A stretch of 64,000 nucleotides of DNA, from sequence record MZ444140.1. One strand, given 5' to 3'. This document shows, in pieces, positions 1-64,000 of the stretch. The notes below the pieces were generated by a model. That model had not been told where the DNA came from and did not search any database. It saw nothing but the letters and a program-made list of their open reading frames with translations. The position numbers were made by a program, and so were the translations under genes. Position 1 is the first letter of the stretch, and each line of letters starts with the position of its first letter.

Positions 1-73
<73 letters not shown>

Positions 74-117
74 ATTCATAGTTTTAGATTTAGTTATATT
101 TCACCACTATGTAAACT

Positions 118-143
118 ATAAAGGCAGCTAATGCTGCCTTTAT
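118..143 (+). terminator. intrinsic terminator
   Basis: ATAAAGGCAGC-TAAT-GCTGCCTTTAT. Confidence 0.8.
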
Positions 144-204
144 GTCGTCTTGTAAAAGTACCCAATAGTTGAATCTTATAGTTGAATACAAATAGGGTAA
201 AGAT

Positions 205-390
205 ATGTCACTTAAAGCATTGCAAGATATAGTTAGTAGTGTTCCTACAAATGAACGAAAGGAACGATTAGCTAAAGTTCGGAAAACGATGGAAGAGCTA
301 AATGAGTCTATTAAGAATCAGATTCGTAATAAACGACCTAGTCAAGCTCTTCTCAACAAAACGATAAACTGGGGTACTAAGTATGGCTAA
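205..390 (+). CDS. hypothetical basic protein, 61 aa
   Basis: ORF with upstream AGGG; overlaps next gene. Confidence 0.7.
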   Translation: MSLKALQDIVSSVPTNERKERLAKVRKTMEELNESIKNQIRNKRPSQALLNKTINWGTKYG

Positions 391-673
391 GACATTAGTT
401 CGTGCAAAGCTGATTACTGAGGCTGGTCAATGGATGTCGTCTGACTGGGAACGTGGTTTCCGTGCATGTCGATTCGTGAAACTTGGTAATGCTCATATAA
501 ACATAAAAGACTTTGAGTCTATAATCACGACATTCGAAGTTGGTGATATGTTAGTAATTTGGCCAAATGGACTTAGAACTTCGTATAGTGTGGATAATTT
601 CAATAAGTACTTTTCCCATATCAAAGATGAATACTACGAGACTGATTTTCGTCTACTCTTTTACCCCAAGTAG
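383..673 (+). CDS. hypothetical protein, 96 aa
   Basis: ORF coupled to previous gene, followed by terminator. Confidence 0.75.
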   Translation: MAKTLVRAKLITEAGQWMSSDWERGFRACRFVKLGNAHINIKDFESIITTFEVGDMLVIWPNGLRTSYSVDNFNKYFSHIKDEYYETDFRLLFYPK

Positions 674-725
674 TTGAGCTAGTGCATCTAGGTATTGTAT
701 CACTCACCTATCTAAATAACATATA

Positions 726-749
726 CCCTCCCGCAATGGGAGGGCTTTA
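726..749 (+). terminator. intrinsic terminator
   Basis: CCCTCCC-GCAAT-GGGAGGG-CTTT. Confidence 0.8.
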
Positions 750-873
750 TGCCGTCATCTTATGAAGCTGTATTACCATAGCGATTACAAAGTACGCATA
801 TGCGAAGTCATTTTAATGGCTTTGCATATGCCATTAACTATAAATTATAGTAATTTTTAGAAGAGGCATTTAA

Positions 874-1032
874 ATGTTTGAGGCGCTATTATTTACACCA
901 CTTGTTAATTTAAAACCTGTTGTGGACGCTATAGACATATATGAAGGTAGTTTACCACCATCAGCAAGTTTCCAGGTTATCGATTTAGATAATACTGTAA
1001 CTGAACCAGAGGTTACATCGGATGATAATTGA
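874..1032 (+). CDS. small protein, 52 aa (MFEALLFTPL...), leading the virion gene cluster; absent from ORF track
   Basis: Hand translation; SD AAGAGG; stop overlaps start of 1022 gene. Confidence 0.65.
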   Translation: MFEALLFTPLVNLKPVVDAIDIYEGSLPPSASFQVIDLDNTVTEPEVTSDDN

Positions 1033-1996
1033 ACTTAAATGGCTTGATCCTAATAAAACAAAATATCATTCCACTGAAATATATCGAGCTAGTCATGAAT
1101 TTGATAATATTGAAGATGCTGAATTAATTGCTACAGTAGGGCCAGGGATAACATCTTATCAGGATACGTCTGTAGAATATAAAAAAACATACTATTATCG
1201 TTTTAGATTGATTTATGGATCACAAAAATTTGAAGCATCTGATATGTTCACATTTTCGGCTATCCCGTATACTGGACCTGGGCCGGCTATTTTCCAATTT
1301 GGGGATGAACGTTTTGGTTATTTTGGAAAGTTTCCAATGGACCTGCCATCAATACCATCATTTAATATGATTCGTGGCGTATTTGGTTTAGAGCCAATTA
1401 CAGGTAACTATCTAGAAGTAACCGAACTTCATAAATTTGCAATAGGGGGTACTATCAGAGGTACTTTCCCATATCCATTGGCAATTGGGTCAGAACTACC
1501 AAGAAATAGTGAAATCATACAAACATTGATTAATGGTGGTGCACTTCCATTAACAATAGGTTTACATGATTGGAAAATAATAATACCTTCAGCCGAACAT
1601 CATGATAATCCAAATCACAATGTACAGCATTTCCCAGGTGAATTGCGATCAATGATGGCAGTTATTACAGAAATGTATGCTCGTGTTGAAGATGCTGAAA
1701 CAGGCAACAGAACTGGCGGTAGACTTACATTAAACAATGGTTTAAATATGTTCTACGATCCGTTAAGTACCAGATTTCCAGATACCGAAATAAAATATAT
1801 AATTAGTTCAGATTGGACTGATAATGAGTGTACAGCTATTAATTGGACAAATAGAGATGCGACATACCCATTAAGGGCAAAAGAACTCCATACTGAAGTT
1901 GTTAATGTATCTACAGATGACATATGGAATAGAATGCTTATTTGGCCAGTTCTAGTTTACACAGGTCTAACTAAACCGAAGGAAGTACAGCCGTGA
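1022..1996 (+). CDS. virion/tail-associated structural protein (phiKZ gp131-like paralogue family), N-terminal FN3-like domain
   Basis: N-terminus EIYR...TSYQD...YYYR followed by YTGPGP...GD..FGYFG, shared with the next genes. Confidence 0.6.
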   Translation: MIIELKWLDPNKTKYHSTEIYRASHEFDNIEDAELIATVGPGITSYQDTSVEYKKTYYYRFRLIYGSQKFEASDMFTFSAIPYTGPGPAIFQFGDERFGYFGKFPMDLPSIPSFNMIRGVFGLEPITGNYLEVTELHKFAIGGTIRGTFPYPLAIGSELPRNSEIIQTLINGGALPLTIGLHDWKIIIPSAEHHDNPNHNVQHFPGELRSMMAVITEMYARVEDAETGNRTGGRLTLNNGLNMFYDPLSTRFPDTEIKYIISSDWTDNECTAINWTNRDATYPLRAKELHTEVVNVSTDDIWNRMLIWPVLVYTGLTKPKEVQP

Positions 1997-3942
1997 GAAT
2001 TGAATTGACTGACTATAATTCAGATCCATCTACAACTATAAAGATTTATAGGCATTATTATCCATTTGACGTAGATAATTTGCCGCCCGTACTAGTTGAA
2101 TTACCTGGTGATGCAAGTAGCTATACTGATGAGACTCTTATCCTCAATACCATGGTTTATTACAGGATATCAGTTGTACATAATGGCAATGAGGTAGTTG
2201 GTCCTTTGTACACCACAATGAAGCGGTACTACACTGGACCACAGATAAACAAAGATAGACCTGACCAGATTCTTCGTGGAGACAACTATATTGGTCGTTA
2301 TGGAACCCTTCCCTTAGACACAGTGTTATCGCTGAATGTAGCGAAACAGCTAGTACCGTCATGTACAGTTATCGATGGGATCGTCCCTGAGACGATTGAG
2401 GTAGAGAAATGTAGTTATCACGGGAACGTGTTGTTCATTTCTACCGTCCCAGTTTTCCATGGTAGTCCAGAAGATCTATATAACGACGGAGCATTGTTGT
2501 CACATGGGGACGGTTCCGGTATTTTGAGTTCGGCGTTATATGATTCCATCGCAACTAAAGTCAACCAGGGTAAACCAATAACCTATAATAACTACTCATT
2601 CAAGTTTAGGCTGATGACGACTAGTGAGTATGCCGAACTCTATGTCAAGTTATATCCTGAATCACAAATGGGTCTAGCCTGTGAACGGGTTATCAGTAAT
2701 TGTAACACGCATCCATTCAAATCACCGGTTGTTAATATCGGTTCTCAGGGTGAAACATTTAAGACTGTAGGTTTGGACGGCAGTTCTATAGATACTAACT
2801 GGACGACTAAAGGACCTTTATACATGGTCGTCGAGCTAATGAATCGCGGTGATATGGGCTGGCCTAATCCAGAGGTTAGTGTCACTCTTGCAGATCCGAC
2901 TGATCGGATGATGTTTTGCCAATCAGAGATCGTCAATGGACGTGCCCACTTCTTTGGCGGTATCTATAGTAAGTTTAATAGTTACTCATCCGCCATTAAT
3001 AAACATATTAGTGTGAATCTAGATGGAACAGATCGACAGGTACATGCCGATATGCCAGTTGGAGTGTATAACGCTTGCACCTGGGTACATGGTAATAAGA
3101 TCTACTGTTTAGGTGGTGCTAAGAAGATAGGTAGTGGCGAATATACATATTCTGAACTGTATAATGACATTCAGGTATGGGAAGATAATGGTACCCAAGA
3201 AGGTATATGGACAACGATAACTAATAGTCTACCATTTTATTATGGCGCAAGCGTCACCACATACCAAGATATGAAATCAGATAAGAAACGTCTCTTGTAT
3301 ATTGGCGGGTATAACGATGTAGTACCATCTGGTAAAAATAACTTCGCTACGGCTGATTTGGATACATTCGATGGTACGTTCACCGTTTATGATAGGGCGA
3401 CCTTCTATAGCGGTGGTGGTGGTGGACCTGTAACGCAATATGAAGATTATTTTCTTTGGGTCGGTCCAGAAACTAGAACAAATAACTATACGAATGCGAC
3501 ATTTAGTTTCACGATTCCCGAGAACGTAGACGACTTTATCTATACAAGTGGGATTAAACAACAAGGGACTGAATTACCCACAACCAAAGGTGGTAAGATA
3601 CATGTTTGGCGTGATACGATCTTTATGTTCAGCGAGGCGTCGATTGATCAAAAGCAAGGTGAGTTATATCTATATCAATTCGTACCAAGCGAAAGCAGGT
3701 GGCTAAAAATAACTGTACCTATACCTGGATTAAGTGAAGATACCCGCGCATCTATCAGTGGTGCATTCCATGAAGGTAAGTTAGTCCTTATGTTAAATCA
3801 ACCGTGGACTAATGCTTCATATGTTTCAAGTTTCTATTCCATTAGTCTAATTGATCCAATCGATGCTCCGATTGTTCCAGTAACTGATGTTGTAGTCGGT
3901 AATAGTCGAATATTCACAACATACGCCGAGGTTTCGATATGA
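1993..3942 (+). CDS. virion/tail-associated protein, FN3-like N-terminus plus C-terminal Kelch-like beta-propeller
   Basis: GTG start in GTGA overlap; paralogous N-terminus; Kelch-type GG motifs (KIYCLGG, LLYIGG, AHFFGG). Confidence 0.65.
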   Translation: MRIELTDYNSDPSTTIKIYRHYYPFDVDNLPPVLVELPGDASSYTDETLILNTMVYYRISVVHNGNEVVGPLYTTMKRYYTGPQINKDRPDQILRGDNYIGRYGTLPLDTVLSLNVAKQLVPSCTVIDGIVPETIEVEKCSYHGNVLFISTVPVFHGSPEDLYNDGALLSHGDGSGILSSALYDSIATKVNQGKPITYNNYSFKFRLMTTSEYAELYVKLYPESQMGLACERVISNCNTHPFKSPVVNIGSQGETFKTVGLDGSSIDTNWTTKGPLYMVVELMNRGDMGWPNPEVSVTLADPTDRMMFCQSEIVNGRAHFFGGIYSKFNSYSSAINKHISVNLDGTDRQVHADMPVGVYNACTWVHGNKIYCLGGAKKIGSGEYTYSELYNDIQVWEDNGTQEGIWTTITNSLPFYYGASVTTYQDMKSDKKRLLYIGGYNDVVPSGKNNFATADLDTFDGTFTVYDRATFYSGGGGGPVTQYEDYFLWVGPETRTNNYTNATFSFTIPENVDDFIYTSGIKQQGTELPTTKGGKIHVWRDTIFMFSEASIDQKQGELYLYQFVPSESRWLKITVPIPGLSEDTRASISGAFHEGKLVLMLNQPWTNASYVSSFYSISLIDPIDAPIVPVTDVVVGNSRIFTTYAEVSI

Positions 3943-4799
3943 TCACATTTAAAATTCGGAATCCAAACTCTAGATCTATTACGAGTATAGAGGTGTATCG
4001 AGAACTGACGGGGGTGCCAATTCCCGATGTACCGGTTAATCCACCACTCCAGAAACTAGATGGATTCACTACTGCCATTATTGACTATGATGTTGTAACT
4101 GGTAATATATACGACTACCGTATTAGGACCGCACGTGAAGGTGGTGACTCTGCAATGAGTCCTGTATTTACGTTCAAAGCTGTATCACCTTACGGACCAG
4201 GTGGTTTCTTAGAACCTATGGCTCAAACCGTAGGTGCCGCGCTCCTGGATAAAGTAACTAGCCTAGAAGAACTACCCAGCTTACAAGAACTCTTGGCGCT
4301 GTTTGACGGACAACCAAATAACGCTATTAACTGGACGGATAAGTGGGTTAAAGTTAAACAAGGCTCAGATATCTATTTCTTCCCGAGTATGGGTTACATT
4401 GAAGTACCCAAGACTAATATAGCGACCCTACTCAGTCGTATAAATGCTACCCCTACAATAACCAAAGGGGATTGCAAATATTCTTTTAGGGCCAGTGATT
4501 TACAAGAAAGATCATACATGCCGGTACTAGACGGTAGATTTGTATGTAAGTACCCACTGCCAACTGAATATCCTCGGAAGTCTATGGCGTCAGCTATTAA
4601 TGATATCGTCGGTAAGAATATAGATAACGTTAGGGTATTCATGACTGTATCCGAATCAACGTCTACTGTAAAGGTTTATAAAGATACACAAAAATATGGA
4701 TCATCCGTGGCGTCTATAGTCAATCCTGTTTCAGATAGCGGGACAGATTGGTATTGGAAACCTATACTGAAATTCGTACAAGAATCGGGGGTGGTTTAA
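3939..4799 (+). CDS. virion/tail-associated paralogue, 286 aa
   Basis: Same N-terminal motif (SIEVYR...YDYRI...YGPGG). Confidence 0.6.
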   Translation: MITFKIRNPNSRSITSIEVYRELTGVPIPDVPVNPPLQKLDGFTTAIIDYDVVTGNIYDYRIRTAREGGDSAMSPVFTFKAVSPYGPGGFLEPMAQTVGAALLDKVTSLEELPSLQELLALFDGQPNNAINWTDKWVKVKQGSDIYFFPSMGYIEVPKTNIATLLSRINATPTITKGDCKYSFRASDLQERSYMPVLDGRFVCKYPLPTEYPRKSMASAINDIVGKNIDNVRVFMTVSESTSTVKVYKDTQKYGSSVASIVNPVSDSGTDWYWKPILKFVQESGVV

Positions 4800-5659
4800 T
4801 GTATATCACTACTAATAATGTTAGGGGTTGGCCAGGTTCTACACCAATCGTTACCTTCTGGTCCTATTCGAATGATATACCTTGGGACTATAATAATCTA
4901 CCACCTCATTACTACCATGACTGGGATCTACTGAGCGGGTTTTATCCAGGTAGAATACCTGATGACAAATGTATCTGGTTAAATCTCAAGTATAAAGATA
5001 TATTTGGTCAATTAGCTTACACTGGTCCAATGCGCTCAGTAAGTATCAGTAGTGGATGGAAAAAGGTATTGGGGTATGCTGATCTAGAGGCTGGGGACGG
5101 TATCTACGCTCGATTAACTAAGTCTTATAAAGCAGAGAATCGACCGACTCTTAAATCAATCTCAACAACACCATACCTTATCCCAGAAATGAATGTAGAT
5201 GAAGCACCCACGCCTTACTTCATCGATAACGAATATGTTGCATTCCATGATAAGTCTAGTATTAAAACCACAGCAGCAGTTGCCGTTTATCATGCAGGGT
5301 ATATGGCTAGTTCAGGTGATATGACAGGCGTCTGGCCTCCAGAGTTAATTGAACAGATTGGCGGTAATATACAACAAGGTAGGGTTATTGATCTCTTGGA
5401 TGTAAAATGGTCTGTTTATGTACCTACACTTGCAGAATTCAAGCGGTATATGGGTACAGCTTTCCAGACTGGGATAATGTCAGACCAGCCACCAGTAACG
5501 AATATAACTCTACCAGATAACATCAAATTCATCACATCAACCCCCTCACCGAGGAATGTGAGAATGTTGGTTGCGATTGATAATACTGGGACAGAATATG
5601 ATGTCGACCCAACTGATGAAGTAGACGTAATGTTTGTATTTAGACCTACACTAAAATAA
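4799..5659 (+). CDS. virion-associated paralogue (diverged); start reassigned to ATG 4799
   Basis: TAATG overlap with previous stop; YTGP...GDGIY motif. Confidence 0.55.
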   Translation: MYITTNNVRGWPGSTPIVTFWSYSNDIPWDYNNLPPHYYHDWDLLSGFYPGRIPDDKCIWLNLKYKDIFGQLAYTGPMRSVSISSGWKKVLGYADLEAGDGIYARLTKSYKAENRPTLKSISTTPYLIPEMNVDEAPTPYFIDNEYVAFHDKSSIKTTAAVAVYHAGYMASSGDMTGVWPPELIEQIGGNIQQGRVIDLLDVKWSVYVPTLAEFKRYMGTAFQTGIMSDQPPVTNITLPDNIKFITSTPSPRNVRMLVAIDNTGTEYDVDPTDEVDVMFVFRPTLK

Positions 5660-5673
5660 CTTTATATGCCATA

Positions 5674-5697
5674 AGACCCCTCTATATAGAGGGGTCT
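5674..5697 (+). terminator. intrinsic terminator
   Basis: AGACCCCTCT-ATAT-AGAGGGGTCT then T-rich. Confidence 0.8.
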
Positions 5698-5818
5698 ATT
5701 TATAAGTAAAATTATACATAGAGTCAATATTATTTGTAGATTAGTTCTACACATAACTCAACTTGAAACCGGGTGTTAATAAAATTTAACACTACGGAAA
5801 ACATAAAGGTGTATAAAA

Positions 5819-6403
5819 ATGGCTTTTCATTTTACTGAATTAGATTTAAATGATTTTATCAATGAATCAGGTAAAGACTTAAAAATAAATGTTGGTAAAC
5901 AAACACTAGCAGTTTATGATGTCAATAGACTAAATATTGTTAATTCGGCTATTAATAAACTAGTTTATAATGAACCTATAAGTGAAAAACACATAGACGC
6001 ATCACTTACAGATAATTCATTAAAAGAGCTTAATGATTATTTACTAAATGTTGGTGTTACTGAAAGCGCTAAAATGATGATTGATGCTGTGTTAGAATTA
6101 AGCGATTATCATAAAAGTGATGAATACTTTAACCCAGTGATGTATAAATTAAAAAGTATGCACACTAAAAATACAGATGGTGTTTATTTGATATTTTTAC
6201 CAACACCTACTATCGATGATCAAATTAACACCATGCAAGGATATATTATCAATAAATCCGGTAATCTCATTAGGACTACCGTACAGTCATGGCGATTTGA
6301 GAAAATTGAATTCAAAGACTTAGCCAAACATGATAGACGTTGGTTATTTATTGAATATTACATTAATGTTAAACAAACGAAAAATAATATAATCAAAGAG
6401 TAA
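5819..6403 (+). CDS. hypothetical protein, 194 aa
   Basis: ORF with SD AAAGGT. Confidence 0.75.
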   Translation: MAFHFTELDLNDFINESGKDLKINVGKQTLAVYDVNRLNIVNSAINKLVYNEPISEKHIDASLTDNSLKELNDYLLNVGVTESAKMMIDAVLELSDYHKSDEYFNPVMYKLKSMHTKNTDGVYLIFLPTPTIDDQINTMQGYIINKSGNLIRTTVQSWRFEKIEFKDLAKHDRRWLFIEYYINVKQTKNNIIKE

Positions 6404-6471
6404 CAAGATGAATTAACTAAATTTATTTATTATAGTACTCCAAGTTAAAATAAATAAAAAAAATAAATATA

Positions 6472-6498
6472 AGAGCTAGCCCCTAATGGGCTAGCTCT
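6472..6498. terminator. bidirectional terminator between convergent genes
   Basis: AGAGCTAGCCC-CTAAT-GGGCTAGCTCT. Confidence 0.8.
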
Positions 6499-6506
6499 AT
6501 GTTATC

Positions 6507-6644
6507 TTACTCTGCTACATCTTTTACATCAGGTTTATTATTCCCACGTACTGCTCTCGCAATACCATACGTAAGAATAAGAGCACCCACGGTGCCAATA
6601 GTGGTGCTAATAATAATGCCAAGAGTTTTTGGGTCGATATTCAT
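6507..6644 (-). CDS. 45-aa single-pass membrane protein (MNIDPKTLGIIISTTIGTVGALILTYG...); absent from ORF track
   Basis: Hand translation; SD AGGAAA; own promoter (6701) and terminator (6472). Confidence 0.7.
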   Translation of the reverse strand: MNIDPKTLGIIISTTIGTVGALILTYGIARAVRGNNKPDVKDVAE

Positions 6645-6700
6645 ATTTAGTTTCCTATTTACAATTAATAGAAAATATTACTTTTAGTAATATCAAGTTA

Positions 6701-6708
6701 ATGATATA
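6701..6708 (-). promoter_or_regulatory. phiKZ-type early promoter (variant TATATCAT)
   Basis: Minus strand ...ATTTAAACAGTATATCAT, same upstream context as 28212/38064/53359. Confidence 0.6.
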
Positions 6709-6792
6709 CTGTTTAAATATGTTTGAATATAACTTTATTTATTATAATAAATTAAAATAATACTTTCATATACACTATATGTAGAAGATTCC

Positions 6793-6869
6793 GCCGCTAT
6801 AGCTCAGCTAGGTAGAGCAACGCACTTGTAATGCGTAGGTCCTCCGTTCGATTCGGAGTGGCGGCACCA
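6793..6869 (+). tRNA. tRNA-Thr(TGT)
   Basis: Acceptor GCCGCTA/TGGCGGC; anticodon arm ACGCA-CTTGTAA-TGCGT; T-arm CTCCG-TTCGATT-CGGAG; encoded CCA. Confidence 0.95.
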
Positions 6870-6947
6870 AATTTACTGAGGTTTAAACTATTCTTAAATA
6901 TATTAGTTAGGATGGGATTGAACGCGAAAGACTCAGTAAATCATATT

Positions 6948-6967
6948 GCCCCTCCATATGGAGGGGC
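6948..6967 (+). terminator. intrinsic terminator after tRNA-Thr
   Basis: GCCCCTCC-ATAT-GGAGGGGC-TT. Confidence 0.75.
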
Positions 6968-6998
6968 TTATGTTTGTCATTAATCAGGAAAATATAAA

Positions 6999-7175
6999 AT
7001 GAGTCATCTATTATTTATCATCCAAGAATACATTACTAATAAATTTGAGATAACTCGAATTGATATGAAGCCAGGCAATAGAATGTTACGTGTATGTTTA
7101 TACGGTCAACATGAGAGAAAAGGTTTCGTCCGTGTAGATTTATGGTCAGTTGGTTATCGCATTACAAAGAAATAA
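6999..7175 (+). CDS. 58-aa protein (MSHLLFIIQEY...); absent from ORF track
   Basis: Hand translation; SD AGGA. Confidence 0.65.
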   Translation: MSHLLFIIQEYITNKFEITRIDMKPGNRMLRVCLYGQHERKGFVRVDLWSVGYRITKK

Positions 7176-7217
7176 TACTCCAGATTATTTAATATGTATT
7201 AATAAAAGGAGTTTATA

Positions 7218-7628
7218 ATGAGTAATGAAACTAACTATCTAGGTTATGAATGGAAAACAGATATAACTACTTCAAATCTTAATAGAGTGGTTGATTTATA
7301 TACACTTGAATTAGCATGGTTAAAAGAAGATTTTAATGATACTCTTTTCATAAAGTCTTATAAAGTGCTAGAGGGTCTATTAGAGGAACCGTCTAGGGCA
7401 ATCCATGATGATACAGTAACCATTCAAGATCAATTAGATGAATTAAATACTGCTTTTAAATTAGTATTTGGAAAAGATAATGACGTAGAGTTATCAATTA
7501 ATAATGATTCAATTATTGTGATCGGTGCTACAGATGCAACTAAAGAAAAGTTAGAAGCAGAGGTGCGTGAGTTTGCATATAGAAAATCATTAATTGATGA
7601 ACGTTATCCAGATATTGTAACGGATTAA
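7218..7628 (+). CDS. hypothetical acidic protein, 136 aa
   Basis: SD AAGGAG. Confidence 0.8.
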   Translation: MSNETNYLGYEWKTDITTSNLNRVVDLYTLELAWLKEDFNDTLFIKSYKVLEGLLEEPSRAIHDDTVTIQDQLDELNTAFKLVFGKDNDVELSINNDSIIVIGATDATKEKLEAEVREFAYRKSLIDERYPDIVTD

Positions 7629-7708
7629 AATACTTACAGCTATCTAGTATGTAACTAGGCGGATTGCCATTTGTAAATTATCTATTTAATCAAACTGAGG
7701 AAATACTA

Positions 7709-8098
7709 ATGAAACAATTCTTTCAACTACTTCTAAGCCTGCTTTTCAAACTACCGGTTCTATCATATTTTGCTGAGAAGAAACGACTAGAGAAAGAGAA
7801 ACAGGAAGAAGAAAAGCGTCAGCAAGAACAACGTCAAAAAGAACTACTTGATGAACAACGTCGCGAACAAGAAGATCATTATCGAAAGACGGCTTACGAT
7901 CGCCTAGCAAAACTTATTCATACTCGGTGGTATGATGAGTTTAATGCATATGAAAAGAAACTAGTTGATCTTGCCGTGTCTACTGGTAAAGCAGTTAGTG
8001 TTAAGTATGGTAAAGTTACTAAGATGCAACACCCTCATCAATTTAAACTACTTAATGATTGGCTGGATGATATTCCAGTAGAAGATTTTTCTAAGTGA
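7709..8098 (+). CDS. hypothetical protein with hydrophobic N-terminus and charged coiled coil; start reassigned to ATG 7709
   Basis: SD GAGG before MKQFF. Confidence 0.75.
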   Translation: MKQFFQLLLSLLFKLPVLSYFAEKKRLEKEKQEEEKRQQEQRQKELLDEQRREQEDHYRKTAYDRLAKLIHTRWYDEFNAYEKKLVDLAVSTGKAVSVKYGKVTKMQHPHQFKLLNDWLDDIPVEDFSK

Positions 8099-8124
8099 GT
8101 TTAAATAAAAAAATAAAGACATAT

Positions 8125-8146
8125 CCCCTCTCCATACGGAGAGGGG
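8125..8146. terminator. bidirectional terminator at convergence of + and - blocks
   Basis: CCCCTCTCC-ATAC-GGAGAGGGG with A/T tracts on both sides. Confidence 0.85.
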
Positions 8147-8158
8147 TTTATGCCGTAA

Positions 8159-8839
8159 TTATACACTTACTTTGATAAGATTTTTAATATCAGTAAAATG
8201 GGTATATGTTGCCTTTTTATCTTTGTGAACCAGTAAGCAACAGGTGCCTTCATTTACTGTATTGGTTTGTTTTAATGGGATATTTAAAGCATATTCAAAC
8301 AGATCATCCATCCAGTTAAATACCATGAACTTACTGATAAGGACATGATCGAAATCAATTAATCCAATAAACGAATCGATCTCAAATTGATAATACTCTA
8401 CAACCATTTTAGACCATTCTTTGTTTATTGCCTCAATGACATTAGGATTATTTATTTTATTAAATAACTCAGTGCGTTCCTTAGTAGGTAAACTAAGGTA
8501 ATAATTAATATTACTCCTAACGATATCTGGATTAGTGATATCAATTTTTTCTGGTAAGTTATATTTACTATCTACATAATTCTTAGTTTCTGGCGTCATT
8601 CTCCAGCAACCATAATCAGCAGTAGTACTTGATAGATCTACTCTAGCCTCTACTACTTTAGAAAATACATTTACATATAAATTAACAGATTCACATATAT
8701 CAGGTCTGATTGAATTAAAGTTTAAACTTTTAATAAGACCCCTAACTGGTCGAGTACCAATTAGACAATGCAATTCAAGCTTAACATTTTCCTCTTTAGC
8801 CATCTTAAATATATCAGCAAAACTGAGCTTTTCTGCCAT
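8159..8839 (-). CDS. hypothetical protein, 226 aa
   Basis: Long ORF, co-oriented block. Confidence 0.75.
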   Translation of the reverse strand: MAEKLSFADIFKMAKEENVKLELHCLIGTRPVRGLIKSLNFNSIRPDICESVNLYVNVFSKVVEARVDLSSTTADYGCWRMTPETKNYVDSKYNLPEKIDITNPDIVRSNINYYLSLPTKERTELFNKINNPNVIEAINKEWSKMVVEYYQFEIDSFIGLIDFDHVLISKFMVFNWMDDLFEYALNIPLKQTNTVNEGTCCLLVHKDKKATYTHFTDIKNLIKVSV

Positions 8840-8989
8840 TTAGAATATACCTTTTATTAATTGGACAAATAGATTAGATACACATAGCAATAGAATAAAC
8901 CATAAACCTAGTCTTTGTAATTTATCTATACGCTTAGCTTTTTGTTTCCTCTTTAATCTAACTAATAATGTATTTTTAATATCATTCAT
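8840..8989 (-). CDS. 49-aa basic membrane protein; absent from ORF track
   Basis: Hand translation MNDIKNTLL...LGLWFILLLCVSNLFVQLIKGIF; stop abuts next ATG. Confidence 0.6.
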   Translation of the reverse strand: MNDIKNTLLVRLKRKQKAKRIDKLQRLGLWFILLLCVSNLFVQLIKGIF

Positions 8990-9007
8990 TAAATTATCTC
9001 AGATTTT

Positions 9008-9538
9008 TTAGACGGTGTATAAACCCTCAGTATTACATGTTGTTATGATATTGTAAAGACGATGCCAATAGCGATCATACGTATTTTTACGTTTGTAGCT
9101 ATTGGTGCGGATGACTAGATTGGCGACCCAGTGATTCTGATCAATGGTCTCATGTAGATGCCCGAAATAAGCCCCCAGTTCAATTTCGAATGGGATCTTA
9201 CACTCACGCCCCTTACACATTGCTTCACGCAATAAACGCATTGCAGAATTCTCTGCATTGGTATCTTTAAATAAAAGACTAATGTATCCAGGGCTACCAC
9301 CAGTTTCTTCATCAACATGGCCTGAACAGCAATAAATAGTTGCAACATTGGTAAATTGATTAAACCATTTAATTAATGGCCTACATGCTTCATCAATAAG
9401 ATCTTCATATTCAGGTTTATACATTACTTTAACAGTATCATCTGCACGTTGTTTCACATGATGAAAATATTGCTCCCAATTTACATTAGTGTAATATAGC
9501 ATATCCATATTAGAATTACTCATACAAATCAACCCCAT
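9008..9538 (-). CDS. TYW3-like fold protein (tentative)
   Basis: LIKWFNQF...TIYCCSGH resembles the TYW3-type T-x-x-S/C-C-S-G motif. Confidence 0.35.
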   Translation of the reverse strand: MGLICMSNSNMDMLYYTNVNWEQYFHHVKQRADDTVKVMYKPEYEDLIDEACRPLIKWFNQFTNVATIYCCSGHVDEETGGSPGYISLLFKDTNAENSAMRLLREAMCKGRECKIPFEIELGAYFGHLHETIDQNHWVANLVIRTNSYKRKNTYDRYWHRLYNIITTCNTEGLYTV

Positions 9539-10260
9539 ATGTTATTGGCATATTCGCGGTCATTGAAAATGCGGGTAAGATCCATCCGCTTTTGAATGCG
9601 CGCTAGTATCCATTTTAGTTGTTTAGTTGATAGTTCTTGATTTTGCTTGTACTCACCTGTAGCATGGATGTAATAATCAAATTTACGACTTACAGTAGTA
9701 GTATGTGCACATGCAATAGCAAATGCTTCAAGTGCAGTTAGTTTGGTTGATCCATTATCATTACAATTAGGGATAAACTCAAGTACACTATTAACTGCAT
9801 CTACACCACTACCCAAATGAGCCCAATCTTTCTTGGTGATGTTGATACCCATGTCTTTAAGAATAACTGTATATATGTCACCATTCTCCATAGTGAACAT
9901 CATAGAAGTATTACCATTAAACAACCTGCGTTCTATGACTGGCAAGATATTTACTTCAACTTTAAACCAATCAGCTAAATCAACACCTGCGGTAAGGGCA
10001 TTCAATAGATCATAAACATTATCTATAGTTCCAGCAAAAGCCATAGTTTTAACACGTTTACCTTGCCAAGTAACTGTCGGATGAAAAATTATCTTGTGGC
10101 AATCATTGTAATATACATCTACACCTTCAGCTTTAGCAGTTAGATCAATATAACCGTTATCTAATACTGGAAGTCGCCCAATGCTATCAGTTGCATTATT
10201 CCGCTCAATTAATAGGCAGTCTGCAATCATGACTTTACCATCATTTACGATATATGTCAT
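9529..10260 (-). CDS. Ntn-hydrolase (HslV/proteasome-like) peptidase; start ATG 10260
   Basis: SD AGGAG; M-T-Y-I-V..DGKVMIAD N-terminus, FAG and LGSG motifs, C-terminal EA...A....T helix. Confidence 0.55.
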   Translation of the reverse strand: MTYIVNDGKVMIADCLLIERNNATDSIGRLPVLDNGYIDLTAKAEGVDVYYNDCHKIIFHPTVTWQGKRVKTMAFAGTIDNVYDLLNALTAGVDLADWFKVEVNILPVIERRLFNGNTSMMFTMENGDIYTVILKDMGINITKKDWAHLGSGVDAVNSVLEFIPNCNDNGSTKLTALEAFAIACAHTTTVSRKFDYYIHATGEYKQNQELSTKQLKWILARIQKRMDLTRIFNDREYANNIWG

Positions 10261-10303
10261 TTTCACTCCTTATAATAAAATAAATAGGCTTAAGCGAAAT
10301 AAA

Positions 10304-10323
10304 GCCCTCCCCGAAGGGAGGGC
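10304..10323 (-). terminator. intrinsic terminator (C-UUCG-G loop on minus strand)
   Basis: GCCCTCCC-CGAA-GGGAGGGC, TTT on minus. Confidence 0.85.
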
Positions 10324-10336
10324 ATTATCAATAGGT

Positions 10337-10400
10337 GGGATCTCGGCGGCACCTTCATCTGCGGACGGGAACGCTGAAGGGAGATAGTCCGGGAGATCCC
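10337..10400. ncRNA. candidate structured RNA element (about 64% GC)
   Basis: GGGATCTC/GAGATCCC, CCTTCA/TGAAGG and GCG/CGC nested stems between a stop codon and a terminator. Confidence 0.4.
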
Positions 10401-10426
10401 GATTTGGGTATTCTTTACATATGGTA

Positions 10427-10780
10427 TTACTGCAAGTATTTGTTCCCCGCAGTATAATCACCATTGATCCAATTTTTGATTACAACACTGATCCCTTCAT
10501 TTTCTTTAACGGTAACCCCCAACTCAAGATCGATTGATTGATAAGCTACAGCCGCCAGTGTTAACCGAAGATAAACGGATCCATCTTTTTCGATATCGTA
10601 GGATACTACGAACCCGTCTTGTAGATTTTGTAGCTGGAATGTATTAGCATGTTGCGGGTGGAGACGATCCATATTGTACTCAACGACATCTAGTAGATAT
10701 TGCCGAGCATCAGCAGCATTATCAAATCCGAGATCGCGCAGACCGATCGGATAACGAGCTTGTGTGCATGTAACTTTCAT
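10427..10780 (-). CDS. hypothetical protein; likely start MKVTCT at 10780
   Basis: ORF track, trimmed start. Confidence 0.7.
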   Translation of the reverse strand: MKVTCTQARYPIGLRDLGFDNAADARQYLLDVVEYNMDRLHPQHANTFQLQNLQDGFVVSYDIEKDGSVYLRLTLAAVAYQSIDLELGVTVKENEGISVVIKNWINGDYTAGNKYLQ

Positions 10781-10832
10781 AGATACTACACGATGTTGTT
10801 TACACATTATATTTTCCTCTTAGATGTCAAAA

Positions 10833-10855
10833 ACCCTCCCCGATCAGGGGAGGGT
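10833..10855 (-). terminator. intrinsic terminator
   Basis: ACCCTCCCC-GATCA-GGGGAGGGT. Confidence 0.75.
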
Positions 10856-10950
10856 ATCTCATTGGTACTTCTTCAGCAAAACTGAAACTAAGATAAAAGA
10901 GCAATCGTAAAGGAACTACATAGAATAGTGTATTTCTTTTACTATTTTTT

Positions 10951-11364
10951 TTACACAACCTCTTTAGATGGGGGTTCTTTATGAATCCAGTCTAAAGTTG
11001 TTGGTAAACTATTATCTGATCTGAAGGTACACACCGTCCGGAACCGAGAGTGATCAACTACAGATAATTGCCCATTAATCGCAGCCTCATATTGCCTACA
11101 CAACTTCACACACCTTTTCTCTAGATCAGTTGGTTCATAACCTTCTTCTCTTGGTTCAGTGTATGGTCCATCCCAAAAGAATATTAATCTAAGATCAATC
11201 CCAGATTTATACTCTGCTTGGTATGAATATTGATGAACATCAAAATCATCTAATTCTTCAACTAGATGTGATGTTATTGTTCTAGGATGTTCATGAGTTA
11301 ATTCACTGTATATATGTTTATTTCTAGGATTTTGTAAATCAACTACGATAAGTTGACTAGTCAT
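10951..11364 (-). CDS. hypothetical protein
   Basis: ORF in packed operon. Confidence 0.7.
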   Translation of the reverse strand: MTSQLIVVDLQNPRNKHIYSELTHEHPRTITSHLVEELDDFDVHQYSYQAEYKSGIDLRLIFFWDGPYTEPREEGYEPTDLEKRCVKLCRQYEAAINGQLSVVDHSRFRTVCTFRSDNSLPTTLDWIHKEPPSKEVV

Positions 11365-11365
11365 T

Positions 11366-12019
11366 TTAACTTTTATCCAGATGTCGATTACGAGTGCGTT
11401 CTACAGCTGTAGGTTCGACAGTGGCTCGCGGTAGATAAGTAATCTCCGGGAAAGTTCTATTAAGAGCATCTTCGATTAACTCTTTAGCAATCTCTGCGTC
11501 AATGTAATGGTTTAGAATAATACCACGATGATACAGGAAGAAGTTATATTCATCATGACCATGGCGAAGACTTACTTTGCCGCGATACCCACCATAGGTT
11601 AGAGTATCTTCGTTAATTTCATTCCGATAAATATCAAGTTGGATATTATTTTGAAGATGCATTTGAATGAAGTCATTACCATCACCACCGAATAGGGTTG
11701 GTCGTTTCCGACCGGTAACAACATCTTGGATGGAATCCATTAGTCGGTTAATGTCTGTTTCTAATCGTTGGATATCACATTGTGAATTCATTGCCTCATG
11801 AAAACGAGTTACAACTGCATTGAATTCTTCTTCAGTCCAACCACTGGTACGTTTTTCATAATCAACAATGATAATACCGAACCAGGCATAACCGTTAGAA
11901 TGTTTTACTTTAACACATAGATGAGGTACATTATCAGCACCTGACTGATGGTTAACAGTGTAATTATTATTACGGCTGATTACTAGTTTGATAAAAGGTA
12001 GACTAATGATTGACGCCAT
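11366..12019 (-). CDS. hypothetical protein
   Basis: ORF with SD AAGGA. Confidence 0.75.
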   Translation of the reverse strand: MASIISLPFIKLVISRNNNYTVNHQSGADNVPHLCVKVKHSNGYAWFGIIIVDYEKRTSGWTEEEFNAVVTRFHEAMNSQCDIQRLETDINRLMDSIQDVVTGRKRPTLFGGDGNDFIQMHLQNNIQLDIYRNEINEDTLTYGGYRGKVSLRHGHDEYNFFLYHRGIILNHYIDAEIAKELIEDALNRTFPEITYLPRATVEPTAVERTRNRHLDKS

Positions 12020-12110
12020 GGAAATATTCCTTTTGTATTTTTTAAATTAAAGTAGGAGTTATTATTGAGTTTCAACTCAATACATCAATAACTCCAGTAT
12101 GTTTTCAAAA

Positions 12111-12509
12111 TTAAATACATGTATTTACAGTTACATTGTAACCAGTTAGTTTTGCCAACAATACAAATGAGCGAACCTGTTCGATTTTTTCAGAAGCAAT
12201 GAAGATATGTGTAATACGATCCTCATCAACATACTGATATCGAAATGAGGTATAACTAAATGACACATCCGTATCGTTTAAATAGGTGATATTAAAATCA
12301 TCTACTTCCCTATCAAGCTTACTAAGCTCTGTAAGTAATACCTGATAGGGCGTAATGGTGATACGGTGGTTTTCACAACGTTGAATAAGCTGATGTAGTT
12401 TAGAAGGCAGTTTATCAACTACCTTTTTATAACTTTCATCACATTCTAGAAAGTTATGTACCAAACCATTAGCAGCCGCAACGGTATTTAGAATGTTGAG
12501 TAGACTCAT
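12111..12509 (-). CDS. hypothetical protein
   Basis: ORF with SD AAGGA. Confidence 0.7.
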   Translation of the reverse strand: MSLLNILNTVAAANGLVHNFLECDESYKKVVDKLPSKLHQLIQRCENHRITITPYQVLLTELSKLDREVDDFNITYLNDTDVSFSYTSFRYQYVDEDRITHIFIASEKIEQVRSFVLLAKLTGYNVTVNTCI

Positions 12510-12532
12510 TTTACAGATTCCTTTTTAGTATA

Positions 12533-14059
12533 TTAATATTTCAATAGACTATTGATAAAAGCATTAGGGTCATAACGGTTATTTGAAAAAGCCGCCATTA
12601 CATCACACCCTGGTTGATCTTTAAATCTGATATCTTCAGGAATATCGAAGTCAGGGAACATTAGTTTAATATACTCCCTAACCTCTTGATCTCGTAGATA
12701 TGGAATCTCCACCATGTAATCAACGCGACCTTTCCTTAGAAGTGCTTTATCAATATTCTCAGGATGGTTTGTAGTTAGAATGGTCATAGTTTCATCTAGT
12801 GGAACAATGCCATCTAGACCATTTAATAGAGCTGACAAAGTTAATCCGCTAGCTGGTTGCTCATACGTGATTCCATTCTTCATACACTTCTTTAATTTCC
12901 ACCATCGGCGAATTGTGGCAAATAATGGATCTTTCTCATCGGCCCATTTTGAAACACCCAATTCAGCCATAGCATAAGCACTTATCCCAAAACCTTGATC
13001 ATCACTATTTTCATCAAAGATATAGATGGTGTCATTAAATCCAACTACAGAGTATCCTTCATAGTCATCTTTAAGATCAACCCATGAAGATGGATATTTT
13101 TCAATTAAATCAATAAAAGAATATTTCCTCTCTAATTCCTTTATCTCTTTAGCTAGTTTTACAGGATCATTTAAAACACGATCTTTAACTGCCGGAGTAT
13201 CATCGAAATCTTCAATTAAAAGAATATTACCTTTAGGTAGTGTGGTAAATGCCCGCCTAAGACTATCATTAGTCATAGAGGCTAATGACAATGCACTAAC
13301 ATTTTTATTAAAATGTGAGGCAATCGCTTTACTGATCGAGGTTTTACCAGTACCAGGAGGACCTGTTAAAACACAAGTGAATTTATAGGGTAGTCCACGA
13401 TCATCGTACCATTTCCGATCAGAATAGAATTCTTCAATCTTATTAAGGAATTCTTCTTTGATCTCTTTACGCAAAATCACCGTGTTGATATCGCGTTTAG
13501 TAACTTCGATTTCATTGCCCCAGCGATTACCATCCCAATGTGAGATAGTAAGACCCATTTCATTTGGACGCCAGTGGTATGCATCAACTAGATCAATAAT
13601 GAGTTTACTACTTCTAGATAATCCACGGATAGTAATGTCCATCTGGTCTCGACTGGCATTTTGGCTATCCCGGCGTGCTTTTACAAACCAGAATAACCTA
13701 CCTTTAAACAGAAAGAAATGTAAGCCAAAACCAACACCAATTTTCTGTTTAGTTGCGCTATAACTTTGCTCATCAACGTTGGTTGAAAAACGGCGATTAA
13801 ATCCAGCTAATGGTTGTTTAATATACCACTCCATAAATGAGTCAAAGTTTTTCTCATTTAAACCATTACCAGTATTAGTGATATGTAAACTAACTGTAAA
13901 TTGATTTAATGCGAACCTAGCTAGTTTACTTGGTAAGCCTCTTAGAGTGGTCCAGAATAAACCACCAATTGCCATTCCGATAGCTCCACCCATAACCATA
14001 TTCTTCTGAGAGATATCGATGAACATGGCGTAATATTGCAATAAGGTTTCTATAATCAT
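12533..14059 (-). CDS. Bcs1-like membrane-anchored AAA+ ATPase
   Basis: TM helix, Bcs1_N-like domain, KWYDDRGLPY, Walker A GPPGTGKT, Walker B LLIEDFD, LSALLNGLDG, TTNHPE..D.ALLRKGRVD. Confidence 0.8.
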   Translation of the reverse strand: MIIETLLQYYAMFIDISQKNMVMGGAIGMAIGGLFWTTLRGLPSKLARFALNQFTVSLHITNTGNGLNEKNFDSFMEWYIKQPLAGFNRRFSTNVDEQSYSATKQKIGVGFGLHFFLFKGRLFWFVKARRDSQNASRDQMDITIRGLSRSSKLIIDLVDAYHWRPNEMGLTISHWDGNRWGNEIEVTKRDINTVILRKEIKEEFLNKIEEFYSDRKWYDDRGLPYKFTCVLTGPPGTGKTSISKAIASHFNKNVSALSLASMTNDSLRRAFTTLPKGNILLIEDFDDTPAVKDRVLNDPVKLAKEIKELERKYSFIDLIEKYPSSWVDLKDDYEGYSVVGFNDTIYIFDENSDDQGFGISAYAMAELGVSKWADEKDPLFATIRRWWKLKKCMKNGITYEQPASGLTLSALLNGLDGIVPLDETMTILTTNHPENIDKALLRKGRVDYMVEIPYLRDQEVREYIKLMFPDFDIPEDIRFKDQPGCDVMAAFSNNRYDPNAFINSLLKY

Positions 14060-14841
14060 ACTAGCATCCCTCTGGATAGCTTAGGAAAATATTGTCCACA
14101 GATCATGTATTCACGTTCTAGAAAATCTAGAGTATGACTTTCAAATATTTCACCTACATCTTTACCATAGATTTCCGTATACCCATTTTTGAATACGGCC
14201 ATTACATAAACATCAGACATAGTCATGCCGTAGTTATAAATTTGATTGTCTCTGTATTTTGGATGAAATAGGTCATATAAAAAACGAGTCATTGAACTAT
14301 TGGCAACAGTTGTCACCCCTTTCTGCTTTAAGGCATAACGTACTTGTTTAACCACATAGTTAACTTTAGAGCGCTCGCCAAATACCGTCAGTTTATCTAC
14401 ATTGCAATTACGATATCCCATAACTTCAGGATTAGCTATCACGGTGTGTTTTGGAACACGTACATCAAAGATAATGCCATTAGGGGATAGAATAATCTTT
14501 TCATGGTTAAATAGAACATGAAATAAATGTCGTTCTGGTTTAGTGATTTTGATACTTAACCCAATCACCCCACTAATCTTTCTTTCTAGATCTTCTAGTG
14601 ACTGCATCACCATGTGATATTGATTGAAGAAAGCATTATTCTTATATTTATCTAACTCAAAGTATTTCCAACTTCCACGAAAATGAATAGCATGGCTTTT
14701 GGTATAACCTTTAGTTAATTTACTTTTGAGTTTTTCAAACCAATTTTCAAGATAACCTTCGACTGTAAAACCAAGTGGGTTATTATTAATCAGTTTATTG
14801 GAATATGATAAGCTAAATCTGTACATAGTTCGACGATGCAT
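14056..14841 (-). CDS. hypothetical protein, paralogue of 14898-15770; start reassigned to MHRR 14841
   Basis: SD AGGA; the longer ORF crosses a terminator. Confidence 0.7.
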   Translation of the reverse strand: MHRRTMYRFSLSYSNKLINNNPLGFTVEGYLENWFEKLKSKLTKGYTKSHAIHFRGSWKYFELDKYKNNAFFNQYHMVMQSLEDLERKISGVIGLSIKITKPERHLFHVLFNHEKIILSPNGIIFDVRVPKHTVIANPEVMGYRNCNVDKLTVFGERSKVNYVVKQVRYALKQKGVTTVANSSMTRFLYDLFHPKYRDNQIYNYGMTMSDVYVMAVFKNGYTEIYGKDVGEIFESHTLDFLEREYMICGQYFPKLSRGMLV

Positions 14842-14868
14842 TTTATATTCCTGCCAAATAAAGAAAAA

Positions 14869-14894
14869 ATAAAGGGCTCCGAAGAGCCCTTTAT
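14869..14894 (-). terminator. intrinsic terminator
   Basis: ATAAAGGGCTC-CGAA-GAGCCCTTTAT. Confidence 0.8.
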
Positions 14895-14897
14895 GTA

Positions 14898-15770
14898 TTA
14901 GATTTTTACAGACCAACTTTGCTCGAATTCCTGATATAGGAAATTGTCTGACGCATTATCCCAATTTTCTCGATCAGTTACACCATAATAATGGAATTCT
15001 AGTTCAGTAGGTCCACCAACAAAACCATTCTTAGCATAGCTATAAACTTTGCCATTGGTTAGCTTAATCAGTGTATCCACATAGAAACTATTACGGTTCC
15101 ATATTTCATTGTGGATGTACTTAAATACCACACTGTGGATATACTTAAATTGCGCACTTGGTTTTCCGAGTACACTCCAATAGAATTTACGGATACCTAT
15201 TTCGGTCTTGAAATTAAACTCTCCGTTGCGAATGTTGTTAGAAACAATACGTGCCAGTTTATTAACCCGATTTTCTTCACCGATTAGATAGATCCCGGAA
15301 ACACTACATCCATCTCCTATTGATCCATTATTAACTAGTGGATCAACACCATATTCATCAGTGAAAATGGTTTTGATAACCTCTTTACCTTCTCGACGCA
15401 CTAACATATTCAGGTGACCATCTTCGATATATGACATATGGCTAGGCTGAATATATTCACTTGTATCGACGATAACATCATTCGCCATTACATTAAACTG
15501 TAGATGGTTTACCAGATCACTAATACCTTTAAAACGAATGGCTTGGTTCGCTGTATTTAGATCGACATACACCACGACATCAATAATGCCTTGTTTTAGT
15601 GATTTGTCATCTTTGTCAGTAGTTGTATCAATTTTTACGTAATTTTGATATAGTTCACTAAAACAAGATATGATGTCATCATGTAGTTTAATTACATCAG
15701 ATCCATTTCGTTCAAGCGCTTTAAGCGATACGTTAAAACCAATACGAATTTTATTAGAACGACGTGCCAT
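14898..15770 (-). CDS. hypothetical protein, 290 aa
   Basis: SD AGGTG. Confidence 0.8.
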   Translation of the reverse strand: MARRSNKIRIGFNVSLKALERNGSDVIKLHDDIISCFSELYQNYVKIDTTTDKDDKSLKQGIIDVVVYVDLNTANQAIRFKGISDLVNHLQFNVMANDVIVDTSEYIQPSHMSYIEDGHLNMLVRREGKEVIKTIFTDEYGVDPLVNNGSIGDGCSVSGIYLIGEENRVNKLARIVSNNIRNGEFNFKTEIGIRKFYWSVLGKPSAQFKYIHSVVFKYIHNEIWNRNSFYVDTLIKLTNGKVYSYAKNGFVGGPTELEFHYYGVTDRENWDNASDNFLYQEFEQSWSVKI

Positions 15771-15811
15771 GGTTATATCACCTATGTTAAATTAATGAAT
15801 TATTTATTCAA

Positions 15812-16174
15812 TTACCGTACTACATCTGTGATTAGAATAAGTTCACCATCACTATTGATAACACTATAGCTTTTTACAATTTCGATGCGCTTACTAATAA
15901 TCTTATTCTCTAGATCTACTTTTACGATATTAACACGAATTACCTTATTCGATTGATCATGCATTTCTTTAAAAATGCATTCGATATTTTTACCAATGAC
16001 AGCTTTTAATTTTTCAATGCTGTCAATGGATGAATATTTAAAACTATATGCTTCTGCCAGGGTTTTTGCATTACCCACAACCGTAGTTAGGGTACCCCAA
16101 TAATCATAAACATACAACGCAGTATCACTATTGGGATTATCGATAATTTCAATTATAAAATCCACTTGTATCAC
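15812..16174 (-). CDS. hypothetical protein
   Basis: SD AGGAG; first gene after promoter 16202. Confidence 0.7.
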   Translation of the reverse strand: MIQVDFIIEIIDNPNSDTALYVYDYWGTLTTVVGNAKTLAEAYSFKYSSIDSIEKLKAVIGKNIECIFKEMHDQSNKVIRVNIVKVDLENKIISKRIEIVKSYSVINSDGELILITDVVR

Positions 16175-16201
16175 TCCTATTAGTTTATTGATAGTACACT
16201 T

Positions 16202-16209
16202 GTAATATA
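16202..16209 (-). promoter_or_regulatory. phiKZ-type early promoter TATATTAC
   Basis: Minus ...ATTTAAGATCTATATTACA. Confidence 0.75.
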
Positions 16210-16229
16210 GATCTTAAATAAATTATGAT

Positions 16230-16694
16230 CTAACCATTTAAAATAGATAAAGCCTCTATATGCCAATGGTGTATTAGTTCTTCTTTACTAATAATATTAT
16301 TGAAGTAGTTTAACCGATGTGATACCATTAATTTAGAATGCATATCGACTTCACTACTTACCTTAATCACCCCAGTCTCTAATAATTGCAGAGAGCCAAC
16401 ATACGCAAATAAAGTTGGTTTTAAATACCAGTGTTCCCTATATTGTTTTTGATCAGGTACATTTCCTATAATGTAGTCAGTAGAATTACTTCGGTATGCG
16501 TAAATAGTTGATTTAGAACCAAGTAAATTAAGATCGATATCATAACTCCCGCTTTTAGCTGCAATACATTCAATAACTGATGGGGCCACACATATACGGT
16601 TGGTTACACTGTCTTCGCCATCAGCTCTATTACTTGGAATATATGGCCTTAATAAAACATAATCCCCAAGGTATACTGTCGATATGTGATACAT
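16230..16694 (-). CDS. ADP-ribosyltransferase-fold protein
   Basis: YHIS...L.PYIP...ED...RICVAPS...VPD...EHWY. Confidence 0.5.
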   Translation of the reverse strand: MYHISTVYLGDYVLLRPYIPSNRADGEDSVTNRICVAPSVIECIAAKSGSYDIDLNLLGSKSTIYAYRSNSTDYIIGNVPDQKQYREHWYLKPTLFAYVGSLQLLETGVIKVSSEVDMHSKLMVSHRLNYFNNIISKEELIHHWHIEALSILNG

Positions 16695-16709
16695 AATTAA
16701 CCTATTTAA

Positions 16710-17225
16710 TTAAAACAGATAACGCTCTGTTACTGAACGATATTGTGACATGATGTTTAATGGATCAACATCCACTGGTGCTTTAGTGACAGTTAAGCGA
16801 GCACCTTTTAAAAATTCACCAATATCTAATTTCCTTACAGTAACATCATGGATAGTGTTTTTCGTAATCCACTCAGTATCAATGCTATTGTGAGGATTAT
16901 TATTCTTAATCCATTTGTCAGAGTCCCTAAATGGAATGGTATAAACATACACAACCATTTTTAAAATATCACTTTTATCGATATTATTTTGACAATAGAT
17001 TGTAATATCCCTATCAACAGTAGCATATCTATCACTATCAAATAACTTTTCGATAGCGCTACCAATACCTAAATAAGATGCATCTTTTTCAGATGACGTT
17101 GCATATAGGTATTGGTTAGACTCAATACCATCCCACATAACAAGTTCACCAGATCTTTTAAATCCTGGCATTAATTCGTCTTGTTTATACAGAGAACCAT
17201 GGTAAAGTAATTCTGGTTTATTCAT
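16710..17225 (-). CDS. ADP-ribosyltransferase-fold protein (Arr-like)
   Basis: LYHGS...L.PG...YLYAT...A...TEWIT (H-Y-E pattern). Confidence 0.6.
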   Translation of the reverse strand: MNKPELLYHGSLYKQDELMPGFKRSGELVMWDGIESNQYLYATSSEKDASYLGIGSAIEKLFDSDRYATVDRDITIYCQNNIDKSDILKMVVYVYTIPFRDSDKWIKNNNPHNSIDTEWITKNTIHDVTVRKLDIGEFLKGARLTVTKAPVDVDPLNIMSQYRSVTERYLF

Positions 17226-17325
17226 AATAAATTCCTTTTAGTGAATCTATATTGTGGACACTATAAATAATATCCACAATATAAAATCCACTGTGCTTTA
17301 TAAGGGTTATGGTTATCAATTAACT

Positions 17326-17682
17326 TCAAGGTAGTAGTGTGGCAGTATTGAAGTGATTGGTTACTGCTTCGATCAGCATTTGCTCGATGTTGATTTTGTA
17401 GTATTCTGGTTCTTCGTTCAATTCCCAAATAATAGTCGCACGTAATAGTGCAGGTGCTATGAATCTAACTACCTTACCATGTGTGTCAAACTCTACATTG
17501 AACATTGCATATTGTTCAGTAGTATGATTTTTATAGAAAATGAAATTACCAGCGTAACTGCGAACCTCTATTTCACCATGAATACTGGAGTAGGTTTCCT
17601 GGTGGAATACTTTACCTTTAAGGCGTGTATTCTCTTCAATGATATTTACCAATTCTTTCAATTTGTCTTTATCTAGTTGCAT
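17326..17682 (-). CDS. hypothetical protein
   Basis: ORF with SD AGGA. Confidence 0.7.
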   Translation of the reverse strand: MQLDKDKLKELVNIIEENTRLKGKVFHQETYSSIHGEIEVRSYAGNFIFYKNHTTEQYAMFNVEFDTHGKVVRFIAPALLRATIIWELNEEPEYYKINIEQMLIEAVTNHFNTATLLP

Positions 17683-17722
17683 TTGTAGGTTCCTATTAAT
17701 AAATGTATACGATGGATATCTT

Positions 17723-18088
17723 TTACGATTTCCGGTGCTTATCCATATCTAGTTTTATATCAGTATATATCTTGAATCTATTAGATAGGCTATCCATATC
17801 TACGCGCAATGCCCGAATATGCATATCAGTATCTTTTGGTTTACCTTCAGACTCCCATACGGCCTTTGCGATATCAAATGCTACATTGTTCAAATAGTAT
17901 TCGACTTCATGTTCATCAAGCAAAAGAGCATCATGGAAACCAATACGTGATAGAATGGCGTAATCACGCTGATTAACATCTCTCCAATCTTTACGCACTA
18001 AGTAACTTTTACCAATTCCATCTTTTTTACAACTTTTACTAATAATTTCTATAATGAACTTATCATGCCATTTATAATCCATAATCAT
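17723..18088 (-). CDS. hypothetical protein
   Basis: SD AGGAG. Confidence 0.7.
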   Translation of the reverse strand: MIMDYKWHDKFIIEIISKSCKKDGIGKSYLVRKDWRDVNQRDYAILSRIGFHDALLLDEHEVEYYLNNVAFDIAKAVWESEGKPKDTDMHIRALRVDMDSLSNRFKIYTDIKLDMDKHRKS

Positions 18089-18095
18089 TACTCCT

Positions 18096-18608
18096 TTATT
18101 TAATCAGCTTCATTACTAGAGGAACAGATAGACTTATGCCATTAGCCATTTTAGCTAGAATATGATAGACATCGTCTGCTTCTTGATTATTGGTACAAGG
18201 TATAGAAATGGCATCACCATAGTAAGGACTGTAGTTAATACGGTTGCCATATACACCACTTACAAAACTATAATCTAATCCATCCGTAGTGGTCATAATA
18301 ACTACAACATGATCATCCCCAACCATACCGGATTCCAGATAGTCACATAGTTCCAGTTTTTGTTGCACACCTCGTTGACAGATCCATACTTCACGGTATT
18401 GATGATGAGGATATGGATTACATGCTACATCATTTTCACTAACGAAGTACATAGTCCCCCAGTTGTAAGACTGGAATTGGGTTGTTTGTTTGTGGGCTTC
18501 CCATACCTCTTCCATACAAAAGGTATGTTTGTTAACCCATAGACCATCGTTATTAAGACTATCAACGATCCCATCACGGACACGTACTACACGGAGTGTT
18601 TTTGCCAT
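18096..18608 (-). CDS. hypothetical protein
   Basis: ORF in packed operon. Confidence 0.7.
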   Translation of the reverse strand: MAKTLRVVRVRDGIVDSLNNDGLWVNKHTFCMEEVWEAHKQTTQFQSYNWGTMYFVSENDVACNPYPHHQYREVWICQRGVQQKLELCDYLESGMVGDDHVVVIMTTTDGLDYSFVSGVYGNRINYSPYYGDAISIPCTNNQEADDVYHILAKMANGISLSVPLVMKLIK

Positions 18609-18640
18609 TTTTAATTATCCTAAATACATAAAGGAATCAC

Positions 18641-19102
18641 TTAGTAAACACCATTGACAATAGCATCGCGGAAACGAGACCATTCCGTTTGACCAACTAC
18701 GAATACTCGTTCTTTAGGACGCCATAGATGATCACCGCAGTCAAGACCCAAGTAAAGCATATTGGTTTTCCAATGATTGCGATGAACACGTAGTTTAGCT
18801 GATACACTGAACTCACACATTACTTCATTTACATCAAGATGTGTTAGTGTATCACTAATCATACCTGACATACTGATACCAATTGATTTACGAACTCGGA
18901 TTAGATCCTCAGTCATCACCCGCCAAGTTACCAGATGCTCGTAATACTCATCTGGGGTCATGTTGTTTTTATAATTCAGTGCACCTGGAGTCATTGACAT
19001 CCAGTTAGTGAACTGGGAAGTCATGTAATACATCCAATCACTATTATGACGGAGTTCTTTAAGCTTCTCTTGTATTACGATATTAGTAGTTGCTTTAGTC
19101 AT
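18641..19102 (-). CDS. hypothetical protein
   Basis: ORF overlapping neighbour. Confidence 0.7.
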   Translation of the reverse strand: MTKATTNIVIQEKLKELRHNSDWMYYMTSQFTNWMSMTPGALNYKNNMTPDEYYEHLVTWRVMTEDLIRVRKSIGISMSGMISDTLTHLDVNEVMCEFSVSAKLRVHRNHWKTNMLYLGLDCGDHLWRPKERVFVVGQTEWSRFRDAIVNGVY

Positions 19103-19535
19103 CTACGTAACCCTCATCAGATACATAAGTACGTTCAGGGCTGAACACATATTTGATGTTATTAATTACAGCTGTGATATAAACCTGATATTCTTTTGAA
19201 ATAGATTCCATCAGTTCAATAGATACGGAATTTGAACTCTGAATAAGTTTATTTACTTTCTTTAGTTCATCAAATTCTAACCGACCGTAGATTACACCAA
19301 CATCTCTGAAACTGATAACTGGATAGTGTTTCCAAATATAACAATTCAGTTTACCAAGATGAATTACTTGAATTGTTTCATCGCACCATTGTTTCTTTTT
19401 CTTATTGTAGTATTCAACACGACGTTCGATGAAGACGCGAGTACCAGAAACAGAGGTGTACGCATTCAGTTCATAACCATACTTATGGTCAACGTTATTT
19501 GGGTCTTGGCGCCATTTTGGGATGAACGCTTTCAT
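19095..19535 (-). CDS. hypothetical protein
   Basis: SD AAGGA. Confidence 0.7.
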   Translation of the reverse strand: MKAFIPKWRQDPNNVDHKYGYELNAYTSVSGTRVFIERRVEYYNKKKKQWCDETIQVIHLGKLNCYIWKHYPVISFRDVGVIYGRLEFDELKKVNKLIQSSNSVSIELMESISKEYQVYITAVINNIKYVFSPERTYVSDEGYVDD

Positions 19536-19562
19536 TTGTATTTTCCTTTTTACGAAATAGAA

Positions 19563-19580
19563 GCCCTCCCGAAGGAGGGC
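19563..19580 (-). terminator. intrinsic terminator
   Basis: GCCCTCC-CGAA-GGAGGGC. Confidence 0.75.
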
Positions 19581-19593
19581 AATTATACCATTA

Positions 19594-19893
19594 TTAAATT
19601 ACGAGTCTATATACTTCTTTTAATTTCTCACCAGGGGTAGCTAGATAATCGACATTATATTTAATAGCAATTACACCCACAAGTTCTTTTCTCAGTAGTA
19701 GTTCTACCTGATCGCATAATTTATCGATAGCTTCATCTTCTACATCCTCGTATAATGGATATTGACTATAAATATTATCAGGTGTAAGTACAGACAGTTT
19801 CAATTCCCCATCTTTACCAATGACTGGGTGATATGTCTGTTTAAGACCTTTACAATGATAGTGATAGGTAATGCGCTGCTGTTTAGTGGTCAT
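19594..19893 (-). CDS. hypothetical protein (likely start MTTK)
   Basis: SD GAGG before 19893. Confidence 0.65.
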   Translation of the reverse strand: MTTKQQRITYHYHCKGLKQTYHPVIGKDGELKLSVLTPDNIYSQYPLYEDVEDEAIDKLCDQVELLLRKELVGVIAIKYNVDYLATPGEKLKEVYRLVI

Positions 19894-19904
19894 GTAAAGA
19901 TACC

Positions 19905-20426
19905 TCAAATAAACCGTTGGGTAGTTCCGTCTTTAAAGACAGTTAGTTGATTAACATCTTTCAATGAATTATCTGCAATATTCTTAGCCAATAGCAGTAG
20001 ATCATTGTGATATGTTTTAATGAGAACTTTAAGCCTCTCCCTCTGTTTATAGCGGAAACCTTTATTAATCACAGTAACTCCATCTGGGTTATTTTTATAA
20101 TTCAGTACAGTGATTGGTGTATTCGGTACAAAGACGGCTAGTTCGTCATCGAATACAATGTAAACCATCACTTTATAATTATTAACCGATTCTTGGAATT
20201 GTTGTGTGATTACATTATAGTCTTTTGTGCGATGACTAAGAAATAGCTCTCTATTAGCTCGGCAGAAACTATGTCGTGCTTCTTTATCAGCACTCATAAC
20301 AGCGATACCACGGATAATGAATTTATTATCTAAGGTATATTTTCTTTGAGACATTGCATAATCGACTACATCAACATCACCGCCGAATAGTACGGCATTT
20401 TCACCATATCCACAAATAAGAGCCAT
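19905..20426 (-). CDS. hypothetical protein
   Basis: ORF in operon. Confidence 0.7.
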   Translation of the reverse strand: MALICGYGENAVLFGGDVDVVDYAMSQRKYTLDNKFIIRGIAVMSADKEARHSFCRANRELFLSHRTKDYNVITQQFQESVNNYKVMVYIVFDDELAVFVPNTPITVLNYKNNPDGVTVINKGFRYKQRERLKVLIKTYHNDLLLLAKNIADNSLKDVNQLTVFKDGTTQRFI

Positions 20427-20440
20427 TTATAATTACCTGT

Positions 20441-20800
20441 TTAAAAATTATATTCAATAAATTGGAGAGTGAATAGTTCACTACATTCCCATGTACGACT
20501 TGCTAATTTATATTTACCTTTAACAGGTAAGTCATATTCATGTAATGCCTTTTCTACTGAACCTGCCTCATGATTGGCTAATAGCACCTGTCTAGCTTTT
20601 ATGATTTCTGAGCAATTAACTAACTCATAATCATCTCGCTTTGGTGTCCAAATGGCAACATTGGTGCCTGGCTTTCTAGCATACCAGAGTACATCATGGC
20701 CCTCTGGATTAATAATAGAGATGTATAGCTGACGTGCAGCGGGTAACCATAAGTTACGTGGATCATATTCTCCATTAACATCAAAGAATTTAAATATCAT
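20441..20800 (-). CDS. hypothetical protein
   Basis: ATGA overlap with upstream gene. Confidence 0.7.
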   Translation of the reverse strand: MIFKFFDVNGEYDPRNLWLPAARQLYISIINPEGHDVLWYARKPGTNVAIWTPKRDDYELVNCSEIIKARQVLLANHEAGSVEKALHEYDLPVKGKYKLASRTWECSELFTLQFIEYNF

Positions 20801-21036
20801 AGAGTTGGAACCGGTTTTGATGGATCAGCAATTAGTGCAGATTCGTCTACATAAACCATTGCAAAGTTTTCACCTTCTTTACGAATACCAGTAGAAGGTG
20901 TTTTCGATGGATCATAAACGATAATTTGGCACTGCTGTCCAGCTGTTAAATAAGTTGGGCCAGTTAATGCATTGGGTTTTGGATGAGGAATATCAATTTT
21001 AGTAATACAATATTGACCAGTACGAAACTCACGCAT
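20797..21036 (-). CDS. small SH3-like beta protein (tentative)
   Basis: FRTGQYC...AGQQCQII pattern. Confidence 0.5.
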   Translation of the reverse strand: MREFRTGQYCITKIDIPHPKPNALTGPTYLTAGQQCQIIVYDPSKTPSTGIRKEGENFAMVYVDESALIADPSKPVPTL

Positions 21037-21048
21037 TATATTAACCTC

Positions 21049-21735
21049 TTAATGAATAACTGTTGCAGAAGGACGACATTTCATAGTTTTAAAAATGTCA
21101 GTAGGATAGATATTACCAGCTTGTCCGAAAGGTTTATCGGCTAGAAGAAACTGCGGACAAACTGTTTGTAGATAACCACTATCAGTGGGTAGGAATCCTT
21201 CAATATCACTGATGAGAATTTGCCAGATGGGCAATTGGTTATAATAGTCATCCATATTGTAGTATGCGTGGAGTTTACCACCAAAACCATATACAAATTG
21301 ACGAGTATCAATTAGGCGAATACCAAATTTAGGTTGGCGCCCCATCCGTTGATCTTCTTCAAATGCACTCAGTAAATCTGCAATCTCTACGCCACCCGTG
21401 ATCTGTTTCACTTCTTTTAATTTTTCAAAAATGGCGTAAAAGGTATTTACTGCCGATTCCTTAGTAATGCAGGCAGTGATCACCAGTTCAGGAAAGAGTG
21501 GATCTTCTTTATTACATCCACACGTGTAATAAACAACATTGGAACCAATATCACCTTCTCGTTCAACCACGGCAAAAGGTTTTTTGGATAGTTTCATTTG
21601 CTTTTCAATTAACTGTCTGCTATTCTCACGAATAGATTCATATTCGTGACTGGCCTTAAAAATAGGTGCTTTGTAATCTATCTCTTTTGGTTCTACTAGA
21701 TCACTTGCCGATTTGATAACTAATGGATTACTCAT
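21049..21735 (-). CDS. DUF4262-like protein (tentative)
   Basis: VYYTCG...FPELVITA motif. Confidence 0.45.
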   Translation of the reverse strand: MSNPLVIKSASDLVEPKEIDYKAPIFKASHEYESIRENSRQLIEKQMKLSKKPFAVVEREGDIGSNVVYYTCGCNKEDPLFPELVITACITKESAVNTFYAIFEKLKEVKQITGGVEIADLLSAFEEDQRMGRQPKFGIRLIDTRQFVYGFGGKLHAYYNMDDYYNQLPIWQILISDIEGFLPTDSGYLQTVCPQFLLADKPFGQAGNIYPTDIFKTMKCRPSATVIH

Positions 21736-21763
21736 TGTATATTTCCTTTTCTTATATAAGAAA

Positions 21764-21783
21764 AGGGAGGTATTACCCTCCCT
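21764..21783 (-). terminator. intrinsic terminator
   Basis: AGGGAGG-TATTAC-CCTCCCT, TTT on minus. Confidence 0.65.
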
Positions 21784-22117
21784 AATTAAGCATTAAATAT
21801 TTAGGTTCAGTAGTGGCTCGGATCTTAGCAATAAGTGCTTTTTGATCACTAACCTTACTAATGGGATATTCTAATAAACGTAAATCCATGTCCCGATGTA
21901 CTAAACCTAACATTGCCTTATTTTGATGACTATTATTACGTAATGCAGCGATATGTTTATCAACTTCATTACTAACAGTCTTTGAAAGCCCTACCAAATA
22001 CTTCCCAGTTGCAATGTGTTCAATAACATAAACACCTGCTCCAACTATTTCGCTTCTTTTCCCACGACCGTGCGAAGTACTTGACCAACTATAACACTTA
22101 TCATCAACTATAAACAT
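21782..22117 (-). CDS. stand-alone GIY-YIG-fold protein, probably catalytically degenerate
   Basis: GVYVIEHIATGKYLVG...KH...L. Confidence 0.6.
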   Translation of the reverse strand: MFIVDDKCYSWSSTSHGRGKRSEIVGAGVYVIEHIATGKYLVGLSKTVSNEVDKHIAALRNNSHQNKAMLGLVHRDMDLRLLEYPISKVSDQKALIAKIRATTEPKYLMLN

Positions 22118-22160
22118 GGTTAATTCCCGTCCTATAACTATCTAATTGGACGGTCAAGTA

Positions 22161-22523
22161 TTAGCTACCAGTCCATGAATACTTATCATAAACTAACCAC
22201 ATTGAATGGATCTTATTGATGATATTGAAAATAGGTTCTTGGACCTCTTCAAAATCACCTAGGTTAGCTGCCAGATTGGCCATGTATTGGAATAGCCACT
22301 CAATTGACACATCCACTAGATTGGTAAATGGGATACTGGCATATGGGATTTGCTTTGACATACCAAACTGATAAACCTTAGCAAACCATGCATCCAACAT
22401 TGCAACATCTGCTTTAAGCATCCAATTAATTTCAGCAGGATGTGCGCCATAGGTGATGTTAAATAAATCACCAGTAACTGTTTTAACAAGCATTTCCACT
22501 TCAGTCGCATTAAATTCAATCAT
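22161..22523 (-). CDS. hypothetical protein
   Basis: ORF in operon. Confidence 0.7.
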   Translation of the reverse strand: MIEFNATEVEMLVKTVTGDLFNITYGAHPAEINWMLKADVAMLDAWFAKVYQFGMSKQIPYASIPFTNLVDVSIEWLFQYMANLAANLGDFEEVQEPIFNIINKIHSMWLVYDKYSWTGS

Positions 22524-22524
22524 C

Positions 22525-22902
22525 TCAACCCACCTTTAGTTTACTGCAATATAGTCTAAACTTAAGAATATCCTCTACTAAGTTAGACCACAGGGTATAC
22601 CTATTTCGTGATGCATTTACTTCTTCAATCTTAGCATTTATATTTTGGCGAAGAACTTTGTAATGCTGATACGCATTAGTCGCATGTTTAGAGAACATGA
22701 TGATAATATCATCAGGACTTTTATTTAGCACATCAGCTAGTGAATCATCATCATATATTTCAATAAGTGTATTAACGATACGATGATGAAGATGGGTTAG
22801 TAATTGGTAAATATGATATTCGCTACCAATATAATCACCTTTTATAAAAGCTCTTTTACTGTAGAAGATCTGTGCAGTATCTCTTATGCATTCAAGTTTC
22901 AT
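22525..22902 (-). CDS. hypothetical protein
   Basis: ATGA overlap. Confidence 0.7.
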   Translation of the reverse strand: MKLECIRDTAQIFYSKRAFIKGDYIGSEYHIYQLLTHLHHRIVNTLIEIYDDDSLADVLNKSPDDIIIMFSKHATNAYQHYKVLRQNINAKIEEVNASRNRYTLWSNLVEDILKFRLYCSKLKVG

Positions 22903-23111
22903 TGTGCATTAACCTGATGTAGATGAACATAAAATCCATTACTAGGACCACTATTAGATGGATAAACTAACAGATGGTCTCCATTAACAGATTCGATTAT
23001 AACTACAGTACCAGCTTTACATAGTGTAAGATCATAACCGCATTCACCGGTGCTATTAATAATATCTGTATTGACTACAACTTTGTCACCGGCTTTAAAT
23101 GAATTTGACAT
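22899..23111 (-). CDS. small SH3-like protein (tentative)
   Basis: FKAGDKVVV...AGTVVII. Confidence 0.55.
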   Translation of the reverse strand: MSNSFKAGDKVVVNTDIINSTGECGYDLTLCKAGTVVIIESVNGDHLLVYPSNSGPSNGFYVHLHQVNAQ

Positions 23112-23119
23112 ATACCACC

Positions 23120-23422
23120 TCAGTTATATGCGTGAAGAATATCATCCATATCTGTACATTGTACAGTTTCAATTTGATTATAATTGTCGGCATTTAAAAC
23201 TCTAAAGCCGCCTTCGGGATTACCCTCATCAACGCCTAATACGGTTAGGTCATCTCCTTCATCGGCAAACTTCCATTCTAGATAACCATTCTTTTTACAG
23301 GTTCTCATGATCCATATGTCTTGTGTTGCTTGTAGGATCATACCAACTTGAACTTTATTTTTAGCAATAAGGTTAATGCCATTAACTAGCGCGTTTGCTA
23401 GACAGCTCACTGTTGTACTCAT
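23120..23422 (-). CDS. small SH3-like protein (tentative)
   Basis: VQVGMILQA...EGDDLTVL. Confidence 0.5.
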   Translation of the reverse strand: MSTTVSCLANALVNGINLIAKNKVQVGMILQATQDIWIMRTCKKNGYLEWKFADEGDDLTVLGVDEGNPEGGFRVLNADNYNQIETVQCTDMDDILHAYN

Positions 23423-23534
23423 TTCTTTTTACCTCTTTACTACTTTTATCTTCAGTTAACCATGACTTGTTAAAGATACTATTTATGATGGGATTGAATT
23501 TCGGTGATTCTTTCTTTTTCTGATCTGTATCCAT
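23382..23534 (-). CDS. possible 50-aa protein (MDTDQKKESPKF...)
   Basis: Hand translation; SD AGGTG; overlaps next gene. Confidence 0.4.
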   Translation of the reverse strand: MDTDQKKKESPKFNPIINSIFNKSWLTEDKSSKEVKRNEYNSELSSKRAS

Positions 23535-23714
23535 CGATATCACCTATACTAATAATTTTATTAATACCAACTAATGTACTACTTAAAATAGCTATAATCA
23601 AAAACAGTGCTACATATTTGATTCCTTCCATTTTGAGTACCTCAAATAATGATTACCTAACTTAGCATGGTTATTATATATTTTTAAATTTACTTATAAT
23701 AAACCATTTATGCA

Positions 23715-24017
23715 TTATGGCAATAGTTCACTGTATTTAGGATAGTTATCAACCACCCATTGGTTAGACATATACTTAGGAGTATCACCTAGTAGTTTAG
23801 TATAGGTTAGAAGATAGATTATCTGCGCTTTATTAAAGTCTAATCCAACCTCTTCCCAACCAGCGCGGTACTGCTCCACCTTATCACCATGTGCGCTAAT
23901 TAGCCCGGCACAGGACTCAATATACCGATCTTCACCGGCGAATACAGTGCTAATGAACTTATCAGTATTAGCCAACATATACGACGCCGAGTCAATTACT
24001 TTATTTTCCATGTTCAT
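23715..24017 (-). CDS. hypothetical protein; start reassigned to MNMENK
   Basis: The longer ORF runs through terminator 24054. Confidence 0.7.
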   Translation of the reverse strand: MNMENKVIDSASYMLANTDKFISTVFAGEDRYIESCAGLISAHGDKVEQYRAGWEEVGLDFNKAQIIYLLTYTKLLGDTPKYMSNQWVVDNYPKYSELLP

Positions 24018-24053
24018 TTTTGAGTTACCTATGTATATTAAAAGGATATAAAA

Positions 24054-24071
24054 GCCTCCCCGAAGGGAGGC
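24054..24071 (-). terminator. intrinsic terminator
   Basis: GCCTCCC-CGAA-GGGAGGC. Confidence 0.8.
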
Positions 24072-24081
24072 CATTATGTTG

Positions 24082-24516
24082 TTACACTGTGAAACGAATT
24101 GATACCCCACAAATAGGACTATTTGAATCTGTCCAAATTTTAGCTGTACCATCATTTTTAATAGTTACACAATAACCCCAGCGAAGATTATTTATTTTAG
24201 TGGTATACCCACTTTTAAATACAATCATGTCTTTATAAAGCTGTGGAATAGTTGGTACTTTTTTAGACTGCATTTTACCAGATAAATCACGATAGTAGAG
24301 TTTATCTACAATCACATTATCAAATTTTTTATAATCACCAAAGACTTCAGATAGATTAAACACTACCCCATCTGCTTTTAATGGGGCTGTCATAAAACTA
24401 CCTTGCTCAGTTGTAACCATACTGATAGCAACATCATGGTCTAATAGAAATCGAGTTTCACCAATAGTTTTCTTATATACTGGGAAACTTCCTAGCGGTT
24501 GTAGAACACTCATCAT
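24082..24516 (-). CDS. hypothetical protein
   Basis: SD AGGAG. Confidence 0.7.
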   Translation of the reverse strand: MMSVLQPLGSFPVYKKTIGETRFLLDHDVAISMVTTEQGSFMTAPLKADGVVFNLSEVFGDYKKFDNVIVDKLYYRDLSGKMQSKKVPTIPQLYKDMIVFKSGYTTKINNLRWGYCVTIKNDGTAKIWTDSNSPICGVSIRFTV

Positions 24517-24549
24517 TAACTCCTGATTGACGGTCTATAAAATTGACCA

Positions 24550-24996
24550 TTATAAACCTTTATAGCATTCTACACTAATTTTCTTTATGGTCATATCAAA
24601 CTCACTATCAACATACTCATTGTCATGATAGTACTCATCTGAATAACCGATGAGTTTTTTCTGGTTATGATAATTTAAAAAGAAAATAACACGCATTACA
24701 ATACAAGCATGTTCGGGGTGATTAAGATATAATTCTTTCTTATCTAGGTCTAAATAAAGTGTTTTTATTTGAACTGGTTCATTAGTGAAAACTAGTTTTA
24801 CAGGGTTATCCAGTCGTATTACCTTAGGTTCACTATTAAAAAATGTATCGCCAGATTCGCCTAAGTAATATGTAATTGATTTAACATAATAGGCTATATC
24901 TTCGGTTTTCTCTAACCGGGTTATACAATAACCGGTTATGACTGAAAGAACAAATAATGATAAAATAACTAATATAATCTCAGTCACATTGACCAC
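24550..24996 (-). CDS. N-terminally anchored membrane protein
   Basis: Hydrophobic IILVILSLFVLSVITG. Confidence 0.65.
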   Translation of the reverse strand: MVNVTEIILVILSLFVLSVITGYCITRLEKTEDIAYYVKSITYYLGESGDTFFNSEPKVIRLDNPVKLVFTNEPVQIKTLYLDLDKKELYLNHPEHACIVMRVIFFLNYHNQKKLIGYSDEYYHDNEYVDSEFDMTIKKISVECYKGL

Positions 24997-25276
24997 CTGT
25001 ATAAAGTGTTGTTATGTCGATACACTGTGAAACAGAATGTTTACATGGAATAAATATTTCATCGATGGTTAAATCATTATCAATAGGTTGAATACTTTCT
25101 AATCTGCCAAATCCATCACAGTTAAATTTAAGTGCTGGATAACCTTCAATGCCCATGCTAACCCAACTATTTCTATTTTTAGTTACATGGTTGAATTTAA
25201 AATTACGCATCTTTCCTAGAAATTCAATTGTCCATGTAGCATCCTTCTGTTTCTTCAAATGGTAATATTTATTCAT
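24980..25276 (-). CDS. hypothetical protein
   Basis: ORF in operon. Confidence 0.65.
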   Translation of the reverse strand: MNKYYHLKKQKDATWTIEFLGKMRNFKFNHVTKNRNSWVSMGIEGYPALKFNCDGFGRLESIQPIDNDLTIDEIFIPCKHSVSQCIDITTLYTGGQCD

Positions 25277-25322
25277 TAGTATCCACCATTATTAAGATTA
25301 GTTTCAGTCTATTAAATAGATA

Positions 25323-25340
25323 GGGGGTCTAAAGACCCCC
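25323..25340 (-). terminator. probable terminator hairpin
   Basis: GGGGGTCT-AA-AGACCCCC. Confidence 0.65.
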
Positions 25341-25354
25341 ATTTTCATAATTAA

Positions 25355-25774
25355 TTAGAATGCAGAAATAGTCAACTCATTGCACTTAGCGGCAGCGAGT
25401 TTTTCCCAATCTTCTTCATGTTCCATCAAGCATTCAATTACTACATGCATGGACCATGACTCGCCATCAATATTTGCAAATACAAAGAAACCATCATCAA
25501 GCTCAGTGATACCACTAATCAGATTATTTTTGATCAGGTACACCAATTGATCATTAACGATTTTAACTTCATGATCAATGAGATGGCTGACATATTTGCT
25601 AGTGATATCAAACACTTCTTTTGATGAAAGTGACCCATCCCGTTTGACAGCAGTTAGGCTCCAATTAACCAAAGATGGTGAACACCAATGAAGACCATGC
25701 ACATTCATCAAAACTGGATGTTTGTTATCCATAGCTTTTACAGAATAAGCCCAATACTTTTCATTAAGATACAT
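25355..25774 (-). CDS. hypothetical protein
   Basis: SD AAGGA. Confidence 0.7.
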   Translation of the reverse strand: MYLNEKYWAYSVKAMDNKHPVLMNVHGLHWCSPSLVNWSLTAVKRDGSLSSKEVFDITSKYVSHLIDHEVKIVNDQLVYLIKNNLISGITELDDGFFVFANIDGESWSMHVVIECLMEHEEDWEKLAAAKCNELTISAF

Positions 25775-25799
25775 TTATATTTCCTTTTTTCCAGATTGA

Positions 25800-26078
25800 T
25801 TATTTTATTACAATGCCTTCAGCATTGCGTACTGCTTCTTTAGCAAATTGAACATCTCCAAATACATGTTCAATAAACTTTGATGCATCTGACTCAGCTA
25901 CATTACTTGATGGTAGTTTTACAGTCTTAGTAATCTTACCAGGATAATAGAGGATGATATCCCATCCATCACTTTCTTTAACAGAGCGAATTTTTAGAAT
26001 AGGTTCTTCTTTATCAAGGTGTTCAAGACTAACGCCACTTTTGACAGCAGCTTCAAATACTACATCAGAGATAGACAT
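25800..26078 (-). CDS. hypothetical protein
   Basis: SD AAGG. Confidence 0.7.
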   Translation of the reverse strand: MSISDVVFEAAVKSGVSLEHLDKEEPILKIRSVKESDGWDIILYYPGKITKTVKLPSSNVAESDASKFIEHVFGDVQFAKEAVRNAEGIVIK

Positions 26079-26105
26079 ATTAGTTACCTTCTTGAAAGAA
26101 AGCGG

Positions 26106-26339
26106 TCATGCGACCGCATCTTTAATCAGCGAGATAATTCGCGCTGATGGTTCGCGCCAAAATTCAATACGTACATTATTGAATTGGCTATCGTGATGCA
26201 TGAAAGCTGATGATTGCTTTGCAGCATCGTGATTCATAATAGAACGTAGCTGGATAATATTTTTGTCTTTGAGTCGGATACCATCCAGATCAATAACTTT
26301 CAGTCCAGAGTTCATAGTTTTTACAGTTACATGTTGCAT
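26106..26339 (-). CDS. hypothetical protein
   Basis: SD AAGGA. Confidence 0.65.
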   Translation of the reverse strand: MQHVTVKTMNSGLKVIDLDGIRLKDKNIIQLRSIMNHDAAKQSSAFMHHDSQFNNVRIEFWREPSARIISLIKDAVA

Positions 26340-26378
26340 TTACAATTTCCTTTTAGTTAGATTAAAAATATGAATAAA

Positions 26379-26591
26379 TTACTTCTTCTTCCACACGTTT
26401 ATTTCTACGATGGAATTACGTTTCATCCGACGGCGGATAGATTTGGCAGCCTTCTCTGTTTCCTCAGTCCAACCACCACCATAGATAGTGTGATGTTCAT
26501 TGATCTGAGTATGAAGGTTATGAGTAGCCATTACGCCACCAAGACCACGTGATTTATAATACTCGATCAATAGATCAGCTTGGTCATTCAT
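26379..26591 (-). CDS. hypothetical protein
   Basis: SD AAGG. Confidence 0.65.
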   Translation of the reverse strand: MNDQADLLIEYYKSRGLGGVMATHNLHTQINEHHTIYGGGWTEETEKAAKSIRRRMKRNSIVEINVWKKK

Positions 26592-26657
26592 GTGTTAACC
26601 TTATCAAATGTAGGGATATCCTCACAAGAATGGGAGTTTAGATGTTGCTGTAGTTCA

Positions 26658-26796
26658 TCAACTATTCACTAGTTTGAAATAATCGACTAATCCATCGGAA
26701 ATGTCGATTGCTTTTCACCGCGTCTACAAACAGATCACGTACTTCACTGAACGTGGCTGCGCGTGGTTCACCAGTGCCTTCGAAATATATAGTCAT
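26658..26796 (-). pseudogene. internally deleted, frameshifted paralogue of 28730-29104
   Basis: MTIYFEGTGEPRAATFSEVRDLFVDAV, then in a shifted frame KAIDISDGLVDYFKLVNS*; these match the N- and C-termini of the 124-aa paralogue. Confidence 0.65.
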
Positions 26797-27212
26797 GATT
26801 TTGCGATAGCCTTGATAAGTTCCAGTTCAAGTTGCACGAGTTCATGATCTGTGATTTCGCGTGAAACACACATGCTACGCCCTGGTCGTTTATACCACGT
26901 GATACAGACATCACGCCAAATAAGCGCACCTCCATCAATATCATTGAGCCTGAAAGTCTCTAGCTCGTCAGTGTTAAGAGAAGGACCACCAGAATGAGGA
27001 TAAAACCTATCGTAATCAATTTCACTATATTTCATCACTAGGATATATAGTGGTGGTGGGACCATTTTCCAATATGAAGCTAATTTAATATCCTCACTTG
27101 GTACAGATGTCCAATACTCTTTTACAGCCTCATTCATTTCTTCTGGTTTAGGAAGTCCACCAACCAGACAATGAACATATTTTGCTACTTCAACTAGACG
27201 TTTATTTTTCAT
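26793..27212 (-). CDS. hypothetical protein
   Basis: SD AGGA. Confidence 0.7.
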   Translation of the reverse strand: MKNKRLVEVAKYVHCLVGGLPKPEEMNEAVKEYWTSVPSEDIKLASYWKMVPPPLYILVMKYSEIDYDRFYPHSGGPSLNTDELETFRLNDIDGGALIWRDVCITWYKRPGRSMCVSREITDHELVQLELELIKAIAKS

Positions 27213-27232
27213 AGTTTGATCCTAATTAAATT

Positions 27233-27763
27233 CTAGAACATCAAAACACCTACATCAGTATCCTTAAGTACTGGTAGGCTAGTAGTAATGATTAATTTGA
27301 TATTACGTTTGGCAATTCCTTCACTGGCATTAAGGATAGCTGCCATAACACCATTACCACCTGTGCGTGTACGCACTACGTTATCAACATCCTCGGCAAT
27401 AATAACAGACCCATTTGGAAAATCTCTAATGAGATTAGCAAATTCAGGATGTTCTAAAACATCAGACCGATCAACTAAATAAATTTTATCGTCCCAGCCT
27501 CGATGATTCAGCATTTCTCTAGTGAGGTTTGACTTACTGGTATCAGGTTTACCAAAAATAGTTAATACATTAGAACTAGATTCAGAAAATATATTCCAAA
27601 GTTCTGCTGGTGTAAAATTGAAGTAAGGATAAAACTTATGGACATCACTAACTGGTTGATATTCTAGACATGTTTCTACAGTTGTAGTCAGTGTACCATT
27701 TGCTGTAAGGTGAATCCTCCTAAGATATTTGGATGGTTTATTATTTAAATAATCATTAGCCAT
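27233..27763 (-). CDS. truncated, Walker-A-degenerate AAA paralogue of 57258-58358 (possible pseudogene)
   Basis: GKPDTSKS, IIAEDVD, AAILNASEG, IIITTSLP; ends before the arginine finger. Confidence 0.65.
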   Translation of the reverse strand: MANDYLNNKPSKYLRRIHLTANGTLTTTVETCLEYQPVSDVHKFYPYFNFTPAELWNIFSESSSNVLTIFGKPDTSKSNLTREMLNHRGWDDKIYLVDRSDVLEHPEFANLIRDFPNGSVIIAEDVDNVVRTRTGGNGVMAAILNASEGIAKRNIKLIITTSLPVLKDTDVGVLMF

Positions 27764-27808
27764 TGTATTTTCCTTTTTAAATAAATAATGAAACTAACTA
27801 TGGTGTTA

Positions 27809-28168
27809 TTATTTACCAATAGATACAATTACCTCTTTTAATTTACCATGGTCATTAATTGCCATTTGACAAGTGGGGCATGGGTATGCATCCAGTGGCC
27901 TACCATCAGCACCGACACGTGCAACATAGATCCTATATCCTTTTCCCTTGGAGAGGATGATAGAACGCAACTCACTATGCATCTCACAACGTAGATCGGA
28001 CAATCCTGCTTTTAGAGAATAACGTTTCTGAACAGGATGTGTTTTACCATACATATTTTGGCTTTCACTAATGATCCTACCACGTTTATCAGTAATGACT
28101 GAATAAACACGTTGACGATGTTTTACATAAGGGATCTCGCGACACTTTTCCAAAGCATAATCCAACAT
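27809..28168 (-). CDS. zinc-dependent cytidine/dCMP deaminase-fold protein; start reassigned to MLDYAL
   Basis: MHSE...YPCPTC (HxE/PCxxC); the longer ORF crosses promoter and terminator. Confidence 0.7.
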   Translation of the reverse strand: MLDYALEKCREIPYVKHRQRVYSVITDKRGRIISESQNMYGKTHPVQKRYSLKAGLSDLRCEMHSELRSIILSKGKGYRIYVARVGADGRPLDAYPCPTCQMAINDHGKLKEVIVSIGK

Positions 28169-28211
28169 AATTGATTTACCTATTTGAAATTTAGATAGTT
28201 TTATCACATTT

Positions 28212-28219
28212 GTAATATA
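28212..28219 (-). promoter_or_regulatory. early promoter TATATTAC
   Basis: Minus ...TTTAAAGCATTTTAAACAGTATATTACA directly after a terminator. Confidence 0.8.
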
Positions 28220-28258
28220 CTGTTTAAAATGCTTTAAATACAAAAAAATAAAATATAA

Positions 28259-28279
28259 GCCCTCCCGCAATGGGAGGGC
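28259..28279 (-). terminator. intrinsic terminator
   Basis: GCCCTCCC-GCAAT-GGGAGGGC. Confidence 0.8.
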
Positions 28280-28292
28280 AATATAATAACTA

Positions 28293-28727
28293 TTACAATT
28301 TATTCGCCATTTTACCTGGTACTATAACCCAGTGTAAATTACATTTAATGTGTTTATTTTTAAGAGACATTCCTGAGATACACACATCCTCTTTGGTTAT
28401 GCTAATTTTAAATAAAGCTTCCCATTTATTAGCTGTGATGATTTCATCAACAGTGTGATGGAATTTAAGTGTGTTATCTAATACTGAAATATAAAAGTCT
28501 TTATTGGGTTGACCTTTAGTTAAATCAATTATTAACCTATTATTTAATTTAGGTGAAAAAGTTGTTAATGTACCATCTTCATTATTTTCAGATATATAAG
28601 AGCAACCAGTAACAATGAAGACATTATCATTTACACTATTGGCATAAATTATTTTTGGGTGTTTAAAAATATTAATTAGATAAACAATAATTGCTGACAG
28701 GATTAGTGCAATTACTATATCAGCCAT
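28293..28727 (-). CDS. N-terminally anchored membrane protein
   Basis: IVIALILSAIIVYLINIF. Confidence 0.7.
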   Translation of the reverse strand: MADIVIALILSAIIVYLINIFKHPKIIYANSVNDNVFIVTGCSYISENNEDGTLTTFSPKLNNRLIIDLTKGQPNKDFYISVLDNTLKFHHTVDEIITANKWEALFKISITKEDVCISGMSLKNKHIKCNLHWVIVPGKMANKL

Positions 28728-28729
28728 TA

Positions 28730-29104
28730 TTAACCCCTATTAACAAAGATAAAATAATCTCGTAGTTCACCAGCTAAATCTAATGGTTGATAATTATCAC
28801 TACCATCATCATAAGGGATATAATCAGCACCTGCTTCTACAGCCGCTAAATATTCTTCCTCACCAACTGCTGGAATTAAATGAAACGCTGGGCAATCGTC
28901 ATTATTGCCATCTAGTATATCTAGCATGCCTGTAATGACACTATCTGCTACAGCCCTGTCCCGATCAGCTGGCTCTGTAAATTGATCAAGTTTAGAGTTA
29001 TTGATAGCATTATCACGCATATTGACAACACTACTAATAAATAGTTCTTTAACTTGTTCCTGTGTTACAGGTTTAACATTACCATCGCCTTCAAAATAGA
29101 TCAT
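28730..29104 (-). CDS. hypothetical protein, LDG...P.F.LIP paralogue family
   Basis: Shares motifs with 29149, 55136 and the 26658 relic. Confidence 0.75.
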   Translation of the reverse strand: MIYFEGDGNVKPVTQEQVKELFISSVVNMRDNAINNSKLDQFTEPADRDRAVADSVITGMLDILDGNNDDCPAFHLIPAVGEEEYLAAVEAGADYIPYDDGSDNYQPLDLAGELRDYFIFVNRG

Positions 29105-29148
29105 AATTACATACCTTGTTATCAGTAGCTTATAAATTTATTAGTTCA

Positions 29149-29835
29149 TTAACGCATTATTCGACTGATATCATCAGCTATTTGTGATTGTATCTTTTCC
29201 GCTTTTTCTTTAGCTTTTTCTACTAACATAGCAAGTTGCTCTTGCGTAAAATTACCCGAGTAATACTTAACAGGTTTCTCACCTGCTAAACTAAGGAAAT
29301 GGTTCAATAGTGCATGTGGTCCTTTGAAAGGTTCCGTAAATGTCTTAGAAACTTGATAACGTAGATTACCAGAAATATCAACTGCATCACACTTTGCACG
29401 GATATTATCTTTTAAATTTTCAACTGGGTTTACTGGCCAATAATTCTCACCAATACTTATTAGGTAGTCAATATCCTCTTGAGTAACATTAGGTATAAGT
29501 TTGAATCCGGGTATATTTGGATCATTGCCATCTAGGCCAGCTGCGATGCTATATATAAATCCATCAAGCATATCTCTGATAGATAGTGCCTTATCTGTAT
29601 TTTGAGTATCGGTATACTGTTTATGCCAGTAATTACGTGTGCTTTGAAGCCAATTTACAAAGAGAGAAGTTTGTTCCTCTTTTGTATATTCTCTCGGATC
29701 ATCTACTTTCTCCCATTCTTTTTGTTTATTTATCTTAGGAGTCTTAGTTTTCTTTACAGGTTGTTCAATCGGTGAATCTGAAACCTTTGTTTCAAATCCT
29801 ATACCAACTATAGTTTTATCGGTTGTATTGATCAT
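29149..29835 (-). CDS. hypothetical protein, same paralogue family
   Basis: AGLDGNDPNIPGFKLIP...VDISGNLR. Confidence 0.75.
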   Translation of the reverse strand: MINTTDKTIVGIGFETKVSDSPIEQPVKKTKTPKINKQKEWEKVDDPREYTKEEQTSLFVNWLQSTRNYWHKQYTDTQNTDKALSIRDMLDGFIYSIAAGLDGNDPNIPGFKLIPNVTQEDIDYLISIGENYWPVNPVENLKDNIRAKCDAVDISGNLRYQVSKTFTEPFKGPHALLNHFLSLAGEKPVKYYSGNFTQEQLAMLVEKAKEKAEKIQSQIADDISRIMR

Positions 29836-30062
29836 AGAACATGAAACCTTTGTATATAGTTTGGTTTTATGCGTTTAGTAAATTGCGCTGAATGCTCAAT
29901 GTAATAAATGCATTTATCATTAAGTGAATACACTGTATAATAGGTTTTAGCACATATATGTCGTATGCCAATAGTAACACATATTTCCCAACCGATCTTT
30001 GTAAATACATAACCTAACTGATTAGGCTCTATTTCTAAACATCTTTTGTCGAAGTTAACCAT
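29832..30062 (-). CDS. hypothetical protein
   Basis: Overlapping ORF in operon. Confidence 0.55.
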   Translation of the reverse strand: MVNFDKRCLEIEPNQLGYVFTKIGWEICVTIGIRHICAKTYYTVYSLNDKCIYYIEHSAQFTKRIKPNYIQRFHVL

Positions 30063-30502
30063 TGTGGCTTCCTCGGAATAGTTCGCAAGTACTGAACAAT
30101 AAGTCGCGCGAATTCATCCATATCGTCTTCAACTAGAATTAACTCATCCAATGTATACCAGCCATCATCAGTTGTTTCAATTAGATTAGAATCATCTTTG
30201 ATTTCTCTATCTAAGATGGCGTATAATCTAGTTGGTCCAAAATCAGGCTCTTCTATAACCCCAAGATGTATCAAAGAATTTCTATTATTAGTATCATCTG
30301 TGATAGTTGGCTGAACACTAATATTGGAAGTTTCCTCTGGGAAGTTATAACTATCTAAAATAGCAAAATCAGTTAATTGTCTAATAGCCTTTCTAGTGAA
30401 ATCATAAACCTTCACTATGGGATGAATCACATAGGTTAGTTTATCATTAACTAAACGTTGCCTTAAATTAATAAATGCGCAGTTATTCATCGACATACTC
30501 AT
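30035..30502 (-). CDS. hypothetical protein, possible degenerate Nudix-like fold
   Basis: C-terminal HLGVI...GWYTLDEL...MDEFA pattern; no Nudix box seen. Confidence 0.4.
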   Translation of the reverse strand: MSMSMNNCAFINLRQRLVNDKLTYVIHPIVKVYDFTRKAIRQLTDFAILDSYNFPEETSNISVQPTITDDTNNRNSLIHLGVIEEPDFGPTRLYAILDREIKDDSNLIETTDDGWYTLDELILVEDDMDEFARLIVQYLRTIPRKPQWLTSTKDV

Positions 30503-30857
30503 GTACCATTTTAATAGTTTTCAAAAATACTTCTTGATTATTACTATCATCTGCTTTTAGAATAACAGGATGACACATAAATTCATTTTCCAATGATACT
30601 CGATAATATTCATTAATTGTCTGAATGAAATCAAGCGGGGGATAAATAATAATATCCTTATCTGTTTCGGCGTAATTAACTACATTTGGTTCATGTTTAA
30701 ATTTGGATTTATTTAATTTATAAACAAAGTATTTTATATCATTTTTATCTACTTGTGATACAAATACAATTCGTTCATACATTGATAAATCAATATCTTT
30801 ACCAATATTGATAGACAGTGGCATACCAATAAATGAGCGTTTAATATTTTCATTCAT
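30483..30857 (-). CDS. hypothetical protein
   Basis: First gene after promoter 30897. Confidence 0.7.
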   Translation of the reverse strand: MNENIKRSFIGMPLSINIGKDIDLSMYERIVFVSQVDKNDIKYFVYKLNKSKFKHEPNVVNYAETDKDIIIYPPLDFIQTINEYYRVSLENEFMCHPVILKADDSNNQEVFLKTIKMVHEYVDE

Positions 30858-30896
30858 TTTTTAATTACCTATTTAATAGTTTAATGTTGTATTAGT

Positions 30897-30904
30897 GTAA
30901 TATA
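30897..30904 (-). promoter_or_regulatory. early promoter TATATTAC
   Basis: Minus CATTAAATTTTTTTTGAAATCTATATTACA, nearly identical to 45550. Confidence 0.8.
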
Positions 30905-30930
30905 GATTTCAAAAAAAATTTAATGTAAAA

Positions 30931-30952
30931 GCCCTCTCCTTTGGGAGAGGGT
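30931..30952 (-). terminator. intrinsic terminator
   Basis: GCCCTCTCC-TTTG-GGAGAGGGT. Confidence 0.8.
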
Positions 30953-30960
30953 TTATGACT

Positions 30961-31068
30961 TTATTTATATTTTTTCTTATGAGTGTGATAAATATAGCTA
31001 AATAGCATACCGATTGACATTGATACAGCTACCATACCCACATAGAAAAGTTCATTACTAAGTTGCAT
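30961..31068 (-). CDS. 35-aa single-pass membrane peptide; absent from ORF track
   Basis: [35 protein letters not shown]; SD GAGGA; flanked by hairpins. Confidence 0.65.
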
Positions 31069-31128
31069 TAGATTTCCTCAAATAGTTTAATTTATCCCAC
31101 CTAGTTTTAACCGTCCAGTCGGTTAAAA

Positions 31129-31148
31129 AGAGGACCCGAAGGTCCTCT
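31129..31148 (-). terminator. intrinsic terminator
   Basis: AGAGGACC-CGAA-GGTCCTCT, TTTT on minus. Confidence 0.8.
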
Positions 31149-31150
31149 AA

Positions 31151-31390
31151 TTATTTCTTATAACTCTCAGGGCATCCCATTTTGAGTTTGCCATCCTTTG
31201 GGTCTTCAGCGAATAATACTTCATCTGGACACTTCTTAACAGGAGTGTCCTTCGCCTTATCTTCCCATTCTACAACAGGCATTTCTAATTTCTTACGAAA
31301 TTGATACGTATCATAAAGAACATACGTAATCATTCCCATAAGAGAGATTACCCATACCCATGCAACAATTAGGATGATTCTAGTTATCAT
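31151..31390 (-). CDS. membrane-anchored protein with two-Cys C-terminal domain
   Basis: N-terminal TM; KKCP...MGCP. Confidence 0.65.
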   Translation of the reverse strand: MITRIILIVAWVWVISLMGMITYVLYDTYQFRKKLEMPVVEWEDKAKDTPVKKCPDEVLFAEDPKDGKLKMGCPESYKK

Positions 31391-31757
31391 ACAACTCCTC
31401 GCCGACTATATTGAAACACCCATTACTGAGTTTTTCAGTCAGCATCTCACCAAGATCACTTCCCTCGCTCTTTGCCAAAAGCTTAAGTGCGGGATCAGTG
31501 AGATTTTGGTATATTACATCGACATTATCCAATGCGATATTAATAGCGAGTGCCTTATCACTCTGGTTTTTATCTATGGCAATGGATAGTTCATCTTGCA
31601 GTATTGCATACATCTCCAATGGCTCACCGCCATTAGTGTAGAATTGAACCATATTCTTTGCCAAGCTGTGCAGCACGTAGCAAGATGACACGGTTACGGG
31701 TTGTGCATTAACCGACATTGCTACCATAGTGATAATGAGCGAGAAGACGTATTTCAT
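31380..31757 (-). CDS. exported two-Cys helical protein
   Basis: Signal peptide ...SVNA; SSC...NGC. Confidence 0.7.
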   Translation of the reverse strand: MKYVFSLIITMVAMSVNAQPVTVSSCYVLHSLAKNMVQFYTNGGEPLEMYAILQDELSIAIDKNQSDKALAINIALDNVDVIYQNLTDPALKLLAKSEGSDLGEMLTEKLSNGCFNIVGEELYDN

Positions 31758-31789
31758 CCTATTTTCCTTTTGAAAGTATTCGATATGAA

Positions 31790-32245
31790 TTAAATGAGTT
31801 CAACAATTACCATGTGAGTGAATTTCTCACCAATATGCTTCATGCAGTAATTGCCATAATACCCGCTGATAAAAGCTGCCAGATTAGGAGTAGTCACATT
31901 GTAACCTTGACTACGGATATAATCATGGATCTCTTTACTGTTAAGGTCATTATTGATTTTATTAAGACTATTGAATACGAATGTTAACGCAATCCAATTA
32001 TTGGTATCCAACTCATCTTTGAGTTTAGCAGAGTTGTTGAGCATAAGCACACCAACTTCATCTGCGCTATGACCTTCACTCATTCGAAATACAGCTTGTT
32101 TAGTAATGGTTTCAACCATTGCACACGACTGCACAGTGAGTTGAGCATCTTTTTTACCAATCTTGATTTCAGCCATTGCGGTATTGAACATGATACCGGT
32201 AATGGCAATGAGACCAGCGAAAGCTGCTGCAATTACATTTTTCAT
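31790..32245 (-). CDS. exported two-Cys helical protein
   Basis: Signal peptide ...TAMA; QSC...NYC. Confidence 0.7.
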   Translation of the reverse strand: MKNVIAAAFAGLIAITGIMFNTAMAEIKIGKKDAQLTVQSCAMVETITKQAVFRMSEGHSADEVGVLMLNNSAKLKDELDTNNWIALTFVFNSLNKINNDLNSKEIHDYIRSQGYNVTTPNLAAFISGYYGNYCMKHIGEKFTHMVIVELI

Positions 32246-32262
32246 TTTAAATCCTTCTTCAT

Positions 32263-32646
32263 TTATTTAATGGTAAGAATAGTAATTTTTTCAGGATTTA
32301 CTGGAACTTTAATTTTAGATTTATGTTGGAGAAACTCAACAACCACCATAGACTTATCCATTTTATACACTTCACATACTTTGACAAGCCTATCTACTAC
32401 GCAACCAATTTTACCGGCATTTTGAGAAAAGAAAGATTTTGCTTTTCTAATAGCCTCGCGTTTCTCAAGCATTTCCATATGCATATTTTCAATATGTTTA
32501 TCGCGTTGAACACGATTAAACTTACGCATATGTCGTTCGATCTTACTAATTTCAGAAGAGTGTAATGAATAAGCAGCAGCTTCTTTCAGTTTCTCATATA
32601 CTTCCACTGCCATTACCACGTGATCATCTTCAAAATTTCTTTTCAT
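32263..32646 (-). CDS. hypothetical basic protein, paralogue of 56548-57150
   Basis: VVMAVEVY..L...IERHMRK.N...IRKAKSFF. Confidence 0.7.
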   Translation of the reverse strand: MKRNFEDDHVVMAVEVYEKLKEAAAYSLHSSEISKIERHMRKFNRVQRDKHIENMHMEMLEKREAIRKAKSFFSQNAGKIGCVVDRLVKVCEVYKMDKSMVVVEFLQHKSKIKVPVNPEKITILTIK

Positions 32647-32659
32647 ATCTATGCCTTTT

Positions 32660-33454
32660 TTACTGTTTGATTAAATTTGACACTGCTTCTTGTTTACATT
32701 GAGTATTCATCCATAATGCAATGTCTTTGGGTTCTTGTCCAGTTTCCACCATATCGATAATGATACGGGTATTACGTTGTGCTTTCTCACGGGCATTTAA
32801 CATATCAGGATCATTAATAATGAATTCCCTACCCATAACTGGATCTAATCCAATATAAGCTTTAGATGCAATAGTTCTCACCATTGCTTCATATTGATCA
32901 CATCCACGTTCAGTTAATACAAGGTTATCTGCATTGGCACTACCGCCAAATAGCAAACCTAGGAATCCATAGAAAAAAGTGTGACGTATTGTCTTCCAAC
33001 AAATACGCATCTCTTCATTTTTTGTATAAAGCTTTTCCCAATCAAACATTAAATAGAAACTTTCTTTTTGGATAGAAGGGTGTAACCAAATAGGTTTAAT
33101 ACTTACTTCAAGAAGTTTACTATTTGGATTCTTACCGATAAAGATAACTTCAACAATGGCTCGTGCTAAAGCATCTTTTTCTTTACCATTCCATCCAAAT
33201 TTTATTTCATCAGCCGTAATGTAAAGACGTATTCCATCACCCACGTATTTGGGTAACCAAACAGCTTTACCTAGTTGCACTGGAACATCATTAGGGATTC
33301 CCCCAACCATCCAGGTGGCCTTGGTGAAATGAATAGCAACATCATCATTCAACCATTTTAGAATAGCTGGCCTTACCCAACTATCTACCAAATTACCACA
33401 TGTCAATGCAGCTAGCATAGCCATGAGCATAATGACAATATAGATACTAATCAT
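32660..33454 (-). CDS. membrane protein with C-terminal exported two-Cys domain (possible fusion or internal start at 33010)
   Basis: N-terminal TM; internal signal-like FFYGFLGLLFGGSANA followed by RGC...TQC. Confidence 0.6.
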   Translation of the reverse strand: MISIYIVIMLMAMLAALTCGNLVDSWVRPAILKWLNDDVAIHFTKATWMVGGIPNDVPVQLGKAVWLPKYVGDGIRLYITADEIKFGWNGKEKDALARAIVEVIFIGKNPNSKLLEVSIKPIWLHPSIQKESFYLMFDWEKLYTKNEEMRICWKTIRHTFFYGFLGLLFGGSANADNLVLTERGCDQYEAMVRTIASKAYIGLDPVMGREFIINDPDMLNAREKAQRNTRIIIDMVETGQEPKDIALWMNTQCKQEAVSNLIKQ

Positions 33455-33457
33455 AGT

Positions 33458-33817
33458 CTACTCCAAGTTAAATTTAGTACCAATTGCTTCAACACAATTT
33501 TCAGCTAACCTATCTAGGATAGCTCCATTGGTAAATCCTTTTCGTTTATTTACTCGAATATCAACTAAGTTTAACTTGGCATATACCGCACCTGCATAGA
33601 ACTCCAAGTCATCCATATCCTTACGAGAGATCATGTCTAACTGCATCATTATCTCAAATTGGGATAGGTTCTTATCATAAAGCTCAGTTGCTTTTTGTGA
33701 AAGATTTACTGCCACATTACATGATTTCTTAGTAATACCCACTTCTACAGCGTGGGCAGGCTGACATGCAATGGACAGGATTGGCAGGAAAAGGAATAAT
33801 AGCCAATTCTTAAGCAT
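33458..33817 (-). CDS. exported two-Cys helical protein
   Basis: Signal peptide ...PAHA; KSC...ENC. Confidence 0.7.
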   Translation of the reverse strand: MLKNWLLFLFLPILSIACQPAHAVEVGITKKSCNVAVNLSQKATELYDKNLSQFEIMMQLDMISRKDMDDLEFYAGAVYAKLNLVDIRVNKRKGFTNGAILDRLAENCVEAIGTKFNLE

Positions 33818-33829
33818 GTTGTACCTCCA

Positions 33830-34237
33830 TTATTTTAGAGTAAGTGGTTTTGCTTCAAACGCACCTGCCGCTACACAACGCTGGAAATAACCATCAATGA
33901 TGAATTTCTCAGGAGTGGTCTTATAGACTTTAGCAGCATTTGTTGCACGTGGCAAACTTGCCTCAATTGCCATTTTATCTACCTTAGACCATAGGTAAAA
34001 TAGACCAGTGAGTTCTTCAACTTTAGACTGGTTGGTCTTTAGATCTTTAGTGTTATTAAGGATATAATGAATCCTTTCATAAGTCTTCATTTGCACTTCA
34101 GTTACAGATGCACCTTTTACAAACAATTCATCTGCCTGTTTTACAAACTCGATGCATGAATCACGATTAGTGTACATGACAGCCGAGTTAGCAGTGATAG
34201 TTACAATAGACAACATAAATGCAATTACATATTTCAT
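33830..34237 (-). CDS. exported two-Cys helical protein
   Basis: Signal peptide ...TANS; DSC...QRC. Confidence 0.7.
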   Translation of the reverse strand: MKYVIAFMLSIVTITANSAVMYTNRDSCIEFVKQADELFVKGASVTEVQMKTYERIHYILNNTKDLKTNQSKVEELTGLFYLWSKVDKMAIEASLPRATNAAKVYKTTPEKFIIDGYFQRCVAAGAFEAKPLTLK

Positions 34238-34263
34238 AATGAATTACCTCAAAATTAATTTTA

Positions 34264-34527
34264 TTAACTATTGGTTTCACCACGAGTATTGAATTCTAAA
34301 TCCAATACAACTTTAGTAAATTCTTCCAGTGTACCACCCTTGTAGATGAGTGGGTCACTGTCACCCCGGTGCATGCTACCTACCGGTACTTGACCACGAA
34401 ACACCATCAGCATATCGTTTTTTACCACGACATGATGTTCATCCCCGACAGCAATGTCTTGGATGTGTCTCCAGCGTTCACGCAGTAAGCTGCAAGCGCA
34501 CCATACGGATTTCAAACGTTCAGTCAT
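34264..34527 (-). CDS. hypothetical protein
   Basis: First gene after promoter 34561; SD GAGG. Confidence 0.7.
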   Translation of the reverse strand: MTERLKSVWCACSLLRERWRHIQDIAVGDEHHVVVKNDMLMVFRGQVPVGSMHRGDSDPLIYKGGTLEEFTKVVLDLEFNTRGETNS

Positions 34528-34560
34528 TGTATTGCCCTCTTGGTTATTAAATTCATATTT

Positions 34561-34568
34561 GTAATATA
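34561..34568 (-). promoter_or_regulatory. early promoter TATATTAC
   Basis: Minus ...TTTAAACTATTTAAAAAGCTATATTACA after a terminator. Confidence 0.75.
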
Positions 34569-34607
34569 GCTTTTTAAATAGTTTAAATACAAAAAAAGAT
34601 AAATAAA

Positions 34608-34627
34608 ACCCTCCCCGAAGGGAGGGT
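34608..34627 (-). terminator. intrinsic terminator
   Basis: ACCCTCCC-CGAA-GGGAGGGT. Confidence 0.85.
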
Positions 34628-34645
34628 GTATATTAAGTAATTATT

Positions 34646-35302
34646 TTAACATACAATTTCATTATCAGAAAATAGTTTATTATATTCTTTTAGTGCATCC
34701 CCACCAACCATAGTACACCTGCCATAGAGAACAGATATAGCCAGATCTTTAATAGCGGGGTGACAATTATTTAACTTACTGATTAGTTGAGCTTTCTCAG
34801 TCAGATACAGTTCAGCAAAATCAGGCTTATCATTAACAATCGACCACATGTTTGAAATGGAATCTAGTAACTTAAGAGATTGACCACTCCATGAAATGCG
34901 AGAAAGTCTTTCATGTTGTAAACTAATCCTAGTTTTACGATTACCTTCGTAAGTTACATTTGTTAGTTCAGTTACTAAATTAACAACAGGGATTGAGAAT
35001 AGTTTAGTTAGATCAGAAGCAGTTACAGCAGTATCCTCAATTACATCATGTAACCATGCTGCTTTATAAGCAGCGTGAGATAGGTCGAATAATTGCGCCA
35101 TCTCAGCTACTTGTAATAAATGATGCCAGTAAGGTTTTCCTGAACCATCTCGCAATTGACCAACAGCAGTATGTGCCGCAATGGCATATGATGCAGCCAT
35201 TGCATTACCCGCATTGGAATATTTGCCATTACCTAGATGGTTAGTTAAGAGAATATTCTCTTTCCCTCCTTCTAGAATATCGATAATTTCATTCATTAGC
35301 AT
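34646..35302 (-). CDS. HD-domain hydrolase, Mesh1/SpoT (p)ppGpp-hydrolase-like
   Basis: AH..GQLRDGSGKPYWHH.L.VA...AAWLHDVIEDT...V.ELT...LKLLD.ISN. Confidence 0.8.
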   Translation of the reverse strand: MLMNEIIDILEGGKENILLTNHLGNGKYSNAGNAMAASYAIAAHTAVGQLRDGSGKPYWHHLLQVAEMAQLFDLSHAAYKAAWLHDVIEDTAVTASDLTKLFSIPVVNLVTELTNVTYEGNRKTRISLQHERLSRISWSGQSLKLLDSISNMWSIVNDKPDFAELYLTEKAQLISKLNNCHPAIKDLAISVLYGRCTMVGGDALKEYNKLFSDNEIVC

Positions 35303-35332
35303 AGCTATATTCCTATTTAAATTATTGGAAAC

Positions 35333-35767
35333 CTAATATAGGTCTTCACTAAATAAATATTTAGTTACTAATCTATTTTCTAATTCAGCTCGATATAACT
35401 GATTATTATTCTTAGCGATAATTACTGCTTCTTCCCTAGAGTGGAAGTTTTCATACTGATCAATAAAACCTTGTTCATGATCATCTCCTGCATATTCATG
35501 CAATACCTTAAGACCACCATACATTAGCTGTTGTTGAGTCATTATGATTGATGAATGCCTCGCTGCAATGAAATAAACATCCTTCCATCTATTGCAGGCG
35601 GCAACTATCCTTAATTTCACATCGGGATGTTGTTCCCACCACCATAGACCAGTTTCCTCATTCCAATACCTTTCTTTCATTTGAGTTTTTCTAAACTCAC
35701 CTTGTATGTCTAAAAGTCTAAATGCCTCTTCTTTAGACATAGCTTGTAGAATAGGATACTTATCCAT
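35333..35767 (-). CDS. conserved phage hypothetical protein (C-terminal LFSEDLY type)
   Basis: EQGF.DQ...F.SREEA..IA...LFSEDLY. Confidence 0.7.
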   Translation of the reverse strand: MDKYPILQAMSKEEAFRLLDIQGEFRKTQMKERYWNEETGLWWWEQHPDVKLRIVAACNRWKDVYFIAARHSSIIMTQQQLMYGGLKVLHEYAGDDHEQGFIDQYENFHSREEAVIIAKNNNQLYRAELENRLVTKYLFSEDLY

Positions 35768-35796
35768 TTAATACAGATACCTAATTGCGAAATAGA

Positions 35797-35816
35797 AAGA
35801 GCCCCGAAGGGCTCTT
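35797..35816 (-). terminator. intrinsic terminator
   Basis: AAGAGCCC-CGAA-GGGCTCTT. Confidence 0.8.
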
Positions 35817-35817
35817 A

Positions 35818-36174
35818 TTATACAAGTAGCTTTTCAATAGTGAAGCTTGTCCAGACCATTGCCCTATAACCAACACTCTCTTCAGTATAAGTGATATCAT
35901 CAAACTTATTAGGTGGCATGAAACCACGTTGTGTACTAGCATCAGTCACAACAAGATTAGAATCTTTTAAAGTTTCATTTAGAGCCTTAAGTTTATCCTT
36001 ACTAATTGATCCCTTAACATGGAACTTAAAATAAGCATAGCCTTTATGATTGATACGACAACTGTCAAGAACAGTTTGTTTATCATTCATTTGACTCATC
36101 AGATCACTAATAACTGCATCATCTACAGGAGTATCATCATTGACAATATTGATTAATTCAATATAAGTTGGCAT
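35818..36174 (-). CDS. hypothetical protein, 118 aa
   Basis: SD AAGGA. Confidence 0.75.
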   Translation of the reverse strand: MPTYIELINIVNDDTPVDDAVISDLMSQMNDKQTVLDSCRINHKGYAYFKFHVKGSISKDKLKALNETLKDSNLVVTDASTQRGFMPPNKFDDITYTEESVGYRAMVWTSFTIEKLLV

Positions 36175-36231
36175 TCTTTTTGTTTCCTTAATTAGATAAA
36201 CTACATAAGATAATTTTTAATTGATATTCTA

Positions 36232-37128
36232 TTAAATTTTCAATAGGAACCCATTGTGATTAAATGAGATAATACAGTTATGCCCCATCATGACAGTATG
36301 ATAAGATACTATATTGTCACGTGTATTATTTGAAATCTTGTTCACCTTAAATTCATTCATGATAGCATTATGAATGGCTAAGTCTTTTTCTCGATACTGA
36401 TTTGAAAAAATAATAACAGCAGGGTTAATATTGATAGTATCCATTGCATTAAGAAAATATTCAACATCAAACTTTTTAATAGTTTCAGATTTTCCAACAC
36501 AACCCTTAGTTTCATCAATTAATGAAAAACCAATAGTTCTAATTGGTTCGTCCTCATTATGGAAGTCATAATTGGTAATGCTCATACCTATCAATAGTCC
36601 ATTTTTATCTACATTAACTACTTTAGAATCAGTGTACTTATAAATATCACTGATTGCATAACCAGCCGAATACAATACATCTTTAAAATGACTAGTTACT
36701 TTATCAATAATAAAGTTTTGATAATCTGTTTGATATAGTTTATCACTATGTTCAAGCTTTTTGATAATATCACTTAGTTCATGATACACGTTGGTAAAAC
36801 TATTCGAAAAATAATTATCTTTTATTCCTAACCTAGTTAACAGATCTAGCTGGATTTCTTTTTTAGATAGTTTCGTAGAATTACTAAGTTTTTCAATGAC
36901 GGATGTAATTGTACGTAGATCAATTGCTAGTGAAAGTGATTTAAAGATATTATTAATTGGTGTATCAGATAGCTTTGAAATAGCTATTAGTAGATTATCT
37001 AATTCATCATTAGTAATTTTCAGTTCTTTCACAATGTCGTTATATTCAATTAGTTTACCATCAATAATATTACAGATTAGAAGTTTATGTAATTCTTTAA
37101 TAGTGGTATTAATTTGTAGATTATTCAT
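36232..37128 (-). CDS. hypothetical protein, 298 aa (very AT-rich)
   Basis: Long ORF; SD AAGG. Confidence 0.75.
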
Positions 37129-37148
37129 TTTTTTACCTTTTAGTTAAT

Positions 37149-37586
37149 TTAAAATTTATTTACAGCTCTAAGAAAATATTCAGATGGATCATCGAAGAAG
37201 ACAATACTATCAATAACACTATTTTGTCGAGTACACCTTACTTTGATAAGATTATATTCTCTGAATTTATTAAGACCCCAAGCTTCTTTAGCACGATGAC
37301 GTAACCCACTACCAACAATAGCCCCATACCTAGTTTGTTCAACAAATAAATAAACATCCCAGCCATGATGATTATCATGGTATTTTGCGTAGTATTTATT
37401 GTCTTTAGTTTTGTTTAAACTAAGACTATACCTTTCTGTCTGTAGTTGATTAATATTCGATTTAATCATTTCATTTAATTTGGGTTCCACTGTATGAATG
37501 ACATCGCCAGCAGTAGTGGCCATTACCTTTAGTTTGTGATGCACGTTCGTAAGAACGTCCTCCCAAATGTTAGTAACTACGTCCAT
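37149..37586 (-). CDS. hypothetical protein
   Basis: First gene after promoter 37632; SD GAGG. Confidence 0.75.
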   Translation of the reverse strand: MDVVTNIWEDVLTNVHHKLKVMATTAGDVIHTVEPKLNEMIKSNINQLQTERYSLSLNKTKDNKYYAKYHDNHHGWDVYLFVEQTRYGAIVGSGLRHRAKEAWGLNKFREYNLIKVRCTRQNSVIDSIVFFDDPSEYFLRAVNKF

Positions 37587-37631
37587 CTATTAAAACCTCG
37601 ACACATTAATTTGATTTTGTAATACACACAT

Positions 37632-37639
37632 GTAATATA
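37632..37639 (-). promoter_or_regulatory. early promoter TATATTAC
   Basis: Minus ...TTTATTTGAGATCTATATTACA. Confidence 0.8.
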
Positions 37640-37685
37640 GATCTCAAATAAAATTTAGTGCAATAGCCCTCCCCGAAGGGAGGGC
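37638..37685. repeat. 48-bp exact repeat, copy 1 (terminator plus promoter upstream element)
   Basis: TAGATCTCAAATAAAATTTAGTGCAATAGCCCTCCCCGAAGGGAGGGC, identical to 52299-52346. Confidence 0.9.
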
Positions 37686-37697
37686 CATATGCTCTTA

Positions 37698-38027
37698 TTA
37701 TCGATTAACTACACGATAATTATCAATAATAAACTCGATGTACTGCTCGACATCATGTAAGAAGCAGTTGTAACTATACCGATCAAGTTTATTTAAAGCT
37801 TCAGTTAGAACTGGTTCGATATAGATATTTATTTCAGCTATTGATGGAATCTCAACATACTTGTTTTCATATTCGGTAAGCTGCTCCTTTACCTTAGCCA
37901 TTTGCTTTTTGTAAATGTATTCCATCGACCATTCTTTATAAATGGAACGTGCCCCATCAAAGAGATGGTAACCAAATGCAATACCACCAAGCACCAGAAC
38001 ACCAGTGGAAATAGTTGACATATTCAT
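37698..38027 (-). CDS. N-terminally anchored membrane protein
   Basis: ISTGVLVLGGIAFG; SD AGGAG. Confidence 0.7.
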   Translation of the reverse strand: MNMSTISTGVLVLGGIAFGYHLFDGARSIYKEWSMEYIYKKQMAKVKEQLTEYENKYVEIPSIAEINIYIEPVLTEALNKLDRYSYNCFLHDVEQYIEFIIDNYRVVNR

Positions 38028-38063
38028 GACATATCTCCTTTTTTCAAGATTGAATTCACATTA

Positions 38064-38071
38064 GTAATATA
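38064..38071 (-). promoter_or_regulatory. early promoter TATATTAC
   Basis: Minus ...TTCAAACATATTTTAACAGTATATTAC. Confidence 0.8.
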
Positions 38072-38112
38072 CTGTTAAAATATGTTTGAATACAAAAAAA
38101 TAAAATATAAAG

Positions 38113-38128
38113 CCTCCCCGAAGGGAGG
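38113..38128 (-). terminator. intrinsic terminator
   Basis: CCTCCC-CGAA-GGGAGG. Confidence 0.75.
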
Positions 38129-38156
38129 ACTTTATGGTGACTTTGTAAAAGACTTA

Positions 38157-38639
38157 TTATAGTTGAAAGTCTTTATCTTCTTCAATGATTTCATGACCTG
38201 GTGAATTAACTATATTTTTATTTAAACGAACTCGTTCATCTACTAAGTATTTAACTACTTTAAGTAATTGACTTATCGACAGGTCATTATTTTCATCAGT
38301 ATCTGATTTAAAAATACGACCACTGATAGGTGAAGCATTTGTAAAACAAATACCTTCATTATCTTTATAAATATCATAATACCATACGACATATGGACTA
38401 TTGGTATTACTTATGACAAATACTAAAAATAGATCTTCATCATCGCCTTGACCACTCAGGATCCCGATATTTTTTCGATGCGTTATACCACCTGTAATAA
38501 CTAGGCCGTTGGCGTCATCACTGAATTTAAATATATCATACCCACCTTCAAGTTTACCATTTTCAAAATACTGTAATAGCGCACCACCTACTACAGCACC
38601 CCATGAAAAGAAGTTATCTTTATTTAAATGCTCAACCAT
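38157..38639 (-). CDS. hypothetical protein (likely start MVEHL)
   Basis: SD GAGGA before 38639. Confidence 0.65.
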   Translation of the reverse strand: MVEHLNKDNFFSWGAVVGGALLQYFENGKLEGGYDIFKFSDDANGLVITGGITHRKNIGILSGQGDDEDLFLVFVISNTNSPYVVWYYDIYKDNEGICFTNASPISGRIFKSDTDENNDLSISQLLKVVKYLVDERVRLNKNIVNSPGHEIIEEDKDFQL

Positions 38640-38780
38640 CTTAAAAATCCTCTTTAGGTTCAGTGATCCGAGAATAAAGAACAAACATATCAGTTAGGAT
38701 ATTTCTATCTAGAATGGTATGTGTAAATAAGATTCCATATTGAAATATACCTGTAGTCTACAAATTATAAAACAGCATAA

Positions 38781-38809
38781 AAAGAGAGAGGATAAATTCC
38801 TCTCTCTTT
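38781..38809 (-). terminator. intrinsic terminator
   Basis: AAAGAGAGAGGA-TAAAT-TCCTCTCTCTTT. Confidence 0.8.
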
Positions 38810-38825
38810 ATGCAACTAAATAGTT

Positions 38826-38948
38826 TTACTCTTTTTGTTTCTCTTTAGCTTCACGTTTAGCTTTGAGTTCTGCGTTATTAAGCCGCCAAGCAGCTTGCAT
38901 AGTAGCTAGATTGACAAACTTAGGCTGTTGCTTATTTTTAACTTTCAT
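38826..38948 (-). CDS. 40-aa basic peptide; absent from ORF track
   Basis: MKVKNKQQPKFVNLATMQAAWRLNNAELKAKREAKEKQKE. Confidence 0.55.
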   Translation of the reverse strand: MKVKNKQQPKFVNLATMQAAWRLNNAELKAKREAKEKQKE

Positions 38949-39019
38949 TTGCTAATTCCAAATTTATTTCGAATGGTTAATCTAAACTATTAAATTGCTT
39001 CATATTCTTCATGCATAAT

Positions 39020-39313
39020 TTAATCCTCAGTCAGCGTAGTATAATCTACATAAAGATCATTGAGTTGCTCTTTTAATGAAATATTTATTTTTAATTCATT
39101 AAGAGTAATCCTATTCCAATGTTTACGCGGATTACCACATAGCATACAACGAGACCTACCGCAGTTAAACGGATTATGTTTACGCCATTTACCTTTAGCC
39201 TTTGCTGAAGGATTAGTGTCATTATAACGACTCTCGGCTAGTGAAACATAATAATTAACTATACGAGTATTGTGATGACGATTAAGTTGTGCAGATAGTT
39301 TGTTGCTTGACAT
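39020..39313 (-). CDS. basic protein with Cys cluster (possible Zn binder)
   Basis: NCGRSRCMLCGNPRK. Confidence 0.7.
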   Translation of the reverse strand: MSSNKLSAQLNRHHNTRIVNYYVSLAESRYNDTNPSAKAKGKWRKHNPFNCGRSRCMLCGNPRKHWNRITLNELKINISLKEQLNDLYVDYTTLTED

Positions 39314-39412
39314 ATTTATACTCCACCTTAATACCCCTACCCCAATATGGAGTAGGGTAAAGTATGTAGTAGAGTAAATTTAATACATTAACTTTTAACA
39401 TTCTAAACTTCA

Positions 39413-39913
39413 TTAATTTTCCACAATATCCTGGATGGTACGTAGACTTTCTTGCATTGTCAGTAAGAAATTACGATAAGGTTCACTGGTGTCCAAAAAA
39501 GGTGGCATGTTTAACCTATTAGTAACCTCTTCTAGAAATTCTTTATACTTATAAAGATTAATAGTGAATTTATTACAATCTGGATCAGTAGTAGTTGGGA
39601 TAATATAATTACGAATAATGTAGTAAATATGAAAACTGCTACCATATTCAATTAAAGTATAAGGATTATCATCAATGAATTTCTGTGCTTCTTTTCCTTT
39701 TAAGGCGAAATCTTCTCGTTCAACGATTTCATGAAGTAGCGGCCCTAAGAATTGCATTGGAATCACACCATACATTTTAGCGAATTCCTTAATATCTTTA
39801 TATGTTACTTTTGGATTAGGATATACCTCACGATTCCTACCAATATTTCTAACTAGGTATAGTTTTTCTTTTACTAAAATATTTTCGATACATAGTTCAT
39901 CTTTAAATAGCAT
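39413..39913 (-). CDS. hypothetical protein
   Basis: SD AGGA. Confidence 0.7.
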   Translation of the reverse strand: MLFKDELCIENILVKEKLYLVRNIGRNREVYPNPKVTYKDIKEFAKMYGVIPMQFLGPLLHEIVEREDFALKGKEAQKFIDDNPYTLIEYGSSFHIYYIIRNYIIPTTTDPDCNKFTINLYKYKEFLEEVTNRLNMPPFLDTSEPYRNFLLTMQESLRTIQDIVEN

Positions 39914-39977
39914 AAAATATTTTCCTTTTAATAAGATAGTATTAAACTTTTTTCTTTATTTACTAATATTTTCTTTG

Positions 39978-40796
39978 TTATATACACTGTAGTTTCGAGA
40001 ATGTGTCGAGCTTGTACTTGTCAACAAAATGCCAGGCTAGATCGGTAAGTGCATAGATGTCCGGACGTTCATATTTACCGAAGTCTGGTTTCTCACGACT
40101 CAATTGAAAATCGATGAACTGATCTAATATAGGGCAACGATCTATCAGATCCTGTTCAATAGACCCAACCTTATCATTAACCAGTTCTTGGATACGTTTA
40201 TAAAGGATAGGATCTGACAGAAGAGGCAGTAGGTCATGGAATACCATCGGCGGATGTTCCAGACTTTCACGGACCCACATTGCAGCCAACAGAGGACGAA
40301 GAGAGTAGAAGTATTTCTTCATCCGGATCTTCTCATCTGACAACCAACGCATTTTGGTTTGTTTGGCCATCGAGATATAATGCATGTAACTCGATTCAGG
40401 GATGAAGTGCTTTAGCGCAGCATCACGGATTAACTTGTAGTCCCGATCAACCTTACGGTAAACGATTGGGGAGTTTAGCCATTCCAAGAGAGTGGGGTTA
40501 GACTTGTAAGCAAGCTGAAGAGTCTTAGTGATACTCCAACCAGCTAGGTCTAGTTCTTTAGACACCATCTCTTCAATAGTATCACGTGCTTCATTATCCA
40601 CACGAACATAATGACTCGGATGGTTAACATAAATGAAACGAACGTCATAATCACTATTAGTAGAAGCGAAACCCCAACCACGACTACCGGACTCACAGGC
40701 ATAAATAACCTTTACACCATACTTCTGTTCAATTCTAGTTAGTTCTGTATCAATGACTGAACGCATCTCATCACTAACCGGATGACGTGGATCCAT
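39978..40796 (-). CDS. nucleotidyltransferase, YcgL/RlaP (Pol-beta superfamily) type
   Basis: YACESGSRGWGFAS..SDYDVRFIY...DL.GW...K.L.L..KSNP.LLEWL.SP. Confidence 0.85.
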   Translation of the reverse strand: MDPRHPVSDEMRSVIDTELTRIEQKYGVKVIYACESGSRGWGFASTNSDYDVRFIYVNHPSHYVRVDNEARDTIEEMVSKELDLAGWSITKTLQLAYKSNPTLLEWLNSPIVYRKVDRDYKLIRDAALKHFIPESSYMHYISMAKQTKMRWLSDEKIRMKKYFYSLRPLLAAMWVRESLEHPPMVFHDLLPLLSDPILYKRIQELVNDKVGSIEQDLIDRCPILDQFIDFQLSREKPDFGKYERPDIYALTDLAWHFVDKYKLDTFSKLQCI

Positions 40797-40853
40797 TATT
40801 CGCCTACCTTTTCAAAAAGCAAGAAGTTCATTATTCCACCAAGGGAAAATAAA

Positions 40854-40871
40854 GCCTCCCCGAAGGGAGGC
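40854..40871 (-). terminator. intrinsic terminator
   Basis: GCCTCCC-CGAA-GGGAGGC. Confidence 0.8.
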
Positions 40872-40878
40872 GTTTATG

Positions 40879-42345
40879 TTAAACAGCAACTTTACCAGCA
40901 ATGTGTGGATGATATTCATAGTTCTCGATAACAAAATCATCTACACCAATTTCCCGAATATCTTTACCAATAGCTTCTTCTTTAAAACGGATGGTAGGTA
41001 GAACCTTCGGTTCACGAGTTAATTGAAGATCAGTTTGTTCTTGGTGGTTAGAGTAAATATGTACATCACCACCAGTCCAGATAAACTCTTCAGCAATCAT
41101 ATTCATTTGGTTAGCTAACATGTGAGTCAGCAGACTATAGAACGTGATGTTAAAGGGTTTTCCTAAGAAAGTATCACAAGATCTTTGATAGAGTTGACAA
41201 CTGATGGCTCGTTTCGGAGCACCATGTTGATCCAGCCATTCTACTACTGCTTCATCTGTAGCCTTTTCATAACCACGACAGACACGCAGAAGTGCTTTAA
41301 CCTGCTCAGCACTATCGAATGGAGGTTGACCACGAGTAATCTCACCACTAATCTTATCATGATAAGCATCAGCTTCGAACTGGGTTTGGTCTAGAGCTTG
41401 CACTCGTTCATCTACGGTCAGTTCACGGGTCCAGAACTGAATAAATGCGTGGCAAGGTGGGAGTGCCTGCTCATCAATAAGATGTGGCGCCCATGCACAA
41501 ACAATGATCCGACGAGAATCCGGGTTGGTGCGAAGTTGATCGATGATGTCTTGGATTTGGTCGATACGTCGAGTAACCACGCATCGATCGGTTTCCATGG
41601 TTGTACCTGGGATATCCGCCACGAAGTCAAAACCACGCTTCTCATAATCAAACCACTCATATTTAGGGATTACACGAGTGTCTTCAAGATTACGCCATGT
41701 CTTACCGTAAACAGCACCTAGATCGCCGCCGACCAGACGCTCTGGTTCTTTATGCATCAAAGCACGATACAGTCGCTTGTTATATTCAGCACGAATACCT
41801 TCAGGATTTTTGGCTTCATCGAACCCTTCAGTAGCGAACCTATTCCACGACGTTACGCTAACTCCAATGATGTATTGGATTTCCTCACGGTTAACTGGAT
41901 ATTCATCCCAGAAGGCCTGAATAGTCTCTGGAGTCATACCCGACTCGAATTCCGCTACAGTCTCAATGAATGGAGTAGAGTCATCGTTCATACAATGTAA
42001 GTACATTACGAATGGGGCACCAATGAGGGCAGTTACTGCTTTAAGAACGGCCTCATCGGTCATCGGCTCATATACTGCGGTTTCAGGTTTAACCCACTCG
42101 TTCCAGATGCGTACACCATTAGCGATCAGGTAATCCACCTTAGTATCACCTGACAGCATCCAGAACAATTCATGAATTACAGAAGCTAGATGAATCTTCT
42201 TGGTGGTTACAACTGGTAGCCGATTATTACGCAGACTATAACGTTCTTGTTGACCAAACATGCTCTGAGTACCAGTACCAGTACGGTCACCTTTATGTAC
42301 ACCGTGTTCTTTAACTAAACGGATTGAATTAAGATATTGTTCCAT
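40879..42345 (-). CDS. thyA: thymidylate synthase with large insertions
   Basis: DRTGTGT, PVVTTKK, IWNEW, DLGAVYG.TWR, SRRIIV.AW, ALPPCH, LYQRSCD.FLG.PFN, GDVHIY.NH. Confidence 0.95.
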   Translation of the reverse strand: MEQYLNSIRLVKEHGVHKGDRTGTGTQSMFGQQERYSLRNNRLPVVTTKKIHLASVIHELFWMLSGDTKVDYLIANGVRIWNEWVKPETAVYEPMTDEAVLKAVTALIGAPFVMYLHCMNDDSTPFIETVAEFESGMTPETIQAFWDEYPVNREEIQYIIGVSVTSWNRFATEGFDEAKNPEGIRAEYNKRLYRALMHKEPERLVGGDLGAVYGKTWRNLEDTRVIPKYEWFDYEKRGFDFVADIPGTTMETDRCVVTRRIDQIQDIIDQLRTNPDSRRIIVCAWAPHLIDEQALPPCHAFIQFWTRELTVDERVQALDQTQFEADAYHDKISGEITRGQPPFDSAEQVKALLRVCRGYEKATDEAVVEWLDQHGAPKRAISCQLYQRSCDTFLGKPFNITFYSLLTHMLANQMNMIAEEFIWTGGDVHIYSNHQEQTDLQLTREPKVLPTIRFKEEAIGKDIREIGVDDFVIENYEYHPHIAGKVAV

Positions 42346-42545
42346 TACTTGATCCTCGGATTGTCTACTAGTCCACAGTTGAACCAGAGATGTTTATCAT
42401 GGCGGCGATCATCACTAATAGATACGATCGTACCCTTACCATCTTTAAAGTTAATAATCAATGCCCGAACTCGGCCATGGGAGAGAGCATTGAAAATTTT
42501 GTACGACTTTACACTGAATGCGATTCTTTCATCAAGACGATCCAT
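42345..42545 (-). CDS. hypothetical protein
   Basis: TAATG overlap with thyA. Confidence 0.6.
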   Translation of the reverse strand: MDRLDERIAFSVKSYKIFNALSHGRVRALIINFKDGKGTIVSISDDRRHDKHLWFNCGLVDNPRIK

Positions 42546-42572
42546 ACTTCATTCCTCTAACCTTACTGGTAA

Positions 42573-42866
42573 TCATAGATCAACCTCTATCCGTTTGTAT
42601 TTGATATTAACTGGAATACCTAATTCATTTTTTACAAGATTAAATGAGTTTTTCGATGGAGTGTATGTAGCAACTATAACGGCTTGGCTATCAGCTACAA
42701 CTACATCTCGCCATTCCATGTGCATGTTATCGAAATCATCTTTACCCATAATCAAGTAATAAGACGTATCATTATGCGTAATGGTATTTTCAAACGGTCT
42801 AATTACAAAAGCACTTAAACTAGACTGTATACGGTGTCCTACTTGTTCAAGTGTAACTGTATACAT
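42573..42866 (-). CDS. hypothetical protein
   Basis: SD AGGAGG. Confidence 0.7.
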   Translation of the reverse strand: MYTVTLEQVGHRIQSSLSAFVIRPFENTITHNDTSYYLIMGKDDFDNMHMEWRDVVVADSQAVIVATYTPSKNSFNLVKNELGIPVNIKYKRIEVDL

Positions 42867-42887
42867 AAAACCTCCTAGACGGTATAC

Positions 42888-42907
42888 GGGAGTCCCGAAG
42901 GACTCCC
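42888..42907 (-). terminator. hairpin, probable terminator or processing site
   Basis: GGGAGTCC-CGAA-GGACTCCC; no U tract on minus. Confidence 0.55.
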
Positions 42908-42971
42908 TAAGCGCAACTAACCAATCGGCTAGTATCTTGCCTATAATATTAATCTATTAAAAGTATTTTTA

Positions 42972-43679
42972 TTACAGACCAATACGTGTCAAAATTTCAG
43001 CCCAACCTTTCTCTTTAGCATATCGCAATAGGCTATTTTCAATATGGGTCTCACTATAGACAATAGGCTCATGACCACCTTGCACATGATACATTGTTAA
43101 TGGTTCCACCACATGTTGACTAGACCAAGCATCGTATAAACGATCATTGATTTTAATCACCACATATACCATCAATTTATCGTCGATGTCAAGATCAATA
43201 CCTGCTACAAATGCATTAACATTGGAACGCACTTGGTCAGCAGTTAGTTGCACTTGCAGCCCGCCATGTACTTCAAATTCGATATCACAGATATTCTTAT
43301 TTAACCAAGTATACACTGCCTGATTAGCATATGTCTCAATTGGATCACTACTACGTAAATCTATTAATGGACCATATGTTTCTAATGATGAGACACTGGT
43401 ATCAACTAAGTCATTCAATGAGTATTCGGTACTAGAACAACTATCTAAAACACAGATAGTGTTATCCTCGATATGGATAGGTAATACCTTGAATACCACA
43501 TTAGCAACATTAGGTAATGAAGTACCTGGTTCAGAACTATTGAATGGAGTATAAAATAATCGATCAGCCACTTCATTATCAATAGTTGATACATCCATTG
43601 GAACGAATCCATTAAGATCTTGTTTGATTACGTCATTGTGTCCAATTCCAGAAAAAGATAAATACATTTTCTCAGACAT
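42972..43679 (-). CDS. hypothetical protein, 235 aa
   Basis: Long ORF in operon. Confidence 0.75.
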   Translation of the reverse strand: MSEKMYLSFSGIGHNDVIKQDLNGFVPMDVSTIDNEVADRLFYTPFNSSEPGTSLPNVANVVFKVLPIHIEDNTICVLDSCSSTEYSLNDLVDTSVSSLETYGPLIDLRSSDPIETYANQAVYTWLNKNICDIEFEVHGGLQVQLTADQVRSNVNAFVAGIDLDIDDKLMVYVVIKINDRLYDAWSSQHVVEPLTMYHVQGGHEPIVYSETHIENSLLRYAKEKGWAEILTRIGL

Positions 43680-43687
43680 ATCCGTAC

Positions 43688-43945
43688 CTATTTATTTACA
43701 CAGATTAGAGTATGTTCTACTTTACTAGTACTAGAAGAAAAATAACGTAATAGAACACCATCACTGATTTTTACAGTCTCTACATTATTACGAATAGCAC
43801 TTGCTTTAGCTAGTTTTTGAATGCGCTCAATCGCGCTAAAACAAGTAGCCATGTCAGAGAACTCAGCGGTTGACTGCGATGCACCATTGGCTTGATAACC
43901 AGCGATACTGATACTACTAAAAAGAATTGCTAAAGTTGCATTCAT
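43688..43945 (-). CDS. small putatively exported two-Cys protein
   Basis: Hydrophobic N-terminus; F.DM.TC..A...LICV. Confidence 0.6.
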   Translation of the reverse strand: MNATLAILFSSISIAGYQANGASQSTAEFSDMATCFSAIERIQKLAKASAIRNNVETVKISDGVLLRYFSSSTSKVEHTLICVNK

Positions 43946-44850
43946 TTCTTACCACCTTTAATAACAGTGAGTTTTGGTGTACCGGTAGGACGAGAAGGTT
44001 TATTAATAATAACCTGCGAATTGGAAGAATTATTGAAATCCTCAACCATCTTATTTACATCATTGTCAAATGAATTAGATGTATTATCACCCGAGTCCAC
44101 AGTTGATTCACTAACCACATTTGAAATAGGGTAACTGAGGAGTTCCATCATAAGTACATTGATGTTATCCTGATAGTTTTCATTACGTGTACAATTAATA
44201 ACCCGCTCACACCAATCCATAATTAATTCTGGTGCATTCTGTTTAATTACAGTTACCGCTACTCTAATATGTGCATCTAATTCTGGATTACTAAATTCAG
44301 TTACTCTGTTAATGGCGCTTTCAATCATCTGATCATGCTCATTCTCAGATGTATTCCTTACAACTAACTTACCATTAGTGGTATCGGCTTTATTTTTAAA
44401 ATTAACCTCAGTGACATTACCTACGGTAGTTAATACTGGGTTTTTGTCAACTACATTATTAACAGTTCCTTCTAATGTTGCACGAATAGTATCTGCATTG
44501 AGATATCTATCTACTAGTGGCATTTCAAAGAATGCGTTAGAATTATCATCAATAGGTGTAACTACACCCAATACTGCATAAAGAGGAAGTTTAATACTGA
44601 CCCCAACTCCATTTACTGTTACATTGAAAGAGATATATTCGTCACTGATATAAAAATTCTTTGCACAGCGTGGATGGATATTGAAAGTGATAGTGTGATC
44701 TTCTTTCGCATGCTTTAGAGCTACCTCAGATAAATCAGGTACTAATTGAGTATGTGCTACAATTAGAATATCTCTGAAGTTATTCTCAAGAAACCAATCA
44801 TAGGTAGCTCGAAGAATATGGCCAGTGAGTAATGATTTTACCTTTAGCAT
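43942..44850 (-). CDS. sspB: SspB-like ClpXP adaptor with extended linker
   Basis: LRATYDWFLEN...ITFNI.P.....ISFN....GV...I.LPL.AVL; C-terminal P.LTVIK XB-like tail. Confidence 0.75.
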   Translation of the reverse strand: MLKVKSLLTGHILRATYDWFLENNFRDILIVAHTQLVPDLSEVALKHAKEDHTITFNIHPRCAKNFYISDEYISFNVTVNGVGVSIKLPLYAVLGVVTPIDDNSNAFFEMPLVDRYLNADTIRATLEGTVNNVVDKNPVLTTVGNVTEVNFKNKADTTNGKLVVRNTSENEHDQMIESAINRVTEFSNPELDAHIRVAVTVIKQNAPELIMDWCERVINCTRNENYQDNINVLMMELLSYPISNVVSESTVDSGDNTSNSFDNDVNKMVEDFNNSSNSQVIINKPSRPTGTPKLTVIKGGKK

Positions 44851-44872
44851 ATTTGTATTACCTTTAAATAAA

Positions 44873-45340
44873 TTATAGGAAGATATCTTCTACTGAGGGC
44901 ACTATATTCTTTTCTTTTACAAGTTCAGTAGATTTGGTATAATGTGCATTAAATAGTTTCTTTAAATCTGCTTTTTCATATTTTACAGTATCTGCTAATT
45001 TCCAAATAGTAAGACCTAGATGAATACTAACTGAATTAACATGTTTTACGCATAGATCAATTAATTTGTTAAACTCTTCTAATTCATTTTTAATCAACGT
45101 TGCATCTAAAGCTTGGTGCAAACGATTAGATAATTTAACTTTATCTTTGTCAATTGTAAAGTTATTTTCAATATCCTTAGCACTCATCGGTGGTTCAACT
45201 TTATACCACACATTGGTTAGTTTACCGTCCACACGCGTCGTGATGGGATGTTTATAATCAGTCCAACTTCTATGTAGATTATGTTTATCATCAAGAACAT
45301 CTACAGTAACTTTCTCATTACCTGTAAAGAATGGATACAT
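44873..45340 (-). CDS. hypothetical protein
   Basis: ORF in operon. Confidence 0.7.
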   Translation of the reverse strand: MYPFFTGNEKVTVDVLDDKHNLHRSWTDYKHPITTRVDGKLTNVWYKVEPPMSAKDIENNFTIDKDKVKLSNRLHQALDATLIKNELEEFNKLIDLCVKHVNSVSIHLGLTIWKLADTVKYEKADLKKLFNAHYTKSTELVKEKNIVPSVEDIFL

Positions 45341-45513
45341 TAGGTTGCCTTTATTTTATCAATGAGTAATTTTAATAGTTCATCATTAGTTAAATTGTCT
45401 TTATTTTTAATAATGTCTTTTAGTTTAAACATATTGAAAGTATACCACAACCACTTATGAATTATATAACAAATCACTATAACTAATAATAGTAGTGAAT
45501 GTAATGCTAGCAT
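45340..45513 (-). CDS. 57-aa membrane protein; absent from ORF track
   Basis: MLALHSLLLLVIVICYIIHKWLWY...; TAATG overlap. Confidence 0.6.
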   Translation of the reverse strand: MLALHSLLLLVIVICYIIHKWLWYTFNMFKLKDIIKNKDNLTNDELLKLLIDKIKAT

Positions 45514-45549
45514 TATAACTACCTATTTTGATATGACTTGACCAAATAT

Positions 45550-45557
45550 GTAATATA
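45550..45557 (-). promoter_or_regulatory. early promoter TATATTAC
   Basis: Minus CATTAAATTTTTTTTGAAATCTATATTACA. Confidence 0.8.
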
Positions 45558-45584
45558 GATTTCAAAAAAAATTTAATGCAATAA

Positions 45585-45606
45585 AGGAGAGCTAAATAGC
45601 TCTCCT
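45585..45606 (-). terminator. intrinsic terminator
   Basis: AGGAGAGCTA-AA-TAGCTCTCCT. Confidence 0.75.
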
Positions 45607-45614
45607 ATTTATGC

Positions 45615-45905
45615 TTATTTATTTTTCTTTCTTGACTTATCTTTAATAACTAAGTCTAATGCTTCAAACATTTTAACAGCAGTTAAATGGTCGATAGAGT
45701 ATGCCTTTTTACGTAAACGTCCAATAGCTACTGTATACTGGTATTCAGATAAACCATCACTCATATTGTCAATAATTGATAGTGCTTCTTTATAAAGCCT
45801 GTTACACTTTATCGTGTGTTTGATGGCATAATAACCCCAGTTAATTAAAGCCATCATTATAATCAGAAACAAAATACCTATAATTACTGTCATGATATCA
45901 TTCAT
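45615..45905 (-). CDS. single-pass membrane protein, tandem paralogue
   Basis: TM then IIDNMSDGLSEYQY. Confidence 0.7.
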   Translation of the reverse strand: MNDIMTVIIGILFLIIMMALINWGYYAIKHTIKCNRLYKEALSIIDNMSDGLSEYQYTVAIGRLRKKAYSIDHLTAVKMFEALDLVIKDKSRKKNK

Positions 45906-46215
45906 TTGCTGTTTCCCTATTATTACATTTTAATATAATCAATGAGTTGATATCGTAAATAAAAGATGTAAAAATATGTTGATTTGTTATTTTAGATGAT
46001 TCTTTATCTATAATGTCTTGGACAGCATTTTGATAGAAAAAATAACTTATGCCATTGGGCATTTTATCTAATACATATCTAACCTTATAAACACCCATCC
46101 AGTGAATATAATGATTTTTTATATTAATAATGAAAGTTACACATGTTGATATAGCCGTTAGTGTTATCATTGATATAACAAATACTTTATACATTTGCAA
46201 CCCACAGATTCTCAT
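45898..46215 (-). CDS. single-pass membrane protein, tandem paralogue
   Basis: TM then VLDKMPNGISYFFY. Confidence 0.65.
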   Translation of the reverse strand: MRICGLQMYKVFVISMITLTAISTCVTFIINIKNHYIHWMGVYKVRYVLDKMPNGISYFFYQNAVQDIIDKESSKITNQHIFTSFIYDINSLIILKCNNRETANE

Positions 46216-46228
46216 CTAGATGAAATAA

Positions 46229-46248
46229 ACCAGCCCCGAAGGGCTGGT
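46229..46248 (-). terminator. intrinsic terminator
   Basis: ACCAGCCC-CGAA-GGGCTGGT. Confidence 0.8.
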
Positions 46249-46250
46249 AT

Positions 46251-46619
46251 TTATTTTACAACCACAGCTTTACCGTAGTTGTTATCCATACAGGTTTTAA
46301 ATGATGTAACGTATGCATCACGTGGGCTTTGTCTACGTGAATACACAACGTGCACCTCTTTAATTGCTGCTGGGAGAACATTGTAAAGAACGTTATCTTT
46401 GTTCTTCACGCCGTACCCTTTTAGGGATCGTAGGTTTTCTTCCCATTGTAAAATGGGTGTTTTACGCTGACGTGCTTCTGCTGTGGCATGTGCTATAAGT
46501 GCAACACCATTACAGTAATTCTCGTCAACTACCAACGATGCAGCTAGTGGGTTTGATACGTATAACAACGTACTTAATACGGCCACTAACTTCATTACGT
46601 GTGTTAAACATTGCATCAC
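46251..46619 (-). CDS. exported two-Cys helical protein
   Basis: Signal peptide ...PLAA; NYC...KTC. Confidence 0.7.
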   Translation of the reverse strand: MMQCLTHVMKLVAVLSTLLYVSNPLAASLVVDENYCNGVALIAHATAEARQRKTPILQWEENLRSLKGYGVKNKDNVLYNVLPAAIKEVHVVYSRRQSPRDAYVTSFKTCMDNNYGKAVVVK

Positions 46620-46672
46620 GTTGTACCTAGGTTGCTAAGATCAGAATATAAAGCTACTAAAATAGCCTTAAA

Positions 46673-47272
46673 TCATTCTACAACCTTAACGTTACCATCT
46701 TCAATAACTAGATCTTTACCTACAACATCGGCAAGATCTAACTTATCTTTTACTTCCAGTTTCTTGATACTGTGTACAAAACGGAATACAGATAGACGAA
46801 GAATTAGTTCTTCTGGTACATCAACAACATCAATAAAGTATTCTGATGGGTTGATATCACAATTGACATATTCCCAACTTTGTCTTAGTTCAGTTTCATT
46901 CTCAGTTACTTGTGCATCAAGAACTTCTTCAAAGTTAATATTGGCAATATTAGTATCATTATCATTCAGATAAGTAAATTGAAGACTAGCATTATTAATG
47001 AATTCTTCTTCAACTACAGTTAGTGCACGTTGAGCGTGAATGGGTAGATGATATCGAATACACCCATTAATAATAACCTCATTTGCCTTTTCAATATAAC
47101 GTTCTTCTTTGAATTTTACATTAGATACGACGTAATCTAGGATTGCCTTGTAATATTCTTTATGATCTGGGTGGCTCTTTTCAATCCACTGTCGGCTACT
47201 TACGCTAATTTTTTTCTCGGCTAGAAAATCTCGGAATTTAGCACGATCGATATAAGCGGTACGTTTTTTCAT
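46673..47272 (-). CDS. hypothetical protein
   Basis: SD AGGA. Confidence 0.75.
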   Translation of the reverse strand: MKKRTAYIDRAKFRDFLAEKKISVSSRQWIEKSHPDHKEYYKAILDYVVSNVKFKEERYIEKANEVIINGCIRYHLPIHAQRALTVVEEEFINNASLQFTYLNDNDTNIANINFEEVLDAQVTENETELRQSWEYVNCDINPSEYFIDVVDVPEELILRLSVFRFVHSIKKLEVKDKLDLADVVGKDLVIEDGNVKVVE

Positions 47273-47284
47273 CAGTAGTTCCTA

Positions 47285-47800
47285 TTATTTAACATTTCTA
47301 GGTGTTAGTTCGATATGTGAACAGATCACATAAGATGCACATGCCAGTACATCTAAACCATAATACTCATCATAATGGAAATATCCTCTGAGATTACCTT
47401 GTTTAGTAAAGGTGTATTCATCAGCTAAATCTAACTCGTTACTTGTCTCTAGCACATTGATTAATTTATCATATTCAACTTTTAGTGCTATATCAGTACA
47501 GATTATTTGCTTGATATATTTATCAGAGTTTGGATCATTTTTATAATCTAAAGTATCAGTTAATACAGTGGTTAATGCTAGAATAACATAGTCATGGTAA
47601 CTTTCCGGTTGTTTAATCTCACCTTCAGGTATTTCAATCCATTCCCAACCATGTCGTAATATATTTAGCATTACATGCCACTTACTGGTTTCATTACTAA
47701 CCACAGCTATTGGTGAATCATTATAAGGTTTATACAAACCTGTTGTTTTTAAAAGATCTTTTTTAATAGCAGCTATATATAACGGGCGGTTTTCTGACAT
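47285..47800 (-). CDS. hypothetical protein
   Basis: ORF in operon. Confidence 0.7.
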   Translation of the reverse strand: MSENRPLYIAAIKKDLLKTTGLYKPYNDSPIAVVSNETSKWHVMLNILRHGWEWIEIPEGEIKQPESYHDYVILALTTVLTDTLDYKNDPNSDKYIKQIICTDIALKVEYDKLINVLETSNELDLADEYTFTKQGNLRGYFHYDEYYGLDVLACASYVICSHIELTPRNVK

Positions 47801-47809
47801 TTTTATAAC

Positions 47810-48139
47810 TCACATATATTTCAAATGTTTGCCAATTGGTCTGTTAGGGTTATACATATAACCACGACCTGCTGCTGCCCTAATTACTAATTTCTGCATA
47901 TCTGTTAATTTTCTATAATTATCACCAATTAATTTAAGTATAATACTTTCTATAGAATCATTAGTTAATTCAGAAGGATCTGTTACTTTGAAATAATTAT
48001 ATACTAATTCTCTTTTAACTAGAAAATCAACTCTTCGTTTTTCTTTAATTCGTTTATAACGTTGCGATACATGGATAAATGAAAATAAAACAACTATCCA
48101 GAATAAGGTCAAAAGTAGGTACTCATCAACTACATTCAT
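47810..48139 (-). CDS. single-pass membrane protein
   Basis: YLLLTLFWIVVLFSF. Confidence 0.7.
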   Translation of the reverse strand: MNVVDEYLLLTLFWIVVLFSFIHVSQRYKRIKEKRRVDFLVKRELVYNYFKVTDPSELTNDSIESIILKLIGDNYRKLTDMQKLVIRAAAGRGYMYNPNRPIGKHLKYM

Positions 48140-48464
48140 TTTTAATCCCTATCTTTTTTTTCAAATTATCTTGTAACTCAACTAGTGTTCTGTTTAATAA
48201 ACTAATTTGTTTCTGTTGTTCACATACAAGTTCACTTAACGTATTAATCTGTGCCTGTAGTTCTTTAGTATTAGTATCAATAACATCAAGAATATATTCT
48301 TTATTTTTCTTAGGCATTCTTTGCTTCCTCAACGTTAATTCACCAAACGGCAGAAAAGATGACTGGGCAGCCAACACTCTTTTAGAATGTCTTTTGCCCA
48401 GTCTTTTAAATGTCTTACGAAGTTTAATTGGTATAAGCATTAAATAATATCTCTTGATGCCCAT
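48126..48464 (-). CDS. basic coiled-coil protein
   Basis: ORF overlapping neighbours. Confidence 0.6.
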   Translation of the reverse strand: MGIKRYYLMLIPIKLRKTFKRLGKRHSKRVLAAQSSFLPFGELTLRKQRMPKKNKEYILDVIDTNTKELQAQINTLSELVCEQQKQISLLNRTLVELQDNLKKKIGIKNECS

Positions 48465-48874
48465 GTACCATCTACAGAGTCATTTACAAATGGTGCACGG
48501 TCACCAGGTATTACTTGAGCCCATAAATCCACCTCAAGTAATATCCGACGACATGCATAAAAAGGCTCTACTTCTACCCTGTATGAATTATCTTTAGGAT
48601 CAATATACACAGTAGCAACTAGCTTAGGCTGGGCTCTTCGCCATTTATCCCATACTTTAAGAATTACTTCGCCTTCCATTCTGGCTATACGTGGAGTTAT
48701 CTTTACCTCACTAATGATTAGCCCATCTGGACCTACCACTCGTTTAGGGGATAGCCATTTATGATAACCAATATCATTAATCCCATTCTTTGAAAATACC
48801 GAGTCTTCAAGATATCCTCTCACACCAGGGTATAACGGAACCATTGTAAGCATATGACACCTATAGTGATCCAT
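48440..48874 (-). CDS. hypothetical protein
   Basis: ORF in operon. Confidence 0.7.
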   Translation of the reverse strand: MDHYRCHMLTMVPLYPGVRGYLEDSVFSKNGINDIGYHKWLSPKRVVGPDGLIISEVKITPRIARMEGEVILKVWDKWRRAQPKLVATVYIDPKDNSYRVEVEPFYACRRILLEVDLWAQVIPGDRAPFVNDSVDGTWASRDII

Positions 48875-49259
48875 TGGATGCCCATAAAACTGAATAAGGA
48901 TTTTGAGTTAATTGGAATCTAATTGCAAAGTTTTCGATTTCCCAAAAACGATCAGTCTTATTCCACTCTAATTCCTTTTTCGCCAGATCAACATTAATTG
49001 TTGATATAATACGATTACGCTCTTCTTCAAATACAGTAAACCTGACGATTGCTGGAAATAAGCAATCTCTTTCTTTATAAAAGTTTAGAGTATTCTTATC
49101 GATATAACCTGGTCCTGGAATAATTTCAAGGATATTAAAATCAGTCCATCCTAAGTCTGGTGTACCTAGATCAGGTAAATGTTTTAAAACCCCATTGCGT
49201 ATAAAGGGTTTTCCATATTCTAGTGTGACCTCATGAAAAGAAGAACCATAGATTTTCAT
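48861..49259 (-). CDS. hypothetical protein
   Basis: ORF in operon. Confidence 0.7.
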   Translation of the reverse strand: MKIYGSSFHEVTLEYGKPFIRNGVLKHLPDLGTPDLGWTDFNILEIIPGPGYIDKNTLNFYKERDCLFPAIVRFTVFEEERNRIISTINVDLAKKELEWNKTDRFWEIENFAIRFQLTQNPYSVLWASNGSL

Positions 49260-49419
49260 ACAACCACCGTGCGTTTTAATTCATAGGGTTAGTATGTTTA
49301 GTACCGTTTGAATTTTATTTCATTACAGATGATCGCTTTGTTATATTTGGTGTTTGAATATTTTAGACTAGTTTCAATAAATGCTTTCTTTTTCATATAT
49401 ACACTTACGCAAAATAAAT

Positions 49420-49442
49420 AGGGACTCTTAATGAGAGTCCCT
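49420..49442 (-). terminator. intrinsic terminator
   Basis: AGGGACTCT-TAATG-AGAGTCCCT. Confidence 0.75.
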
Positions 49443-49447
49443 TAATG

Positions 49448-49780
49448 TTAAACGAATAATAACTCCAGTACTAATACTGGAAATTTATGCCGATATTGTG
49501 GATGTACATACGTATGAAATTTATGTGTGCCTAAATGGAATTCAACGTACAGTACAATAAAATCTTTAGCTACATTTCGATCATGTACGTAAATAGTGAG
49601 TATTTCACCATCATCATCTTTCTTACGTCCATAATCAAAATAGTAATTTTTGTTATCAGCTATCCCTTCAGCATTTAATTGAATGCCCCTTACATCAACA
49701 ACATTTAAACTAGAATCTTCATTAAATAAAGATCTAGTGCTACCATGGTAAACCATTAATGGATCTAATTGAATCTGCAT
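49448..49780 (-). CDS. hypothetical protein
   Basis: SD GAGGA. Confidence 0.7.
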   Translation of the reverse strand: MQIQLDPLMVYHGSTRSLFNEDSSLNVVDVRGIQLNAEGIADNKNYYFDYGRKKDDDGEILTIYVHDRNVAKDFIVLYVEFHLGTHKFHTYVHPQYRHKFPVLVLELLFV

Positions 49781-49848
49781 GTGTTAGTCCTCTACTATGT
49801 AGTGAGGCACATGCCTCACTTATATTGTTTTAATTTTCATATTAATGA

Positions 49849-50196
49849 TCAATTAAAGTTAACAGTGCTATAAGCTTTACCTAATGCTGTAAATAGTTCT
49901 TCATTAAGTTCATCAAATTCTAACCAACCATTCATTTCACCTAAGATAGTTTTAACAATCGTAAGATTAACAATCTCAGAGCTAGGAATGATATCTCGAA
50001 TTCTCTCATGGAAATTAACTACTTGCTGAATACTTACTTTAGTATCATTGACTGAGATATCATCATCAGTTAACTTATTAATAGCCATCATCGCTATACG
50101 TGAGAATAGATCAGTATGTTCTTCCTTAACAATTTCCCATGCTGCATTAAAGGAGTCAAGAACATCTAGATCATCAGAATTTAGTTGCTTTTGCAT
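49849..50196 (-). CDS. hypothetical acidic helical protein
   Basis: SD GAGG. Confidence 0.7.
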   Translation of the reverse strand: MQKQLNSDDLDVLDSFNAAWEIVKEEHTDLFSRIAMMAINKLTDDDISVNDTKVSIQQVVNFHERIRDIIPSSEIVNLTIVKTILGEMNGWLEFDELNEELFTALGKAYSTVNFN

Positions 50197-50298
50197 TTTA
50201 ACCTCTTAAACATTATAACACATATACCCCACAACATAAGTCATGGAGTATATGCCTCGAAAGGTACGTAATAGAAATACTACTACATAGTATTGTAT

Positions 50299-50769
50299 TT
50301 ACTCGTTAATAACAGATACTTTGTTATTCTCAGCTTTATTTTTAGCCGATAGAGCTAAATAGAGACAACTATACCAAGTGAAGTAGTCTCTTGGGAAATA
50401 GCCCTTTAAAAAAGTAGCCATATTTTTAGCACACGCTTTATTAATATTCTTATTAATGATTTTCCTCTCATTCATTATTTTACAAGCTAACAATGAATAA
50501 TGTAGTTGATTATTAGTACTTAGGTCTTCAAGGAATAGTTCTTTCACTGCTTGTGGCTTAGAACTTAGACACATTATAATTTCTTGAACAATATAGTCAT
50601 TCGTCACTGAATGAATGAGTTCAAGATAGAGTGAAAGATTAATCGAATACAGATCTTGTTTATTATTGAAAATGTATCCATTTCTATCTAATGTAACTAA
50701 TTTCTTATATGTGGGAGACATCTTTTCATTAACTATTTTATAAAAAAGACTAATCACTAATTTAATCAT
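50299..50769 (-). CDS. hypothetical protein
   Basis: ATGA overlap. Confidence 0.65.
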   Translation of the reverse strand: MIKLVISLFYKIVNEKMSPTYKKLVTLDRNGYIFNNKQDLYSINLSLYLELIHSVTNDYIVQEIIMCLSSKPQAVKELFLEDLSTNNQLHYSLLACKIMNERKIINKNINKACAKNMATFLKGYFPRDYFTWYSCLYLALSAKNKAENNKVSVINE

Positions 50770-51899
50770 TTTAATAAACTTCCATCTACTCTATAAAAAC
50801 CATGGACATCACGTTTACCATTTAGACTAGGTATCTCATATGGATCAGTTGATGGATTTATCAGTTTGATTTTGCATTTATCTAAACGATCACGCAAGCT
50901 GATATTACCAGATAATGTTAAACCACGATACTGAATATCGATATTATCTAAATCAACAATGAGCGTACTAAGCTCCCCATTTGTTAAGTATGGTACCACA
51001 ACCGAGTCAATTACTTTTGCAATTGTCTTAGCTTCAATATGTATCCAGTTTCCAATATGATTAGCAATCTCTGGAAACTTATCTAGATTTAATGTGATGC
51101 TATAGTCACACCTAATTTTGATAATTCCATTACTTGACCAATAATGCATTGCACTATTGATGCCACCTAGATGATTCTCCATAGGTGTGAACTTTAGCCG
51201 TCCATTGAAATCTATAAGCACTTTTGAGTTATCACACGCATCAACTATTCTTGACCGATACATAAACATATTAAGTAGTTTTCTATTGATGGCCACAGTT
51301 GTACCATTAGTTAGTTCAACTACGACGATATCACCATCTGCTTCATAAGACTCTACAATTAGAGTTATTGGGTTACTATCAAATTTGGAATTATCAGATA
51401 ACCCATCCATCACAATCTTGTAATTACTATTAACTGATTTAACTTGATCTATTAAAGATGGATCAATGAAATCCTTAGTGAGTGATTTTGATGTGAAAAT
51501 TACAGCCACATTTAGATCACTATTGATTGGTGTATTTACAGGTATGTATTGTTCATTAGAGAAATAGAATAATTTAAGATCTTTTATATCAGTTAGATTA
51601 ATAATATCTAATGAATTATTAGTTACTTTATACATGAATGAATCAAAATTTTGTTCAACAAAATAAATCATCCATGTCTTAGTTTCTTTGGTATAATAAC
51701 CCCATGCTAAACTTCGATCATGTAATTTACCAGATAGCATTCCTGTGAAGTAACCTGACAAAATATCAATTTTATCAACATCTACATTTTCTCTGATGTA
51801 TTTATCATTTAGATTAGCTATCTTTTGTTCTAATGTATCTACCTTTTTTGGTTTGTTAAAAAATATCAATAACATTTTTAAGTACTTAAACATAATCAT
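50766..51899 (-). CDS. hypothetical protein, 377 aa
   Basis: Long ORF. Confidence 0.8.
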   Translation of the reverse strand: MIMFKYLKMLLIFFNKPKKVDTLEQKIANLNDKYIRENVDVDKIDILSGYFTGMLSGKLHDRSLAWGYYTKETKTWMIYFVEQNFDSFMYKVTNNSLDIINLTDIKDLKLFYFSNEQYIPVNTPINSDLNVAVIFTSKSLTKDFIDPSLIDQVKSVNSNYKIVMDGLSDNSKFDSNPITLIVESYEADGDIVVVELTNGTTVAINRKLLNMFMYRSRIVDACDNSKVLIDFNGRLKFTPMENHLGGINSAMHYWSSNGIIKIRCDYSITLNLDKFPEIANHIGNWIHIEAKTIAKVIDSVVVPYLTNGELSTLIVDLDNIDIQYRGLTLSGNISLRDRLDKCKIKLINPSTDPYEIPSLNGKRDVHGFYRVDGSLLK

Positions 51900-51930
51900 A
51901 AATTACCTTTTGAGTATAAACACGGAATAA

Positions 51931-51950
51931 AAGCGGTGTACACACCGCTT
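51931..51950 (-). terminator. intrinsic terminator
   Basis: AAGCGGTGT-AC-ACACCGCTT. Confidence 0.7.
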
Positions 51951-52248
51951 ATTGTTCAAATTTGATTTTGATATATCCACCACCAACATTAGGCTGCTTA
52001 GGTCTTAGCCATCCTAGATTAAGATCCATATTCAAAACAAACGTATATGCTGTTACTCCATTTTCATCATCAACACTAATGGAGTGCCATCCATCATGAT
52101 TTTGATCTTTAAGAGAATGGATTTTGGGATATAGTTGATTATGATTCAAATCAAATACTGTAACATCTCCAATTGATCTAATTGGATAACCGCGAGATCC
52201 TAAATGATGGGCTCCTCTGCGGTCCAGTGAAATAATAGCTTCGTTCAC
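51949..52248 (-). CDS. hypothetical protein
   Basis: SD GAGG; first gene after repeat copy 2. Confidence 0.7.
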   Translation of the reverse strand: MNEAIISLDRRGAHHLGSRGYPIRSIGDVTVFDLNHNQLYPKIHSLKDQNHDGWHSISVDDENGVTAYTFVLNMDLNLGWLRPKQPNVGGGYIKIKFEQ

Positions 52249-52298
52249 GATAATTACCTCATGTAGATGTTTCCATTAGTATATGCTAATCTATAATG

Positions 52299-52346
52299 TA
52301 GATCTCAAATAAAATTTAGTGCAATAGCCCTCCCCGAAGGGAGGGC
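52299..52346. repeat. 48-bp exact repeat, copy 2
   Basis: Identical to 37638-37685; adjacent promoter core is the variant TACATTAT. Confidence 0.9.
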
Positions 52347-52358
52347 TTTATGACAACA

Positions 52359-52589
52359 TTACCGCTTACTCATTATCGCAGCTAGTTCAACTTTAAATAA
52401 TGCTTCTTCGACTTTACGAGAAATAGCATTTATTTGAACACGTTTATTATTTTCACGATCTAATGCAATTGTATTTTTTCGTGTACAATAATCGTGTAAA
52501 CCCAGTTGTCGCCTAACATAGAAAATAACAATTAATTTCAAAACACGAATATATCTCATAACGCGCTTGAACATTTTATAAATCCTCAA
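52359..52589 (-). CDS. basic hypothetical protein
   Basis: ORF in operon. Confidence 0.6.
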   Translation of the reverse strand: MRIYKMFKRVMRYIRVLKLIVIFYVRRQLGLHDYCTRKNTIALDRENNKRVQINAISRKVEEALFKVELAAIMSKR

Positions 52590-52593
52590 TAAT

Positions 52594-52785
52594 TTAAGGA
52601 ATTGCTTTTAAAGCTTCTTCGCGTTCAGCTAAAAGCTTATCATATTGTATTTGTAATCGGTTAATTTCCGCACGAGTTAATTTTGTCTTAGCATTAGGTT
52701 TCAACTTATGGTTAATATCAACGGTAATACCATGGTACCTAAATAGAGCTTCCATTTTGGCTATTTTCTTTTCAATATCATCCAT
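52594..52785 (-). CDS. hypothetical protein
   Basis: ORF in operon. Confidence 0.65.
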   Translation of the reverse strand: MDDIEKKIAKMEALFRYHGITVDINHKLKPNAKTKLTRAEINRLQIQYDKLLAEREEALKAIP

Positions 52786-52816
52786 AGCTAAAATCCAAAA
52801 AAAATAATAATGACTA

Positions 52817-52836
52817 AGGGGACCAGAAGGTCCCCT
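52817..52836 (-). terminator. hairpin terminator
   Basis: AGGGGACC-AGAA-GGTCCCCT. Confidence 0.7.
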
Positions 52837-52842
52837 ATATCG

Positions 52843-53319
52843 TTAGGCAGTAATAGCGCGGCGGAAGACTGAATCAAACTCTTCCTGGTATGCTTTAATC
52901 AGCTTTGCAGTTTCTTCACAAATGATATTATTACCATAAAATGCATCTGCAAAAGATTCTTGCTTACGTACTTCACAACCGAATAGCTCAAGACCATTTT
53001 TTGCTAGCTCAACTTTGAACTTAGCTAATTCGGTCATACCAATTGGTTTGGCCCGCCCTTCTTCGATACCATTTTCTTTTAGTTTAATATTATCACATAC
53101 ACTGCAATGACGAACATCTTTTTGTTTGTTCTTACGGAAGTTAGGACTTGATTTAGTTTGTTTTGCAGCAATGTCCATAAAGGTTTCCCTAGAATTTTTA
53201 CGAACCGCAGCTTCATGATTCTTTTTAGCTCGATTTTTCTGTTTCTTCTGAACCGGCTTCGGCTGTACACCCAGCATTGAACCAAGTTCACTCCAGGAAG
53301 AAATAGTATTGCGTGACAT
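52843..53319 (-). CDS. basic protein with Cys motif (possible Zn binder)
   Basis: HCSVCD plus two distal Cys; SD AGGAG. Confidence 0.7.
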   Translation of the reverse strand: MSRNTISSWSELGSMLGVQPKPVQKKQKNRAKKNHEAAVRKNSRETFMDIAAKQTKSSPNFRKNKQKDVRHCSVCDNIKLKENGIEEGRAKPIGMTELAKFKVELAKNGLELFGCEVRKQESFADAFYGNNIICEETAKLIKAYQEEFDSVFRRAITA

Positions 53320-53358
53320 GTATTAGAATCTCCTATATATGTTGATTATATCACATTT

Positions 53359-53366
53359 GTGATATA
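53359..53366 (-). promoter_or_regulatory. early promoter (variant TATATCAC)
   Basis: Minus ...TTCAAAGCATTTTAAACAGTATATCACA, nearly identical to 28212. Confidence 0.75.
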
Positions 53367-53409
53367 CTGTTTAAAATGCTTTGAATGTATAAACCACTAT
53401 GTTGGTCAA

Positions 53410-53646
53410 TCATAGATAGAATGGTTCATGAATAACAACCCGATAACGAGTGTTATATTGGTTAATTGGAAACATATGAACAATCTTAAAATGCAGTTCA
53501 GCAACCAAATTAAAGAATTCAGCATGCATGTTATCAGTTGAAATATCAAATGAGATTGTATCATTAACTGCACAAAGTTCTGAATCAGATGCCTTTGTAA
53601 TTTCAGTTAGCCGACTGACAAACTTTTCTTGGTTAGGACTAAGCAT
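53410..53646 (-). CDS. hypothetical protein
   Basis: ORF following dcd. Confidence 0.65.
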   Translation of the reverse strand: MLSPNQEKFVSRLTEITKASDSELCAVNDTISFDISTDNMHAEFFNLVAELHFKIVHMFPINQYNTRYRVVIHEPFYL

Positions 53647-53648
53647 TA

Positions 53649-54218
53649 TTAAAGTCTCGCTGTTGTGATACCAATTTGATTTTGATATTTACCATTACGT
53701 TTTGCATAACTAACTTCACATGGGGCATCACCTCTAAAGAACATAAACTGAGCAATACCCATATCAGCATAAATTTTTAGAGGTAGTGTAGTGCAGTTTG
53801 CAATCTCAATAACGACTTGTCCTTTGAAACCTGGTTCAATAGGAGTGACATTAACAATTGCACCTAGTCGTGCATAGGTTGATTTACCTGTGCAAATAGC
53901 TAGGACATCATCTGGAATATTAAACGATTCTACAGTATGACCAAGAATATAACTGTTAGGTGGAATAATACAATAATCACCAGTCCAATCTACTAAGAAT
54001 CCATCACTAGGGTCTAATGGGTCAATAACTGCACTTGTTACATTAGAAAAGATCTTAAAATTACGGGCTAGCCTTACATCGTACCCATATGAACTAAGCC
54101 CATAACTAATAATCTTTTTACCATCTTTTTCACGGACCTGGTGACCAATGAAATCCGTAATCATTGGTTCACGACCTTTAGATAAGTCAGTGATTGTTTT
54201 ATCAGATAGAATAGCCAT
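53649..54218 (-). CDS. dcd: dCTP deaminase
   Basis: ILSD..I, SYGLSSYGYDVRL, GKSTYARLG..VNVTP.EPGF.G...EIAN, KYQNQ.GIT. Confidence 0.95.
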   Translation of the reverse strand: MAILSDKTITDLSKGREPMITDFIGHQVREKDGKKIISYGLSSYGYDVRLARNFKIFSNVTSAVIDPLDPSDGFLVDWTGDYCIIPPNSYILGHTVESFNIPDDVLAICTGKSTYARLGAIVNVTPIEPGFKGQVVIEIANCTTLPLKIYADMGIAQFMFFRGDAPCEVSYAKRNGKYQNQIGITTARL

Positions 54219-54241
54219 TTTTAACTTTTCCTGTTAAGTAA

Positions 54242-54826
54242 TCATCCCCAGAATCGGGCGATGAAGTGAACACACTCCATCTTTTTAGTTTCTTCCAGGA
54301 ACTTGAAATAACCATCATCCACACCATTGCTCAAAAATAGCTGGCGATAGGTTTTTTCCGAAATGACTTCACCATTAACATCTTGATCGAACATCGTTGG
54401 CTTCTGATCATAATCGAAGTTCCAGAGGTCTTCCATATTGAAGATCATTGTAAGTGGGTACCAACCATCTTCACTATAATAGGCGTACGGTGTTAGATTG
54501 TCCTGTTTGGAATTGACAATTTGTGAAAGGCGACCTTCAAAGTTGTTCCATACTGGATGCGAGTCATCACTGACGAGTGTACCAAATCCACAGCCTTTAA
54601 GAGTCGGTCGACAGAATCGGTTGGTATACTCATTATTATCGGTTAACCAATCCCAAAGATAATAGCAACGGCTAAAGTTAAGAGCCTCGCATGTATGCAT
54701 GTCAATGAATTTAAGTACACGTGCACCATCTGAAGAACGTGTGGAACGTTTGGTAACTACAGGGAAAACATCAATACCCATTTTAATCATCCATTTAACA
54801 GAATTTTTCTTGACCAGGGATTTCAC
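54242..54826 (-). CDS. hypothetical protein
   Basis: ORF; GTG/ATG start uncertain. Confidence 0.65.
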   Translation of the reverse strand: MKSLVKKNSVKWMIKMGIDVFPVVTKRSTRSSDGARVLKFIDMHTCEALNFSRCYYLWDWLTDNNEYTNRFCRPTLKGCGFGTLVSDDSHPVWNNFEGRLSQIVNSKQDNLTPYAYYSEDGWYPLTMIFNMEDLWNFDYDQKPTMFDQDVNGEVISEKTYRQLFLSNGVDDGYFKFLEETKKMECVHFIARFWG

Positions 54827-55139
54827 CGTCCATAACCTCTAGTACCCAACGGCCAGTCATCAACTCACGTGCAACATCACATGCCGCCCCGCCAATCTTC
54901 TCAGCTACTTTGTCCAGCAGAATTGGATGATAGTTGTGATCACCCATTACTGCGAACTTGCTTTCCCGTTCTATTTCAGCAAGTAAATCAGTGTCAACCC
55001 ATTCAACACGCCCATCTGGATAGACAATATTAAGACCATACCACTTACAATAGTTTTCGATGGTTACAACTGGAATGTCATAAACACCTTTAAAACACAG
55101 CGGTAACTTACGATCTGAGTAATGAATACGTTCAGTCAT
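54795..55139 (-). CDS. hypothetical protein
   Basis: ATGA overlap. Confidence 0.7.
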   Translation of the reverse strand: MTERIHYSDRKLPLCFKGVYDIPVVTIENYCKWYGLNIVYPDGRVEWVDTDLLAEIERESKFAVMGDHNYHPILLDKVAEKIGGAACDVARELMTGRWVLEVMDGEIPGQEKFC

Positions 55140-55555
55140 TTGCCATTCACCAATTCAAAATAATTTTTTAGTAGATCTTCAGTTATTGGACGAGTATGTT
55201 CTTTAATCGATAATTCCTTACTGTCCATTTCAATTTCATATTCAGAAATTTGAAATTGCTTATGTGGCACTGAACCATCTAACATAATGATCACATCTGC
55301 TAAGACTTGATCCACTGCACATTGCAACAAATTATTAACTTGTTGATTATCAGTAAGTGAGTAATCATTGATGGCTTTATTACGAATGTCATATAGCCTT
55401 TTACTTAAAGGAGTATTACGTTCAATATGTTCTGTTCGCCACTCTTCTAAAATCTGTTCTGTACTTAGTTTGGATAATGACGATCCGCCAAGTTTCTTCC
55501 TAACTTCATTTTCTGAAAATGGTTTATCATGCCAGAATTGATGATCTTGTTTCAT
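55136..55555 (-). CDS. hypothetical protein, distant member of the 28730/29149 family
   Basis: AVDQVLADVIIMLDGS..F.I. Confidence 0.65.
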   Translation of the reverse strand: MKQDHQFWHDKPFSENEVRKKLGGSSLSKLSTEQILEEWRTEHIERNTPLSKRLYDIRNKAINDYSLTDNQQVNNLLQCAVDQVLADVIIMLDGSVPHKQFQISEYEIEMDSKELSIKEHTRPITEDLLKNYFELVNGK

Positions 55556-55567
55556 AGTGAATCCTTT

Positions 55568-55825
55568 TTATAATTTAGAAATAGGTTTTAATACCGTATC
55601 TTTTTCATTGAATGGATTATAAACTTTATGCGGATTAATCATCTTTAGTTGCTCATTCTTTCTTTCTAAATAAGCATCTGATGGTTTAATTGTTTTAGTT
55701 TTCCAAAAGTCATCGATTGGTTTTAACTTATCCATTTCTGACTGTTCGTTATCAAAAGGAGTTTCCCGATTTCTTAGTCGGGTCGAATTGAATAGGAGTC
55801 GTAAACTCCCGTCGTAATTCCTCAT
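55568..55825 (-). CDS. hypothetical basic protein
   Basis: ORF track. Confidence 0.5.
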   Translation of the reverse strand: MRNYDGSLRLLFNSTRLRNRETPFDNEQSEMDKLKPIDDFWKTKTIKPSDAYLERKNEQLKMINPHKVYNPFNEKDTVLKPISKL

Positions 55826-55941
55826 CTAAATTCTTCTCTTGAATTAATTTAGGAAAATGTTTTCTAACTGTTTTAATTGAAGCTATTAAATTGGAATAGG
55901 CTTTTTCTATGGACATTTTTATAACTCAAAATACATTATAA

Positions 55942-55965
55942 AGACAGTGGCTAAAACCACTGTCT
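55942..55965 (-). terminator. intrinsic terminator
   Basis: AGACAGTGG-CTAAAA-CCACTGTCT. Confidence 0.7.
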
Positions 55966-56076
55966 AATTATTTCCCATAATGATCCACCTATAACTGCAC
56001 TTAGAAAAAGCATTTTGAATATGGGTGGTTCTTCTTGTTCATGTTGCATGTCTGATTTATTATTTTCGCTAGCCAT
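55951..56076 (-). CDS. 41-aa peptide with C-terminal hydrophobic segment; absent from ORF track
   Basis: MASENNK...MLFLSAVIGGSLWEIIRQWF. Confidence 0.5.
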   Translation of the reverse strand: MASENNKSDMQHEQEEPPIFKMLFLSAVIGGSLWEIIRQWF

Positions 56077-56087
56077 TTTCTTTTACT

Positions 56088-56420
56088 CTAATGCCCACCA
56101 TATTCTCTAATTTTCTCACCATCCCAAAACTCATAACCAGTCATATTGTGATTAAATGGCTTTATTTTAGTAAACCCACTACGATAGATCCAGAAATGAC
56201 CAGTGCCTCTTTTTAAGCGGCACTTATACATTGCTTTTTTCTCATATTCCGTGGGAGGGCTAATTTCTAGAACTTCAAGTTCATCACCCCGTATACAGAA
56301 TAGCGCTGGTGGATGCTCACAGGATGCTTTCATACCGAGAACACCTGTTGACCAAACTGTATCACCTGGCTTAATAACAGTGATGTCATTTGATACAGGT
56401 ATTACAGGAATTGCACACAT
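56088..56420 (-). CDS. SH3-like protein (tentative); likely start MCAIP
   Basis: IKPGDTV...RGDELEVL; SD GGAG. Confidence 0.55.
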   Translation of the reverse strand: MCAIPVIPVSNDITVIKPGDTVWSTGVLGMKASCEHPPALFCIRGDELEVLEISPPTEYEKKAMYKCRLKRGTGHFWIYRSGFTKIKPFNHNMTGYEFWDGEKIREYGGH

Positions 56421-56547
56421 ATTAGATGCTCCAGAGTAATTACCTCCAAAGAGCAAACACTGATATATTCATAGTCTGCTCTTTAGTAATATTTAAGAAG
56501 TTGGAATACTCATACTGGAGATAAACTAATGTCCATTTATACTAATC

Positions 56548-57150
56548 TCATTGTGTATAATAATTCTTTTTGAGATTATCCATATCGTAAGAATCATGTT
56601 TGAACTCAAACTTCTTAGCTATCTCACTCGAAAAAGCTTGTTTACGTTTTTCTTCTTGTTCACGGATATCGTAAGGACCATTCTCTTTAACAAGATATTT
56701 TTTATACGGCCCAGTTCCTTGGATATATCCATCAGGAATAATGGTTGTGAGATATTTAGCCTCTACCAACCGGATGCACCGTCCATAACCAACTTCATTG
56801 GCATGACGAACTTGGATTAGTTGTCTATTCTTGGCAATACGTTCAGATATGCATGGGAAGTAAACCGGATCATCTCCTTTTTTACAGTTACCCATATCAA
56901 CCTTTGCGTACAGAATTTTTCTATGATTGGCTTCGAAGAAAGCCCGAGCTTCACGAATACGTTGGGACCGAATAGCTTCCTTAGTTCTGACATTCTTTAG
57001 ATGTGCAGGTTGTAAAAAAGGATTCATCTTTCGCACGTGACGTTGGATAAGTTTTGTCGTGTAATGAGGTGAATCATTAGCCATAGCCAGTAGGCTATTG
57101 TACATCTCAATCGACATGATTACTTGCTGCGGGTCATTATTGCGCTGCAT
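56548..57150 (-). CDS. basic hypothetical protein, paralogue of 32263
   Basis: VIMSIEMY..L...IQRHVRKMN...IREARAFF. Confidence 0.75.
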   Translation of the reverse strand: MQRNNDPQQVIMSIEMYNSLLAMANDSPHYTTKLIQRHVRKMNPFLQPAHLKNVRTKEAIRSQRIREARAFFEANHRKILYAKVDMGNCKKGDDPVYFPCISERIAKNRQLIQVRHANEVGYGRCIRLVEAKYLTTIIPDGYIQGTGPYKKYLVKENGPYDIREQEEKRKQAFSSEIAKKFEFKHDSYDMDNLKKNYYTQ

Positions 57151-57257
57151 GCTGATCTCCGTATGTGAAATAATGCTTTACTTTAAGGTCATCAGGATTA
57201 TAAATAACACGTTGGAATTCATGTTTCTTCGCTAGTTTAAAAGCAGCTTACTTTTCC

Positions 57258-58358
57258 TTAGAAACCTACACGACTTGCTTTGCGTGGGCTACTGCAAGAA
57301 CTAGTATTCAATGCTTCAGCTAAAGTAAGATTATTACCGACAAACTCAACTGGATCTAGACCATTAGCTAAACGAGCTGCATTCGCTTGTTCAGCAGTAA
57401 GTGTTTTGAAGGTAAGAATATCGAAAGCACGGCCAGGTCGAACTAAAGCTTCATCAACATCACGAAGAGTCGGAAGATTAGTAGAAATGATAATCTTGGT
57501 CTTAGTAGATACTAGACCAGCTGTAGCATTTAATAGCCCTGACATATTACTATTACCATCTACACGTTTAGCCACCATTTTATCAGAGTCTTCTGTAATA
57601 ATGAGTGAATTATCCTCAACACCACGAATAAAATTAGTCAAACCGGCGTGGCCAAGTACATCATCTTGATCAGCTAGATACACATTACGATCATTATAAC
57701 CACGAGCCCGAATAATCTCATTGATATAATTAGACTTACCAGTACCAGGAGGACCAATCAATAGTAGAACATTAGATTCAGATGCAGCGAATTCAGTCCA
57801 GATTTCAGCTGGAGATCGATCTAGGAATGGATACATTTCCATCATATTTGGATTGTAGTTACGAACAGAAATAACTTCACTAAAGCTATATAGTTCATTA
57901 TTTTGATAGTTAACCCGAATTCTTTTAATACTAGGTGGACGAGTCTGATCAAATACTTCTTCAAAACGTAATTTAAATACTTTGATCAGTTCTTCATTGG
58001 AGTATAATCTAAAGTTCTGACTAGTGGTACCTTCCATTCCATTCATTAGGAAACCAATGATTCCTTCATCATCTAGTAATGCAAAACCACCACTAATTCT
58101 GAATGCTTTCAGATTTAAAGGGCTTATAACTTCATCACATAGTTTGTAAATTTGTTCTTTGATGAATTCTTTTCTATCAACTCCAAAAGGATAGTGAATA
58201 CGTAGATCTTCACTATCTGAACTAATTCCCTGTTCATTAAGAGTATAGCGATATGCATTGGAAATTGCACGGCCATTATCAACCTCCATAGCAATGGAGA
58301 TAAAACGATCAATCCACTTCTGCTGGACTAACGTAAGTTTGCTATTACGATAATTCAT
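57258..58358 (-). CDS. AAA+ ATPase
   Basis: GPPGTGKS, IITEDSD, MSGLLN, STN, ALVRPGRAFD. Confidence 0.9.
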   Translation of the reverse strand: MNYRNSKLTLVQQKWIDRFISIAMEVDNGRAISNAYRYTLNEQGISSDSEDLRIHYPFGVDRKEFIKEQIYKLCDEVISPLNLKAFRISGGFALLDDEGIIGFLMNGMEGTTSQNFRLYSNEELIKVFKLRFEEVFDQTRPPSIKRIRVNYQNNELYSFSEVISVRNYNPNMMEMYPFLDRSPAEIWTEFAASESNVLLLIGPPGTGKSNYINEIIRARGYNDRNVYLADQDDVLGHAGLTNFIRGVEDNSLIITEDSDKMVAKRVDGNSNMSGLLNATAGLVSTKTKIIISTNLPTLRDVDEALVRPGRAFDILTFKTLTAEQANAARLANGLDPVEFVGNNLTLAEALNTSSCSSPRKASRVGF

Positions 58359-58399
58359 TTGATGTTCCTTTTCTAATTGATAATCTAATTTGAGACGAT

Positions 58400-58429
58400 A
58401 TAAACCCTCCTACTAAGAGGAGGGTTTAT
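58400..58429 (-). terminator. intrinsic terminator
   Basis: ATAAACCCTCCT-ACTAAG-AGGAGGGTTTAT. Confidence 0.8.
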
Positions 58430-58461
58430 TTTGGCTATTATAACTAATTCATTTGAGAAAA

Positions 58462-59115
58462 TTAATTATTATATTCATCCATCAATTCAGGTAGACGGCT
58501 ATCTCTAGGATCTAAGATTTCAGACCAATCAATTGGCATATATGGCTCATCAGATTCATTTTTATTTAACCATTCTTCTAGTCTCTTTACATCATCGGAC
58601 CAGTATAGGTTATACATAGTTGGCACATTTGCATCTAATGCCAACTGCCACGCTGTATTAGTACCACCACTAATTACAGAGGTTGGTGTCTTTTGTTCAC
58701 CGTATGCAATAATAGTTGAAACAGGTTCACGTAAAGTATGGCCATGAATTTGAAATACATTACGAGTATGTAGTTCAATACCTGTTCTACCTAAACCATT
58801 GAAACTTCCCCGAGCTGCACAGGCCATTGCCATAGCTGTGGGAATGGTATCAGTATATACGGAGGCATCATGAAACCACGCTAGATTCTCAATTCGTCTT
58901 CCAAGAAATCCATTTCGAATAATGTAAATACGACTTTCTACTGTATCCCATTTATCAGACTGAATTGCACCATACCAACCAGCTCTATCTGATCCATATG
59001 CATCGCCTGATGAAATACCTATACCTAGATCAACAAATGTTCTTCCTGCGCGTATCATCAATTCTAGGGCCCATGTAGGGGCATAGCGACTACCGACAAT
59101 AGCTGTCATTGCCAT
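58462..59115 (-). CDS. SLOG-superfamily (DprA/SMF-like) nucleotide-binding protein
   Basis: AIVGSR..P, SSGDA.G.D, RN..IHG, GGT..A. Confidence 0.75.
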   Translation of the reverse strand: MAMTAIVGSRYAPTWALELMIRAGRTFVDLGIGISSGDAYGSDRAGWYGAIQSDKWDTVESRIYIIRNGFLGRRIENLAWFHDASVYTDTIPTAMAMACAARGSFNGLGRTGIELHTRNVFQIHGHTLREPVSTIIAYGEQKTPTSVISGGTNTAWQLALDANVPTMYNLYWSDDVKRLEEWLNKNESDEPYMPIDWSEILDPRDSRLPELMDEYNN

Positions 59116-59825
59116 TATCTAACCCTCATTAGAAGACGGATATCACCGTACTTAAGAACGGCATTTCGGACTTGATAAATAAAAGGTTTAAATTCTTTTC
59201 GCTGTTGATCAGCCGTGAGTGTATAAGTTACTTTGATAGGTTCATTAGGAACATTGCAGAAAGATAGATAACGCGATACTCGACGTAGATTACGTAGGTG
59301 ATTCTTACCACATTTAGGCCCGACTCGTTGTAACCGACCGTCGATAACCTTCCAATCATAATTAGCTTTAAGGTTTAGAGAATAAAAACTTTCAGTTAAA
59401 TTCTTATAATACTGTAATTGTTTTTGAGAGATTTTATTAATTTTTGGTTCATCTGTTACAAGACGTGGGCTATACCGTGAATAACAATCTGGTTCTGACA
59501 TACGATCCCAGGACATATAAGTATATAGACTCATATATACTGTTTTAGTAACTGGTTTAAGCTCACTCATACCTTTTAGAATAGCTTCACCACTAATCCA
59601 TGCATCACAGCGTGGATCATCATCATAACTACTCCACCATTCTGGTTTCTTTTTCAGATCATCAGGAACACCATTATGGTAAGCAAATGGTTTTACATCC
59701 CAATAATTGCGAATATCAAGTAGATATGCATAAAGATCATAATTCTGTGTTAGTTCAATATCTTCGATACCAATCCATTCATTATTTACTTTAGCTTGAG
59801 TTTCTAAATATACATAATCACCCAT
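59115..59825 (-). CDS. conserved phage hypothetical protein
   Basis: MG..V.LE...W...QNYDLYAYL.DIRN...G.P.D. Confidence 0.7.
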   Translation of the reverse strand: MGDYVYLETQAKVNNEWIGIEDIELTQNYDLYAYLLDIRNYWDVKPFAYHNGVPDDLKKKPEWWSSYDDDPRCDAWISGEAILKGMSELKPVTKTVYMSLYTYMSWDRMSEPDCYSRYSPRLVTDEPKINKISQKQLQYYKNLTESFYSLNLKANYDWKVIDGRLQRVGPKCGKNHLRNLRRVSRYLSFCNVPNEPIKVTYTLTADQQRKEFKPFIYQVRNAVLKYGDIRLLMRVR

Positions 59826-60029
59826 TTTCTTTATTTCCTGTATTAGATTAATATAAATGTTTTATAACAACTATTTCAATATTGAATAACGTATTATTGG
59901 TTGTTTTAATTTACTACTCAACCTGATAATGTGTAATACGTCTATCTATATATCTCTTTTCTCTGGTGAAGAGCATTAGCATTATTCCAAGGTAGAGTCC
60001 TTATTCTATTAAACATATGAGTAAATAAT

Positions 60030-60051
60030 CCCTCCCCTTTATTGGGGAGGG
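60030..60051 (-). terminator. hairpin terminator
   Basis: CCCTCCCC-TTTATT-GGGGAGGG. Confidence 0.75.
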
Positions 60052-60067
60052 TATATGTTATCTTAAT

Positions 60068-60469
60068 TCATGCTTTTGAAAGATCATATTTAATAGCTTC
60101 ATCTTTCATAGGAGTTAATACAATAGTCACTTTTTCAAAACCATGTATATCCCTACCATTATAAGAAATATCAATACTCTCCCAATCCTGGTTAACTACT
60201 TCAGCATGAAGAATATTTTTAATATTGATAGCATCTGTTTTATCAAACCATTTAAAAACCTTTGGGTTAAATACAAGTTCGAAAGTAGTTTGATATGGAT
60301 AGCTTTTCTGTTTAACAAGCCTACTAGATGCTAGTGATGTATTCTCAATGTTTCGAATAACATCAATCATTGCTTTACGGATAGTAAGTAATTTACTTTT
60401 CAGAACCAAATCAATAAATGCTGGATCAGTTGTCATTACTTCTTTTACAGATGGAAATGTGATTTCCAT
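60068..60469 (-). CDS. hypothetical protein
   Basis: SD GAGGA. Confidence 0.7.
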   Translation of the reverse strand: MEITFPSVKEVMTTDPAFIDLVLKSKLLTIRKAMIDVIRNIENTSLASSRLVKQKSYPYQTTFELVFNPKVFKWFDKTDAINIKNILHAEVVNQDWESIDISYNGRDIHGFEKVTIVLTPMKDEAIKYDLSKA

Positions 60470-60485
60470 AGCATCCTCTTATAGG

Positions 60486-60662
60486 TTAATTATTAAAAGA
60501 TAAATCATAATCACTTTGTCTGCGATTCGGATTAACAGGATCAGGATATTTTCCAGTTTTGATAACTTCTTTTATGGCTCTAAAATCACGTTCTAGAAAA
60601 TCTAGTTTTTTAACTAACTCTTTTTCTAATTCTTTATTGAGTAGTCTTCTTAATTTGCTCAT
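60486..60662 (-). CDS. 58-aa protein (MSKLRRLLNKELEKE...); absent from ORF track
   Basis: Hand translation; fills gap, overlaps upstream gene. Confidence 0.6.
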   Translation of the reverse strand: MSKLRRLLNKELEKELVKKLDFLERDFRAIKEVIKTGKYPDPVNPNRRQSDYDLSFNN

Positions 60663-61029
60663 CTACGTATACTCTTACAATGAACCAATTGATTAGGCCA
60701 AAACCTTTTGGTGTGATGGTAATGTCATCTTTATATCCATTTTTAGTGATTACATTACGTAATACTTTAATTGCTTCAGGTGGAATAAGATTAGCATTAC
60801 CGGTAACACTATACTCGAAATAATAACCTACACCTGGTAAATAACCTGATGCAATCTGGTTAGTACCTGTGATATTACTAACGTGTTGGAAGTCACTAAA
60901 AGCATTCTTGTAGAATAACAAAATATTAGGAATTACTTCATCCCTAATAGTAGAACTAGTAATGACATCCGCCGATGGAAAATAAGGTACTAATTCATCT
61001 GTTACATTGGTGCTATTAATATCGGACAT
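60634..61029 (-). CDS. hypothetical protein
   Basis: First gene after promoter 61076; SD GAGGA. Confidence 0.7.
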   Translation of the reverse strand: MSDINSTNVTDELVPYFPSADVITSSTIRDEVIPNILLFYKNAFSDFQHVSNITGTNQIASGYLPGVGYYFEYSVTGNANLIPPEAIKVLRNVITKNGYKDDITITPKGFGLINWFIVRVYVDEQIKKTTQ

Positions 61030-61075
61030 AATCTTTTCCTCATTATAAAAGGATAAATATCTTTATGGTAATCCT

Positions 61076-61083
61076 GTAATATA
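61076..61083 (-). promoter_or_regulatory. early promoter TATATTAC
   Basis: Minus ...AATTAATTTAAATCTATATTACA. Confidence 0.8.
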
Positions 61084-61111
61084 GATTTAAATTAATTTAT
61101 AATGAATGGCA

Positions 61112-61138
61112 TAAAGGAGCCCCTGGTGGGCTCCTTTA
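61112..61138. terminator. hairpin terminator
   Basis: TAAAGGAGCCC-CTGGT-GGGCTCCTTTA. Confidence 0.8.
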
Positions 61139-61140
61139 AT

Positions 61141-61310
61141 GTAATAGGTCCGACCCCTATCTAGAGGTCGGTGAGTAGCAAGGCACCGTAGTTGGGGTTC
61201 GTGTCGTTCCTGACGATACTTTAGTACCCCGGTTTATTTACGACTGGATCACCCCCTTAAAGTGCAGTGCGTTTTACGCAAACTGCCTTGCTCTATATCA
61301 TTGCACTGTG
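61141..61310. ncRNA. candidate multi-stem structured RNA (about 49% GC)
   Basis: Long-range AGCAAGGCA/TGCCTTGCT helix enclosing nested stems; no ORF. Confidence 0.45.
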
Positions 61311-61379
61311 CGTATTTTTATTCGTTAGCTAATCTTATGACTTAGAGTTATATTTACATACCCCTTAAGGAAAAATGCA

Positions 61380-63491
61380 ATGATAGACTCATTTAGGAAG
61401 CTAATGGGCTCGCTATCAATTACTGAAACTGATCAAGAAATTATCATCAGTGGTTTTGATGGTGCTGCATTCATTAGAGATATTAACAAGTATTGGCGAA
61501 CCACTAAATTAGCTACGCAGTTATTTAACACGGTTAGTCGTCGTAGTATTTCATTTTATAAATTCTTTGCTCCTGAAATATATTACATGCTAGAAGCAGT
61601 AAAGAATTATAGAAGTAGATACATCTCTATTAAAACTGTTAATGCCATCCGTGAAGCAATGCTTCAATATACCTGGTTAAAAAATACTCGTCCTGTAGAT
61701 ACCAACTCTGTACCAGGTAGACTCAATTTCAAGATGTTAGACAAATTGACATTTACACCAGATGAGTCTCAAAAAGCTTATTTTGAAAATTATAATTATC
61801 GAATTGACCAGTATGGTTTACGTGGTGATATTGTTGCAGGTAAACCTGGTACTGGTAAGACATTCATGACGATGGCTATTGCTGAAATGGTTGAGTCGGA
61901 TATCATTATAGTTGTTTGTGAAAAGAAGTCTATTGATCTAATATGGAAGCCATCTATTATTGAGATGTATAAGGAAAGACAAAAAGTATGGTCGACCATT
62001 GATGATAAAGCCTACAACGGTCAAAGAATACTTATATCCCATTACCAGGCGCAAGATAAAATAATTGATCTATTAAGAAGCGGTATATTCAAAGGTAAGA
62101 ACATTACGGTGATTCTGGATGAATCACACAATATGAACGATCCTAATTCTGCACAATCTCTTAAGTTCCAGCAAATATGTTTTATGTCTAACTCTAATAA
62201 CAGATTATTAGCGTCAGGTACCCCTGTTAAAGCACTTGGTTCTGAATTAGTAAGTGCATTAAGAGTATTAGACGATCTCTTCACCAATGAGGTTGAAGAA
62301 CGTTTTAAGAAAGCATTTGGAAAAGAGACACAGAAAGGATTAGATATTGTCCAACATCGCTTTGGGTTAATTGCGTACGTCATTGAAAAGAAAGATACTG
62401 AGGTTTTACCACCGAGGATAAAAGCGTATCGTATCAAGATACCAAATGGATCACAGTATACTCTTAATGCCATTAAACGTGATTGTGAAGCTTTTATTAG
62501 AGAACGTGTAAAGTTCTATGCTGCGCGCCGACCAGAAGATGAGAAGTATTGGGCTAAACTAATGGTGATACACGAGAACTCTCTTAAGACCCAGGCGCAG
62601 AAAGATGGTTTCGCTCGCTATAAGAATTTGATTAAAATAATTCAGAAGAATCAAGACCCGCGATACATTGGTGAAGAAATTAAAGAATCTAACCAATATG
62701 AAAAAATGTTTATAGAGCCAACTTTACCTCGTAATGAAATAGCTGCTTTTAGAGATATTAAATCAGTTATAAAATACGTTATGCTAAAGATACAAGGTGA
62801 ATGTTTGGGAAGGGTTTTAGGTGCTAAACGCATTCAGTGCCATGTGGACATGGTACCGTATATTGACTGGGTTGGTATCACTGAATCAACTATGAAGAAA
62901 ACGATTGCATTTACATCGTTTGTTGAGGTTGTTGATACTGTTGATAAGTACACCAATAAATTAGGTATGCATCCGGCGGTGGTGTATGGTAAAACCAATG
63001 ACAATTTACCTCAAATAATCAGTAGATTTGAGAAAGACCCTAAATTAAATCCATTGGTAGCTACATATGCTTCCCTTTCAACAGCGGTCCGTATGACGAT
63101 GGCTGATACTATGGTGACAATTAATTCACCGTTTAGGCATTACATTCTAGAACAAGCTATTGCTCGAATTTACCGTAAAGGTCAGGATTCACAAACAGTC
63201 GTATATCAATGTACTCTCGATACAGAAGATGAACCGAATATCTCAACAAGGTCAGATGACATTCTAAAATGGAGTCAGGCAATGGTTGAAGCTATTATGG
63301 GTATTAAATCTCCATTTGAGATCACAGAGTCATTAGAAAGTTATGTTGATAAAAATAATAATTTTGATGAAAATAAAATCATTTATCAGATGCTAAAAGA
63401 ATCATTTGAGAAGTATGACATCGCAATTGATTTTAATGACTTTGATACACGTATGTATAAACCATATCAGCCCGCATATATGCGGTTTTAA
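61380..63491 (+). CDS. SF2 (SNF2-like) helicase
   Basis: GKPGTGKT, VILDESH, LASGTP, motif VI QAIARIYRKGQ. Confidence 0.85.
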   Translation: MIDSFRKLMGSLSITETDQEIIISGFDGAAFIRDINKYWRTTKLATQLFNTVSRRSISFYKFFAPEIYYMLEAVKNYRSRYISIKTVNAIREAMLQYTWLKNTRPVDTNSVPGRLNFKMLDKLTFTPDESQKAYFENYNYRIDQYGLRGDIVAGKPGTGKTFMTMAIAEMVESDIIIVVCEKKSIDLIWKPSIIEMYKERQKVWSTIDDKAYNGQRILISHYQAQDKIIDLLRSGIFKGKNITVILDESHNMNDPNSAQSLKFQQICFMSNSNNRLLASGTPVKALGSELVSALRVLDDLFTNEVEERFKKAFGKETQKGLDIVQHRFGLIAYVIEKKDTEVLPPRIKAYRIKIPNGSQYTLNAIKRDCEAFIRERVKFYAARRPEDEKYWAKLMVIHENSLKTQAQKDGFARYKNLIKIIQKNQDPRYIGEEIKESNQYEKMFIEPTLPRNEIAAFRDIKSVIKYVMLKIQGECLGRVLGAKRIQCHVDMVPYIDWVGITESTMKKTIAFTSFVEVVDTVDKYTNKLGMHPAVVYGKTNDNLPQIISRFEKDPKLNPLVATYASLSTAVRMTMADTMVTINSPFRHYILEQAIARIYRKGQDSQTVVYQCTLDTEDEPNISTRSDDILKWSQAMVEAIMGIKSPFEITESLESYVDKNNNFDENKIIYQMLKESFEKYDIAIDFNDFDTRMYKPYQPAYMRF

Positions 63492-63502
63492 AGGAGACAG
63501 AA

Positions 63503-63973
63503 ATGTCTGATCCACATTCATCTAATACTGGTGAAGATCTTATTCTTGGGCCTGAAGCCACCAGTGAAGAAATGTATAATGCGATTTTAAGGTGGGTTGA
63601 CAAAGTAACAACCATCCTAGAATCTGGTGGTGGCCCTGGTCCAGGTCCTAGTACTGGTTTAAAACCAATTCTATTTCAAACTGGTACATTAAACCCAGGA
63701 GATGTAGTTACTTATGATCTTTCCAAAGTTATTACTTCTATGGGTGATTATACTCTGGCTACAGCCATCGTTGATCTCAAGATTATCGACCCTGAAACTA
63801 CTAGTCCTACTAGTGGTAAGCTTATTAGCGCTTCTGCTAGTATTGGTTGGGATCTCGATTCATCTACAGGGATTTTAAATATCCGTGGGTATAGCCTGTC
63901 TGTACCAATCACTTATTATATTCGAGTTGACTCACCTATTAAGACGGCTGATATTCCCGTGTATACCCCGTAA
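63503..63973 (+). CDS. probable virion/tail-associated protein
   Basis: SD AAGGAG; GGGPGPGP linker and beta-rich C-terminus typical of jumbo-phage tail-associated proteins. Confidence 0.5.
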   Translation: MSDPHSSNTGEDLILGPEATSEEMYNAILRWVDKVTTILESGGGPGPGPSTGLKPILFQTGTLNPGDVVTYDLSKVITSMGDYTLATAIVDLKIIDPETTSPTSGKLISASASIGWDLDSSTGILNIRGYSLSVPITYYIRVDSPIKTADIPVYTP

Positions 63974-63983
63974 GGAGTGAGAA

Positions 63984-64000
63984 ATGCCTTCTATTGTCCC
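63984..64000 (+). CDS. start of next gene (MPSIV...), truncated by window edge
   Basis: SD TAAGGAG. Confidence 0.6.

Follow-up and report, generated by a model that had tools for sequence, protein, structure and literature searches.

A full-length Bcs1-family AAA ATPase with a predicted membrane anchor in the giant Pseudomonas phage PA7

Introduction

To our knowledge, only two kinds of machine move fully folded proteins across an energized membrane: Bcs1 and Tat. Mitochondrial Bcs1/BCS1L, with structures from yeast (6sh3 and 9gs2) and mouse (6uko and 8tp1), is built from a transmembrane (TM) segment, a Bcs1-specific middle domain (BCS1_N), and an AAA cassette, in that order, and it assembles as a homo-heptameric ring that has a matrix vestibule, a seal pore, and a TM basket. 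In the yeast protein, two motifs, EWR (E212-R214) and DDR (D300-R302), bind the Rieske Fe-S domain.

Bcs1-like proteins also occur in bacteria and viruses. Chromosomal genes for a "chaperone BCS1" with the same arrangement of TM segment, BCS1_N, and AAA occur in Betaproteobacteria (for example, in Sideroxydans, Quisquiliibacterium, Ideonella, and Accumulibacter). Members of the Nucleocytoviricota, whose hosts are eukaryotic, encode AAA proteins that share the overall fold (BFVD) and carry N-terminal hydrophobic segments, and several of these are annotated "mitochondrial chaperone BCS1." In jumbo phages, BCS1 orthologs have already been described (Iyer et al. 2021, Viruses 13:63), so homology at the locus described here is known and is not a discovery of ours. 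The phage proteins form a family of their own (PHROG 7485), which includes gp286 of phiKZ and gp347 of phiPA3 and to which phage PA7 adds a further isolate. Literature searches with gp286, orf286, PHIKZ286, and Bcs1 plus phage returned no functional study, and a preprint on early vesicles does not mention the gp286 gene.

What we contribute is a sharpened, testable hypothesis. To published knowledge we add the early timing of the mRNA, the single clade formed by the phage proteins, an anchor and catalytic residues kept across the family, the lack of conservation in the Rieske-binding motifs, and an insert that varies in length and evolves faster than the rest of the protein.

Results

A Bcs1-family protein in phage PA7. 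The window analyzed here is a 64,000-nucleotide stretch of record MZ444140, to which it is 100% identical and which comes from Pseudomonas phage PA7, a giant phage of the phiKZ type. It contains the ortholog of phiKZ gp286 (Table 1). The PA7 protein is 98.2% identical to PHIKZ286 and 55 to 57% identical to phiPA3 gp347, and it matches PHROG 7485 with an E value of 1e-182.

The original prediction, made from the sequence, was of a full-length Bcs1 homolog in a phage, and the matches agree with it. In Pfam, BCS1_N (PF08740) scored 44.4 bits, above the gathering cutoff of 28.1 bits, with residues 33 to 194 corresponding to profile positions 2 to 182 of 182. The AAA family (PF00004) was matched in two stretches (E = 1.3e-16). 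When PDB sequences were searched, the five best matches were all Bcs1, led by yeast 6sh3 (E = 1.2e-37) and including mouse Bcs1; residues 27 to 287 and 403 to 469 aligned, residues 288 to 402 did not, and other AAA families reached 62 to 67 bits versus 133 for Bcs1. Finally, a single-chain AlphaFold2 (AF2) model (pLDDT 90.3) was compared with the PDB by Foldseek, and all of the top 17 matches were Bcs1, with chains matched along their whole length (best E = 2.7e-26; TM-score of 0.67 to 0.72 on target length). The AAA protein YjoB of Bacillus subtilis (7w42) was the next structural match, covering most of the model length (E = 3.6e-14), but it was far weaker than Bcs1, scoring 62 bits by sequence. 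The PA7 protein is therefore confirmed as a full-length, collinear member of the Bcs1 family, with a resemblance far beyond chance.

Some GenBank phage records label this protein FtsH. In FtsH, which has two TM helices, the AAA cassette leads into a zinc-protease domain of the M41 type. We rejected the label: the NCBIfam FtsH_fam model scored 44.8 bits against a cutoff of 600, its match was confined to the AAA part, and the Pfam search found no peptidase domain.

Table 1. Positions of the gp286 ortholog, its parts, and nearby features in the PA7 window
Feature	Position (nt)	Strand	Remarks
Bcs1-family AAA ATPase gene, phiKZ gp286 (PHIKZ286) ortholog	12533..14059	-	508 aa, ATG start
N-terminal hydrophobic anchor, residues about 21-39	13943..13999	-	Gly/Ala-rich; predicted single TM helix, N-out/C-in
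Bcs1-specific middle domain (BCS1_N), residues 33-194	13478..13963	-	PF08740, full profile
AAA cassette part one, residues 196-287	13199..13474	-	Walker A and Walker B; Pfam, PDB alignment
Walker A, GPPGTGKT, residues 233-240	13340..13363	-
Walker B, LLIEDFD	13202..13225	-	Bcs1-type E-D-x-D
115-aa insert, residues 288-402	12854..13198	-	Between Walker B and helix alpha-3; unaligned to Bcs1
AAA cassette part two and C-terminal lid, residues 403-508	12536..12853	-	LLNGLDG helix, sensor-1 N431, R442, R445
Upstream gene, PHIKZ285 ortholog	14056..14841	-	261 aa; stop overlaps Bcs1 start (ATGA)
Terminator-like hairpin	14869..14894	-	11-bp stem and T run; between gp284 stop and gp285 start
phiKZ gp287 = Imp5 ortholog	11366..12019	-	Two genes downstream; 98% identical to PHIKZ287
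Next strong terminator-like hairpin downstream	10304..10323	-	Context only

Anchor, middle domain, and AAA cassette. The sequence motifs on which the original prediction was built are all present in the gene, on the minus strand and in the order claimed. They are, besides Walker A, the hydrophobic segment at residues 20 to 40, FTVSLHI...FMEW at residues 54 to 78, VGFGLHFFLFKG at residues 108 to 120, KR...VIL..EIKE...KWYDDRGLPY at residues 188 to 225, TLSALLNGLDG at residues 406 to 417, and TTNHPE at residues 429 to 434.

In the PDB sequence alignment, the N-terminal segment falls opposite the yeast Bcs1 TM region. Its mean Kyte-Doolittle score over 19 residues is the maximum of the protein, though at 1.51 the value is borderline. 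A comparable hydrophobic segment is present in 215 of 230 family members, where the mean charge flanking the segment is +2.3 on the C-terminal side and -0.1 on the N-terminal side, a positive-inside bias. The protein is thus predicted to be anchored in a membrane by one TM helix with its ATPase in the cytoplasm, a topology equivalent to that of Bcs1, whose ATPase lies on the cytoplasm/matrix side. Unlike Bcs1, the phage protein has a short extra helix in the AF2 model that precedes the anchor. AF2 gave the BCS1_N domain a beta-rich fold, most of it at pLDDT values above 90.

The residues expected of a working AAA ATPase are kept across the family. Among 99 members, Walker A does not vary at G233, G236, G238, or K239; E283, D284, and D286 occur in 95 to 98; and N431, R442, and R445 are present in every one. 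By its sequence, the AAA cassette is catalytically intact, retaining Walker A and B, the sensor-1 Asn, and the two arginines of the second region of homology (SRH). Bcs1 and the phage protein are alike in the E-D-x-D form of Walker B, the sensor-1 Asn, and the double Arg, as well as in a short pore-loop-1 region that aligns without an aromatic residue.

Rieske contacts and seal loop. The EWR and DDR motifs correspond to R179-W180-G181 and N264-D265-S266 in the PA7 protein. Among 99 homologs, W180, the counterpart of W213 in the strands that face the substrate in yeast, is present in 96, and position 264 is D or N in 91. The same homologs vary at the charged positions (E and R in EWR, R in DDR), which are essential in yeast. 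Conserved EWR and DDR motifs for Rieske binding were thus not found among these 99 phage-family proteins, in which, unlike in Bcs1, they are reduced to W180 and D/N264. Because these contact residues are unconserved, the cargo, if the protein translocates one, would not be a Rieske-like protein recognized in the yeast manner. The host bacterium sends its own Rieske protein out via Tat.

At the place of the yeast seal loop (yeast residues 161 to 168), which closes the pore in Bcs1, the phage protein has a loop of its own at residues 129 to 139. It is five residues shorter, unlike the yeast loop in sequence, and has a partial phage consensus of its own, in which S132, G134, and K139 are common.

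An insert of variable length after Walker B. A further difference from Bcs1 is the 115-residue insert at what we take to be the pore-loop-2 site of canonical AAA proteins. AF2 modeled it as a small alpha/beta unit (pLDDT of 58 to 91), and the insert alone had no sequence match in Pfam or the PDB at E values up to 10. The spacing between Walker B and LLNxLDG is 121 to 126 residues in phiKZ, phiPA3, and a small number of metagenomic relatives, 43 to 76 residues in most other phage homologs, and about 21 to 30 residues in the shortest-spaced, canonical-type matches. The insert had been called unique, which does not hold, since phiKZ, phiPA3, and those metagenomic relatives carry one of similar length. 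From these alignments, the long insert is limited to the phiKZ/phiPA3 subclade and lies at a site of variable length in the family. It is also the fastest-evolving part of the protein as judged by sequence identity, which is 67% in the insert versus 92 to 98% elsewhere for one relative and 31% versus 56 to 72% for phiPA3. The insert was ruled out as an intein, as it is without intein ends. A true intein is present in one metagenomic homolog, where it is located in Walker A.

Family distribution and phylogeny. The family is large and centered on jumbo phages: 777 cluster representatives were recovered at E values of 1e-30 or below, many of them on contigs of 200 to 360 kb, and homologs are also found in jumbo phages of Caulobacter, Brevundimonas, and Rhodococcus. 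A 24-sequence alignment was used for the genome scan. In the tree, phage proteins form a single well-supported clade. The cellular homologs from Betaproteobacteria, to which the PA7 protein is only about 25% identical, form another. The giant-virus proteins cluster with a diatom AAA protein (P0118), outside the phage clade. A phylogeny against eukaryotic, giant-virus, and bacterial homologs had been suggested as a check; the phage proteins separated from the bacterial and giant-virus proteins in a tree whose eukaryotic side consisted of giant-virus sequences and the one diatom sequence. Mitochondrial Bcs1 was compared by bit scores to Bcs1 in the PDB. By that measure, the betaproteobacterial proteins, which have a short canonical linker, resemble mitochondrial Bcs1 far more closely (225 bits against the mouse protein) than the phage proteins do (133 to 145 bits).

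Early expression. In published RNA-seq data for phiKZ, PHIKZ286 mRNA counts in the control infection were 3,541, 4,784, 1,564, 955, and 1,011 at 5, 10, 15, 20, and 30 min, respectively. The mRNA is therefore early, with a peak 5 to 10 min after infection, and it stays high when infection is arrested, and formation of the nucleus blocked, by knockdown of chmA. Both observations are consistent with the early-infection role that had been suggested from the sequence. Production early in a bacterial infection also sets the phage protein apart from Bcs1. At the protein level, PHIKZ286 has been detected by mass spectrometry (MS) in infected cells, with up to 22 peptides, and it sediments in high-molecular-weight fractions.

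Locus and neighbors. The start of the upstream gene, gp285, is likely the ATG at 14841, which is preceded by an AGGAA ribosome-binding site, rather than the TTG at 14916. Across 22 phage loci, conservation of gp285 next to gp286 is restricted to the clades of phiKZ and phiPA3, and we regard it as a possible partner of gp286. Its AF2 model, built from a two-sequence alignment, was unusable (pLDDT 41.7). In the published RNA-seq data, read counts for PHIKZ284 are about four times those for PHIKZ286, which would fit partial termination at the hairpin between gp284 and gp285. Together with the next strong hairpin downstream, this hairpin brackets gp285, gp286, gp286.1, imp5, a 137-aa open reading frame (ORF), and gp288, possibly as one transcription unit. 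The phage transcribes with its own RNA polymerases. A scan for sigma-70 promoters gave fewer matches than shuffled sequence and was uninformative.

When ORFs lying up to 8 kb from the gene were clustered across the 22 phage loci, no widely shared neighbor emerged as a clue to cargo or partner, and there were no conserved neighbors at six bacterial homolog loci. Thymidylate synthase lies near the gene in 7 of the 22 phage loci, an association that is probably positional.

Discussion

We read gp286 as an early, membrane-anchored, Bcs1-like ring ATPase that acts on folded, non-Rieske proteins at a lipid membrane. Translocation itself is inferred, and we hold the reading tentatively, at somewhat less than an even chance. 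Besides the domain architecture, the conserved anchor, and the catalytic residues, it draws on the retention of W180, the early mRNA, the sedimentation at high molecular weight, and the fall in ChmA after knockdown. The protein would insert N-out/C-in in a lipid membrane, either the host inner membrane or an early infection vesicle derived from it, such that a Bcs1-like ring built from gp286 subunits would face the cytoplasm. Through ATP binding and hydrolysis, a folded protein would be taken up from the cytoplasmic side and pushed into or across the membrane, with the same topology as in mitochondrial Bcs1. The insert at the pore-loop-2 position would be the most likely site for recognition of cargo or a partner, or for gating. 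The phage proteins form a large, monophyletic, catalytically intact, and early-expressed clade of Bcs1, and therefore jumbo phages would seem to need such an activity in bacteria. The identity of the cargo could reveal how nucleus-forming phages equip their early membrane compartments, how phages modify the envelope of the host, or an unexpected link to the ribosome. A more specific version, in which phage Bcs1, produced within minutes of infection, moves newly synthesized folded phage proteins from the cytoplasm into the early vesicle (its lumen or its membrane) or into the periplasm, with the insert picking the cargo, is rather unlikely in our estimation. Independence from Tat and Sec is our own framing of that version. 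If true, this would be the first Bcs1-type translocase for folded proteins demonstrated to operate in bacteria, and it would be a missing piece of the transition from vesicle to nucleus. Several observations sit awkwardly with the main reading: the hydropathy of the anchor is borderline, the charged residues of the yeast Rieske contacts vary, the seal-loop region is shorter, no conserved neighbor hints at a cargo, and gp286 is dispensable for plaques in PAO1. The cross-links of PHIKZ286 to the ribosomal stalk would likewise be unexpected of a translocase.

Those cross-links suggest that gp286, together with gp285, might instead bind the 70S ribosome at the L7/L12 stalk, as a modulator of early-mRNA translation or as a dock for ribosomes at the membrane, a proposal that we find doubtful. 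PHIKZ285 and PHIKZ286 co-eluted with 70S ribosomes, and cross-linking MS connected PHIKZ286 to rplL, rplK, and rplJ and PHIKZ285 to rpmC (Fossati et al. 2023). The two genes are translationally coupled, and weaker early translation would fit the finding that gp286 knockdown in PAO1 lowers ChmA ("++") while leaving plaques unaffected (Gerovac et al.). However, co-elution with 70S may reflect size, because the preparation was detergent-free and complexes from the membrane, FtsH-HflKC among them, likewise ran at high molecular weight. Their abundance and flexibility make stalk proteins prone to incidental cross-links. Moreover, the ATPase is widespread whereas gp285 is confined to the phiKZ and phiPA3 clades, and the Bcs1 fold has no known ribosome-binding feature. 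Early expression and a predicted anchor with a cytoplasmic ATPase would equally suit an extractase or host-takeover factor that resembles Msp1/ATAD1-type AAA proteins rather than an exporter and would pull out or disassemble proteins of the host inner membrane, such as membrane-bound defense or transport proteins. Rapid evolution of the insert is what might be expected of a surface tracking host targets, and the gene is dispensable in the laboratory host, like many counter-defense genes. However, PADLOC makes no link to a defense system, giving only generic AAA matches of about 65 residues around the P-loop, to the IetA and TRIP13 models, and no defense ATPase. The Bcs1-like pore-loop-1 aligns without an aromatic residue and therefore seems ill-suited to threading. 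On balance, we judge extraction improbable.

For the phage BCS1 orthologs, the published proposal is a membrane-proximal chaperone for virion assembly that moves folded, capsid-bound proteins (Iyer et al. 2021), and the spread of the family over jumbo-phage lineages, including the phages of Caulobacter, Brevundimonas, and Rhodococcus, none known to form a nucleus, speaks for it. Timing argues the other way, as PHIKZ286 mRNA peaks and declines before the late rise of the mRNA for the major head protein. In addition, the evidence given for this gene in RefSeq is RNA-seq, not the virion MS tag that structural genes bear, and knockdown did not reduce plaques, all of which leads us to consider this proposal quite improbable. 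A part in bringing proteins inside the phage nucleus is the least credible of the roles considered, and we think it highly unlikely. It is suggested by orf287, which belongs to the same block of genes on one strand and may share a transcription unit with gp286; this gene is imp5, reported as an import factor of the phage nucleus for an EcoRI-TopA fusion (bioRxiv 10.1101/2024.03.27.586873). Folded fusion proteins are known to enter the nucleus, and the import preprint mentions no ATPase. Nevertheless, orf286 was not recovered in genetic selections for import factors, and gp286 is non-core for the Chimalliviridae and nonessential, while the import factor PicA/Imp1 is essential (Gerovac et al.). 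Homologs also occur in the non-phiKZ lineages that infect Caulobacter, Brevundimonas, and Rhodococcus. These lineages are not known to form a phage nucleus. Finally, the shell of the nucleus is a lipid-free lattice of protein, yet the predicted membrane anchor of gp286 is conserved.

Phage PA7 encodes a member of the Bcs1 family

The original prediction was that this phage encodes a full-length homolog of the mitochondrial translocase Bcs1. All of the sequence strings on which it drew were found, in the order stated, and so was the BCS1_N domain (PF08740) that had been set beforehand as the test. The match scored 44.4 bits against a gathering cutoff of 28.1, covering the whole profile (residues 33 to 194), while the AAA domain (PF00004) was matched in two pieces. 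Yeast and mouse Bcs1 entries took the first five places in a search of all PDB sequences (top match 6sh3, E = 1.2e-37), with PA7 residues 27 to 287 and 403 to 469 aligned and residues 288 to 402 falling outside the alignment. An AlphaFold2 model built with 99 homologs was confident (mean pLDDT, 90.3; pTM, 0.80). Bcs1 chains made up all 17 top Foldseek matches in the PDB (first, 8tp1_A, E = 2.7e-26), with TM-scores of 0.67 to 0.72 on target length, followed by YjoB of Bacillus subtilis. The homology is thus robust across Pfam, PDB sequence, and structure searches, and the protein resembles the Bcs1 family in its middle domain, predicted N-terminal anchor, AAA cassette, and full-length collinearity, but not in the Rieske-binding motifs.

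The window matches Pseudomonas phage PA7 (MZ444140), a jumbo phage of the phiKZ type, at 100% identity. The protein is the PA7 ortholog of PHIKZ286, to which it is 98.2% identical. It belongs to PHROG 7485 (E = 1e-182), which is labeled "unknown function." GenBank labels for orthologs include hypothetical, "chaperone-like," "mitochondrial chaperone," "BCS1 domain protein," and "FtsH." The last of these is wrong, because the NCBIfam FtsH score (44.8 bits) is far below the cutoff of 600 and the protease domain is absent.

The Bcs1 homology of this jumbo-phage gene was already known: Iyer et al. 2021 (PMC7824862) described BCS1 orthologs in members of each of the three major groups of jumbo phages, and PA7 is itself an isolate almost identical to phiKZ. 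Beyond the papers cited here, we found no functional study of the phage gene in the literature. The interest lies in what a homolog of a folded-protein translocase does in the first minutes of jumbo-phage infection.

Family distribution and conserved features

At E ≤ 1e-30, an exhaustive phmmer search returned 777 cluster representatives, of which the top 150 each scored above 194 bits, compared with 133 bits between the PA7 protein and yeast Bcs1 in the PDB search. Many homologs are carried on contigs of 200 to 360 kb. Matches occurred in 156 GenBank phage records; among the records listed, nearly all are jumbo phages, including lineages outside the phiKZ-like group, and their hosts include Pseudomonas, Serratia, Klebsiella, Erwinia, Ralstonia, Brevundimonas, Vibrio, Salmonella, Caulobacter, and others.

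An N-terminal hydrophobic segment (approximately residues 19 to 40; 19-residue hydropathy ≥ 1.2) was present in 215 of 230 homologs, with a median hydropathy of 1.69. The mean net charge is −0.1 before the segment and +2.3 after it, a bias that predicts an external N terminus and a cytoplasmic ATPase, the same orientation that Bcs1 has with respect to the matrix. The PA7 segment is rich in Gly and Ala, with a small residue at every fourth position, a spacing that would suit helix-helix packing. Walker A residues G233, G236, G238, and K239, sensor-1 residue N431, and R442 and R445 are invariant in 99 aligned homologs, and E283, D284, and D286 are present in 95 to 98 of them. Such near-invariance argues that family members are active ATPases under selection. 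One metagenomic homolog (P0026; 807 aa, from a 116,892-bp contig) has its Walker A interrupted by an intein that includes a LAGLIDADG endonuclease domain (junctions GPPGTGK/AQPLD and VVTHN/TSII).

The spacing that separates Walker B from the LLNxLDG helix is about 21 to 30 residues in the shortest-spaced, canonical-type matches and 43 to 76 in most phage homologs; phiKZ, phiPA3, and three metagenomic relatives are the only ones in which it reaches 121 to 126. The additional residues of mid-length homologs are rich in Pro, Ala, Ser, and Glu and look disordered. The 115-residue PA7 insert was modeled by AlphaFold2 as a small alpha/beta unit (pLDDT, 58 to 91) and had no match in Pfam or the PDB. 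It is the fastest-evolving region, with 67% identity in a relative that is 92 to 98% identical elsewhere, and 31% identity to phiPA3 compared with 56 to 72% for the remaining regions. From our reading of AAA topology, we take the insertion site to be pore loop 2, so that seven copies would face the cytoplasmic vestibule or its entrance. The most economical reading is that the insert selects cargo or a partner, or acts as a gate, although relaxed constraint could also account for its rapid change.

Departures from yeast Bcs1 and cellular relatives

Yeast Bcs1 grips the folded Rieske domain through EWR (E212 to R214) and DDR (D300 to R302), several residues of which are essential (Rosales-Hernandez et al. 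2025, PMC12219900). In the HMMER alignment from the PDB sequence search, these motifs correspond to R179-W180-G181 and N264-D265-S266 of PA7. EWR and DDR were not retained among the 99 aligned homologs: only the Trp (96/99) and D or N at position 264 (91/99) are conserved, and the charged positions vary freely. PA7 is also five residues shorter in the stretch that aligns with the yeast seal loop (161 to 168). The phage proteins retain the Bcs1 scaffold without its Rieske-specific contact surface. Any cargo would then be a different protein, and may vary among phages.

Bcs1 homologs also occur on bacterial chromosomes, mostly of Betaproteobacteria (contigs up to 4.1 Mb). They lie considerably nearer to mitochondrial Bcs1 than the phage proteins do, scoring 225 bits against mouse Bcs1, compared with 145 for a phage homolog with a short linker and 133 for PA7. 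Their identity to the PA7 protein is only about 25%. Proteins combining a transmembrane segment, BCS1_N, and AAA are common on betaproteobacterial chromosomes (loci L039 to L045; proteins P0244 to P0363); they stand alone, with no conserved neighbors in the few loci examined, and we came across no account of what they do. In a quick maximum-likelihood tree built from 64 sequences, with giant viruses and one diatom representing the eukaryotic side, phage and phage-like metagenomic sequences fell in one clade (SH-aLRT, 97 to 99), with phiPA3 sister to PA7 (support, 99). Betaproteobacterial proteins formed a separate clade (support, 97), and giant-virus proteins clustered with a diatom AAA protein.

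Expression timing and candidate functions

PHIKZ286 is an early gene. Gerovac et al. 2025 (PMC12571901) provide source data in which its mRNA, under a control antisense oligomer, stood at 3541, 4784, 1564, 955, and 1011 in replicate 1 and at 4153, 4386, 2120, 773, and 589 in replicate 2 (5, 10, 15, 20, and 30 min, respectively). When chmA knockdown stalled infection before nucleus formation, the mRNA held at 3474 to 5048; major head protein mRNA, by contrast, rises late. We infer that transcription of PHIKZ286 takes place on the injected genome, ahead of nucleus formation. The protein has been seen by mass spectrometry (up to 22 peptides), and "ATPases PhiKZ208/-286" were found in high-molecular-weight sedimentation fractions (Gerovac et al. 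2024, PMC10914614).

The original prediction went on to propose a phage-encoded translocase or extractase for folded proteins, possibly acting early in infection. This was reasonable but is borne out only in part, by family membership and early expression. The mechanism that we find best supported, though at somewhat less than an even chance, is that of a ring-forming ATPase, made early and anchored in a lipid membrane, which would act at the cytoplasmic face of that membrane on folded proteins other than Rieske. Its main rival is a ribosome-linked role. PHIKZ285 and PHIKZ286 co-elute with 70S ribosomes, and PHIKZ286 cross-links to rplL, rplK, and rplJ; the preparation was detergent free, and membrane complexes likewise run at high molecular weight (Fossati et al. 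2023, PMC10449902). The membrane-proximal virion assembly proposed for BCS1 orthologs (Iyer et al. 2021, PMC7824862) would be a late role, against which the early mRNA argues in phiKZ-type phages.

A link to nuclear import might be suspected from gp287, named imp5 and needed for an EcoRI-TopA fusion to enter the phage nucleus (Kokontis et al., bioRxiv 10.1101/2024.03.27.586873), which lies two genes downstream and possibly shares a transcript. We regard this proximity as weak context for several reasons. The ATPase also occurs outside the phiKZ-like group, in lineages that we take to have no nucleus, and gp286 has a predicted membrane anchor whereas the phage nuclear shell is lipid free. PhiKZ286 is moreover listed as non-core, non-essential, and uncharacterized; its antisense knockdown left plaques and survival unaffected but lowered ChmA ("++") (Gerovac et al. 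2025, PMC12571901). Finally, gp286 was absent from the yield of the import selections (Kokontis et al.).

Genomic context

Features around the Bcs1-like gene
Feature	Position	Strand	Description
245-aa ORF	9529-10266	-	PHIKZ289-like by position
Terminator-like hairpin	10304-10323	-	8-bp GC-rich stem, then T run
gp287/Imp5 ortholog	11366-12019	-	98% identity to phiKZ gp287; two genes downstream of Bcs1-like gene
132-aa ORF	12111-12509	-	PHIKZ286.1 region
Bcs1-like ORF	12533-14059	-	508 aa, ATG start
Terminator-like hairpin	14869-14894	-	11-bp GC-rich stem, then T run
PHIKZ284-like ORF	14898-15770	-
171-aa ORF	16710-17225	-

The upstream gene, gp285, ends in GTATGA, its TGA stop overlapping the ATG of the Bcs1-like gene, and the two are translationally coupled. 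Outside the phiKZ and phiPA3 clades their adjacency is not conserved, and the gp285 structure model was poor (pLDDT, 41.7). Immediate neighbors are small and phiKZ-clade restricted, and lack Pfam domains and hydrophobic segments; among ORFs within 8 kb in 22 phage loci, no neighbor was conserved over the wider family. Because the two hairpins bracket gp285 through gp288, the Bcs1-like gene and imp5 may be cotranscribed. The upstream hairpin lies only 28 nt ahead of the gp285 ATG at 14841, so the TTG at 14916, listed as the start of this ORF, is probably not used.

Other nearby genes deserve brief mention. The 171-aa protein, which had no match in Pfam or PDB sequence searches, is kept at five loci from jumbo phages of the Pseudomonas type; at two of them (L006 and L007) its gene is the immediate upstream neighbor of the Bcs1-like gene. 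It may be a second lineage-specific partner. The 245-aa protein had no PDB sequence match and weakly matched phrog_1040, "peptidase HslV family" (E = 6.4e-6); a proteasome-like peptidase close to an AAA gene would be noteworthy. The PHIKZ284-like protein, whose counterpart in phiKZ is expressed early and at a high level, has a subthreshold match to Pfam SidC_N (E = 0.0013; 18.2 bits against a cutoff of 25) that is probably due to chance. Where PA7 has the 132-aa ORF, phiKZ RefSeq has only the 62-aa PHIKZ286.1 followed by a gap; since the PHROG profile is also 132 long, the phiKZ annotation may be truncated.
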